NCBI GenBank assembly: GCA_038087875.1
Contig: CM075993.1
Span: forward strand, 4,962,001 to 5,026,000
Direction: 5' to 3'
Origin: Malacoraja senta
Taxonomy: Eukaryota
DNA: 64,000 bases
Below are positions 1 to 64,000 of the stretch, one piece after another (position 1 is the stretch's first letter; every line of letters starts with the position of its first letter). The notes beneath the pieces were generated by a model. That model did no database searches. It saw only the letters and a list, made by a program, of their open reading frames with translations, and was not told the DNA's origin. Position numbers and translations under genes: made by a program.

Positions 1-919
1 TTGGGATGGTGTCAGGAATGTTGATCTGACTTTAACGCCTCATAAAATGCAGAGAGAAAATCAGTCAAATACGTTGCATCTGATCAAGTTCTCCTTTCTC
101 CTGTTCCCTGTTCTCATATTTTTTTTGCTGTCAAATAGATAAAATGAGCACTCACAGTCTTTTTACCAGGGTAAGATTTCTAAAGCTAGAGGGTAGACAC
201 AAAATGCTGGAGTAACTCCGCGGGACAGCAGCATCTCTGGAGAGAAGGAATGGGTGACGTTTTGGGTCAAGACCTCTTCTTCAGAGTGTCTAAAGCAAGA
301 GGGCATGGACTTAATGTGAGAGGGGAGGGAATTCAGGGGAAACCTTTTCACTCAGAGGTTAGTCTGTACCTGGAATGAGCTGCCAGGGGAAGCTATAGAA
401 GTGGATGCAATTACAACTTTCAATAGACATTTGGGACGAACAGCCATGATCACAATGAATGGCGGTGCTGGCTCGAAGGGCCGAATGGCCTCCGCCTGCA
501 CCTATTTTCTCTGACAGATATATGGATAGGAAGGGTTTAGAGGGATATGGGCCAAATGCAGGTATGTAGGACTAGCCCTGAATGCCAACTTGGTCAGCAT
601 GGACAAAGTGGGCTGAAGGGCCTGTTTTTGTGCTGTACAGCCTCATGACTTCAAATGGAAACTCACTGTTCAATGTTAATAATCAGTCATGTTCATATTG
701 ACCATATTCTGGAAGGTGCCTCGGGCAAAAACAAGTGAATATTTTGGAGGAATTGATACCAATGCAGATTTACATTTAAAAAAAACAACGACTGGCTGAG
801 GCTCTTCCAACATTTTCTGTTCCTGGATATTTTGGGGAGTTGGGGATGGTATTCATGTGTCCGAAATAAATGTCGAGAAAGCTAAAGCAAAATCAAAATG
901 ACAATCTGATGACGACACC

Positions 920-1328
920 ACGCAATAACCAACTTGATCTCCCGGCAGCTCAGCACTTCAACTCCTCCTTCCATTCAAAATCCGACCTTTCTGGCCTGGG
1001 CCTCCTTCCTGGCCAGAGTGAGGCCCACCGTAAATTGGAGGAGCAGCACCTCATATTTCACTTGGGTAGTTTACACCCCAGCCATATGAAAATTGTCTTC
1101 TCTAATTTCAGGTAGTCCCTGCTTTCTCCTCCCCTTCCCAGCTCTCCCTCAGCCCACTCTTCCTTTCTTCTTCCCCCCCCCCCCCACCTTCACATCAGTC
1201 TGAAGAAGTGTCTCGACCCGAAACGTTGCCTATTTCCTTCGCTCCATAGATGCTGCCTCACTCGCTGAGTTTCTCCAGCATTTTTGTCTACCTTCGATTT
1301 TCCAGCATCTGCAGTTCCTTCTTAAACA
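920..1328 (+). mobile_element. Penelope-like retroelement 3' fragment (endonuclease C-terminus plus terminal repeat)
   Basis: RNNQLDLPAAQHFNS..HRKLEEQHLIFHLGSLHP..FSNFR* followed by the ctgaagaag..cgaaacg repeat. Confidence 0.8.
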
Positions 1329-4300
1329 TAACCACTAAATTAATTAATGGATCTGTCTGTTTTCACGCTGCCTCAGTAGTTCATTTTCTCATTTTTAATA
1401 CAGAAATTTTTAACAGCAATGTTTGGATGCTCAGCCATAAAAATCATCTTTGTCAAGTTAATCATATCTTCATCTAATGCCAGCACATACTGTAAGCTTT
1501 AAGCAAGAGCAGAGGATAATGAACAGAAGCAGCTGTTACAGCAATTACTTCAGCATCAGATAAGAGCATTTAACCCATTACAATAAAGTGACTGATTGAG
1601 GAACTAATGTTGAAGTACAGATGTATACTCATGAGATCATAAGACATAGGAACAGAATTAGGCCATTTGGCCCATCGAGTCTGCTCTACCATTCCATCGT
1701 GGCTGATCTATTTTTCCCTCAACCCCATTCTCCTGCCTTCTCCCTGTAACCTTTGACGTCCTGACTAATCGGGAACCTATCAATCTCTGCTCTAAAAATA
1801 TCCATTGACTTGGCCTCCACAGCCATCAGTAACAATGAATACCACAGATTCACCATCCTCTGGCTAAAGAAATTTTCCTCATCTCCATTCTAAAGGTACG
1901 TTCTTTTATTCTGAAGCTGTGCCCTCTGGTCCTAGACTCTCCCACCACTGGCAATATCTATCATATTGGCATATGTGTGATCGCTCACCTGTAAGAGACT
2001 GAATCTGCCCGTGTTACAGTGGTGGATGGAATAAGCCTGATTGGCGAAGTTCTCACAGAATCTTAGAATGATAGAGAAAAAAAGACAAGAGACAGCAGAT
2101 GCTGAAATCTTGAGCAAAAGAACAAACTGCTGGAGGAAGTTAGTCTGCAGCCCAGGCAGCATCTATGGAGGGAAATGCGCAGATGACGTTTTGGTTTGGG
2201 ACCCTTCTTCATACTGCAGGGAAAAAAAGTCATTCATTTGCTATTCCTGTACCAGCTCTTCAGTAGGTTTATCCATTTAATCCCAATCCTATGCTTCACA
2301 GGACCCTGGGGTTTATCTGATGTACTCATTTATTGTGCTGGTAACACAATTCTTAAATTCTACAAAGTAAGAAAGGAAAGCTTTGAATATTTTCCCGTTT
2401 CGTAATCTTACAGCATCCCAACGTGCAAATGAGGGCTACCTCTGTGCTGTATCGCTATATGACTACATAAGTCTTGACGTGTAGTCACTCTTTTAATGTG
2501 GGAAATGCAGCAATTACCTTCTATATTGCAAGCTTCCAAAAGCAATAATCTGATAATGACTAAATAGTCAGCTGGAGTGAAATTAAAGAGTTACCTTTGG
2601 CCAGGGTGACAAAGAAAAATAACTATCTGGAATTCAAACTCTTTGCCAATGAGGTATGTGTGGACAGAATTGAGTTAAGCACCATGATGAAATACTCTGC
2701 TAACACACATTGCTAAAGAGTTTGCTCCAGAATATTGGAAAGGCTGCTCAAACACCACATCAGAGCCCCTGCATTCTTTTTCTATCGTTCCAAACCAGAT
2801 TCCACCCCAGGCATTGAACCAACAATTACAGTCCAAGTGAGGAAAAGAAAAGGAAATAATGAAATGAGGGGCGGCACAGTGGCAAAGCAGTAGAGTTGCT
2901 GCCTTACAGGGGCAGAGACCCGTGTTCAATACTGACTACGGGTGCCGTCTGTACGGAGTTTCAACGTTCTGCCCGTGACTGCATGGGTTTTCTCCAGGTG
3001 CTCTGGTTTCCTCTCACACTCCAAACACGTGCAGGTTTGTAGGTTAATTGGCTTTGGTAAGAATTGTAAATTGTCCCTAGTGTGTAGGGTAGAACTATGG
3101 TGTACGGGTGATTACCAGACTCGGTGGGCCGAAGGGCCTGTTTCCATGCTGTATCTCTAAACTAAACTAAACAAAATAACAATTTCAAACAAAGGAGACT
3201 GCTAGTTCAGTTAGAGTTGTCAACTCTAAATGTCATTGTGGTGTTTTCTAATAACCTCTAACAAGAACATAGAACAGTACAGCACAGGAACAGGCCCTTC
3301 AGCCCACATTGTCCATGCTGAACATGATGCCAGAATAAACTGATCTAAAATACCTGCACATGATCTGTATCCCTCGATTGCTAGTTTTAGTTTGGAAATA
3401 TAGCGTGGACAGAGGCCCTTCGGCCCACCGAGTCTGGTAATCACCTGTACACCATTGTTCTATCCTACACACTGGGGTCAATTTACAGAGGCTAATAAAC
3501 CTACAAACCCAGATGACTTGGGGATATGGGAAGAAACTGGAGCACACGGAGAAAACCCATGCGGTCACAGGGAGAACGTGAAAACTTCACTCAGACAGCA
3601 CCCAAGGTCAGCATTGAACCGGGTCCCTAGTGCTCTGAGGCAATGGCTCTAACTCTATGTCACTGTACAGCCCTCTGCATATTCTCTGCATGTAAAATCT
3701 TCATAAATCCACTATTTTTTATGCCCTCTCTGGCAGCACATACCAGACATCCACTACCCTCTGTGTAAAAAAACTTGCTCCGCACATCTCCTTTACACTT
3801 TCACCTCTCACCTTATAGCTATTGTATTGTATATCTTTATTATCATTTCCTGAGTATTCACATACCCAGAGGAAACAAAAAAACGTTCCTCAACCAGTGT
3901 CCATTTCAGTGTGCAGTAAAAAATAAATAGAAGTAAAAATACATATATCATGAACAAATTAACACTCTACTTTCTACTAAACATCAACAGGTGTTCCGAT
4001 CGGCAGCGGCACGACAGTGGCTCTGCTGCAGTGTGTCCAGGTTGGTGGTTGGTGCACGATACTTTGGCAGGGGGCAAAGTCCGTTTATCAGTCTTATAAC
4101 CTGCGGGAAGAAGCATGTCCTATAGCTTTGATATTTCCACCCTGAGAAAAACCCTCTGATGGTCTGACTTCAGAATTACTGTCCCTCCACTGGTGGCCTC
4201 CGTATGTTCCCTTCCCATCCCAATCTGAAGAAGAACTGCAATTGGAAGAGTATGTTTGCCAGTAAAACAATCTTTGCCTCCACCAACCTCCTCTCATTTC

Positions 4301-4419
4301 CAAACCTTTGGAAAAAAAAATTATTCAGATAAAATTTTAAATATTGTTTTTCTTTGACGGTCCACATTTCTTTTGTCGGGATAGTTCGTTGGAGATGAAT
4401 CTTTAATTTGTGGAAACTG

Positions 4420-4619
4420 NNNNNNNNNNNNNNNNNNNNNNNNNNNNNNNNNNNNNNNNNNNNNNNNNNNNNNNNNNNNNNNNNNNNNNNNNNNNNNNNN
4501 NNNNNNNNNNNNNNNNNNNNNNNNNNNNNNNNNNNNNNNNNNNNNNNNNNNNNNNNNNNNNNNNNNNNNNNNNNNNNNNNNNNNNNNNNNNNNNNNNNNN
4601 NNNNNNNNNNNNNNNNNNN
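4420..4619. other. Assembly gap (200 N)
   Basis: Run of N; true size unknown. Confidence 1.
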
Positions 4620-4943
4620 TTCAGATGACGTTGATCAGATCCCAACTAGAAACTTGCAGTCTGTCTTAGACAAATTATCTCAGGAACATTGTATTGGCCT
4701 TGGATGGGGTGTGGTGCTGGGCTTTGTTTTAAATTGTGTGGATAAATTATATAATCTTAATTTGGCAGTTATTAGTTAAAACTGGCTTATGATGAATAGT
4801 TGGAAGGGGAAAAGTGAATGGGGTGAAGAGTGTGCTGCAAATACAGCTGTTTTACAAAAGTAATTTATAGCCTTGGGGTTATGTTGCTGGTGTGTTTTGT
4901 TCTTGCCCGCGCTGGAAATTATTGACGCGTTGCTCCATTGCAG

Positions 4944-5026
4944 AACCCGTGGACCAGGCAGCGGCTGCGCGGGAGTTCCGCGTGCTCCAGGCAGCGCTGC
5001 ACGCCAGCCCCGCCTACAGGGACGCG
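4944..5026 (+). CDS. UBL7: UBL7 internal exon (83 bp)
   Basis: ttgcag|AACCCGTG...GACGCG|gtaagt; EPVDQAAAAREFRVLQAALHASPAYRDA. Confidence 0.93.
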
Positions 5027-8000
5027 GTAAGTGATGTCGGGCGGATCAGTGGGCATTCTGTCCGCTGTCTTCAGACTCGAAGGCAAGATATACGATTGGA
5101 ACGTTTACAGGCATTGCCAAAACTGGCTATGTGGTTGATATCAAAGGCCAAACGTTGTGCTTTGCAGGCAGCCACAGATGGGTTGGGTGGTTGGTCGAAA
5201 ATTGGCAAATGGAATTCAATTTGAAGAAGTGGGTGGAAAACATAAAGATAATGTAGTACATAGTGAGAATGAGAAGGAAAGGAACAGTGTAGGAAGGAAC
5301 TGCAGATGCAGGTTTAAACCAAAGATAGACACAAAAAGCTGGAGTAACTCAGTGGGACATGTAGTATCTCTGGAGAAAAAGGAATGGGTGATGTTTCGGG
5401 TCGAGACCCTTCGGTCCCCAGTCCTTCTCTCCAGAGATGTTGCCTATCCCGCTGAGTTACTCCAACTTTTTGTGTCTAAGGAGAGGAACAGATGGACCCT
5501 GGAGTGTAAGTCCATAAATTCCTGAAGGATAGATAAATAAGGTGGTTCAAATGGTAAGCATATATCTGGGCCATGCCAAATCTGTATGACACTTTGCTTG
5601 GGTCTCACCTGCAGAACAATATAGAGTTCTGATCATGTCACTACAAGACAAAATGTTACTTTCAGCAGCACAACAGATATGTACACATAGTCATTAGTGT
5701 ATATACATCCAGGTCTATGTAGCTCAGAACTTATTTGGAGGTTGTAGTATTTAATAGTCTGGTTGTAGGGAAGAAGCTGCTCCTGAAACTGGACATTACA
5801 GTTTTCAGGCTCCTTTTCCACCTTTCCGATGGCAGGAGTGAAATGAGAACGTGGCCAGGTTCGTGTGGGTCTCTGTAAATGCTGGCTCAAAGCCAAGTTA
5901 ACTGTTCCTAATCAGTCCTTGCCTTTTCAGTGCATGTAGATACTGTTTCTCGGAATCCCCTCCAGCAACTTTCAATCAATTCAATAAAGCTGATACTGTA
6001 AGTTTCTAACAGTGTTAGTCTGTTCTATAATTGTTTTGAGGCAATAGTCACTGGAGGCAAAATTGAAGGAACAATGACTATTGAAACAATTTTATCGATT
6101 CATTGCAGGTTTATAAGATGTTGAGCAACAAAGAATCACTGGACCAGATTATTGTTGCAACCCCAGGACTCAGTAATGACCCCATTGCTTTAGGTGAGTT
6201 TGGATAATCTTCATTGTGCTTTACAAGTAGAAATGCTGAGAGTTGTTGAATTCACGTGCATTATTGTCACCTCAAGTCATGCAGCATCTGAATTTGTCCC
6301 TTCACCCTGTTCAATGCCATGAAATTAATTACCAACAGCGTAACTACTTGCACCGAGGATCTTCAAACAGAAAGGCCAGCACTGAAGGGTGGCACAGCTT
6401 GTAGAGCTATTGCTTCACAGCACCAGAGACCCGGGTTTGATCCTGACCTCGACTACTGTCTGTGTGGAGTTTGTACATTCTCCCAGTGACTGTGTGTTTC
6501 CTTTGGGTGATCTACTTTCCCCCCACATCCCAAAAATTTATGGGTTTGTAGGTTGTGTCCCTAGTGTGCATTTGAAAATGTGATAACATAGAACTAGGGT
6601 GGTCGCCGTGGACTGAAGGGCCTGTTTGCATGCTGTATCTCTAAACTAAACACTGCACTACCAGATTCCGAAGGCTGTAAGGATGGGTGATAACTGTGGC
6701 CAGGCTGCTGCAGATATGGGATTGGTGTTTGTCCCCATTCATTTCTCTTGTAGTCTTCCTCTTGCTTCCTTCCACTTTCCCAAGTGTGATTGTCATCCTC
6801 GTTCTGTGTTTGCATATGTTCTCTAGATGAGCTGCAATTTGGGGATTTCAGCTGAATCGCTGACATTTCCTCCCTGTGTTATTGTGGAGATTGGTATTCT
6901 TATTTGCACAGCGTGTGTAACCTCAATCACTTCAACTTCTATCCTGCATTGAGATAGTACCTTCACGTTATAGTGAGTTGTACTTTGTAGTTGAGGTATA
7001 TCCACTGCTGGTGCATTGGCAAGTGTTTGCATGCAGTAAAGGTTTCAGAAGCTCTGTTATAAAACATGTGTGTTGACATGGATGAGTTGGACCAAGTGAC
7101 CTGTTTCCATACTGTATGGGTAAACTCCCTGCCTTGCTTCAGAGTGGTGCATCAGATTCTTGAAGCACATTTGAAACGGCCTGCAGTGCAAAAGGGATTG
7201 TACCTGTCATGGAACAGGCCCTCGGTGCCATTGACATGTTTGTCCTGGGCTTACTAAAATGCAACACTCTACGCTTTTCTGACATATATTCCATCTACCA
7301 ATTATTGGCCCCCATTCCGTATTGATCTAGATCCTGTTGTGATCTTAGATAACGTTCATTGTCTACTATACCTGGGAAATTGGTCACTCAGAACCAGATG
7401 GACGGTATTGCATGCAGAACCAGGCTAGCACTTTTTGTTAACGTGACTGAGGCAAGCAGACTGAACACAGTACAATCCCACAGACTGTATCTTTGTTCCT
7501 ATATGAAAGCCTTAGAAATAGTGGGTAACTAATTCAATTGCTAGTGTTAGTAAGTGAATGAGTAAGCTCCATAAAGCTATCATCAGGTGATGGTCCCTGA
7601 AGACCAGCTCCACAGCAATATAAACCCCTTTAAACCAAGTCCATGTGTTTTATTTGATCCTTGTTAATTTTTATTTCTATACTAGGTGTACTTCAAGACA
7701 AAGATTTATTTGTTCTCTTCACTGACCCAAGCCTGTTGGACACGTAAGTGCTGATTGTAAAAATATGTAGTTTTCTTTTCCTCTGAGCTCCCATTTCAGT
7801 TATCTGAAGGAGGGTCCCGACACGAAACGTTACCCATTCTTTTTCTCCAGAGATGCTGCCTGACCCGCTGAGTTACTCCAGCACTTTGTGTCGATCTTCG
7901 GTATATGCCAGCATCTGCAGTTCCTTTCCACACTATGCTTGGGGTAATTTATACTGACCAATTGACCTACCTCTGGCATACATGGCAGCACTTGATTTGC

Positions 8001-11000
8001 AGGTACAATGAAAATCGTGCTTGCAGCAGCATCACAGCCACATTGACTTGGATAAACACAAAACAAATCATAATTATATTTCAAATTTGTAATAGAAATA
8101 AGACTGCAAGAAAAAAACGAGACATTAGTGCAAGATTATAATTATTTAAAAAACAAGTCCATGGTTGTGGGAGAGGTGGGATGTGTGTTCCATTGTCAAA
8201 GTAGAATTAAGGTTTATAGGTTGGTTCAAGAACCTGATAGTAGCTGTTCCTGAACCTGGTGATGTGGGATTTCAGGCTTCTTTGCCTCCTGCACACCCGA
8301 TGGTAACAGTGAGAAGAGGGCATGGCCCGAATGGTAGAGATCTCTGATGATAGATGATGCCGTAGCCTCATTGAGATGTTTTTGATGTAAAGGTCTGCTG
8401 TACTATAAATATGCAAGATAGACACAAAAAGCTGGAGTGAATCAGCGGGATCGCAGCATCTCTGGAGAGAAGGCATGGGTGACGTTTTGGGTCGAGACCC
8501 TTCTTCAGACAAAGTCCTGCTGAGTTACTCCAGCTTTTTGTGTCTATCTTCGGCATAAACCAGCATCTGCAGTTCCTTCCTACACTGTAAACATGCAAAC
8601 TTGCATGTCCAAACCAAAGCTTGCCTTTGGACACGAGTCCCAGATTGAGGAGCGCACACCACCGCAAGTCTATTAAGATCTGTTACAGGAGGCACCTCAT
8701 TTCTTTACTTGGCAACTCAGGAGACCACTGACCAGACTGACCGAAGGGACATCGGTGTGAGAATTTGCACATCATACAAACTCAAGAAATGAAGAGTTGC
8801 TCTAACACGTTACTGCTTTGAGTTTAATGTGTACATCATCTCCTTGGCAGGTTAATCACCTCACACCCTGCACTAGTCAATGCAATGGTGCTGGTGCTTC
8901 ACTCTGTGACTGGCACTACCCCTCCTCCAACTGCTGGCAGCAACTCGAGGAATATTCCATCTAGTTCATACAGCGAAGTGCCAGGTAAGAATTGCATCTG
9001 TACAATTAAAAATGTGATATTTATAGAGCATAGCATTTTAAATGGCACAACATTCCAAGATGTCTTGTCACCAATAAAATGAGATTTCTAGTTTTTTGGA
9101 GCTGAGAGCAAGGTCACCAAAAGAGTGCGAAGTGGGTGCTGAAAATCCCTTTGGACAGTGGGAATGCAGATTCCTAAAGATTTGCAAACCACCAAGAAGA
9201 GTTCAGACCGCGCCTTTGTGGTTGCAGCTCCTAGACTGTGGAACAGCATCCCTCTTCCCAACAGAACTGCCCCCTCCATCGACTCCTTTAAGTCGAGACT
9301 AAAAACCCATCTGTACTCCCAAGCCTTTCTTGACGCCCTCTGAGCGAGGGCTATATGTATGTAGTTTGTTTGTAAACTATATGTAAAGCACTTTGGCCAA
9401 CGAGAGTTGTTTTTTAAATGTGCTATATAAATAAATGTGACTTGACTTGACTTGACAACCAGTAAGAAAAGGCCAGTCATGGGCATTTCATTTGTTGCCC
9501 TTTTTCCTGGACATGAAAGTTTGCAGATGGGAGGGACAGTTACTAGTTTACCAATTAACCTTCATTGGAAGTCTGAAAAAGGGTCTCAACCCGAAACATC
9601 ACCGATTCCCCCTCTCCAGAGATGCTGCCGGCCCAGTTGAGTTACTCCAGCATTTTGTGTCTATCTTCATTGGATATGCAGGCTGGGTGAAGAACAGTCG
9701 CAAACGTGTTAACTCGACTTACTGCTTGCCTGGATTCATTTTTGTTTTACTACAGGTTTCCAGCACTTGTTTCCATGATCTGATACAACAGAAGGTTTAT
9801 AATAAGGGGAAAGAAATGTGTTGCTGGAAACCAAATGGTTAGCTTTGCCAGTGTCTGAACAGGGGGGGGGGGGTGGCTTTCCATTTCTGATGGGGGGGTT
9901 TTGTTCCCCTCTCCTCCTGCATGTTCCTTTTGGAATTCTAGTAGTTCTCTCTCACTATTTCTCTAATTACTATTGTGTTACATGCAACATATTATGATTG
10001 TCTGCTGGTTAAGACCGATTTACTTGCCCACTTTATCATATTATACTTGTATTTAATTCCTCCAAATGGTTATTCTGTGTTTCTAGTCTCAATGGACTTT
10101 TACTGTGTTTTATTTGCCAGTTGGAGGCTTCCCTTGCATGCAGGTTATTCTGACATTGAGATAAGCAGATCAGATTGGACTTGGTCACCGTGGAGAGAGC
10201 ATTGTGCTCCATGCCATAAATTATCTTGTTAACCCAGGAAAAAATTCAAAGCTGGCTGCACAGATTGATTCAATCCAGGCTTCTAACATTGCCTGTTCCA
10301 GTTATCTGTAAAGGCAAGGCAGCATCCAGACTTGTAGTCCGCACACATGCATAATAAGCCCACTCATTCAATTTTACCATTAAGAGTTTAATTTGTAACT
10401 CTTCCCTTCTTCCTGTTTCAGGGGGATACCTCTTTGACGGGCTGTCTGACGATGAAGATGACTTTCAGCAGGTAAGCAAAGTGTCACACTAGTCACAGAG
10501 AAAGTGCGTGTGCATGCAACATCTTCATGCAACTTGGAAATGGCTTTAACAGAGCTGCCAAGTAGTACGGATTCTCCGTATTTTGTACGGAAATGCGATT
10601 AGAATACGGATGTACGGTTTTGTGTTGTTAAATACGGATTTTAAATACGGAGTTCAGTTCAGTCTGAAGAAGGGTCTCGACCAGAAACGCTGTGGGTTCT
10701 AATTCTCTTTCTCAGTGGTAGTTGAGCCTTTGATTATTTTTCAGGCAGTGGTAGAATTCTGGATAAGCCTAGTGGTGAAAGGTTACCAGTAGGATTGCAG
10801 TTACATTGGCATTGGCCCTGATTTTACAGAATGGTGGGTGGGCTCAAGGGGGAGGGGTGGAGAGAGGGAGAGGATGGAGAGGGGAGGGAGAGAGGGAGAA
10901 GATGGGAGGGAGAGAGGGAGGAAGGGAATAAGAGAGGGAGGGAGAGAAAAAAGGAAGGAGGGAGGGTGGGTGGAGGGGGAAGGAGGGAGGGGGAGGGAGA

Positions 11001-14000
11001 GAGAGGGAGGGAGGACGAGAGGGATGGAGGGAGGGAGAGAGGGAGGAAGGAGAGAGAGAAAGGAGAGAGGGAGAGGGGGGCTTCCAAAATGGCTTCTACA
11101 TCATCATCTGGTGCTAAAAGCAGGAAGCAGCCGTTTAAACAGCAGTATGCAAAGAGATGGCAATGAATGCACTGTCAAGTAAGGTGAGTAGAAGACATGT
11201 CAATTGGTAGCAAAGTTTTGCATTCTTGTACTCTCACATGGGTATGACTGCACATAAAAAAATAACATTATTTTCAGCAAAATGGCACCGTGTAAAAATA
11301 CTGATTTCCTCAGCAAAATACTGATTTTCAGGTACTAGAATACTGAAATGCTCTGACGAAACTTGGCAGCTCTGCTTTAGGCAATTCAAATACCATCTTT
11401 TTGATGTTTAGCTATAGTTTGTTTTCCACGGTTCTGTACATTCAAATGTGTTAGGAGTAGGCAATTAAGTTTAGGAAAATGTTGCTTTATTCTGTGTGAG
11501 ATTTAACCTCGGAATTATTTAGAAGTATTTTTGGTTTAAAATTCACCAACGCAAGTACCTGCTTTGGTTAGTAGGATTAACTAGCAGTTTAAAATGAAAA
11601 AGTTCTCAGCTGTCCTTGGCAATATAAATAGACTTCTGTTTCTATTGCAGTTTTCATTACATATGGGTAACCCAAATTATATTAGTCATTTAAGTACTTC
11701 TCGAATGTAGACATGGTGTTCATAGAAAGTGGCTCCCAACTTTTTTGCAGAAATCTTTGTTGTACATCATTTGTAATAATGACTAAAGTAAGAAGGCAGA
11801 TAGTCCATTCTTGTTGCTTTTGTCGAGGGATAAATATTGGACCAGGAATCCATGCGGTTCGAATAGTCTCTAGGATCTTGCCCGAGAAAGCAGATGAGCT
11901 ATCAGTTTTATCTTGTCCTAGGGATCATGCCTCCACTGCAGCACCACCTCAGTGCTGCAGTGAATTGCCAGCCTGGAGCTTTGTGCCTGCCTCTGGAATG
12001 GGATTTGAGAGCAACCTGCTGTCTCACCCTTGACCCGCAGCCGACACCATTTCTTTTCCCAGGTCAATGGAGGGCCATCACCCCTATAAAGCCATCGCAT
12101 GGCCTTCTCATTTGCTATTTTGAACGGCTCTTTATGTTGCAAGTAATGGGACCCTGGAGCCATATAACACTCACTGTCCTGATGTACCAGTGCTTATTTT
12201 TATCTTAAACATAACAATATTTTGATCTGTTTGTAGTTGATTACTGTATATGTGGAGAATGTGTTTAAGAAGGAACTGCAGATGCTGGGAAAATCGAAGG
12301 TAGACAAAAGTGCTGGAGAAACTCAGCGGGTGCAGCAGCATCTATGGGGCGAAGGAAATAGGCAACGTTTTGGGCCGAAACCCAGAAGGGTTTCGGCCCG
12401 AAACGTTGCCTATTTCCTTCGCTCCATAGATGCTGCTGCACCCGCTGAGTTTCTCCAGCACTTTTGTCTACGTGGAGAATGTTTTTGGTTTAGCGATACA
12501 CCACTGAAACAGGCCCACCGAGTCCACGCCGACCATTGATCACTAGTTTTATGTTATTCCATTTTTGCATCCATCACACTAGCGGCAATTTACAGAGGCC
12601 AATTAACCTAGAAACCCTCAAGTCTTTGGGATGTGGGAGGAAACCAAAGCACCTGGAGGAATCCTACGCGGTCACGGGGAGAAGGTACAAACTCCACACA
12701 GAAGGCACAAGTAAAATTCTTTCTGCTTTCTTCACAGTCCCGGGCCACAGCCTCCTCGAGCAACGCCGCTGGCTCCCGTCCCGCTACACTGGGCTACAGC
12801 GGTTCTGTGGGACCTCGACCCATTACACAGAGCGAGCTGGCGACTGCCCTGGCCCTGGCCAGCACACCAGAGAGCAGTGCCGTCACCCCGACGACAGGGG
12901 CGCAGGTGTGTTGACATCCCTGGCCCAGCCGCTCCCACCCTCCTCTGCCGCCTGTTCTCAGCCACTAACTCGGCCTGTGCTTCCTCTCCCCCAGAGCACG
13001 TCGTCGAGTCTGTCTCCGGTGATGAATTCAGGCGTGCCATCGACTGCGCCCATCAGTCACGACATATTCAGTCAGGCCCTGCAGCAGGCGCTGCAAGCCT
13101 CCAATATCTCGGCACTTCAGGTAGGTGTTTCTCAGCAAAGGCCTCCAGAGTTGGCAGTGTTTGATTATCCATTGAAGAATGAAATTCGTACTTGCAACAG
13201 CTTAATAGCCCCATAATTTGTTTAAATTCAATACATTAATACCATGGTAAAAACCTTGGCACGTTCTAGCGTTATCAAAGACAGTCCGTGGAAGTTCATA
13301 GTTGAGGCTAGTGTTCTTCTTTCGTGTGGCGTGCACAGCCTAAAGTTGTAGGACAACTTGTTCTATTTGATCTTCCATTTGGCGGACCACGTGAAGGTTG
13401 CAATCTTCCACCCCGAGGCTAGTGTGTAGTATTCAAGTGCCTGATGGTTGCTGGGAAGAAGTTATTATTGAGCCTGGTGGTCATGGTTTTCAGTACTTTC
13501 TTCACAATAGTAGTAATGAAGTGAGACTGTGACTGGGGTGGTTTTTGATATTAGCTGCCTTTTTGAGGCAGCCCCTCATAGATAACCTCATAGATGCCTT
13601 TGGTGGGGAGGTCAGTACCTGTGATGGGACAGGCTGTGTCTGCCCCTTTTTGTAATCTCCTCCGTTCCTGGGTGTTTGGTTTGCCAAACCAGACTGTGAG
13701 GCAACTTTTCAGTGTGCTGTCTACTGTACATCCTCAATCTTCTAAGGAAGTAGTAGTGCCTTTGCTTAGCTTTCTTTGTGTGCAATACTGAAATTAGGAG
13801 GTTTAAGGAACTCCTGACGACTGCACCTTTGGGGGGGGGGTTGTGAGCCAAACTCACCCTGGAGGCGAGCACATCCAAAAAACCCCGCTGCAGATCTCCT
13901 CGTTGTCAAATTCAGCTCCGCTGCTTTAATTGGTAGCTGAGCAAAGTCCGCCTAGGCTGGAAGGGAATAGTGTCTGACTCTGGCCCTGTTTGCCCCCCTG

Positions 14001-14141
14001 CAGAACCAGTGGCAGCCTCAACTTCAGCAGCTGCGGGACATGGGGATACAGGATAACGAGCTGAGCCTTCGAGCACTGCAGGCGACCGGAGGGGACATCC
14101 AGGCTGCACTGGAACTCATTTTTGCTGGAGGAGCCCCATAG
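4944..14141 (+). CDS. UBL7: Ubiquitin-like protein 7, 3' part (8 coding exons, C-terminal UBA domain); 5' exons not seen
   Basis: join(4944-5026,6109-6193,7686-7743,8851-8984,10422-10471,12738-12905,12995-13120,14004-14141); all GT-AG, phases consistent. Translation EPVDQAAAAREFRVL..VYKMLSNKESLDQIIVATPGLSNDPIALGVLQDKDLF..GLSDDEDDF..GPRPITQSELATALALAS..QWQPQLQQLRDMGIQDNELSLRALQATGGDIQAALELIFAGGAP* matches recalled vertebrate UBL7. Confidence 0.96.
6109..6193 (+). CDS. UBL7: UBL7 internal exon (85 bp)
   Basis: ttgcag|GTTTAT...TTAG|gtgagt; VYKMLSNKESLDQIIVATPGLSNDPIAL. Confidence 0.95.
7686..7743 (+). CDS. UBL7: UBL7 internal exon (58 bp)
   Basis: actag|GTGTA...GACAC|gtaagt; GVLQDKDLFVLFTDPSLLDT. 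Confidence 0.94.
8851..8984 (+). CDS. UBL7: UBL7 internal exon (134 bp)
   Basis: tggcag|GTTAATC...CCAG|gtaaga; LITSHPALVNAMVLVLHSVTG...SSSYSEVP. Confidence 0.94.
10422..10471 (+). CDS. UBL7: UBL7 internal exon (50 bp)
   Basis: tttcag|GGGGATAC...CAGCAG|gtaagc; GGYLFDGLSDDEDDFQQ. Confidence 0.94.
10550..11374 (+). mobile_element. Internally deleted hAT-type DNA transposon in a UBL7 intron
   Basis: 13-bp perfect TIR CAGAGCTGCCAAG/CTTGGCAGCTCTG, subterminal tacgg and aatactga repeats, flanks ctttaa/ctttag. Confidence 0.7.
12738..12905 (+). CDS. UBL7: UBL7 internal exon (168 bp)
   Basis: tcacag|TCCCGG...GCGCAG|gtgtgt; SRATASSS...GPRPITQSELATALALASTPESS. Confidence 0.93.
12995..13120 (+). CDS. 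UBL7: UBL7 penultimate exon (126 bp)
   Basis: Follows an 89-bp intron with a cactaac branch point; cccag|AGCACG...CTTCAG|gtaggt; PISHDIFSQALQQALQAS. Confidence 0.93.
14004..14141 (+). CDS. UBL7: UBL7 last coding exon (UBA domain, TAG stop)
   Basis: ctgcag|AACCAGTGG...GCCCCATAG; NQWQPQLQQLRDMGIQDNELSLRALQATGGDIQAALELIFAGGAP*. Confidence 0.96.
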   Translation, partial: NQWQPQLQQLRDMGIQDNELSLRALQATGGDIQAALELIFAGGAP

Positions 14142-15236
14142 CTTGGATGGCCCATGCACATTACCACTAGAATAAAGGAGCAGAATGCTTAATGCTTAAT
14201 GCTGGCAGTGTGGCATGAATGTGGCACGAATTCTCTCCACTGTTAATTGCCAGGCATGGCAGAATGCTTAACTCCATAGACTGGTGTGTGTTATAAGGAA
14301 ATATAATTGTAGGGTGAACATCAGCACTGGTAAGTTTATAGCTCCTATGAGTATCTTGGATGTCTTTATCCAAAAGAAAAGAGCGAGAACTGATTGAATA
14401 TTTTTAAAAAATGTGCAGATGTTTTCAGTTAGACCATAGACCATATTTTATCTGTTGGAAAATGAGACAGTGCCACACTCTTGTCACAAGCTTTTATCTG
14501 GCTTTGGCACCTGGTATATTGCCATTTCTAAGCAGGCAGCATATTGTGCCAGGTGTTGGGATTTAAACATTGTTATATGCCCCAGCATCAAAGAGCCTTC
14601 CCAGCTTGGAGAACTTTTACAAGCCTTTATAACTGGGTTTAAACTAAAGTCTTGTTTCTGTTCCCCATCCCTCAATGGAATTGGCACCTTGAGTCAGCAT
14701 TTCAAATTCTGAACATCCTCCTTACTAAACTTTACCTCTGAAATGCATGGACTTTAAACTACAGTGCGGAGTATTTCTCACCCGAGAGTTTGCTTTCAGC
14801 CCTGCCCTTTTTATGTTGTCGTGCATGCTGCCAATGAAGACCTGAATCGCGATTATTTTTCTTCAACATTACTGCCTGTATTGCCATTCAGTCTGTCATG
14901 GACAATTTACATGGTTTTGCAAAAACAGCGAGCATCTTATGACGTTATGATCTTCTGAAGGGCAAGTGTGGTCTTTGCCGATTTATTTATCCACATGTTA
15001 CCAGAAAATGAATTTTCATAAACAACTAACATTTCCAGCAGCTTCTCCATAGGAGCTGGTGATGTGCTGGGTTGCATACACTTTGGTTGGATGCCTTGGC
15101 AAGTATACTTTTGCCCCTCTGCATGTGACAATTAGTCTCTAGGTCATGAAGAATTGTAACATCTAAGATTCCCAAATCGGTGAAGATAATAGGTTTGGAA
15201 CTGTTGTGTGCTATAACAAATTTAAACGCATCAAAC

Positions 15237-15242
15237 ATTAAA
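15237..15242 (+). promoter_or_regulatory. Candidate distal UBL7 polyadenylation signal (ATTAAA); proximal AATAAA at 14171-14176
   Basis: ATTAAA followed by GT/T-rich sequence (gctgtgggtgttaatctttt) at the end of a repeat-free 1.1 kb 3'UTR-like tract. Confidence 0.5.
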
Positions 15243-17142
15243 GATTTCTTTGATCATTGGGCTGTGGGTGTTAATCTTTTGACTTTCCAGTTTTTCAATG
15301 TGTTGGCTCAAAATGTGGCACGAATTCTCTCCACTGTTAATTGAATTTTATTCAGTGATGCACTTCAATGGAGTTACAGCGTCGCATGTTTTTGAGGTAG
15401 AGGTGTACAGGGAAATCAAACAAAAAATTGATGGGTGAATGGAAATGCCTGCAGCTATTGAGAGGATACTGTAGAGGTTAATTGGTGTGATTGAGGAGTG
15501 GCGTTATATACTATTGATCCAACACTCTCTTACCACCAAAATGTTGAGAGTGTCGGATAATGGTATATAACCCAATCCCTCAATCACTGGAGTCCTCCAG
15601 CACTACAGAAAATCTGCTCCAGAACAGGCAGATTTTCTGGACTGTTGGAGAAAGTTAGCAGGTCAGGCAGCATCTGTGGAGGGAATGGATGATGTTTTGG
15701 CTCGGGAGCCTTCTTCATACTCATGGAGTGGAGGGGGGGGGGGGTAAAGGTAGGGTAAAGCCTGGCATGTGATAGGTGAATACAGGTGAAGGGGAGTGGT
15801 GGATTGGTTGAATGCCAGATGGACAAAATAAATGACAAAGATTGGAGGTGAAAAGGAGATGATAGGGTATCAGATCAGAGGAGTGAAATATAAAGCTGGA
15901 GGAAGAGATGTGGGTGGAAGGGAGGTTTTTTTGCCTATGATTTAAACATCTGCAGTCTCTTGTGTAGATTTTCCAGATTATCGAATATTACTCGTACTAA
16001 AACCTTCACACAATTTGTTGCACAATTTTTTTTGGTAAACTGACAAATTTAAACAATGTGTGAGCCTTAGGCAGTTTAACGGGGAAGCAGGAAATGAGGC
16101 TGCACTTATTCAGGCGCTGAATTGTATACATTTCCAAGCAACGTGATGGAAGATTATCAGAGCATTGCTGTAAATTGGGTTCCTCCCTCAGGACCTGAGT
16201 GAGGCTGAGGTGATCTAATAATTGCTCGGCCAGGAAATTCCTTGCCCCTTCCAGAAAACTAGAACCTGACAACTGGGGAGAAATTTCAGAAAGCCCTAGT
16301 GCTTCCATTGAACAAGCAGCCAACCTGTGGGATGGACGGACTTCCAAGGTGGGAATTGTTGAGGTCAATTAATTTGAGGTTTCTTTTCCACCTCCCCTCT
16401 CCCTCCTCCAGCTTGCAATGCCAGTTGTAACGCTTGACTTCTTGCCTGGTTGAGATAGGCACAGGATTGATGCTCAAAATGATTATATCCTTGTTGGTGT
16501 AACTGAGCTCTGGAAAGGACAGTTCACTGGGACTGTGTTTATCTCACTTGGTGACACAACAGTTATGTCTGGTTTGAAGTACGGTTTTGTTCATGCCTAT
16601 TGCAACCGGTAATCATGCCCTGACCATTTGGTGCCATTTCCATTTTGCAATGATTTAGAACAGACCAAGAATGCCATATTCAGTGCCTTGGACAAGTTGT
16701 GCTGAAGGGCCTGTTTCCGTGCTGTAAGTAAGTAAGTTTATTGGCCAAGTATTCACATACAAGGAATTTGCCTTGGTGCTCCGCCCACAAGTAACAACAT
16801 GACATACAGTGACAGTTACGAATGACACAGAAAACACTAAACATTAATAATAATAAAACATTAATGATAAAACACCATTGATCAAGCATGTGATCCAACA
16901 AAATACCAGATCAAAGGGAGGCTACAGATTTTTGGTTATTGAGTAGAGCAACTACTCGTGGATAAAAAGCTGTTTTTCACGTCTGGCTGTGGCAGCTTTG
17001 ACAGTCCGGAGTCGCCTTCCAGAGGGAAGTGATTCAAAGAGTTTGTGGCCAGGGTGAGAGGGGTCAGAGATGATCTTGCCCGCTCGATTCCTGGCCCTAC
17101 AGCTCTATGCCACTATTTTTATCCTTTGGTTCAAACTTTGTC

Positions 17143-17158
17143 TTTATTCCATTTTATT
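17143..17158 (-). promoter_or_regulatory. Candidate polyA signals of alpha3-like gene (two AATAAA)
   Basis: TTTATT on + strand at 17143-17148 and 17153-17158, about 450 nt downstream of the stop. Confidence 0.55.
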
Positions 17159-17607
17159 TCTTTCATTACACGATTAATGTAACATTGTCCCAGGTTGTTT
17201 AAAGAGTAGAACTTGCAGTCCCCTTTTCCGCACTCTCCTCCCCACCACACCTTCCTTATCACTGGGTCATCTTGACTTATTTGAACCACTTTGGTCTTTG
17301 TGGCACTTGCTTTCCTGGATTCTGCACAAGTCAAATTTGCATGCATCTCTTATCAATGGGCTTTCTAACTTCAGAACAAGGCAAGCTAAGCACATGCAAC
17401 AGTAAGTGAAGCCAAAAGGAAGATGGCAATTAGTTTGCAGAAATGGCTAATTTTTCTCCACAATTGGTGAATATGCCAGTTCTTCCTTTTCTTGCTCTCT
17501 GGTCCTCCCCTGCGAACCCGCCCACCGTCTCCCAATCTTTTAACCATTTCTTGGAACAATTTTGAAAAGAACCGTCTTCTGTGTTTGCATCTTCGTTGCA
17601 ACTCTGC

Positions 17608-17736
17608 TCACATCTCGTTGGCGTGCATCAGTGGCTGCAGGAAGGAGATTGTTGTTCCCAAGATGCACGTCACGATGAAGATCCAGAGGAAGATCCGATC
17701 GATCACCAAGGCAACGTACTTCCAATCATCTTGTAC
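17608..17736 (-). CDS. CHRNA3: alpha3-like exon 6 (M4, stop)
   Basis: cttcag|GTACAA...[48 protein letters not shown]. Confidence 0.95.
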
Positions 17737-20700
17737 CTGAAGGGAAGGCCATTAAAATAAAGTTCTGAAGAGATACGACTGAAGTGTACATGTTGTAACA
17801 CAGTAAAAGACACAAAGTGCTGGAGTAACTCAGCAGGTCAGGTAGCATCTCGAGAATATAGATAGGTGACATTTCAGGTTGGGACTCGAGTGTTCTTCAA
17901 ACACTAGTGGGGCAGGTACAGTTCTATTTCCGCTGACTGGTTAGCACGGAGCAAAACCTTTTCACTACCTCGGTAAACTAAACTCTACACAGGCTAAAAA
18001 AACCTCTGCAGGTGCAGAGTAATGTTCCGTCTGCACTGTCCCATTGCACACTACCAAGCCCATGATACCATGAGTTGGCAAAGTAAAGCTCCCACTGCAG
18101 GTTATTTGGCCCCTAAATTGCCCCTTATGAGATGAGACAGTGGGATAATCTAAAACAAGTATGAATGGGTGATCAATTGTCAGGGTGGACGGGGGGGGGG
18201 GGACTGAGACTGCAGGGCCTACTTCCATGTAACTTTTCAATTCAATTCAATCATAATAGCGGAGTCAGGGGATATGGGGAGAAGACAGGAACGGGGTACT
18301 GATTGGGGATGATCAGCCATGATCACATTGAATGGCGGTGCTGGCTCGAAGGTTCGAATGGCCTACTCCTGTACCTATTGTCTGATGTCTATTGTCTATC
18401 ATTTTTTCTCAGCTGATGGAGTGTAATTAGACACAGAGTGAAGCTCCCTTTGCACAGATCCGAATTCAAACCTGACGCCTACTCTTTGTGGATCCATTCC
18501 ACAAAGCTAGAAGAACAAACGGGGAAAAAAATTGAAGGATAGTTGCAGTTTCCTCAGTGATGCCAGCTCAGTGAATTAAAGGCAGGGATTTAAGGTGGCG
18601 AGACTGCTGAAAGTGAAGTGCCATCATTCACCACCAGATGTCAGCCTGGTCCTGTGGAACTTCACCCATTGCAGAATCCATGCCTTCAGGACATTGAACA
18701 GTGGCTCGAGTAAACGACAAACAGTTCTGCATGTTCCAGTCACTCTCCACCCTCTGTGTAAAACAAAAATAACCCTACACTTCTTTAAACTTTACCTCTC
18801 AACGTTTTTTTATTTTTTTTTAATTTATTTTTTAAAAATATTTTAATTTTATTAGAAGTAAGTACAATTGTATACAATCATATTTTCATAATACCTTTTA
18901 TGTACAGCTTCTTATTTAAATTTTTTTTTGAAATAAAGAAGAAAAAGAAATAAGTTAGATAATGAAAAATAGAAAAATGTGAGATATATAGTGTGTGAAA
19001 AAGAAAAATAAAGAATGAAAAAAGAAAGTTGAGACATAGAAAATAGAAGAAAGAGAATAAAAGAAGAGAAGAGAAGAAAAGAAAATAGAAGGAGATCATT
19101 TATAATCTTGACCATCCGCAGTCACGGATTAGCTTTTACACCTGTTTTGCACCATACGTTTCCAAAAAGACGACAAATGGAGACCAACTCGTTATGAATT
19201 GGTCAAATTTATCTATTAGGAGGAATCGCATTTCCTCAAGATGTGCGGTATCCAACATACTTGCAAAAAGTTTATTTCTTTGACCAAACTTTTGGTCACG
19301 TATCCTGAGGTGATTTGGTGTCAAGTTTTGATTGCTAGCTCTTCTATGATGTTACTAGAGATCATTTTTTCTAGATTGTATCACAGAAGCACAGCTGGTA
19401 GAGCTTCTATCCCACAGCACAGGGATATGTGTTCAATCCTGACCTTAGGTGCTGTCTGTGTGGAGTTTGCACATTCTCAATGTGATCATTAGGAGTTTCC
19501 TCCGGGTGCTCCGGTTTCCTCCCATAATCCCAATGACGTGTGGGTTTGTAGGTTAATTGGCCTCTGCAAAATTGCCACTGATGTCTTGGCAGTGGGAAAG
19601 CATAGAACTAGTATGAACGGGTGATCGAAGGTCAGTGGGCCGAAGGGCCTGTTTCCATGCTGTATCTCTAAACTGTAAAGTCCATCCCAGCCCTGTGAAG
19701 GAACAATTCAGCTGGTCTCACTCCCCAATGTCCTGCAAGTTATTTACTTTTTCTAGCAGTGGACTGGTTCTCCTTTGAATGAATCTGCCACCACTACTAT
19801 CCCTAGATTGTAATGCACACTCTGCTTAAATATTACTCCTCCACCAGTGGGAAAAGTTTCTGTCTACTCTTCCTGCACTCTTGGGCCTCGGTGGAGGGAA
19901 TGGACAGACACAGGGTTTCGGATCGGGACCCTTCTTCAGGGTGGTTCTAGTGGGAGGGGAGAAAGCAGGAAAAGAAAGGGTTGGACAAAGTCTGGCAAGT
20001 GAAAGGCGGATACAGATGTTGATTCATGAATGGGTGGATGAAGTGACAAAGAAGACAAAAAGGGGAAGAGGTAGAAAAGAGGGGAAGGAATGAAATGTAA
20101 AGCCAGAGGGAGGGATGTGGGTGGAAGGGGATAGAAGATGAGTGTACAAGGAAGGGGAGATAAAAGAGAAGGTAGGGACTTGGGAATGGGAGATGAATTT
20201 GGAAGGGGAGGGAAAGGAGCAGGGTGATTGAGAGGGTGAAGATAGTTGGAGAAATACTCGCTAGAATTTAGAAGATTGAGGGGGGATCTTATAGAAACGT
20301 ACAAAATTCTTAAGGGGTTGGACAGGCTAGATGCAGGAAGATTGTTCCCGATGTTGGGGAAGTCCAGAACAAGGGGTCACGTTTGAGGATAAGGGATGAG
20401 ATTTTTTTTCACACAGAGAGTGGTAAATCTGTGGAATTCTCTGCCACAGAGGGTGGTTGAGGCCAGTTCATTGGCTATATTTAAGAGGGAGTTAGATGTG
20501 GCCCTTGTGGCTAAGGGGATCAGGGGGTATGGAGAGAAGGCAGGTACAGGATACTGAGTTGGATGATCAGCCATGATCATATTGAATGGCGGTGCAGGCT
20601 CGAAGGGCCGAATGGCCTACTCCTGCACCTATTTTCTATGTTTCTAAATGGCCGTTCACCAGGGTGGGGCTTGAGCACAGGAAGAGAGGAGGTGGGGGGT

Positions 20701-23700
20701 TATTACTTGAACCTGGAGAATTCAATGTTCATTCTTTCTCGCCTTGTACTCCATGCCTCTATTTACGGAACATTGAACGCTGAACATTAAGCTCCACGCC
20801 TCTCACCTCCTTGTATTTATCCTGCATCTTCATCTGCTCCACTATGTGTGTGATGCTGTCAGCGGCTTCTTGCACCTCTGAAGACAGGATGGAGATTGCA
20901 AGCAGAGCATCCGGGGCGTCTGCGCTGGAGCTGCGTGTTAGACCGACGCCAGCGTTCAGGAGTCTCGGCCTGCAACCTCTGCAGCACGTGCATCGTGGGT
21001 CCTGGTCGCAGGCTTGCAAGGAAGCGCTGGAGTCGGAGAGCTCATCGGGGAAGTTGGCCGCCGGGCTTCCCGGAGCTTCACCGTCGCCCCCGGGCCTCGC
21101 CATGCGCAGGATGCGTGGCAGCGACTCCAGGAAGACGGTTTTCACCCAGCTGGGCATGACGTGGGTGGCGGGACCCCTGTCGTGGATGTTGAGCACGAAG
21201 ACAGTTATAATGATGGATAGAACCACGAAGATCATGATGAAGAGCAAGTACTCCTCAATGAGAGGGATCACCAAGGAAGTGGACGGCACGCTCTCCGTGA
21301 TCCCCAGGAGAAACACCGTGAGCGATAGCAGAACCGAGACAGACAGCGTTATCTTCTCTCCACAGGCAGAGGGCAGCCAGAAAACCAGGACAGTCAGAAA
21401 CGAGATCATCAAACAAGGGATGATCATGTTGATGGTGTAGAACAGAGGCATCCGTCTGATGTAAATGGAGTAGGTTATGTCCGTGTAGATCTCTTCGCAG
21501 CAGTTGTACTTGATGTCGTGTTTGTAGCCAGGGGCAGCTATGATGGCCCACTCGCCACTCTCCCAGAAGTCCTTCATGTTCATCTCGCTGCCGATCAGGG
21601 CCAGGTCAATTTTGGCTTTGTCGTGGGTCCAGGAACCAAACTTCATGCTGCAGTTCTGGTAGTCGAACGGGAAATAGGTCACGTCCATCTTGCAGGAGCT
21701 CTTGACGATGGCCGGTGGAATCCAGGTCACCGTGCCGTTGGACATCAGCAACACTTTGGTGTTTCCATCCTTATGGTAATCAGAAACTGCACTGGAATCA
21801 CAACCCAGGTGAGTAGAATATCAGTAGCAATTCTATGGTCAGCATTGTCTGGCCTCTCCCTGGATTATAAACTATAACCATGAAAGGCAAGTATCTCATC
21901 TGCCTTCTTAATCACCCTACCAACCTGTACACTCTGGAGTTTAGAAGGATGAGAGGGGATCTTATTGAAACATATAAGATTGTTAAGGGTTTGGACACGC
22001 TAGAGGCAGGAAACATGTTCCCGATGTTGGGGGAGTCCAGAACCAGGGGCCACAGTTTAAGAATAAGGGGTAAGCCATTTAGAATAGGTTAGAATAGAAT
22101 AGCAGGCACGGGTTATTGATTGGGGACGATCAGCCATGATCACAATGAATGGCGGTGCTGGCTCGAAGGGCCGAATGGCCTCCTCCTGCACCTATTTTCT
22201 ATGTTTCTATGTAGAACGGAGATGAGGAAACACTTTTTCTCACAGAGAGTTGTGAGTCTGTGGAATTCTCTGCCTCAGTGGAGGCCAGTTCTCTGGATAC
22301 TTTCAAGAGAGAGCTAGATAGGGCTCTTAAAGATAGCAGAGTCAGGGGATATGGGGAGAAGGCAGGAACAGGGTACTGATTGGGGATGATCAGCCATGAT
22401 CACATTGAATGGCTCGAAGGGCCGAATGGCCTACTCCTGCACCTATTGTCTATTGTCTATTTCTATGGCCAAATGGAATCCGTGAGTTCTTATTGCCATC
22501 ACGGTTCCCTTATTTTTGGCCTCACCAGAAGTACTCGGATGGCCACTCAAAGTGGCAAGGTCTAGTATGGTACTTCATTTGTTGCATGTACCATTATTGT
22601 ATACAGTATAGTACATGTATCATTACACATAAGCACTTGGATGCTGTTGGCTATAAGGACCATGTAACCTAACAGTCCTCACCTTTCACCCCATCATCCG
22701 TCGCACGCAGCACATAAACCTCCGGCATTTACACCACCACCAACGGGATACCACCACTAGTCCCATCTTCCCATCTCCACCCCTTTCCGCTTTCCGCAGA
22801 GACTGTTCTCTCCTCATCCCTTTCCACCCAAACCCCCCCCCCTTCCCCAGGTACTTTCCCCTGCAACCGCAGGAGATGCAACACCTGTCCCGTTACCTCC
22901 TCCCTCGGCGGCTCGGGACCCTGACAGTCCTTACAGGTGAGGCAGAGGATCACTTGAGTCTATAAAGTTGTACAAGTAAAGTATTTCACTATTCCATTCC
23001 TGGAGTCGATCACATTAAACACTCTTCATATAACCATTACAGCACGGAAACAGGCCATCTCGGCCCTTCTAGTCCGTGCCGAACACTTACTCTCACCTAG
23101 TCCCATCTACCTGCACTCAGACCATAACCCTCCATTCCTTTCCCGTCCATATACCTATCCAATTTATTTTTAAATGATAAAATCGAACCTGCCTCCACCA
23201 CTTCCACTGGAAGCTCATTCCACACAGCTACCACTCTCTGAGTAAAGAAGTTCCCCCTCATGTTACCCCTAAACTTCTGTCCCTTAATTCTCAAATCATG
23301 TCCTCTTGTTTGAATCTTCCCTACTCTCAATGGAAAAAGCTTATCCACGTCAACTCTGTCTATCCCTCTCATAATTTTAAAGACCTCTATCAAGTCCCCC
23401 CTTAACCTTCTGTGCTCCAAAGAATACAGACCTTCACTTCACTCTTGACAATGGGATTAGGATGAATATTTTTTCTGATGAGACAGATAGTGGCCTCCTC
23501 CAATACCATAAACTTTCATGAATCTATGCTGCTGGAACTGCACATACACAAAGAGTTGGGCAGCAGTAGAGCTGCAGCCTCGCAGTGCCAGAGTCTCAAG
23601 ATCGCTCCTGACCTTGGCCACTGCCTGCGTGGAGCATGCATGTTCTCCCCGTGACCGCATGGGATTCCCCTGGGTGCTGCAGTTTCCTCCCACATCCCAA

Positions 23701-26700
23701 AGACATGTAGGTTGGTAGTTGGATCGGCTGCTGTAAATCACCCCTTGTGTCTAAGTGAGTGATATAGTATCTGTCGGGACAAGGAACTGCAGATGCTGGT
23801 TTACAAAAATAAATAAATACAAAGTGCAGGAGTAACTCAGCGGGTCAGGCAGCATCCCTGGAGAACACGGATAGGTGACGTTTTTGTTCTGTACCCTTCT
23901 TCAGAGTAATCATGGTTGGTTGATGGTCGGTGGGCCAAAGTGCCTGATCAGGCTGAAGAAGGGTCACAACCCGAAACGTCACCTATCCATGTTCTCCGAG
24001 GATGCTGCCACACCACTGGAAAGATCTGATTGAACTAGAAATGATTCACAAGAATATTGCTTGGATTAGAGGGCTGCGTGGGTTTTCTCTGAGATCTTCG
24101 GTTTCCTCCCACACTCCAAAGACGTACAGGTTTGTCGGCTTGTATTGGCTTAATTAATTGTCTGATAAATGTAAAAACTGTCCAGTATAAAATTGTCCAA
24201 CTTCAAGTATAGTTCCTGGGGACTCTACAAGGTACAGAGGGCAGTGGAGGCCAAATCACTGGATGGATTTAAGAGAGAGTTAGATAGAGCTCTAGGGGCT
24301 AGTGGTGTCAAGGGATATGGGGAGAAGGCAGGCACGGGTTATTGATTGGGGACGATCAGCCATGATCACAATGAATGGCGGTGCTGGCTGGAAGGGCCGA
24401 ATGGCCTGCTCCTGCACCTATTTTCTATGTTTCTATGTACAAGGGACAAGGGGACAAGGCAGTAGATTGTGGAATTGCAGAATGTTATGTGCGAGTACAT
24501 TTTCCACAGATTCCAGATTCAAGAGAGCTTGTTGTCATGTGTCCCTGATAGGACAATGAAATTCTTGCTTTGCTTCAACACAACATCGACTTTCCTTGAT
24601 CTTTTATGCAAGAAGCTGGATGTGTACATACAACTATCAGTACCCTGTGTGTGTGTACACATCACCACTTTGACCTTCTGACAATTGCAGACATATGTCG
24701 GCCATCAAGACTGCCTGAAAAGATAATCCGCTTACTTTGGGCGTAGCCTGCACGTGGATTGCCGACTGCACCAAAGTGAAACTTCTACCCCTGGTGCACT
24801 GAACAAGATTTAAACCCATGGCTTTTCTGACTCCAGTGGCAAGACTTCTACAACCTAATACGTCAAAATATGCCATAAAATCAATATGTATAACAGATTA
24901 GAATTGCTTATCCATGAATGGACGCCCAGTCTCATTAAATGCACAGTTCATGGAGAATAAATTATTGATTTTAATTTGAATTAATGTCCCCATAAATTTT
25001 GCATCACTCCAATCCAATCCTGGCATTATTTTTCCTGGATGGTTTAAGTCAAAATACATTTAGTGATTGAAGGAGAGAATAGACTATGGTTTGAATGCAG
25101 CAAAGGGTCTGATGGAAACAGGAAGACTGCAGATGCTGGAATTTTGAGCAAAGAACAAAGTACTGGAGGAACTCAGCGGGACAGGCAGCATCTGTGGAGG
25201 GAATGGACAAGGTTGGGAGTCTTCCTCAGACTGATGGGGTGGGGGGGGGGCTGGAAAAGAGAGGTGGAGGTGGGGCAAAACCTAGCAAGTGATAGGTGGA
25301 GACAGCTTTCTACCCATTACTCCATCAGTCTGAAGAAGGGTCCCACTCGAAGTGTTGTCTGTCCATTCCCACCACAGTTGCTGCCTGTCCCGCTGAGTTC
25401 CTCCAGTACCTTGTCCTTTGCGCGACATCATTTACGCGTCACGATGCACGACACGCGCGGCGTGACACGCACGTGACACGCGATGACATAGGCAGTGACG
25501 CGCGGCGTCGCACGATTCCGTGATGTACAAAATCTTCGCCCGCCATCTGCGTGACGCGCAAATGACGGCCAAGTGGGACAGGCCCTTAAGTGTGCGGGGA
25601 TCGCTGGTCGGCGCGGACCCGGTGAGCCGAAGGGCCTGTTTCCGCGATGTATCTCTATCTCTAAATGTGGGCAAGGATTATACGGTCCATCTGTGCCCCG
25701 TGGCGTGCTGACATTTCTTACTTGTTGTACAGGATAATGTCTGGTTTCCAGATTTTGTCGGAAGAAACTCTGATAAAGCCAACGTCTTCGTATTCCGCAG
25801 GATCCCATCTTAACTTGTAATCGTTCCAAATCTGGGACAGATGATAAAGATGAACAGACGGTAAGTTAAAGATACATTAAAGGCAAGTACAGGCTGTGGT
25901 GTGGCGTATTACTGGACTCCAACCAAACCATGACGTCCTCAGCCAAGGTGAACCCATCAGCAATTTCAGACAAAGTACTGGCTTGACACCCCATCCACCA
26001 TGTAAAAACTCACCCCCTCCACTTCTTCTCTACTGTGGCTGTAACAGTTAGCAAGGTTACTTTGATGTGACCGTTAGAAATGTAGGGTCCAATATGTGGC
26101 ATTACTCGTCCATGCCAATCAAGATGCCTCATCTAAGCTAGTTCCATTTGGCCTTGTATTGGCCTTTATAACTTATTTTTTTTATTCTGATTATTCTGAT
26201 TATATGTTAACCATAAATCTCTGTAAGGTGTCCTTGAGACCTCGGTATAAGGCACCCATAAATAAAATTCATTATTATTATTATTATTATATCCCTCTTA
26301 ACCTTTCCTATCCATGTACCTAATCAGTCTGAAGAAGGGTCTCGACCAGAAACGTCGCCAATTCCTTCTCTCCATAGATGCTGCCTCACCCGCTGAGTTT
26401 CTCCAGCATTTTGTGTCTACCTTCGATTTTACCAGCATCTGCAGTTCTTTCTTAAACTATCCATGTACCTGTGTTTAATAAGGAACTGCCGATGCTGGAA
26501 AATTGAAGGTAGACAAAGAAGGGTTTCGGCCCGAAAGGTTACCTATTTCCTTCGTTCCATAGATGCTGCCACACCTGCTGACTTTCTCCAACACTTTTGT
26601 CTACTACTCATATACCTGTCTGATTGTCTCTTAGAGGTTTTATTGTTCCATATAACCACCACCCTCTGTGTGAAAAAGTTGTCCCCCAGGTTCCTATTCA

Positions 26701-29700
26701 ATCTTTCCCTTTTCACCTTAAGCTTATGCCTAAGCCTTCACATTAAGCCTCTGCCTACCCTGGGGAACATGGATAGGTGACGTTTTGGATCAGACTTCAA
26801 TAATATATGAGAACAGAGACACAATAGATGCTGGAATCTTGAGCAAACAATAAAGTGCTGGAAGAACTCAAGGGTCTGTCCCACCTGGCCGTTATTTGCG
26901 AGTAAATGACGCGACAAATCTGAGGAAGGACATTATAGCCATAGAGGGAGTGCAGAGAAGGTTCACCAGACTGATTCCTGGGATGTCAGGACTTTCATAT
27001 GAAGAAAGACTGGATAGACTTGGCTTATACTCGCTAGAATTTAGGAGATTGAGAGGGGATCTTATAGAAACGTACAAAATTCTTATGGGGTTGGACAGGC
27101 TAGATGCAGGAAGATTGTTCCCGATGTTGGGGAAGGCCAGGACAAGGGGTCACAGCTTAAGGATAAGGGGGAAATCCTTTAAGACCGAGATGAGAAAAAC
27201 GTTTTCACACAGAGAGTGGTGAATCTCTGGAACTCTCTGCCACAGAGGGTAGTTGAGGCCAGTTCATTGGCTATATTTAAGAGGGAGTTAGATGTGGCCC
27301 TTGTGGCTAAGGGGATCAGGGGGTATGGAGAGAAGGCAGGTACGGGATACTGAGTTGGATGATCAGCCATGATCATATTGAATGGCGGTGCAGGCTCGAA
27401 GGGCCGAATGGCCTACTCCTGCACCTATTTTCTATGTATCTATGTATCATTTGCGCATCACGATGCACGATGCACGCGTGGTGACACGCAAGTGATGCGC
27501 GCATGGTGTGCATTACACGTGCATGGTGCATGGTGACATAGGCAGTGACGCGCGGTCGTGCCGCCCCAGGATTTTGGGATGTACAAAATCTTTGCGCGCC
27601 ATCTGCGTGACGCGCAAATGACGGCCAAGTGGGACAGGCCCTACAGCAAGTCAAGTAGCATCTGTGGAGGGAAATGGACAGACAACATTTAGGGTAGGGA
27701 CCCTTCCCAAGTCTGTGTTCCTCCAGCAGTTTGCTTTTTACTTCCCGCACCCAAGCGTGTTGCCCATTACTGACAATTCCCTCCAGCATTTAACTTTGCA
27801 GATTTCACTCGCTCTCATTTCTTCACCACCTCCCCAGCTGATTTTGCCCCCCGAATCCCTCCTGCCCACTGACAACATCAACCGGTCATATGACGAACAT
27901 TTGGTACAATAATTAGATATGTTAATACAAGTACCAATTAAATACTTAGCAAAGCGCCAGCTATTCACTCTCCCTCTCTCTGTCACATAAACAAACAAGT
28001 CGGTGTCGACCCACCCACTCACTCCCAACAAGGCATTCTCACATGTTTCAGCCAGAGGTTTGTCTCCATAATTTGATTGACTTCATCCTGTAACAAACCA
28101 GGCAGAAACATATTAGGGTTGTGGTCATCGGTACAGGAAAGCTTAGTAAACAAAACACAAAATCTGATCAAGAGATGTGGATGCAGCCCAGTGCATCACA
28201 CAGACCTGCCTTCCCACCTTCAGCTCCATCTAGACTTTACGCTGCCTCGGGAAGACAGGCAACATTATCAAGGACCTTTTCCACCCCGGTCATTCCCCCT
28301 TCTCCCCTCTCCTGTTGGGTAGGGATACAAATATGAAAGGCCTAGATAGAGTGGATGTGGAGAGGATGTTTCCACTAGTGGGAGAGTCTAGGACCAGAGA
28401 GGCCTCAGAAAAAAAAGATGTACCTTCAGAAAGGAGATGAGGAGGAATTTCTTTAGTCAGAGGGTGATGAATCTGTGGAATTCATTGCCGCAGAAGGTTG
28501 CGGAGGCCAAGTCAATGGATATTCTTAAGGTGGAGATTGATAGATTCTTCATTAGTACGGGTGTCAGGGGTTATGGGGAGAAGTCAGGAGAATGGGGTTA
28601 GGAGGGAGAGATAGCTCAAACATGATTGAACAGCGGAGTAGATTTGATGGGCTGAATGGCGTTCTCCCATAAGCTAGGGTGATCTTCCAACCTACCACAT
28701 TGTGGACCCTGGACTTTTACACTGTGACTGTAATGTGGGAACACTATATTCTACAGTTTGGTCGTTCTCTCTGCACTATTTATGTTGTATGCCTTAATTA
28801 TACTCATTTATAATATCATTTGACTACATAACACGCAAACAAAATATTTTCACTGTATCTCAGTATAGGCGACAATAATAAGCCGATACAAATACCAATG
28901 TGGTCACAGGCAGAACATGCAAGTTCTAATGTACAGATAATTCTAATTTTTATTGGCAAAACCAGCAGCCAATTTGCAATCAGCAACTTTCCACAAGTAG
29001 TAATGAGAACAGTTAATTGCCCTTCAAATTAATATATTGGGCAGTGGTTGAGTTCAGTGTTATGCTTGTCGCCTGATTGTACAGTACTCGTGTATAGTTT
29101 GATTTATTTTAACTGGGTAGCTCGCAAACATATCCCGTGACATAATAAATCGATAATAATTTTTTAAAAGGATAGCGGGCTGCGGCAAGGGCCCGTTACT
29201 GTACCACTTTGATGAGCTGAGACAGGGACACCTCGAAGTGCACGATGACTGGGTCGAACACATTCTCCACAGGCCGAATGCGCTCACTGTAGTTGGCGAA
29301 GAGTTTGGCGATGAGTCTTTTCTCCCCTTCGAAGGTCAGAGCACCTTTCATAGAAACAGAGAAAATAGGTGCAGGAGGAGGCCATTCGGCCCTTCGAGCC
29401 ATTCAATACGATCATGGCAGATCATCTAAAATCAGTACCCCGTTCCTGCTTTTTTTCCCCATAATCCCTTGATCCCTTTAGCCCTAAGAGATAAATCTAA
29501 CTCTCTTGAAGAGTGAATTGGCCACTGCCTTCTGTGGCAGCGAGGGGAGCAGCGATTACTTCCATTTAACCCGGTATAAACCGATACTGTGCAGGAAGAG
29601 AAAGAGATATAGAGACCCGCAGGAAATATCTCTTACGTGACTCCAACGCTGAGTAAGATCTCACAAGCATATTTATGGGCAGTGCAGTTAAGGAGTCATA

Positions 29701-30091
29701 AGTTTGTAGGAAGGAACTGCAGATGCTGCTTTACACCGAAGATAGACACAAGATGCTGGAGTAACTCAGCGGGACAGGCAGCATCTCTGGGGACAAGGAA
29801 TGGGTGACGTTTCTGAAGAAGGGTCTCGACCCGAAATGTCACCTATTCCTCTTAAGAGACGCTGCCTGTCCCACTGAGATACTCCAGCATTGATTTTGTG
29901 CCTGTTTATAGAGCCTTGTGTCATTTCTCGAAGCTCCGAACTAAACCGCAGGAGGTGGTTATTTAAAGGACAGGTTAGCACCTATCTGCCTTAGACCCGA
30001 GTGAAGATGCAGGCACATCAAGTTGGGACTAACCTCCAAGCAGCAGAAGCAGCAACCAGCCGCCCAGCGGCGACGCCCAGGATCCTCCCAT
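17608..30091 (-). CDS. CHRNA3: Neuronal nicotinic acetylcholine receptor alpha3-like subunit, divergent, 488 aa, 6 exons
   Basis: complement join(30034-30091,29205-29344,28043-28087,25722-25831,20807-21791,17608-17736) = 1467 nt, open frame, canonical 140/45/110-bp exons. Has signal peptide, Cys-loop [15 protein letters not shown], loop C YNCCEEIY and 4 TM. Closer to alpha3 than alpha6 ([37 protein letters not shown]). Orthologue versus paralogue unresolved. Confidence 0.9.
18804..19310 (-). mobile_element. L1/Tx1-like LINE 3' end with A-rich tail
   Basis: ORF end [22 protein letters not shown], pyrimidine-rich 3'UTR, AATAAA and A-rich tail on minus strand. Confidence 0.55.
20807..21791 (-). 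CDS. CHRNA3: alpha3-like exon 5 (985 bp; Cys-loop, loops B/C, M1-M3, intracellular loop)
   Basis: ttccag|TGCAGTT...AAGGAG|gtgaga; overlaps ORF 20759..21754. Confidence 0.96.
22675..22956 (+). mobile_element. Penelope-like internal fragment (RT-EN linker)
   Basis: Degenerate translation [40 protein letters not shown]. Confidence 0.65.
25420..25586. mobile_element. Same Harbinger MITE family, left end missing
   Basis: Ends gacggccaagtgggacaggccct|taa. Confidence 0.75.
25722..25831 (-). CDS. CHRNA3: alpha3-like exon 4 (110 bp)
   Basis: tcccag|ATTTGG...AACAA|gtaaga; [36 protein letters not shown]. Confidence 0.95.
26871..27642. mobile_element. Same Harbinger MITE family, interrupted by a CR1-like LINE 3' fragment (26917-27446)
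   Basis: Both TIRs present; LINE ORF remnant [31 protein letters not shown] splits gcgaca|tcattt. Confidence 0.85.
28043..28087 (-). CDS. CHRNA3: alpha3-like exon 3 (45 bp)
   Basis: ttacag|GATGAA...AAACAT|gtgaga; [15 protein letters not shown]. Confidence 0.95.
29205..29344 (-). CDS. CHRNA3: alpha3-like exon 2 (140 bp)
   Basis: gaaag|GTGCT...AAAGTG|gtacag; [47 protein letters not shown]. Confidence 0.93.
30034..30091 (-). CDS. CHRNA3: alpha3-like exon 1 (signal peptide)
   Basis: ATG at 30091; [19 protein letters not shown]+G|gttagt; phase 1 matches exon 2. Confidence 0.85.
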
Positions 30092-30105
30092 CCAGAGGAA
30101 TGACT

Positions 30106-30127
30106 GTGGTGCTGAAAGGACAGCGCC
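30106..30127. promoter_or_regulatory. Non-canonical RE1/NRSE (both REST half-sites, left half inverted) just upstream of alpha3-like ATG
   Basis: GTGGTGCTGAA (reverse complement of TTCAGCACCAC) + A + GGACAGCGCC, in a GC-rich promoter/5'UTR region. Confidence 0.5.
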
Positions 30128-30389
30128 CGAAGCCAGCGCTGCTCCACGAGTCTGGGCTCAGAGTGAACCTCGGGCGTCAGCGACAGAGGGCGGAGCAGGT
30201 TCCCGACCGCTCCCTGCCTCTCGCTGGGACAACGCCACCCTGCCTCCCTCATAGCCAGAGACACAAGGAACCACACAAGGAACAATCCCGTCCAGAATTG
30301 TCACCTGCTCACCTCCCTCCACAGATGCTGCCTGACCCTCTGAATGTAAAATCACCAAGGGATTGGAAAGGCTAGATGCAGGAAGCTCC

Positions 30390-31122
30390 TCACTCTCTCT
30401 CCACCCCTATCTCTCTCTCCCCCCTCTCTCTCTCCCCCTCTCTCTGCCCCCTCTCTCCCTTTCTCTCTCCCTCTCTTCTCTCTTCCCCCTCTCCCATTCT
30501 CTCCCTTCTCTCTCTCCCCCCCTCTCTCTCTCCCCATTTCTCTCTCTCTCTCTCCCTCTCTCTCTCTCCCCCTCTCTCCCATTCTCTCCCCCTCTCTCTC
30601 CCCCCCTCTCTCTCCCCTCTCCTCTCTCCCCCTCTCTCCTCCCATTCTCTCCCCCTCTCTCTCTCCCCTCTCTCTCTCTCTCCTCTCTCCCCCCCTCTCT
30701 CNNNNNNNNNNNNNNNNNNNNNNNNNNNNNNNNNNNNNNNNNNNNNNNNNNNNNNNNNNNNNNNNNNNNNNNNNNNNNNNNNNNNNNNNNNNNNNNNNNN
30801 NNNNNNNNNNNNNNNNNNNNNNNNNNNNNNNNNNNNNNNNNNNNNNNNNNNNNNNNNNNNNNNNNNNNNNNNNNNNNNNNNNNNNNNNNNNNNNNNNNNN
30901 NTGATTACTGAAGGGGGGGGGGGTAAAATGTAAACTTGGTTTTATTTCAAGACCAATACTTTTGTTAATTTGATAAAATGTATGGGAGCTCACTAGTGTG
31001 TGTACAATGTCTGTAAGTCAGGTATTTGTAAGCCTAGGAGAGTCTGTACTGTGGTCCTAACATGCTGAAACACTCTGCAACATTCCACAAGAGAATCAAC
31101 GAACTCAGTGTGACACTTGACC

Positions 31123-31166
<44 letters not shown>

Positions 31167-31190
31167 TTCTTTTTTTCTTTTTTCTTTTTT

Positions 31191-31233
<43 letters not shown>

Positions 31234-31269
31234 TCTCTCTTTCTCTCTCTCTTTCTCTCTTTCTCTCTC

Positions 31270-31319
<50 letters not shown>

Positions 31320-31346
31320 TCTCTCTCTCTCTCCTCACTCTCTCTC

Positions 31347-31396
<50 letters not shown>

Positions 31397-31448
31397 CCTC
31401 TTCCCTCTCCCCCCTCTCTCCCTTTCTCTCCCCCTCTCTCGCTCCCCC

Positions 31449-31486
<38 letters not shown>

Positions 31487-31607
31487 TTCTCTCTCTCTCT
31501 CCCCCCCCTTTCTCTCCCCCCTCTCTCTCTCTCTCTCTCTCTCCCTTTCTCTCTCTCTCTCCCCCCCTTTCTCTCCCCCCCCTCTCCCTTTCTCCCCCCC
31601 TCTCTCA

Positions 31608-31680
<73 letters not shown>

Positions 31681-31760
31681 TCTCTCTCTCCCCCCTCTCT
31701 CACCCCCCTCTCTCTCTCTCTCTCTCTCTCCCCCTCTCTCTCTCTCCCCCCCTCTCTCAC

Positions 31761-31842
<82 letters not shown>

Positions 31843-31940
31843 CCTCTCTCTCTCTCTCCCCCTCTCTCCCCCCACCTCTCTCTCTCCCCCCTCCCTTCCT
31901 CTCCTTCCATCCCTCCCTCCCTCCCTCTCTCCCTCTCTCC
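30390..31940. repeat. Long (CT)n/polypyrimidine tracts (30390-30701, 31120-31940) around the gap
   Basis: Nearly pure C/T on + strand; source of spurious SL/ER-repeat ORFs. Confidence 0.97.
30702..30901. other. Assembly gap (200 N) between CHRNB4 3' end and alpha3-like promoter
   Basis: Run of N abutting a CT-rich tract. Confidence 1.
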
Positions 31941-32939
31941 AACTTAAAACACATTTGTTTTTGTTTTCCAGTTCCGACCAAGTGTTCTTGACCAAAACAC
32001 CAACCCTGCTTCCCTCCCCACTGATGTTTCCTGACTTGCTGAGGGAGCGCTTCCAGTATTTTATGTATTTTTGTCTCTCGTGGACAAGTTACACATTGTG
32101 TAACGCTCGCTCTCCTGCTGACTCTCTCTTTCTGTCTGAGTATAGACGATGATTCACACGGTAGCGGTTTAGTAGTCATTACTGCAGACTGCAGTGGTAT
32201 AATGCTATAAATCCCAGTAAATTACACAGTCCCTACTCCTCGAGGCAAAACCATGTCACATACAGCACTGTGGACCAGAGCCTTCTCTTGCGAAATATTA
32301 AACACTGAATTCAGATCTGTTGTAACTCCCTGTGAACTTTAGCTCAGATCAATGATGCTTCAAGCCCAGAGGCACTGGGGAGCTCTTAATCAGCTAATGT
32401 TACCATCCGGAAAATCAGTACTAATTGCCAGAAAATGATCGGCCATGATCACAATGAATGGCGGTGCTGGCTCGAAGGGCCTCCTCCTGCACCTATTTTC
32501 TATGTTGCTACCTCACGGATCCGTCAGCGTTGTCCTGTGTTTATAAGAAATATTGCTGGGGTTATAATGCATGGTGCAGAAAAAAAAAACTTGTCTTCCT
32601 CTGTCACCTTTTATCCCACATCAGGATATCTCAAAGTGATCCACAGCCAGTGGTGAGTGTTGCAACATTTGGGAATCATTTTTGTCTAGCAAGCTCCCAC
32701 GAACATCAATGGGATAAATGACTGGATGATGTGTTTAAGAAGGAATTGCAGATGCTGGAAAATCGAAGGTAGACAAAAATGCTGGAGAAACTCAGCGGGT
32801 GCAGCAGCATCTCTGGAGCGAAGGAAATAGGCAACGTTTCGGGACGAAACCCTTCTTCAGACTGATGGGGGGTGGGGAGAAGAAAGGAAAAAGGCGGAGG
32901 AGGAAACTGTCTCTGGAGAGAGGAGGAGAACTTCTTCAA

Positions 32940-33525
32940 AGTAGAAACAGTATTTATATAACGCTTTTCAGGACTCAAAGTCACTTTACATGGAGAGTCA
33001 AGAATAAACAAAACAAAATAGAGCAGTAAGACAGAGATGCAAAGGGGAGGGGGACATGGGACTAAGGGTATGCAGAGGTGAAGAGATGGGTCTTGAGGCG
33101 GGACTGGAAGATGGTGAGGGACTCAGAATTTCGGACCGGTTGTGGGAGGGAATTCCAGAGCCTGGGAGCTGCCCTGGAGAAGGCTCTGCCTCCAAAAGTG
33201 CAGAGGTTTGATTTCGGAGTGGAGAGGAGACCAGCTGATGTGGATCTGAGGGACCGTGAGGGTTGGTAGGGGGGAGATGAGGTCAGTGAGATAAGGGGGG
33301 GGGGGCCAAGTGGTTGAGGGCTTTGTAGGTGAGGACCAGGATTTTGTAGATGATCCGGTGGGAAATGGGAAGCCAGTGGAGTTCTTTTGAGAACTGGGGT
33401 GATGTGGTGCCAGGAGTTGGTGTGGGTAATGAGTCGGGCGGCTGCATTTTGGACCAGTTGGAGTCGGTTGATGCTGTTGGAATTGATTCCGAAAAGAAGA
33501 GAGTTACAGTAGTCCAGTCGAGATA
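32940..33525 (-). mobile_element. L2-clade LINE 3' fragment (another at 9200-9455 +)
   Basis: SRLDYCNSLLFG..RLQLVQNAAARLIT..HITPVLK..GGRAFSRAAPRLWNSLP..FQSRLKTHLF. Confidence 0.8.
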
Positions 33526-36497
33526 ACCCCTCAGACTGTACAACATTCACAGAGCGCTCCACTGGAAGGACAGCCTGAATGTTGAATTGAATTGAATTAA
33601 GAGATGCAGCGTGGAAACAGGTCCTTCGGCCCACCGGGGTCCACGCTAGTTCTATGCAATCCCCACTTCCACACTAGGGGCAAATTACCGAGGCCAACTA
33701 ACCAACAAACCTACACGTTTGTGGGATGTGGGAGGAAACCGGAGCGACCGGGAGTCACAGGGAGAACGTGCAAACTCCACACAGGCAGCACCCCAGGTCA
33801 CGATTGAACTCGAGTCTCCGGTGCTGTGAGGCTGCAGCTCTACTGTGCCGCCTGCGTTGCACTTGAATCTCAGACACAGGGATTTGAACTCTCTAACTCC
33901 CCACTGAAGTAGTGTTGGCTACTCAGCCATTGCTAATAGGTACATTATAATAGAATGTTCTTAACATTTTGAAAGAGCAATCATCTAATTCAACCACAAT
34001 TTTCCCCATGGAGATCGGCATTTTAAGATTAAAAGGGATGACTGAAATAATGTATAGTTTAAAATTAAATTTGTATGTTAGCATCATTAATGGGTGGCTA
34101 TTAAATATTAAGGTCCTCAATGCCAAACAACAGACATCCAGGAAATGGTAGACCAAGATTTCACATTAAGACAGGTTTTTGCTTCTTTATAACCTTTCCA
34201 ATATTTTCTAGGTTTTTAAATATTTTCATTGGGAAATAAATGAATCTTTTTGGAGAAGGCAGGAACGGGGTACTGATTGGGGATGATCAGCCATGATCAC
34301 AGTGAATGGCGGTGCTGGCTCGAAGGGCCGAATGGCCTCCTCCTTCACCAATTGTCTATTGTCTATTGTCTATGTCAGGGAGTGACACAGCTCTGCAAGC
34401 TGTCCCTCACTTATCTACCTCACTGAATCCCTCTCTGAGCCATCTGTCCAAGCTGATTTAATCATATATATATTATTGGGTGTTGCTGACAAGACCAGCA
34501 TTTCAAAGCTGGATGTTTAAGAAGGAACTGCAGATGCTGGAAAATCGAAGGTAGACAAAAATGCTGGGGAAACTCAGCTGGGTGAGGCAGCATCTATGGA
34601 GCGAAGGAATAGGTGACGTTTCGGGTCGAGACCCTTCTACAGACCTGACCCAAAACATCACCTATTCCTTCGCTCCATAGTTGCAAAGGAAATAGGCAAC
34701 GTTTCGGGTCGAAACCCTTCTTCATGCAAGGGGGCTAGTCCTCCTCTCAAGTCAATGTCAAAACATTGACACCAATAGCAGAAGGATTCTCTTCCGTACT
34801 GTTTAAGAAGGAACTGGAGATGCTGGAAAATCGAAGGGAGACAAAAGTGCTGGAGAAACTCAGCGGGTGCAGCAGCATCTATGGAGCAAAGGAAATAGGC
34901 AACGTTTCGGGACGAAACCCTTCCGGGTTTCGTCCCGAAACGTTGCCTATTTCCTTCAGGGTTTCGGCCCGAAACGTTGCCTATTTCCTTCAGGGTTTCG
35001 GCCCGAAACGTTGCCTATTTCCTTTGCTCCATAGATGCTGCTGCACCCGCTTAGTTTCTCCAGCACTTTTGTCTACCTTCTCTTCCATACTACCCAGCAT
35101 CAACCTAATCCACCTCTAAAGCGCATGCTCTGGTCCTGATCACGTTGCTGTTTGTGAGAATGTAATGTACAACATCTCGAGTGGGAATTAATTGGTTGCA
35201 AAGTGCTTTTGGACATCCTAAGGACGCAAGAGACACCACATAATAATTTTGAAAAATGGCCATAATTCCGCAACTCGGAAAAAAAACCAACATGAAATTA
35301 ATATGATATTTGTAATTTGCAGGTTCATTAATCTCAACCAAGTGCCCCAGATACAAACACTACCATCTATGTAAATAATATCTTTAACAGCTAGTGCTTT
35401 CGTTCAGAAATCCGGTCCAACGCACATCCTGATGCTAATGAATTAATGGAGTAACCAATTTATTAAAGTCATTTTTAATCATATTTTCCTCATAAAAATC
35501 CACCAAATGGCACTGGCATCAAAACCAATTATTATCTATATCTGGAGAAGCTTGCACCCGCTGAGTTTCTCCAGCTTTTTGTCTACCTTCGATTTTCCAG
35601 CATCTGCAGTTCCTTCTTGAACATTATCTATTATCTATTATCTATTATCCACGGTATTTGAAAATAGGATTGGGATGAAATAATAGGTGACGTTTCGGGT
35701 CGAGTCCTGGGTCACCTATTCCTTTTCTCCAGAGATGCTGTCTGTACCGATGAGTTGCTCCAGGGGGGTGGGAGATTGCAACCTTCACCTGGTCCACCCT
35801 GTTTCGACGAATGGAAACAACCTGGCGTGCACAATCAAATAAGATCAAATAGGACAAGTTGTCCGACAACGTTAGGCTGTGCACGCCATACACAAGAAGA
35901 AGTTGCTCCAGCTTTTTGTGTCTAACTTCCCTGCTCTTGTCCCTCTCCATATGATTCATGTGATGATGTTGCTCCATCCTGTAAGCTCCTCCATTCCAAC
36001 ATTGTCTGCCCGCAGCCACGGAAATCACTATCTAAACATGCGGGGGACAGAATTTCTTGGCGGGTGCGCACGCTGATGCGCACACACGCGAGGCTTCGGC
36101 CGTGGGCCCTGTGGACGGTAACATCGGGAGCTGACCTGGTTGGTGACCGACTCCGAACTCCAGCAACAGCTGCTCCGTCCACCCCCGAATCGTGGGGCTT
36201 GAATCAGCCTGTTCACGGGGTCTTTCATCGGCCGGCGGGGGCTTCAACATCGGGAGCCTCGATCGCCTCGATGCAGCAGTTTGATTTTAAGCCGCGCCGG
36301 GCGCTGAAAGGCCCCACGAACGAGCCGATTCAACCCTTAGAAAGCGTCTGATAAAGTCCGGATTACAAAACATTGGGGGGGGGGATTGTCCCCCACCTCT
36401 CAAAGCATGGGCGCGACGTGTCCCCCCGTCCCCCCCCAGGATTTCCGCCCCTGTCTGCCCGTGAATGAGGAAGAGCACCAATTGTTTCACAGTGGTT

Positions 36498-36507
36498 TTT
36501 ATTTATT
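36498..36507 (-). promoter_or_regulatory. Candidate CHRNB4 polyA signal (overlapping AATAAA x2)
   Basis: TTTATTTATT on + strand about 300 nt downstream of the stop. Confidence 0.55.
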
Positions 36508-36803
36508 TAGAACTGAGCAATTTTCAAAAGGAGGATATAAAGTTAAATAATCAAAAATACTTTGTATCAAACCAAAGCCTTAACTGATTAATAGAAGATT
36601 AGCTGTTGAAGCAAAAGTTATGCTACAATTCATACGTAATAATGCCCCGATTTAGCACGGCTTTATATGGATAGGTAGGTAGCGCGGACATTGGGGGAGG
36701 CAGGCGATTGTTGAATGCTCCACCTTCCTGGTGAAAAAAGGCCAGTGGATTAAAAATTCCAGGAGCGGTGGAAGTCCGTGTGCAGGGGCAGCTGCGGCAG
36801 GTC

Positions 36804-36932
36804 TCAGTGATGCTGCGTTTGGCAGAAGGGTTGCAGGAACAATCCGACCGTCCCCAAGATGCAGACTACAATAAAAATCCACAGGAACAGTCGATCCACC
36901 ACCATGGCCACATATTTCCAGTCTTCATTCAC
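36804..36932 (-). CDS. CHRNB4: CHRNB4 exon 6 (M4, stop)
   Basis: ttgcag|GTGAAT...[48 protein letters not shown]. Confidence 0.95.
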
Positions 36933-39900
36933 CTGCAAAGGGAGGGAATTTGTTGCACTTAACATGTGGTACAAAACTAAATTTCTCTTACAGGTAGTCC
37001 GTCAACATTCCACACCACAAGGACGAAGGACATTTATTGTCAAATACACCAATTGGTGGAGTGAAATTTGAGTTGCCATTTGCAGCACACCAATCAAATA
37101 AACACAACATTATAGAATTTAACATCTATCTATATACTTTTAAAACTCTCTGGCTGTCGTCCGTCTGTACGTCTGTACGTCTGTACGTCTGTACGTCTGT
37201 ACGTCTGTACGTCTGTACGTCCGTACGCCGCCTTTGATACCGCCCCTGGCCCACACAGCGCGCGGAAAGGCCCATATTTTTACCATTTCCAAAGAGATGA
37301 CATTTATCTTTACGAATAGCCACTCCTGATTAAATTCGGTCCTGTTTATGTACACGTTTTTTAATAAAATCCATCCCCCCCCCACCCCCATGTCATTTTC
37401 TCCGATTGTCTCCGATTTTCTCCGAAAACGACGCCATCTTTTTCTCCCCGATTTTCTCCGATTTTTTTCGATAAAGACGCCATCTTTTTTTCAGCAGATT
37501 TTCACCCCGGGGTCTGAAGCACGTTCGGGAACAACACCCCGGGGTGTCAAGCACTTTCGGGGACCAGACCCAACGGGTCTGCACTTGGTCTAGTTAAACA
37601 TAAAAACATCCCCCCCACAATGGTTCCCACTGTGAGGGAAGGCACCAAATGTTCAGTCCACTTCCTCCATGTTCACCCGTGGTCGGGGCCTATTGAGGCC
37701 TCCGCAGTCGCCACTACGGCGGCCCGATGTTTCAGAACCTCTCGCCGGAATGATGGAACGTGGGAAGAACGCTCCCAGCGGCTTGGAGTTTCCGAAACAG
37801 CCGCTTGCTGCCGTAGTCAAGGCCAGAAAAACGCACCATCGTCTCTGGTTCCTAGGAAGGTTTAGGAGGATCGGCATGTCCCCAGCAACCCACGGCAACT
37901 CCTACAGATGCCCCGTAGAGAAGGGTGCATTGCAGCATGCATGGTTTGGGAGCAGCACCATCCACGACGGCAGGGAATTGCAGAGATTTGTGGACGCAGC
38001 CCAGTTCATCACGCGAACCACCCTCCCTTCCATTGACTCCACCAGAATAATCAAGGACTAGTCTCATCCGAGACACTTTCTTATTTTCCCCTCTCCAGCC
38101 AGGAAAGAGGTACGGAAGTGTGAAAACGCACTGAATCCTCCAGATTCAGAAGGTAGACAAAAATGCTGGAGAAACTCAGCGGGTGAGGCAGCATCTATGG
38201 AGCGAAGGAATAGGTGACGTTTCGGGTCGAGACCCTTCTTCAGACTGATGTGGGGTTGGGGTTGGGGCGGGAGAGAAGAAAGGAAGAGGAGGAGCCGGTG
38301 GGCTGAGGGAGAGCTGAGAAGGGGAGGAGAAAGTAGGGAGTACCTGAAATTAGAGAAGTCAATGTTGATACCGCTGGGGTGTAAACCGCCCAAGCGAAAT
38401 ATGAGGTGCTGCTCCCTCCAATTTACGGTGGTCCTCACTCTGGCCATGGAGGAGGCCCAGGACAGAAAGGTCGGATTCGGAACGGGAGGGGGAGTTGAAG
38501 TGCTGAGCCACCGGGAGATCAGGTTGGTTATTGCGAACTGAGCGGAGGTGTTGGGCGAAGCGATCGCCACGCCTATGCTTGGTTGGCTCCAGATTCAGGA
38601 ACAGTTTCTTCCCAGCTGTTATCAGGCAATTGAATTGTCCTATCACCAACTGGAGAGCGGCCCTGACTTCCCATCTACCTCAGGTGGTTTAAAATTCGAC
38701 AGTTCAGAAACCTTAATATCTTTAATTGACCTTTATCTTGCACTAATCGTTGTACTCTTTATGCTCTATCTACACTGTTGACGGCTTGATTGTATTCAAT
38801 AGACAATAGGTGCCGGAGTAGGCCATTCGGCCCATCGAGCCATCACATACAGTCTTTGTGTTTACTGAATGGAATGCAACAAAAAAGCTTTTCACGTGGC
38901 AATAATAAACTAAACCAATCTAAGCTAAAGATTCCTGGCTGAATTGGTGACGGAGTCTCCATCCATCACTGTGAAAGATACCTGATCCACCACCAATTAT
39001 CCTAAATCAGCATTGGCTGAAAGTAAAGGAGTTGAAAGATGATTGTCGCTCCCTGAGTCAGCCGAGCTTGGGCAGGCAGAGAGAGACAGACAGTAGTAAT
39101 AGGCCATTCGGCCCATCGAGTCTGTGCAGATCATCCCGCACCTAGTTCGACTGCTCCTACACGAATCTCCTTGTGTCCTCCCTCACACTCCCATCAACTC
39201 TCCTCAGATTCTACCACCCACCAGCAATTTCCAGCACCCAATTAATCTGCCGCACATTTTCGGGACGTGGGAGGACCCCTGAAATACTCACCCTGTCACA
39301 GGGAGGGCGTGCAAACTCCACAACAGACAGCACCCGGGTAGGGGGAGGGGGGTGGTCAGGATTGCACTGGGTCTCTGGAGCTGTTAGGCAGCAGCGTTAC
39401 CAGCCGTGCCACCGTATCCTGCTCCCATCCACTCTGCTGTCTACATTCTTAGGGCACCCTCTGTGTTTCCCAAAACCCTCTATCATTTCGGAGCAACTTT
39501 TCCTTCTTGTTTTGTGCTGTATGGGAATTAATTTATTTGGCTGGGGGGGCATTTGAGCCCAGTCTTTCTCTCTCCCCCTCTCTTTCTCTCTCCCCCTCTC
39601 TTTCTCTCTCCCTCTCTCCTTGCCTCTCTTTCTCTATCCCTCTCTCTCTCTCTTCTCCCTCCAATTCCTCCTCCCCCTCTCTCTCTCTTGCTCTCTCTTG
39701 CTATCAGACAACTGAATGATCCTGTCACAACCAGAGAACAGTTCCGCTACGGACATTCTCCGAGTTCGAATCAGGGGAAAACTCGGGAGAACTCTTGAAT
39801 TACCTCGTACAGTGGGACAGGCCCTTTACCTTGCACTAAATATTATTCTCTTATCTTGCATCTATACACTGTAAATGGCTCGATTGTAATCATGTATTGT

Positions 39901-42900
39901 CTTTCCGCTGACTGGATAGCACGCAACAAAAGCTTTTCACTGTACCTCGGTACCCGTGACAATAAACTAAACTGAGGAGCAGAATTAGGACATTCAGCCT
40001 ATCAAGTCTACTCTGCCATTCAATCATTTCCCTCTCAACCCCATTTCCCTGCCTTCTCCACGTAACATAGAAACATAGAAACATAGAAACATGTTAGTCG
40101 TAGGTAATCGAGGGTAGTCGAAGGTAGTTGTAGATAGTCTTCAACATAGTCAATAGAAAATAGGTGCAGGAGTAGGCCATTCGGCCCTTCGAGCCTGCAC
40201 CGCCATTCAATATGATCATGGCTGATCATCCAACTCAGTATCCCGTACCTGCCTTCTCTCCATACCCCCTGATCCCTTTAGCCACAAGGGCCACATCTAA
40301 CTCCCTCTTAAATATAGCCAATGAACTGGCCTCGACTACCTTCTGTGGCAGAGAATTCCACAGATTCACCACTCTCTGTGTGAAAAATGATTTTCTCATC
40401 TCGGTCCTAAAAGATTTCCCCCTTATCCTTAAACTGTGTGACCCCTTGTTCTGGACTTCCCCAACATCGGGAACAATCTTCCTGCATCTAGCCTGTCCAA
40501 CCCCTTAAGAATCTTGTAAGTTTCTATAACCCCTGACACTCTTACTAACCAAGAATCTTTCAATCTCCGCCTTAAAAAATATCCATTGACTTGGCCTCCG
40601 CAGCCGCCTGTTGCTAACATAATGCAAGTCTAGATATGTTGTGAAGAAGCCACACTTACACTCTGATTCTCATCGTCATTTTTCACGTGGTCTGCAATGA
40701 ACTTGATCCCGTCAATGGCTTCCTGGAGCTCCAGGGAGTGTCTTGTGGAAGATCTCAACCTCACATCCTGATGACAACCAAAGCCATCGGGCGCATCGAT
40801 CACATTCAGGTCGTAGACTTTGGCCGATGTTGGGTTCATGAAGAAGGCCGAGTTTTTGTTCCTCTCCGCCGCGCTCAAGTGAGCGCTGCAGCAATCGCCC
40901 TTCTTGTGCTGGGACGACTCTTGCGCGCTGCCGTTGCTTCGAGGCCTTTTGATGAAGAGCAGGGCCGGCAGCCTCTCCAGGAAAACCACCTTCACCCACT
41001 GGGGCATGGTGTGTGTGGTTGGGGCACGGTGGTGGATGTTCAGGACGCAGACACTGGTCACGATGGAGAACGTCACCAGGACCATGGTGAACATCAGGTA
41101 CTTCCCAATCAGTGGAACATCTAGAGAGGTTGGTGGGACGATCTTGGAGATGAGCAACAAGAACACAGTGAGGGCCAGTAAAACAGAGATACACAGAGTC
41201 ATCTTTTCGCCACAGTCTGATGGTAGATAGAAGACCAGAATAGCCAGTGAGGTTATGAGGATGCATGGTATTATCAGGTTGATGGTATAGAAGAGGGGCT
41301 TCCTCCTAATGATAAAGTCATAGGTAACGTCAACGTAAGCTGGGTCCTTTGGGTTTGTGTTCCTTCTCCCTGGAAGTGACAGGATGTCCCACTCCCCACT
41401 CGGGGTGAAGTCATCCATGCTCGCACTCTCCGATTTGGGGATCATGTCGATCTCCATGTGGTCGTAGGTCCACGACCTGAACTTCATGGTGCAGTTCTGC
41501 TGGTCGAAGGGAAAATGCTTCACCTCGATCTTGCAGGCACTCCTGTAGATGGCAGGTGGCAGCCAGTAGATGCTTCCGTTGCACCAGATGATGGCATTGG
41601 TGTACAGGGAGACTTCATAGGTCCCATCAGCGCTGAAGAGAGAGAGAGAGAAAGGATCACAGCGATGAACATAGCAGCGATAGTGGGGGGAATAGAGTCA
41701 TCGAGTCATCGAGTACGGCCCATCTCATTCACGCTGACCAAGAAGCCCGTCTAATTCCTTGGGGCGCAGGAGGATGAAGGGTGACCTTATAGAAGTGCAC
41801 AAAATCATGAGAGGAATAGATTGTGTAAAAGTCTCTTTCCCAGAATGGGGGAATCGAGAACCAGAGGACTTAGGTTTGAAGTGGAGGGGGATGGATTTAG
41901 TAGGAAGCTGAGGGGTAGCTTTGGTACACAGAGGCCGGTGGGTGTATGGAACGAGCCGCCGGTGGAGGTAGTTGGGGAAGGTACTATCTAAACATTTCAG
42001 AAACATTTAGACTCTCTGCCTCAGAGGGCGGTGGAGGCAGGTTCTCTGGATGCTTTCAAGAGAGAGCTAGATAGGGCTCTTAAAATAGTGGAGTCAGGGG
42101 ATATGGGGAGAAGGCAGGAACGGGGTACTGATTGGGGATGATCAGCCATGATCATATTGAATGGCGGTGCTGGCTCGAAGGGCCGAATGGCCTGCTCCTG
42201 CACCTATTGACAGGTTCACGGATAGGATGTGTTTGGAGGAATATTGACCAAACGCAAGTAGGTGGGACTTGTGTAGAAGGGACATCTTAGTTGGTGCGGG
42301 CAAGTTGGGCTGAAGGGCCTGTTTAAATGCTGTGTGACTCTATGTCTAAGCTAGTCCCATTTGCCCATGTTTGGCCCATATCCCTCTAAACCTTTCCTAT
42401 CCAAGCGTCTTTTAAATAGTTATTGTACCAGCCTCAACTATCTCCTCTGGCAACTTGTTCCATACACCATCTGTGAAAATGTTGTCCCTCAGGTTCCTAT
42501 GAAATCTTTCCACTCTCACCTTAGAATCTTTATTTGAAGCAGATAACAGAAAGAACCCATCAATAGATGTTCCTCGGGCTATTCTCTAATAGAGACTTCA
42601 AATGGTTTAGTTTACGAAAGAACTGCAGATGCTGGAAAAATCGAAGGTAGACAAAAATGCTGGAGAAACTCAACAGGTGGGGCAGCATCTATGGAGCGAA
42701 GGAATAGGTGACGTTTCAGGTCGAGACCCTTCTTCAGACTAATGGAGGGTCTCAATCTGAAACGTTGCCCATTCCTTGTCTCTGGAGATGCTGCCTGACC
42801 CGCTGAGTTACTCCAGCATTTTGTGTCTATCTTCGGTGTAAAGCAGCATCTGCAGTTCCTTCCAACACCAAGACGTTGGACTTACTTGTTGTACAGTACG

Positions 42901-45900
42901 ATGTCTGGCAGCCAGATGCACTTGGAGTTTATTCGTAGCTTGTTAATCCCTTCAAATTCCACGGGGTCCCACCTGAGCCTGTAGTCCACCCACTCCTGCA
43001 ATGAAGCACACACACAGGTGGAAGTGACCACGTCCCCTGGCCCAGAGTGGTGGACATTCCCACCTTCTGGCAAACCTTGGAGAGACACTCACCTGCTTCA
43101 ACCAAACGTTTGTTGTCATTATCTGTTCGCGTTCATTCTAAAGACAGAAGTGGGAGATCAGAGAGTTAGCATCACTGGTGTGTAAATGTCAGAGTCCCCG
43201 TTCAATCCTGACCTCGACCACATGTGTTTCCTCAGGGTGCTCTGGCTTCCTCACACGTCCCAAAGACGTGTAGGGTTGTAGGTTAATTGGCCTCTGTAAA
43301 TTCCCCCCAGTGTGTAGGGAGTGTGGATGAGAAAGTGGGATAACACAAAGGTAATGTGAATGGATGAATGATGATCAGTATGGACAAGGTGGGCCGATGG
43401 GCTGTTTCCATGTTGTATCCCTAAGCTAAACTAAATTTCTCCTGGCAAATAGCCCAACATTTGGGCAGTGCTGGTTTTAGAAACATAGAAACATAGAAAA
43501 CAGGTGCAGGAGGAGGCCATTCGGCCCTTCGAGCCAGCACCGCCATTCATTGTGATCATGGCTGATCGTCCCCAATCAATAACCCGTGCCTGCCTTCTTC
43601 CCCATATCCCTTGACTCCACCAGCCCCTAGAGCTCTATCTAACTCTCTCTTAAATCCATCCAGTGACTTGGCCTCCACTGCCCTCTGTGGCAGGGAATTC
43701 CACAAACACTCTGGGCGAAAAAGTTTTTTTCTCACCTCAGTCTGAAATGACCTCGCCTTTATTCTAAGGTATTCTTTGGTGAATCTAGATTGCTTTCCCG
43801 AACCATGGTGTAGAAGCTTCAGACTAGATTTATTAAATCTCTGAAGATTTTAACGTTCAGCCTGTTTCCTGGATTTGTTATTGATGGCCACGTCTCCCAG
43901 ACTCAGAGTCCTCTGCTCTTCAGACCTACCCCCTCCCTCTCTTCCTTGAAGCTTAAATCCCTTTGACCGAGTTGTGGTGGCCCGTTCTATCATCTCCCTA
44001 TGCAGTTGTAATGGTCCTTCAGGTACTATGGAAATGTAGGTTGGTTGTGATGAGGTTGACTTACCACATTGATGAGCTGAGCCAGTGACACCTGGAAGAT
44101 AATAGGCACTAACTCAGAGTTGTTCTTAGCCGGTCGGATCAGCCTATTGTATTTCTCAGGATTCAGGAGGTGGTTCATCAGCTTTTCTTCAACCTCTGCT
44201 CCGTAGACTGCTGTGGAATAAGAAACAATGCTTTCAGACTACCAGACGAATCAAGAGTCCTGTTTCTTTCCCCATTGAACACTTTGGGCATTGTCTAAGG
44301 AACTGATTAACTACAATGTGTGTGAAGGAACTGTAGATGCTGGTTTACACCGAAGACAGACAACAAACTGGTGGAGTAAAACTACAGGACAGGTGGCATC
44401 TCTGGAGAGAAGCAATGAGTCTGATGAAGGAAGGGTCTCAACCTGAAACGTCACCCGTTCCTTCTCTCCAGAGATGCTGCCTGTCCCACGGAGTTAACCC
44501 AGCATTTTGTGTCTATCTTTGATGAAATATAATGCTGCGACTTGCATTCTGTATCTTCCCCTTTGGTCTATCTATAGTGCTTGAGTTTGAACTGGTTGTA
44601 TGGCATATCTGATCTGTTTGGATAGCATGCAAAACCCAAAGCCTTTCATTGTAATTTGGTGCACGTGAGAATAATAAACCTTAAGCTAAAAATCTATTTG
44701 TCTCTGGAGTTCCCCCCACGGACCCTCACAATCTCTGCTAAGAAACTGCACCCTGTTGACCAAGCTCTAGAAAACCCACCACCTTCCTTGCATCAGCATC
44801 CAGCTTTGGTCTAGTTGTTAGGATGTTCCTTGGAGTATTTTGCTGCTTGTGTATGAAATCATGAGAGGAATAGATCAGGCCCAGAGTAGAGGAATCGAGG
44901 ACCAGAGGACATAGGTTTAAGGTGACGGGCCTTAATATTAAAATTTTATAGGAATGCGAGTGGGGAACTTTTTCATACAAAGGGTGGTCGGTGTATGGAA
45001 CGAGCTTGCCAGAAGAGGTAGTTGAGGTAAGGACTATCGCAACGTTTAAGAAACAATTTGACAGGTGCATGGATAAGACAGGTTTAGATGGATATGGGCC
45101 AAATGCAGGCAGGTGGGACGAGTGTAGCTGGGACATGTTGGTTGGTGTGGGCAAGTTGGGCTGATGGTCCTGTTTCCACACTGTATCACTCTATTCTTGA
45201 GCGGACTTTGCTGGCTTTACCGTGCGCTAAATATTATTACCATATCTTGTTTCCAACACACTGTAAATGGATCGATTGTAATCATGTATTGTCTTTCTGC
45301 TGACTGGATAGCACGCAACAAAAGCTTTTCACCGTACCTCGGTACACGTGACAATAAACTAAACTGAACTGAACTGAAACTGAACTGACGCAGCACGGTG
45401 GCGCAGCGGTAGAGTTGCTGCCCTACAGCGCCAGAGACCCGGGTTCGATCCTGACCACGGGTGCTGTCTGTGCGGAGTTTGTACGATCTCCCCGTGACCT
45501 GCGTGGGTTTTCTCCGTGATCTTCCGTTCCCTCCCACACTCCAAAGACGTGCAGGTTTGTAGGTTAACTGGCTTGGTATAAATGTGAAATTATCTGTAGT
45601 GTGTGTAGGATAGTGCTAGTGTGATCGCTGGTCATTGCGGACACGGTGGGCCGAAGGGCCTGTTTCCACGCTGTATCTCTTAACTAAACTAAACTAAACT
45701 ATACTTACAGAGAGTCAGCAACTCGCTGAGCTTCCAGAGAGCCACCACTCCCCACAGCTTCCAGAGAACCACAACCCCCACCTTTGCCCCTATTAGGGAC
45801 ATAAGGAGGAAGTATTTTTTGGGAAGATGCTGGCTCAAAGGGCCGAATGGCCTACTCCCGCACCTATTGTCTATTGTCTATTGAGATGCTCCTTATTGTT

Positions 45901-48900
45901 GCATGTGAAGGAACACCAGTTATTCACAGAACACAACGTGCTGGAGGAACATCAGGCAGCATCTCATAGAGTCACAGGGTCATAGAGTGACACAGTGTGG
46001 AAACAGGCCCTTCGGCCCAACTTGCCCACACTGGCCGACATGTCCCAGCTTCACTAGTCCCACCTGCCTGCGTTGGGCCCACATCCCTCCAAACTTGTCC
46101 TATATCCATGTACCCGTCTAATTGTTTGGAGGGAATGGACAGACAATGTACCTCGATGACGTGACGATAAACTGAACTGATGATTCAGGTTGGGACCCTC
46201 CTTCAGGCCGATTAGAGTAGGGTGGAGAAAGCGACATAAACAGAGATGGGAGTCGACCAAACTTGGCAAGTGATGGGTGGATACAGCTGATGGTGTGTGT
46301 GGGGGGGGGGGGGGTGGACCGGCAGCTTTGTGCAGGAGGAACTCAGTGGGTCCCAACACCTTTTGTCGCCAACTGTTCATTCTGAGTGAAGCAACATAGC
46401 AACTCCCTGAATCTTATAGCAGACTCATGAGGCTCGAAGAGTGAAAGGCCTGGATAGAGTGGATGCGGAGAGAATGTATCCACTAGTTGGAGAGTTTAGG
46501 ACCAGAGGGCAGAGCCTCAGAATAAAATGACACGCCCTAGTCAGAGGATGGTGAATCAGTGGAATTCATTGCCATCGATGGCTGTGGAGGCCAAGTCAAT
46601 GGGTATTTTTAAGGCGGAGATTGAGAGATTCTTAGGTCCACAAAAATGCTGGAGAAACTCAGCGGGTGCAGCAGCATCTATGGAGCGAAGGAGATAGGCA
46701 ACGTTTCGGGCCGAACCCCTTCTTCAGATTGATAGATTCTTGATCAGTACGGGTGTCAGGGGTTGTGGGGAAAAGGCAGGAGAATGGGATTGAGAGGGAA
46801 AGATAGATCAGACATGATTAGATGTGTAGGAAGGAACTGCAGATGCTGGTTTAAACCAAAGGTAGATACAAAACACTGGATTAACTCAGCGGGACAGGCA
46901 GCATCTCTGGAGGGAAGGAATGGGTGACGTTTCAGGTCGAGACCCTTCTTCAGACTGGTCAATGGTGAAGTAGACTCAATGGGCCGAATGGCCTAATTCT
47001 GCTCCTATGACTTATGGACGTGGGAACTGACGAAGGCAGTGAGTCATTTCTTGGTGTTTAAGAAGGAACTGCAGATGCTGGAAAATCGAAGGTAGACAAA
47101 AATGCTGGAGAAACTCAGCGGGTGGGGCAGCATCTATGGAGCGAAGGAAATAGGCAACGTTTCGGGATGAAACCCTTCCGGGTTTCGGCCCGAAACGTTG
47201 CCTATTTCCTTCAGGGTTTCGGCCCGAAACGTTGCCTATTTCCTTCCGGGTTTCGGCCCGAAACGTTGCCTATTTCCTTCGCTCCATAGATGCTGCCGCA
47301 CCCGCTGAGTTTCTCCAGCACTTTTGTCCACAGTCAATTCTTGTTGCATCTCTCAATTATTTGAAAAAAAAATACACATTAAAGGCTAATGGAGAATATT
47401 TTAAATATTCAATGGCCTTTGAAAAGTGAAAAGTGGAACATATGCCTTCTTATGTTAAGTCTCACAGCAACGCGGTGAAAATCCTGGCACCATCTTAGAG
47501 ATGGTTGAGGCAGAAAGATAGTAACATAGAAACATAGAAAATAGGTGCAGGAGTAGGCCATTCGGCCCTTCGAGCCTGCACCGCCATTCAATATGATCAT
47601 GGCTGATCATCCAACTCAGTATCCCATCCCTGCCTTCTCTCCATACCCCCTGATCCCTTTAGCCACAAGGGCCACATCTAACTCCCTCTTAAATATAGCC
47701 AATGAACTGGCCTCAACTACCCTCTGTGGCAGAGAATTCCACAGATTCACCACTCTCTGTGTGAAAAATGATTTTCTCATCTCGGTCCTAAAAGACTTCC
47801 CCCTTATCCTTAAACTGTGTGACCCCTTGTTCTGGACTTCCCCAACATCGGGAACAATCTTCCTGCATCTAGCCTGTCCAACCCCTTAAGAATTTTGTAA
47901 TTGTAATTTAAGAACTAAGGGGTAGGCAGCCAGCGATGGAAATGAATATGTATGCTGGTGCTTTCTTGATGTTGGTTAGCTGTAAATGTCATTGCGGGTG
48001 TGATTTATCTGAGCGCAGTATTTCGTCCGCAATATCAAACTGCGTTAAATCCCAGGGAACTGTCCCTACTATAAACCCTGTCTGTCTCACACAGATTTAG
48101 AGCTCCAACCAACTCTGACCAAAGCCCAGTGCCAACGGCCACTGAGTTATCCGATGTCAAGCTTTTAGTGTTTTAAGAAGGAACTGCAGATGCTGGAAAA
48201 TCGAAGGGAGACAAAAATGCTGGAGAAACTCAGCGGGTGAGGCAGCATCTATGGAGGGAAGGAATTAAATAGGCAACGTTTCGGGCCGAAACCCTTCTTC
48301 AGACACAAGCTTTTAGATAGCGTCCTCTTTCACACACACACACACACGGTGATACAGTGTTGACGAGACCACCATGTGTATGAGGCAGATGTCCTCAGTC
48401 CACTCCTGACTACAGCCAGTGCTAAAACAGCTCAGGAAGGGACTGCACAAAAATGCCGGAGTCACTCAGCGGGACAGGCAGCATCTCTGGAGAGAAGGAA
48501 TGGGCGATTTTTAACTAGCCCTTGTCTCCAGAGATGCTGCCTGACCCGCTGAGTGACTCCAGCCTTTTTGTGTCTGAAACACCTCAGGTGCGAGTCTGGG
48601 AGAGTCTACCCGTTGGATGAGGAGATGCGTCGGCCAGTTCTCTCGTTTTTTGGGAATATTTGGGAATGCAATAGTTGCATTCCCAAATATTGACTGCGAA
48701 CAAGACACTGCTCCTCGCGAACAAGACACTGCTCCTCGCGAACAAGACACTGCTCCTCGCGAACAAGACACTGCTCCTCGCGAACAAGACACTGCTCCTC
48801 GCCAACAACACTGGGCTCAACCCAACACATTGAGTCCCGCTGAGTTACTCCAGATTTTTGTGTCTATCTTCGGTTTAAACCGGCATCTACAGTTCCTTCC

Positions 48901-49166
48901 TATACACATGTAGAACTCGCCATTGACCCATGCATTAAAAAAAAAAGCGCAAAATTCCCATTGCAATAGGATTTTAAAATGCAACTATCTCCAAAACGTT
49001 GATAGAATTCAGATCAGGTCCCCCACACTGTTTAATATGCAGCGGTGGGTGTGAAGCAAACATTTCCTCCGGCTTAAATGTCACTGGCAATAGGAGAGAG
49101 ATATATATAAACGGTGTGCTTACTTGTTGCAATAGTTAGCAGGCAGAGATAGCGAATTGAGTCCAT
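36804..49166 (-). CDS. CHRNB4: Neuronal nicotinic acetylcholine receptor beta4 subunit, 481 aa, 6 exons
   Basis: complement join(49124-49166,44065-44210,43093-43137,42886-42995,40660-41632,36804-36932) = 1446 nt open frame. No vicinal Cys. Beta4-type motifs [46 protein letters not shown]. Upstream of and co-oriented with the alpha3-like gene. Confidence 0.93.
37125..37593 (+). mobile_element. Non-autonomous Helitron in CHRNB4 intron 5
   Basis: A|TC 5' end, internal (CTGTACGT)n, subterminal hairpin CAGACCC-aac-GGGTCTG (37565-37581), CTAG|T 3' end, no TSD. Confidence 0.88.
37800..38147 (+). mobile_element. Degenerate Rex1/Babar-like LINE fragment (related remnants 13430-13790, 62530-62700)
   Basis: [54 protein letters not shown]. 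Confidence 0.55.
38148..38575 (-). mobile_element. Penelope-like retroelement 3' fragment
   Basis: [52 protein letters not shown] (frameshifted) plus the same terminal repeat as 920-1328. Confidence 0.82.
40660..41632 (-). CDS. CHRNB4: CHRNB4 exon 5 (973 bp)
   Basis: cttcag|CGCTGAT...CAGAGT|gtaagt; [13 protein letters not shown]...; overlaps ORF 40630..41523. Confidence 0.96.
42886..42995 (-). CDS. CHRNB4: CHRNB4 exon 4 (110 bp)
   Basis: ttgcag|GAGTGG...AACAA|gtaagt; [36 protein letters not shown]. Confidence 0.96.
43093..43137 (-). CDS. CHRNB4: CHRNB4 exon 3 (45 bp)
   Basis: ctttag|AATGAA...AAGCAG|gtgagt; [15 protein letters not shown]. Confidence 0.96.
44065..44210 (-). CDS. CHRNB4: CHRNB4 exon 2 (146 bp; alternative NAGNAG start 44207)
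   Basis: ccacag|CAGTCTAC...AATGTG|gtaagt; [48 protein letters not shown]. Confidence 0.93.
45388..45700 (+). mobile_element. tRNA-derived HE1/V-SINE-like element (representative; also 2868-3172, 6388-6650, 19385-19675, 59525-59805, 61880-62170 minus etc.)
   Basis: A box (ggtggcgcagcggt), B box (ggttcgatcc), conserved V-domain-like core, LINE-like tail ending (taaac)n. Confidence 0.85.
48696..48800. repeat. 21-bp minisatellite x5 (GCGAACAAGACACTGCTCCTC)
   Basis: Five perfect tandem units in CHRNB4 intron 1. Confidence 0.97.
49124..49166 (-). CDS. CHRNB4: CHRNB4 exon 1 (signal peptide)
   Basis: gaagATGG Kozak; [14 protein letters not shown]+A|gtaagc; GC-rich upstream region; phase 1 fits exon 2. 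Confidence 0.8.
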
Positions 49167-49914
49167 CTTCGCCGAGCGCTGTCCCACGCCCCGGTCCGAC
49201 GAGTCCAGGCGCTTCAGAGACAGGAGCAGCGGCGCTAGTTAAAGGCAGGCGGACCAGAGCGTCACCTCACCGCAAGCTGCTTTGCGGAACATGCTGGTTG
49301 TCCCAGCGTCACTGACTGGAGGGGACCTAGCGACAGGCTGCCTCCCCAGAGCTGTCCCACAATGTCAATGCCTCAAAGCCTTGCCTTAGGTCCCGCAGCC
49401 GCCAGCAACCACCAAGGTGTGTGATATTCACACCTACATAGATAGATGGATACAGAAAGCTGGAGTATTTCAGTATTTCAGTTAATGTCATTTTCACTGA
49501 GTACTTACATACACAGAGGAAACGAAAAATTGTTTCTCAATCAGTTCCTGTCAGTGCAGTTAATAAAAACAGAATAAATACATACAACTTTAAAATTAAC
49601 ATATCTAAAATAGACTTAAAAATTGAACTAAAAACTGATTCAGACCGAACAGTGGCTTTGCTTTGACAGGTGTCTAGTTGTCAAAGTATGGGCGAGGTTA
49701 GATGTGTTGGTGTATGGTGTATGGGGAGGGGACACAGTCCATTAACCAGTTTTACTGCCTGTGGGAAGAAGCTGTGTAGCATCCTGCTGGTTCTGCAGCT
49801 GATGGCAGAATGGAGAAGGTGTGGTGTGATGGGTGACTCAGCAGGGCAGGCAGCATCTCTGGAGAGAAGGAATGGGTGGCATCCAGCGCCGGGAGTCATT
49901 CAGCCCACCGAATC

Positions 49915-50425
49915 CGTGCTATTGAGGGAGTGCAGCGTAGGTTTACAAGGTTAATTCCCGGGATGGCGGGACTGTCATACGCTGAGAGAATGGAGCGGCT
50001 GGGCTTGTACACTCTGGAGTTTAGAAGGATGAGAGGGAATCTTATTGAAACATATAAGATTGTTAAGGGTTTGGACACGCTAGAGGCAGGAAACATGTTC
50101 CCAATGTTGGGGGAGTCCAGAACCAGGGGCCACAGTTTAAGAATAAGAGGTAAGCCGTTTAGAACTGAGACGAGGAAACACTTTTTTTCACAGAGAGTTG
50201 TGAGTCTGTGGAATTCTCTGCCTCAGTGGAGGCCGGTTCTCTGGATACTTTCAAGAGAGAGCTAGATAGGGCTCTTAAAGATAGCGGGGTCAGGGGATAT
50301 GGGGAGAAGGCAGGAACGGGGTACTGATTGTGGATGATCAGCCATGATCACATTGAATGGCGGTGCTGGCTCGAAGGGCCGAATGGCCTACTCCTGCACC
50401 TATTGTCTATTGTCTATTGTCTATT
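49915..50425 (+). mobile_element. CR1/HER1-like LINE 3' fragment (representative of many: 20257-20646, 21925-22465, 23040-23422, 40150-40528, 47523-47900, 53010-53715 etc.)
   Basis: [56 protein letters not shown]; 3' tail gggccgaatggcctactcctgcacc(tattgtc)n. Confidence 0.9.
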
Positions 50426-50820
50426 GTTTCGGGTCGAGACCCTTCTTCAGGGGAGAGGGAAAGGAGTCGAGAAGGGTCTCGACCTGAAACGTCACCCATT
50501 CCTTCTCTCCAGAGATGCTGCCTGTCCCGCTGAGTTACTCCAGATTTTTGTGTCTATCTTCGGTTTAAACCGGCATCTACAGTTCCTTCCTATACGCATG
50601 TAGAACTCGATTCATCCAGTGCCAGGAGTCATTCAGCCCATCGAATCCGTGCTAGCTAGTTGAAAGACTTATCCTATCCACCACCCCCCTCCCCCTCCCT
50701 ATACACTACAAACCTCCTTAGCACAGACGGGGCGCTGGGATTCTCTTCTGTATCGAATCTGGTGACTTATAGAGTCAATGAGAAGTTGATAAAAAGCTAT
50801 GTGTGAAAGATACATCTTCG

Positions 50821-50985
50821 AGATGCGCTGGGACGCATCCTCACTGATGTGATCTGGGGTCATCGGCTGTTTCGGGTCTCACAACATCAGCCACCCTCGC
50901 CCAGGCGACCTGGTGGCTTTCTCTGCGGCTTCGCGTGCGGATTGAACGTCCCCCTTCTTTGCCAGCCCCGTAATCCCCAACTGGT
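50821..50985 (-). mobile_element. Second Hero-like 3' fragment
   Basis: QLGITGLAKKGDVQSAREAAEKATR joined to 3'UTR ..gacccgaaacagccgatgacccc.. Confidence 0.55.
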
Positions 50986-53900
50986 TAATGACAAAGGTGA
51001 TATGAGGATTAACCTCGTTAGAGTCTTTGTCATAGTCCCACAGAGACAGGCCCCTTGGCTCAACACGTCCTTGCCGCCCAACATGTCCCATCCAAGCTGG
51101 TCTTCTATGGAGTCACAGAGAAGTTGATAAAAGACAGAGAATTATTTGACTTGAGATGTTGGCTGTTGGTCGGTGAGTGGTCGAAGCCAAGTCTCATCCT
51201 CTTTGCTCCCTAGGAGTGCTGGATTTGTGGGGCAGTCATTGGGATATGGCCACAAATAGGTGTCAGAAGGACTGAAGCTCCGTAAAGAACCCAGTCTGTC
51301 GTTAGATAGACTGGCTCCCCCTCACACCCTCCCCCCTTCCCCCTCCCCCCCTCCCCTCCCCAAATCTTTCCACATCCACAATCCTTTCCACTCATCACAT
51401 TAATTTCACGTTTCACGTATCTTGTGTTTGATGACTGTTGGCAGATCAATTTCCCTCTTGGGATAAATAAAGTTCTATGGTATCGTAAGATCATGGCCCA
51501 TTCGATAACCTTGTTTACAATATCAGGTACTGAAAGGCTGCTGCTCCCCACTGTCAAAGGTGAGAGGGCACTTTGAACCATTTGCCTTCTCAGCTCAATG
51601 TAGAAAGAAGAGGAGCAATGCTCTCCCTGGTGTCCTGACCACTGCTTATCCATCAACAACATTAGCTCCAGTGCATAATTAGTGGTAAAATGCTCAGATC
51701 CGTTCTAAGTAACAGCAAACCCTTTCTTTTTCTTTGAAGAGGAACAAAAGCTTCTTCCAGGATTAGACCACATTTGTAATGGTCTCAGATGTGAAAAGGT
51801 GAGACAGCAACAATCCGCCCGTCTTGTGAAACTCGTTGGTTGTACTAATCCTACTGCAGTTGATGAAAGAAACACTTCATCGTGCCTGAGGTTTAAAGCC
51901 AGGTGCCTGGTTTAAATGCTGCACCAATGCTGACTCACTATTCCAGCAAAGAAATTCACTACTCTGATTAATTTGGATGTGATCCTCATACAACATAGAA
52001 CCAACCGTACAGGCACAACATGCTGGAGTGACTCGGCGGGACAGGCAGCATCTCTGGAGAGAAGGAATGGGTCGAGACCCATCTTCAGTCACCCATTCCT
52101 TCTCTCCAGAGATGCTGCCTGTCCCACTGAGTTGCTCCAGCATTTTGGGTCTATCTTCGATTGAACCAGCATCTGCAGCTCTTTCTACGCATAGAACCGA
52201 ACAGCACAGCAACAGGCCCTTCAGCCCACAATGTCTGTGCCGAACATGATGCCAAGTTAAACTAATCTCGTCTGGCTGCACGCCATTCCACCATTCCCAG
52301 CATTTCCACGTGTCTATCTACAAGCTTATTAAACGCCGCCATCGTATCTGCCTCCACCTCCACCCCTGGCACTGTGTTCCAGGCCCCCCTATTCTCCCTG
52401 TAAAGAAGTCGCCCCGCACATCTCCTTCAAACGTTGCCCCTCACACCTTCTATTCTTTGATATTTCCACTCTGGGGAAAAAGGTTCTGACTGTCTACCCT
52501 GTCTGTGTCTCCCATCATTTTATGTACTTCCCTCAGGTCTCCCCTCAGCCTCTGGCGTTCCAGCGAAAACCAATCCAGGTTTGGAGGTAGACAAAAATGC
52601 TGGAGAAACTCAGCGGGTGAGGCAGCATCTATGGAGCGAAGGAAATAGGCAACGTTTCGGGCCGAAACCCTTCTTCAGACTGGTTTGGAGGACTGACTGT
52701 ACTTTGTGCCTTCCACCACAGTGAAGAATGCCGTGGTGGATGTTTGTGTTCAATTTTTATTGTGTATTGTGTGTTCCTTTTTGATTGTACCGCTGCTGGC
52801 AAATTTCATTTCATTGCACTTTCTTGTGTATGCGATGGACAAATCTGATTGATTGATTGATTGAAGTTTGTTCAACCTCTCCTTGTAGTTAATGTCCCTT
52901 TTCCAAACATCACGGTGATAAACCTCTACACAATGTGGTTCTTCTCCTTGAGTTTAGTTTATTCAAGGTGCGGTTTAATTCATTGTCACGTGCACCGAGT
53001 GTACAGTGAAAAGAATAAGGAGGAAGCCATTTAGAACGGAGACGAGGAAACACTTTTTCTCACAGAGAGTGGTGAGTCTGTGGAATTCTCTGCCTCAGAG
53101 GGCGGTGGAGGCAGGTTCTTTGGATGCTTTCAAGAGAGAGCTAGATAGGGCTCTTAAAAATAGTGGAGTCCTAGAATTTAGGAGATTGAGAGGGGATCTT
53201 ATAGAAACTTACAAAATTCTTATGGGGTTGGACAGGCTAGATGCAGGAAGATTGCTCCCGATGTTGGGGAAGTCCAGGACAAGGGGTCACAGCTTAAGGA
53301 TAAGGGGGAAATCCTTTAAAACCGAGATGAGAAGAACTTTTTTCACACAGAGAGTGGTGAATCTCTGGAACTCTCTGCCACAGAGGGTAGTCGAGGCCAG
53401 TTCATTGGCTATATTTAAGAGGGAGTTAGATGTGGCCCTTGTGGCTAAAGGGATCAGAGGGTATGGAGAGAAGGCAGGTACGGGATACTGAGTTGGATGA
53501 TCAGCCATGATCATATTGAATGGCGGTGCAGGCTCGAAGGGCCGAATGGCCTACTCCTGCACCTAATTTCTATGTTTCTATATGTTTCTATATGGGGAGA
53601 AGGCAGGAACGGGGTACTGATTGGGGATGATCAGCCATGATCACATTGAATGGCGGTGCTGGCTCGAAGGGCCGAATGGCCTACTCCTGCACCTATTGTC
53701 TATTGTCTATTGTCTAAAAGCTTTTGTTGCGTGCTATCCAGCTAGCGGAAAGACAATACATGATTACAATCGAGCTACCCACAGTGTACAGATACAGGAT
53801 ATTGTGAATAACATTTAGTGCAAGATAAAGTCTAGTAATGGCCGAACATAGATAATCTGAGGGTCTCCAATGAGGTAGATAGTAGTTCAGGATTGCTCTC

Positions 53901-54189
53901 TGGTTGTGGGTTGGATGGTTCAGTTGCCTGATAGCAGCTGGGCAGAAACTGTCCCTGAATCTGGAGGTAGACAAAAATGCTGGAGAAACTCAGCGGGTGA
54001 GGATTCCTCACTGAGAAAGCATCTATGGAGAGAAGGAATAGGCGAGGTTTCGGGTCGAGACCCTTCTTCCGACTGTTTACAAATACACAGGACTAGATGT
54101 TAAAAGTCCAAAGTGCCAAATATCAATTTACCCCCGATGGTGATGGGAGCCTTCTGCACTCACCTACGTTCCTCCGATGTTGAGGAAGG

Positions 54190-54430
54190 CTAGGCAGACA
54201 CGTCATTGGGGATATCAAGTGGGCACCTACGTTCATCGGCGTTCCGCTGATTGAACCCACGACGTCTCCAGTAGGCTCAGCGGTGCATTCTGGCGTCCCA
54301 GAACCACCCCCCTCTGCATCTGTCTAGTTGGTTATTTGGGAGACCAAATGGGGTCTTTCCGCTTCAGCCAGAGCCACTGGCTACTCCGTGATGTTTCCTT
54401 GATGGCCTGGCGTAGGGCTTGTCCGCTGGA
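54190..54430 (-). mobile_element. Hero-like (RLE non-LTR) retrotransposon 3' end
   Basis: GQALRQAIKETSRSSQWLWLKRKDPIWSPK* resembles recalled Hero ORF C-termini; followed by a GC-rich 3'UTR. Confidence 0.6.
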
Positions 54431-56725
54431 GGTGCCTCTCTCTCTCTCTCTCTGGTGCAGAGAATGTTTACAGATAGTACCCAGAGCAGAGGGACTGGAA
54501 TCAGCATCATCACACTGGTGACTTGATTGAGTTACCCGCCTCCTGGCACTCAACGGAGGTTGTAATCTTCATTTATATTTCTGCTGATTGGATTGTCCGG
54601 GCAGCTGGTTTCTGTACAGTATGGACACTGGCTTCTGATTGCCATCGCTCAGCATTCACCAAGTCGTCCTCTGCTTCTGGCAATACCTTCTGTGCATTAA
54701 CGAGATTATCCTGGGCAGAGAGATGCAAAACATGCAACTCCACTCAAAGACACATCTATAAATCTTGATTACAAATCCATCGTTTCTGCACGGGATGACA
54801 TTATTATTCCAAACCAGTGATTCTAACCCATGATTCTAACTTTGTGTCCTGTTGATTTAGTGCAGAATCAGCTGTGTCTCAGTTGAGTCAACCCTTCTGG
54901 GATGAAGTCCCACTTTAGACATCTGAGCATGAAATCTAAACTGACACTCCCATTGCGGTGCTGGGTGCAAGCCCATTGAAGTAGCTGTGTAAAACCCCTG
55001 TCTCACGGTGCGAGCTGACCCACGAGGTACCCCGAGCTTAAAACAAATTTAACTCGTGGTAATCACGTACGATTAACGTAGCGGGAACGTCGGAACTCGT
55101 GGAAGCAACTTAGCGACTCGTGGCGCTAATGGCAGGTACCCGTGAAACTGTTAGCATCATGGAGTCATAGAGAAGAGAAACAGTCCCTTCGGCCCAACTC
55201 GTCCGCGATGTCCAAGATGTTTCATCTACACTCGTCCCACCTGCTTACGTTTGTTCCATATCCCTCCATAACGAACTGCCAGAGGAGGTTATTAAGGCAG
55301 GAACTGTAACAGTTTAGAGCAACAGGCCCTTCAGTTCACTGAGTCCACACCAACCAGCGATCCCCGCACATTAACACTATCCTACATACACCAGGGACAA
55401 TTTTACATTTACCAAGCCAATTAACCGTCATGCTTTCAAGAGCGAGCTAGATAGGGCTCTTAAAAATAGCGGAGTCAGGGGATATGGGGAGAAGGCAGGA
55501 ATGGGGTACTGATTGGGGATGATCAGCCATAATCACATTGAATGGCGGTACTGGCTCGAAGGGCCGAATGGCCTACTCCTGCACCTATTGTCAATTGTCT
55601 ATTGTCTAACCTACAAACCTGTACGTCTTTGGAGTGTTGGGATCAAAACCGTGGGAGAAAACCCACGCAGGTCCTGGGGAGAAGGTGCAAACTCCGTACA
55701 GACAAGCACCCGTAGTCAGGGTCGAACACGGGTCTCTGGTGCTGTAATCAGAATCAGAATCAGAATCGCACTTTGTTCGCCAAGTATGTTTTGCAACATA
55801 CGAGGAATTTCATTGGCCAGGTCAGTCATACATTTAAAAGCAACAAATCACTCACAAAAACACATTTTAACATGAACATCCACCACAGTGACTCCTCCAC
55901 ATTCCTCACTGTGATGGAAGGCAAAATAAAGTTCAGGTCCCTTCCCTTAGTTCTTCCTCGGTCGTGGGCCTCGAGCCCCCGTTGACAGGACGATCTTGAC
56001 TCCCGTAGCCGGCGGCGTTCGGGCCCTCCGCGTCGAGGCGATCAGCTCCTGCATCGGGGGGGATGTCAGCTCCCCCGCTCCGGGCGATCGAACCTCGCGT
56101 CGGGGCTGGTCGAACCTTCTGGGTCGTTCGCGCTCCCGACTCCTGACGGCCAGCTTGATGGTAAAGTCCGCAGGCCGCGGTGGGAGCGATCCCAGGCGAG
56201 GGATCAGCTCCGATGTTAAGTCCGCGCCCCGCGGTGGGGCTCACGACAGTCTGAGGAGGCTTCCAGCTCCATCGATGGAAGGCCGCAGAGCGCCCGGAGA
56301 ATGCGATCCGAACATTAATCACATCTCCGGCAAGGTAAGAACCTGGAAAAAAAGTTTCCCCGATCCTCTCCCCCCTCCTCCCCCCTCCTCCCCAACTAAA
56401 AAAAAACGAAGAACATTAAAACAAACTTTAAAAAATAACAAAAAGAATGGAAAAACGGACAGACTGCCGGCAGGGCAGCCATCTCCCCTGCGCCCCCTGG
56501 TGGTCTTTACAGTAGCTCTACCGCAGTGCTGTCCAAGTACATGGATGGGAAAGTTTTAGAGGGATATGGAGCAAACACGGGCAGGTGGGATTAGTGTAGA
56601 TGGGGCATCTTGGTCGGCGTGGACCAAAGGGCCTGTCTCCATGCTGTACGAGTATTTCGATTCTGTGTTCTGGAGTCCACATCTACATTAGAAACTGCTC
56701 AAGTAAACTCGTCCATCTTAACTTA

Positions 56726-57273
56726 AGGCTCTGTCTTACCTGTTTGCGGTCATCGGCGGTGAAGCGCGGCGTCGCCGGTAGCGGGGACCGCACGGCAACG
56801 GCGAGAGCGCCGAGCCTATCCACTGGAGCACCGCACGGATGCTGCGCGGGGGCCGAGTTAATTCAAATACCGCTGGTCCCATGTGCTTGCGGTAAGTAAA
56901 AAAAAGGGCAGGCACGTGACTCACTAGCGGCGGCTGTGGCGGCGGCCGTCCTGATCGCGGCGCTGTAGCGGTGTCTGTGCCTGCGGCCGTGCCGCACACG
57001 TGCCTCACTGGCGGAGGCTGCGGCAGTGGAGGTTTGACGCACGGCGCTCGAGCCACACTGGCGGCGGCCCGTGCGGGCGGCCGTGCCGCACTCGTGCATC
57101 ACTGGTGGAGGTTGTGCGGTAAGAATATAGTTTTAAACAGTGTCGGTTTTATTTTAGCACCGTGCGGTGTTGGGAACGGCCCCGGAATTGTGCGTTCTCA
57201 CGAGTGCGCGGTCTATGGCGGCAGATTCTTCCCGTTTCGCCGCCAATGACTGCAGACTCGTGAGACAGGCCTT
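56726..57273. mobile_element. GC-rich Harbinger-like MITE
   Basis: About 40-bp imperfect TIRs (aggctctgtcttac..gcggtcatcggcggtgaa / ttcgccgccaatgactgcagactcgtgagacaggcctt), TTA flanks. Confidence 0.7.
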
Positions 57274-60178
57274 TTACTGCTTCCATTGGTAGTCCATGGG
57301 GCTACTGCAGTGCCCTTGCTGGCAGAAGTGTGCAATTGCAGCGTGACATGTTTACATCGCGAGTTTCCATTGTAAGTCCAGGCAAAGAAATCGTAACAGC
57401 AATATCGAAAAGGAAATAAGCCGAGGCTTCAAATAAATGATTGGTTTTGAGGCAGTGACTTTTACAACAATTAGGCTATTCTGTCTTACAGAATAAAGAG
57501 TTCCACCTTTAAACGCAGAAGATTCTGGCAAAGCACAGCAGTTTTTCAAGGACGTGATTCGATTAGCAGAATTTAGTTGAAAGAACTAATCAGCACTCTT
57601 CCCCAGGCTTGTGGCTGCAAATGATTTGATAATTTGCTCCCAGGATAATGATCTCATGTTTTCACAGGGACCGCGTTTAACCCGTTAAATGCTGGGCTGT
57701 GTTGTTGTCTTGTGGAATTTATGATCAGAATAGTCCTCTGGGTGAACTGAGTTGGAGAGATAAATGTAAACCAGAGGAGACTAAAGCTTCCAAGCCCGGA
57801 CTTAGAAACCGAAACATAGAAACATAGAAAATAGGTGTAGGAGTAGGCCATTCGACCCTTCGAGCCAGCATCATCATTCAATATGATCATGGCTGATCAT
57901 CCAAAATCAGTACCCCGTTCCTTTTTCCCATATCCCTTGATTCCGTTAGATCTAAGAGCTCTATCCAACTCTCTCTTCAATACATCCAGTGAATTGGCCT
58001 CCACTGCCTTCCGTGGTAGAGAATTCCATTTAACGGGACAATCTTAAATCACTCTCAAGCGTAATGCACTTGCTCTGCACTTGCGTCAGTTGTAATGAAG
58101 TCATTAGCAGGGGCAATGTTCACAAGGGCATAAGTGAGATGAGCAGAATTAGGCCATTCGGCCCATCAAGTGCATTCTGCCATTCAATCAATTCTTCAGA
58201 CTGAAGAAGGGTTTCGGCCCGAAACGTTGCCTATTTCCTTCGCTCCATAGATGCTGCCTCACCCGCTGAGTTTCTCCAGCACTTTTGTCTACCTTCGATT
58301 TTCCAGCATCTGCAGTTCCTTCTTAAACATAGATTGGGAGTTTAGTTTTTGCCTCGAGGGATGGTGAAGACAACACACGACCACAAGACACACGATTATT
58401 GCTACAAGACTCATTTGTATTCGACACGACACGGATGAAACAGTTAGTAAGAACGAAAAGTTATATGAATCATTTCTTTGTTTTAAACTACTTCAATAAA
58501 AGACCAATTAACAAGAAACAAAGGCTGGAAGATTCGTTTTTGCTATCTGCTTGTGCGAAAGCCATATCTCCACCACATCCCCGAGTAGCATTGGCTATCA
58601 AAGTTGGACATTGAGAAAGTTAAAGAAATTGCCATTACAAAATGTTGTGATGTGAAGATAGACACGAAATGCTGGAGTAACTCAGCAGGACAGGCAGCAT
58701 CTCTGGAGAGAAGGAATGGGTTATGGACTGAACTATGATGTGAAGGAGACCATTCAGCCCATTACTAGGTCCTGGCACTGCAATCCCATCAGTCTCACTC
58801 CCCACCTTCTCACCAACTGCCCTTTGATGTATTTGGCACTTCCCTGCACTCTGAGTAATCTACAGCAACCATCACATTTTCGGGGTGTGGGTGGAAGCCA
58901 GAGCACGCCTTGGGTTGTGGAAGCAGACCTGAACGCCCTATGTGGTCGTGCAAACTCCACCCGGTCAGCACCCAAGGCCAGGATGGAACCTGTTGGAACC
59001 TGGAGATGCGAGGAGCAGCACTACCTGCCGCTTTAGTTAGGACCTCAGCTCTACCGGGGATTGGAGGTACACCTTCCCTTTAAGACACGGCCAAGCGTTC
59101 CACTGAGAAGGCGGCTTTGCACACCAGTGAGAGATGTCTTGAAGGCATTGCCATCTGTTTGACGGGGAGATGCCATCTGCCTGGTGCTCAGGGAATGGGT
59201 TGTTGAGGCATCGCACTTGGGCCGATGCAGTCGGATGCCTTTCCCAAGGAGAATTTATTTTTTTACAACGCTTCAGATTTGGGGAACTGCAGGAAGTTTT
59301 TTCACTTGTCCATATTATGCGAACTCATATCCTGTTGAATGACATGCTTTACCTTGAATACAAAGCGCTGGCGTAACTCAGCGGGTCGGTCAGGCAGAAT
59401 CTCTGGAGATGTTTTTATTTATTGGGTATGGTGTTCACAAACCTGTGGTGCAGCTGCTGCTGCAAGTAAGTATTTCATTATTCGTTTTCGAGACATAAAT
59501 CAATAAAACACTCTTGATTCTTAGAGGGTGGCACAGCGGCACAGCGGTGGAGTTGCTGCCTTACAGCACCAGAGACCCGAATTTGATTCTGACCAAGGGT
59601 GCTGTCTGTACGGACTTTGTACCTTCTCCCTGTGACTGCGTGGGTTTTCTCCAGGTGCTCCAGTTTCCCCCCACGTCACCAAGATGTGCAGGTTTGTAGG
59701 TTAACTTGTAAAAATTATCCCTAGTGTGTGTAGGATAGTGTTAGTGTATGGGGTGATCGCTGGTCGGCATGGACTCGGTGGGCCGAAGGGCCTGTTTCCA
59801 CACCTCTAATATCTCTAAAGTCCAAAGGCAACGTTTCAGGTTTGACCCATCTTCAGACTGAAGGAGAATCCCGATGTGAAACGTTGCCTATCCCTGTTCT
59901 ACAGAGGTGCTGCCTGACCCGCTGAGTACCTCGTGTTCCACACAAGATTCCAGCATCTGTAGTTCCATGTGTCTCTGTATACATTTTGCCTCGATGAAGA
60001 TCGTCCATCCCAGGAGAAACATGATATTCTCACCATTGTCACAAAGACCCAGTGTAGCTGTAGCTAGCAATCCATGCACAGCTCACATCATCTTGCAATG
60101 AAGGCAATGTACCATTTGCCTTGCTAGCTGCTTCCTGCACCTGAATCCTCGCACTCATGGATTGCAATGACTCAGTAA

Positions 60179-60414
60179 AGGGCCTGTCCCACGTGGCCGT
60201 CATTTGCACGTCACGCAGATGGCGCGCGAAGATTTTGTACATCACAACATCCTACGACGCCGCGCGTCACTGCCCATGTCATCGCACACCTTGCGTGCGT
60301 TATGCGCTCCATTCGCGCATCACGTGCGTGTCACATCATGCGCGTCGTGCATCGTGACGCGTAAATGATGTCGCGTAATTTACGCGCAAATGACGGCCAA
60401 GTGGGACAGGCCCT
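60179..60414. mobile_element. PIF/Harbinger-type MITE, complete
   Basis: TIR AGGGCCTGTCCCAC(G/T)TGGCCGTCATTTGC, TAA TSD on both sides. Confidence 0.85.
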
Positions 60415-62687
60415 TAAGACTGCTGCAGTTAGCATGGCTTCCTAGGGACCTTGTTATACTTTGCTCATTTTAAATGCTCCTGGAAGGCATCTGATAGCGT
60501 AGGAGCGAGTGGTATTCCAAATAATTCAGTTGTGTTATATGATTGTGAAGTAACAGGTTGAAAACGTTGTTAAATGAATAGAAGGAAAGTAAGTTTCTGC
60601 GAACACAATGAGGGCAGCCAATACAAGCCCAGTAGGGTGGCACAGTGGCACAGGTGGTAGAGCTGCTACGTCACATCGCCAGAGACACAGGATCCATCTT
60701 GACTACCGGTCCAGTTTTCTCCTTCTCCCTGTGACCACGTGCATTTCCTCCAAGTGCTCCAGTTTCCGCCCATGTCCCGAAGGCGTGTGGGTTTGCAGGT
60801 TAATTGACCGATATAAGGTAGCCCCGAATGTGTAGGGGTTGGATGGGAAATTCCAGAGTTCATAGCCACAGAATTAAAGGGCGCTCTTTTGGAAAAGGAG
60901 GTGAGGAGGAACTTCTATAGTCAGAGGGTAGTTAATCTGTGGAACTCATTGGCACGGAGGGCTGTGGAGGCCAAGTCAGTGGCAGAGATAGACAAATTAT
61001 TGATTAATATGGGTGTCGAGGGTTATGGGGAGAAGGCAGGAGAATGGGATTAGGAGTGTTCAAGAAGGAACTGCAGATGCTGGAAAATCGAAGGTAGACA
61101 AAAATGCTGGAGAAACTCAGCGGGTGCAGCAGCATCTATGGAGCGAAGGAAATAGGCCGAAACCCTTCTTCAGACTGATGCAGGGAGCATCAGGGTTTAG
61201 GAGGCAGAGATCAGCCATGATTGAATGGCGGAGTGGACTTGATGGGCCGAATGGCCTAATTCTACTTCTGTTCCTTTTGGCCTTATGAGTGGGTGACGTT
61301 TCGGGTCGTGACCCTTCAATCCCAAAACGTCACCCATTCCTTCTCTCCAGAGATGCTGCCTGTCCTGCTGAGTTACTCCAGCATTTGGTGTCTATCTTCG
61401 GTTTAAACCAGCATCTGCAGTTCCTTCCGACACCTACATTGCAGCTGCGTTTTAATTGTAAGTTCGAAGTATGAGGACTGATTCTTAGCTCTGCCTGTTG
61501 GTCTGTGGATAATATATGCTGACCGTCCCTGCACATCAAATGGTCCAGATATCATCCATGTTAGAATTAGTGTAAAGATAATGACTTGAGAGCCATGAGT
61601 CAGTGTAATGGATGTTGAAGGGAGGCCCTTCATAAAAAATGTACGCTAATGTAATTACATGCTAATAAGAATCACTCCACTGGCATCATTGACCTTGGCT
61701 TAACGAGGAGGCATTTACCTCCCTATTCAATCAGAGAAAAACATTTCCTTCGATTTACTCTCCACAGTTACAGCAGGGAAGCAAACCTGAGGTGTAATCA
61801 AGAGGGGTAAATGGCCCGCACTTAGCTCCAGGCAGGAAGTCATGTTGCAGTTTTATAGGGCCTCGGTTAGGCTGCATTTAGCTTAGGTTAGAGATACAGT
61901 GCGGAAACAGGCCCTTCGGCCCACCGGGTCCGCGCCGACCAGCGATCCCCGCACATTAACGCCATCCCGCTAGGGACATTTTTACATTTACCTAGCCGAT
62001 TAATTTACATACCTGCACGTCTTTGGAGTGCGGGGGGGGAAACCGAAGATCTCGGAGAAAACCCACGCAGGTCACGGGGAGAACGGGCAGACCCCGTACA
62101 GACAGCACCCGTGGTCGGGATTGAACCCGGGTCCCTGGCGCTGTGAGGCAGCAACTCTACCGTTACACCACTGCGTTGCGTAGATGTGATGGGCAGGTTG
62201 GCAGGCAAGTTGGAATGAAGTACAGGTTACTCCATCCTCCTCCCTCACTCCCTCCCTCCTAGTGAAAAGCTTTTGTTGCGTGCTAACCAGTCAGCGGAAA
62301 CACAATACATGATTACAATCGAGCCCTTCACAGTGTACAGATACATGATAAGGGAAGAGTCAAGAATCAAGATGGGACAATGAAATTCTTACTTGCTGCA
62401 GCACAACAGAATATGTAAATATGTAAATATTGTACATAACGGGGGAAGAGAAAAAAAAGAAAAAGCTCAACAAATAACAAATATATAGTGCAATAATAAT
62501 ATAGCCTTTTGCAGCTCAGAGCTTATTCGCTGTTGTGTTTAATAGCCTGATGGCTGCAGGGACGAAGCTGTTCCTGAACCTGGACGTTACAGTTTTCAGG
62601 CCTTCCTGTACCTTCTTCCTGATGGCAGTGGTGAGATGAGTGTGTGGCCTGGATGGTGTGGGTCTTTGATGATCTTGGCTGCCTTTT

Positions 62688-62939
62688 TGAGGCAGCGGCT
62701 ACGATAGATGAGGCAGCGGCTACGATAGATGAGGCAGCAGCTACGATAGATGAGGCAGCGGCTACGATAGATGAGGCAGCGGCTACGATAGATGAGGCAG
62801 CGGCTACGATAGATGAGGCAGCGACTACGATAGATGAGGCAGCGGCTACGATAGATGAGGCAGCGACTACGATAGATGAGGCAGCGACTACGATAGATGA
62901 GGCAGCGACTACGATAGATGAGGCAGCGACTACGATAGA
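62688..62939. repeat. 21-bp minisatellite x12 (TGAGGCAGCGRCTACGATAGA)
   Basis: 252 bp = 12 units with single-base variants. Confidence 0.97.
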
Positions 62940-64000
62940 ACGTTTGGAGCAAGGTAAAGCCGGGTCTGTAGGAGTAGAGATTTGAAAGCGTGGAGCAATT
63001 GTAACGTGTGATTGCAGATCCGCTTCAGTGACGAGCACACAAGTAATCGCCTGTGTTGGGGGCCATCTTGGAAAACAAAGATGGCCCCCGGCACATGTGA
63101 CAACAACAAACATAAACCCAAACCTCGGTCCCTGGTCAGAGACCGACTTCAGGAGCTCCAAGCCGCGGGAGCTTCAATCGCGAATGGTTCGACTGCCCCG
63201 ACTGCGGGAGAATAAAGAGGAAAGAGATTAGACTTCATCACAGTGAGGAATGTGGGGAATCCACTGTGGTGGATGTTTACATTAACTTTTATGTAGTTGT
63301 GTGTCTTGTCGCTTTTTTAAAGTATGGTGATTCCAGTTTCACTGACCTTAATCTGTACACGTGACAATAAGCTGACCTTTGAACCTCTCGGCTTTGTGCT
63401 CCCTCAGCACAGCGCGCTAATTCCAGTCCGTACTTTAACTGATGCAGTGGGACTTGAACCCACCACCTTCTGGCCCTGTAGCCGCTGACTAGACTGAGCT
63501 GCGTGTGAAGGCACCTGGACAGTTGTCGTGTATTCTAGACGGCTGCCACTGAAATTCAGCAATTGGTGACACAATGAAATTATTGAAAGGTAATTACAGC
63601 TCCTGCAACAGATATAAATCAGCATTTAGCATTAAAACTGACGTAATTATTCCAGCATTCAATTACAGTTGATTCTGGAGGGGGTGTACATAGGCAGATG
63701 GTAAACACTGGCCAATTATTCATATGAGCCAGGACCATGGATTAAATACACTCAGGAATGTCTTGCAATAATTGATCCATTCCCAGAGGTATCTTGAAGT
63801 ATTGATTCACTTCCCCATGCACTCCCTGGGATATTTCAAATATATTGTGAACCTATTCACTGTTATGAAGGTTATGGAATGAAGATAACTAGGTACTGTT
63901 CCGCTTGCAAGAGGGTTGGTAGCAATGGTGGGGTGTACAGGTCCAAGACACAACAAAACCCTCAGAGTTAAAGGACGTTCTTTTAGGAGGGAGATGAGGA

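Follow-up and report, generated by a model that had tools for sequence, protein, structure and literature searches.

An intact CHRNA3 gene of the skate Malacoraja senta with a channel domain that may have been retuned on the batoid stem

The window, by which we mean the whole stretch of 64,000 nucleotides that was analysed from Malacoraja senta (GCA_038087875.1, contig CM075993.1, positions 4,962,001 to 5,026,000), carries a CHRNA3 gene of six exons on the minus strand. The joined exons have a length of 1467 nt, corresponding to 488 amino acids and one stop, and all five introns are of the GT-AG type. CHRNB4 lies upstream on the same strand and the end of UBL7 lies tail to tail with CHRNA3:

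14010..14141, plus strand: last coding exon of UBL7 (E 1.8e-21 to UBL7, 2cwb)
14142..17607, no strand: interval of ~3.5 kb between the stop codons of UBL7 and CHRNA3, gap-free, no alpha5 match
17608..17736, minus strand: CHRNA3 exon 6, with M4 and the stop codon
20807..21791, minus strand: CHRNA3 exon 5, with the Cys-loop, loops B and C, M1-M3 and the intracellular loop
25722..25831, minus strand: CHRNA3 exon 4 (110 nt), with loop A
28043..28087, minus strand: CHRNA3 exon 3 (45 nt), located by tblastn
29205..29344, minus strand: CHRNA3 exon 2, AG/GT flanks, located by tblastn
30034..30091, minus strand: CHRNA3 exon 1, with start codon and signal peptide, aligned to the N-terminus of the Rhinoraja alpha3-like protein P0003
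36804..44210, minus strand: CHRNB4 exons 2-6 (exon 1 not located)

An earlier, sequence-only reading of this DNA had described an intact 488-aa frame with GT-AG splicing, a Cys-loop and binding loops, and this was confirmed by exon joining and alignment. All marks of the alpha2-6 type are present, namely the Cys-loop (residues 151-165), Tyr116 in loop A, Trp173 in loop B and the cysteine pair in loop C; the aromatic residues of the three loops are retained and the binding loops unchanged. The top match among solved structures was the ganglionic alpha3beta4 receptor, PDB 6PV7 (E 2e-127). Structure prediction for exon 5 from a 31-row alignment yielded a pLDDT of 40.3 and a pTM of 0.19, i.e. no usable fold. 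Exon 5 is 985 nt long and spans the Cys-loop to the intracellular loop, a feature of nicotinic alpha genes of this type noted in PMC6354393.

The gene order of the vertebrate cluster was taken as reference from supplement 2 of PMC6354393, which places CHRNA5 downstream of CHRNA3, tail to tail, in bony vertebrates. The M. senta locus resembles the CHRNA5-CHRNA3-CHRNB4 cluster in its long exon 5, cysteine pair, aromatic loops and in the position of CHRNA3 downstream of CHRNB4 on the same strand, but it differs in having UBL7 in the place of CHRNA5 and in 13-14 of the 87 M1-M3 residues. CHRNA5 was found neither beside CHRNA3, nor beside PSMA4 (where one scaffold gap is present, at G000:C17:9,602,982-9,603,181), nor elsewhere in the assembly. 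No shark or ray sequence was among the best 120 matches to chimaera alpha5, and four rows among the alpha5 matches had their nearest relatives in alpha5 of mammals or teleosts (90-97%). One weak alpha5-like match, at C17:9,605,510, was rejected for its strand, which is the wrong one, and because the 21 bases concerned are found at 12 sites spread over seven contigs. The IREB2/PSMA4-like block lies ~4.6 Mb from CHRNA3. A nearby PSMA4-like gene has an apparent frame shift, pointing to local errors in the assembly or in the gene.

A count of alpha3 copies had been called for, and four genome searches with 11, 15, 29 and 42 matches returned one alpha3-type locus. In the ML tree M. senta alpha3 grouped with other skates, then with batoids and then with elasmobranchs (100/97, 100/100, 100/100, 100/99). 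Because the elasmobranch alpha3 clade joined alpha6 (98/95) and not bony alpha3 in this tree, in which the outgroups were half-length and long-branched and chimaera alpha3 was absent, orthology rests on gene order: CHRNA3 adjoins CHRNB4, identified by search and tree, on the same strand. Alpha3-like and beta4-like genes were on equally long contigs in 13 of the 14 matched elasmobranch species, the exception being Pristiophorus, for which contig data were lacking. The closest paralogue, CHRNA6 (82% identity to the core query of 208 aa), is a separate gene at G000:C1:190.83 Mb, clustering with shark and chimaera alpha6 (100/100). By trees the same contig holds beta5, alpha6 and beta3, a CHRNB5-CHRNA6-CHRNB3 cluster separate from CHRNA3. 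No second, conserved elasmobranch alpha3 was present among the best 120 matches, where such a copy should outrank mammals, and the extra Pristiophorus row among them is alpha6. Beta2 was not found in the genome; query P0211 ('beta-2') turned out to be beta5, so that beta2 was searched only indirectly. The M. senta gene is the single intact CHRNA3 orthologue and not an extra copy.

The annotated 'alpha-3-like' proteins of Amblyraja, Leucoraja, Rhinoraja, Mobula, Hypanus, Hemitrygon, Narcine and sharks are its direct orthologues, with 64-91% identity in exon 5. In the core, M. senta alpha3 departs from that of bony vertebrates at 70 positions; 63 of these differences recur in other sharks or rays, and seven, three of which are adjacent, are private to M. 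senta as read from the assembly. The outcome that the sequence-only reading had set against itself, a single orthologue with substitutions common to all sharks and rays, was thereby found in half: the orthologue is single and most differences are shared, but not all. An asymmetry between alpha3 and beta4 had also been claimed; it is real, and the divergence is concentrated in the channel domain. M. senta alpha3 is identical to five bony-vertebrate alpha3 proteins at 73-74/87 M1-M3 positions and beta4 to five bony-vertebrate beta4 proteins at 85-86/87. At amniote-constrained alpha3 sites M. senta differs in 31/194, compared with 5-6/194 in five held-out teleost alpha3 proteins, an excess of changes beyond chance. 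Batoid-diagnostic sites number 13 in alpha3 vs two in beta4, and eight of the 13 lie in M1-M3. As M1-M3 makes up 87 of the 308 columns, a post hoc binomial test gives p 0.012 for this clustering. The sites considered further are the following:

21254..21256, minus strand: residue 297, M3 start, Gly to Glu; 7/9 batoids, 0/13 sharks
21302..21304, minus strand: residue 281, M2 17', Val to Gly; 9/9 batoids, 0/13 sharks
21356..21358, minus strand: residue 263, -1' Glu, retained in M. senta; Ala or Gln in 5/21 other elasmobranch rows from three lineages
21365..21367, minus strand: residue 260, -4', Asp to Ala; 4/4 skates, no other batoid
21377..21379, minus strand: residue 256, M1 end, Tyr to Trp; 9/9 batoids, 0/13 sharks
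21763..21784, minus strand: residues 121-128, variable stretch following loop A; three changes shared among skates, three private

The codons for His (21625-21623), Ala at -4' (21367-21365), Gly at 17' (21304-21302) and Glu (21256-21254) lie where the sequence-only reading had put them. The changes it listed are present, but several, such as the loop-B His and the M4 change, are also found in sharks. The NGT sequon described as new is not so: a sequon is present at that site in six of the 11 other alpha3 rows checked, including Heptranchias and lungfish. Besides the skates, Heptranchias is changed at -4'. The -1' Glu, kept by M. senta, was lost three separate times, in Amblyraja/Leucoraja, in Scyliorhinus and in Pristiophorus.

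Branch lengths of the two genes were compared in nine branch classes with 70 bootstrap replicates per gene. The terminal branch of M. senta is not longer in alpha3 (0.025 [0.009-0.050]) than in beta4 (0.015 [0.000-0.043]). On the batoid stem, a length of 0.109 [0.060-0.146] was obtained for alpha3 vs 0.032 [0.009-0.068] for beta4 (bootstrap share 0.013); this was the only class with a share <0.05 and is borderline after multiple testing. Total elasmobranch tree length was not clearly larger for alpha3 (0.918) than for beta4 (0.670, share 0.087). After the batoid stem alpha3 was no faster than beta4, with 0.020 vs 0.040 in the stingray/manta crown and 0.133 vs 0.154 within skates. In carpet sharks alpha3 was likewise slower than beta4. 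Among skates alpha3 differs at 20-22/308 core sites and at 15-22/102 intracellular-loop sites; the core is less variable than the loop and purifying selection therefore persists. The divergence dates mainly to the batoid stem and earlier elasmobranch history and not to M. senta's own branch. The best 120 matches listed contained neither chimaera nor Pristis alpha3.

A duplicated, neofunctionalised alpha3 beside a conserved alpha3 elsewhere, in line with the fast-evolving paralogue originally proposed, would explain the high divergence from bony alpha3, and the assembly may be incomplete, beta2 likewise being missing. However, four genome searches turned up a single alpha3-type exon 5, the gene occupies the position next to beta4, alpha6 is separate, no second conserved elasmobranch copy was among the best 120 matches and the terminal branch is not long, so this explanation is largely refuted and retains hardly any probability. 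An incipient pseudogene or assembly errors are highly improbable as well: the private changes and the frame shift of the nearby PSMA4-like gene would fit, but the frame is open, the splice sites are canonical, the terminal branch is ordinary, GC3 (0.76) is similar to that of CHRNB4 (0.72) and the 63 shared differences recur in independently assembled species. The union of elasmobranch alpha3 with alpha6 in the tree, together with some residues that fit alpha6 rather than amniote alpha3, could reflect an alpha3/alpha6 mosaic from old gene conversion. This is very unlikely, given that the two genes are on different contigs, that none of the three aligned chondrichthyan alpha6 rows has the channel residues diagnostic of batoids and that residues shared with alpha6 may be ancestral.

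The main rival of a retuned channel is relaxed constraint, under which elasmobranch alpha3 would be used but under weaker purifying selection and the changes would be tolerated drift with little functional effect. We regard this as quite possible, though not as probable. All 14 elasmobranch alpha3 rows tested differ at 18-39/194 amniote-constrained sites, above most alpha6 paralogues (mostly 12-19), and sharks are eroded at 9-20% of these sites. Long tips are found in Narcine, Scyliorhinus and Pristiophorus, with different lineages hit at different sites, and M. senta alpha3 is not faster than that of Scyliorhinus torazame (Tajima p 0.56 and 0.89), which fits a clade-wide relaxation. Moreover, the M3-start Glu is absent from Amblyraja and Leucoraja and hence not strictly kept. 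On the other hand, alpha3 is slower than beta4 in crown stingrays and mantas and in carpet sharks, the binding loops are unchanged, and the eight diagnostic changes, each present in 7-9 of the nine batoids, fall in M1-M3, the region that usually varies least.

Typically, alpha3 and beta4 are a textbook pair that forms acetylcholine-gated cation channels of autonomic and central neurons. As judged from the sequences, the balance tips slightly towards M. senta CHRNA3 encoding a working alpha3 subunit of such a channel, with a gating or calcium flux that was likely retuned when transmembrane changes became fixed in the common ancestor of skates and rays. Acetylcholine would remain the agonist of skate alpha3beta4, because loops A-C at alpha3/beta4 interfaces are supplied by alpha3; the intact loops lend no support to a new tissue or ligand role. 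The pentamers would be alpha3beta4 without the alpha5 accessory subunit. Gly at 17', Val at 22', Glu at the M3 start and Trp at the M1 end would be expected to affect how the helices pack in the upper part of the pore, and thereby gating or desensitisation. Conceivably, loss of alpha5 freed transmembrane interfaces of alpha3, whereas beta4 may have been kept constant by its use with other alpha subunits. The skate beta4 cluster contained seven Logan proteins and the two skate alpha3 clusters contained none, which hints weakly that alpha3 is expressed at a low level or narrowly.

A more far-reaching interpretation of the retuned channel is that CHRNA5 was lost in sharks and rays, disrupting the otherwise conserved cluster, and that the channel domain of alpha3 was then adaptively rebuilt, once by a burst on the batoid stem and repeatedly by changes in the intracellular charge rings at -4' and -1'. 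Ganglionic receptors with altered calcium permeability and rectification would result, and with them functional divergence of a neuronal nicotinic receptor; we consider this rather doubtful. PMC4245820 names 17' and -1' as determinants of calcium permeability. The lost -4' Asp says little in favour of an altered calcium flux, because Asp(-4') to Ala is reported, second hand in that source (Lipovsek 2014, PMC4245820), to be without effect on alpha3beta4 calcium permeability.

Taken alone, CHRNA3 in the M. senta genome is ordinary. To our knowledge, functional divergence of nicotinic receptors has so far been shown mainly for hair-cell alpha9alpha10, and our literature search found no functional or evolutionary study of the elasmobranch 'alpha-3-like' proteins. 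According to PMC4245820 and PMC7086180, mammalian alpha9alpha10 similarly carries a clade-specific set of substitutions that includes Asp(-4') to Ala, a change called unique to mammalian alpha9 in PMC4245820, but the functional shift was measured there, whereas the skate case concerns a neuronal heteromeric subunit, of a class described as conserved. Neuronal nicotinic subunits are highly conserved, and so is the alpha5-alpha3-beta4 cluster across vertebrates, according to PMC7086180 and PMC11650009. A remodelled channel domain of alpha3, together with the apparent lack of alpha5, would set an entire vertebrate group apart from this rule. Skates, rays and sharks would then offer a ganglionic receptor that is naturally free of alpha5, and natural variants at 17', -1' and -4' for tests of gating, rectification and calcium flux.

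Re-derived exons bore out the gene model of the sequence-only reading, with its complete 488-aa frame, GT-AG introns and preserved Cys-loop and binding loops, and the substituted codons listed in that reading were found in the window sequence. The gene is as follows:

30091 to 17608, minus strand, CHRNA3: six exons, five GT-AG introns, 488 aa

The Cys-loop and loops A, B and C of the encoded alpha3 nicotinic subunit are all intact. The top solved-structure match of the protein was alpha3 (6PV7, E 2e-127), with alpha6 second, and the closest database proteins among the matches listed were skate 'alpha-3-like' entries (Amblyraja 91%, Rhinoraja 89%), followed after the skates by other rays (73-77%) and then sharks, which makes a skate-like batoid the source of the window. 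Since the gene and its orthologues are already annotated, CHRNA3 itself is known. Its divergence is indeed asymmetric: of the 87 M1-M3 sites, the window alpha3 has 73-74 in common with each of five alpha3 from bony vertebrates, whereas the neighboring beta4 has 85-86 in common with each of five beta4 from bony vertebrates. The interval between alpha3 and beta4 holds, immediately before the alpha3 start, a long purine/pyrimidine simple-repeat tract (30376-31990) that contains a 200-N scaffold gap (30702-30901).

One of the readings offered for the gene had been a fast-evolving paralogue. However, four protein searches of the genome (35, 25, 37 and 53 candidates, all scored) revealed one alpha3-type exon 5, that of the window gene, and a duplicated alpha3 paralogue is unlikely. 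In a 38-row tree with half-length outgroups, the window protein received full support as a member, in turn, of the skates, the batoids and the elasmobranchs, while the elasmobranch alpha3 clade joined alpha6 (98/95) and not bony alpha3. Because of this placement, orthology was based on gene order and on the identification of alpha6 elsewhere in the genome. Translations and trees identified beta5, alpha6 and beta3 on contig C1 at 190.7-190.9 Mb, which is the arrangement of other vertebrates according to PMC6354393, and the beta gene in the window clustered with beta4. By gene order and the separate location of alpha6, the window gene is the single intact CHRNA3 orthologue; an alpha3/alpha6 mosaic is unlikely despite the tree placement, and so is a pseudogene. 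For Pristis pectinata, the database holds a beta4-like protein, and no alpha3 was present among the best 120 matches, where a batoid alpha3 is expected near the top.

To place the substitutions, 9 batoid, 13 shark and 93 bony alpha3 rows and 13 alpha6 rows were compared, omitting duplicate Mustelus, Rhincodon, Stegostoma, Hemitrygon, Chiloscyllium and Scyliorhinus isoform or partial rows. The window alpha3 differs from the bony majority at 70 core positions; 39 of these differences are shared with sharks, 12 with other batoids alone and 12 with skates alone, leaving 7 private. The loop-B His occurs in 8/8 other batoids and 12/13 sharks, the M1-end Trp and the 17' Gly in 9/9 batoids and 0/13 sharks, the M3-start Glu in 7/9 batoids and the -4' Ala in 4/4 skates. 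The NGT sequon had been taken as new and is found in Heptranchias, Cetorhinus and lungfish as well. As the key codons recur in separately assembled species, sequence error is unlikely for them, the private seven aside.

Constrained sites were defined on 47 amniote rows (194 in alpha3, 182 in beta4). At the alpha3 sites the window protein carries 31 changes and 14 other elasmobranch alpha3 carry 18-39, compared with 5-6 in five teleost alpha3 (drawn from the best-hit list, and so possibly slow ones), 11 in lungfish and 12-19 in four alpha6. The corresponding beta4 counts are 12 in the window, 7-13 in other elasmobranchs and 3-4 in teleosts. The topology of a 19-species tree was fixed, and branch lengths were estimated on it for the alpha3 and beta4 cores of the same species, with 70 bootstrap replicates per gene. 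Alpha3 exceeded beta4 on the batoid stem (0.109 vs 0.032, bootstrap share 0.013), the skate stem (0.054 vs 0.025, 0.093) and the window tip (0.025 vs 0.015, 0.249), with 1/9 branch classes under a share of 0.05, and was not faster within skates (0.133 vs 0.154), in stingrays and mantas (0.020 vs 0.040) or in carpet sharks (0.016 vs 0.031). In relative-rate tests the window protein was faster than Heptranchias (p 0.0001 and 0.0005), partly faster than Rhincodon (p 0.053 and 0.0095) and not faster than Scyliorhinus torazame (p 0.56 and 0.89). Batoid-diagnostic sites numbered 13 in alpha3 and 2 in beta4, and 8 of the 13 fall within M1-M3 (p 0.012, post hoc). As judged from these alignments, the alpha3 pattern is one of a burst followed by conservation, over a generally looser alpha3 in elasmobranchs. 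Skate beta3 (L007, G000:C1:190.95 Mb) likewise sits on a long branch (0.49) and is altered at M1 and M3 positions that are usually conserved, and the branch of skate alpha6 (L002) is longer than that of shark alpha6.

In bony vertebrates CHRNA3 is faced by CHRNA5 (PMC6354393 supplement 2). Here UBL7 terminates ~3.5 kb away from the stop codon of alpha3, the intervening sequence being free of gaps, and four alpha5 queries of 164 kb around the window matched only alpha3 and beta4 at E up to 0.5. Contig C17, whose positions 4,962,001-5,026,000 make up the window, carries an aconitase-family gene at 9.71-9.72 Mb and after it HYKK-like and PSMA4-like genes, all putatively named from their motifs; the usual order is IREB2-HYKK-PSMA4-CHRNA5. 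The 116 kb past the PSMA4-like gene, interrupted ~23 kb past it by a scaffold gap of unknown size, gave no alpha5 match. A chimaera alpha5 query returned beta3 as its top match and no alpha5 from the genome. In the protein database, which includes alpha3 and beta4 from at least 14 elasmobranchs, the best 120 of its 2491 matches came from chimaera, tetrapods, coelacanth, gar and teleosts, with identities reaching down to 77%, and none came from a shark or ray; these are cluster representatives only, and a fast-evolving alpha5 could rank lower. Loss of alpha5 is likely in this skate, in an assembly from which beta2 is likewise absent, and provisionally probable across all elasmobranchs. Beyond the PSMA4-like gene, at least 3 extra HYKK-like copies lie on both strands (L036-L038, G000:C17:9.54-9.57 Mb), and one exon of the PSMA4-like gene itself (L030, G000:C17:9,628,718-9,629,141) seems to shift frame midway, probably through an assembly indel. 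At G000:C2:73.95-73.98 Mb (L015-L019), a tandem array holds five proteasome alpha-type copies that are nearly identical, poor in introns, spaced ~8 kb apart and each interrupted by an internal stop.

A genome-wide search revealed no beta2-type exon 5, only those of beta4 and beta5, and PMC6354393 supplement 2 has no CHRNB2 entry for the chimaera. Either chondrichthyans lost the gene or it lies on a small chromosome that was left unassembled; if beta2 was lost, beta4 and beta5 would serve every neuronal alpha subunit, which could explain the conservation of beta4. Four genome searches gave no alpha7-type match on C17, while in the chimaera CHRNA7 shares a scaffold with alpha3. A single clear alpha7/8-type match was obtained, on C1 adjoining beta3, and it is alpha8 by position.

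Among the literature matches listed, from a collection that leaves out most subscription journals, none dealt with divergence of alpha3 or loss of alpha5 in elasmobranchs, and the clade-level alpha3 pattern appears undescribed there. The sampling of PMC6354393 included a single chimaera but neither sharks nor rays, the accessible parts of PMC7086180 do not mention sharks and the main text of PMC11979771 does not mention nicotinic genes.

From established receptor biology, the window alpha3 and beta4 would form an acetylcholine-gated cation channel without alpha5. Zebrafish chrna3 and chrnb4 reporters label enteric neurons and lateral-line efferents (PMC11650009), which by analogy would be the expected sites of expression in the skate. 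We lean towards the view that the batoid changes alter helix packing near the upper pore, which may in turn change gating, desensitisation or calcium flux. The main rival, a relaxation of constraint that left function largely unaffected, is possible but the weaker candidate. The comparison revealed intact binding loops, batoid-fixed changes in the channel domain and renewed conservation.

With respect to the charge rings, the -1' Glu is retained in the window alpha3. This residue is Ala in Amblyraja, Leucoraja and Pristiophorus alpha3 and Gln in two Scyliorhinus, while Glu is present in 103/103 non-chondrichthyan rows tallied among the matches listed. Its loss in alpha3 spans three separate elasmobranch lineages (rows P0002, P0242, P0009, P0098, P0267), and in both Amblyraja/Leucoraja and Pristiophorus an identical Cys>Ser change sits two positions ahead of -1'. 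The -1' ring has been linked to rectification and calcium permeability (PMC12646802). According to PMC4245820, which counts 17' among the calcium determinants, Asp(-4')>Ala raises the calcium permeability of alpha9alpha10 and reportedly leaves that of alpha3beta4 unaltered (the latter citing Haghighi and Cooper 2000). The same paper describes -4' Ala as unique to mammalian alpha9, to which skate alpha3 is a counter-example. Among the beta rows, 17 have Gln at -1', all frog where named, and Mobula birostris beta4 (P0129) has Ala at -4'.
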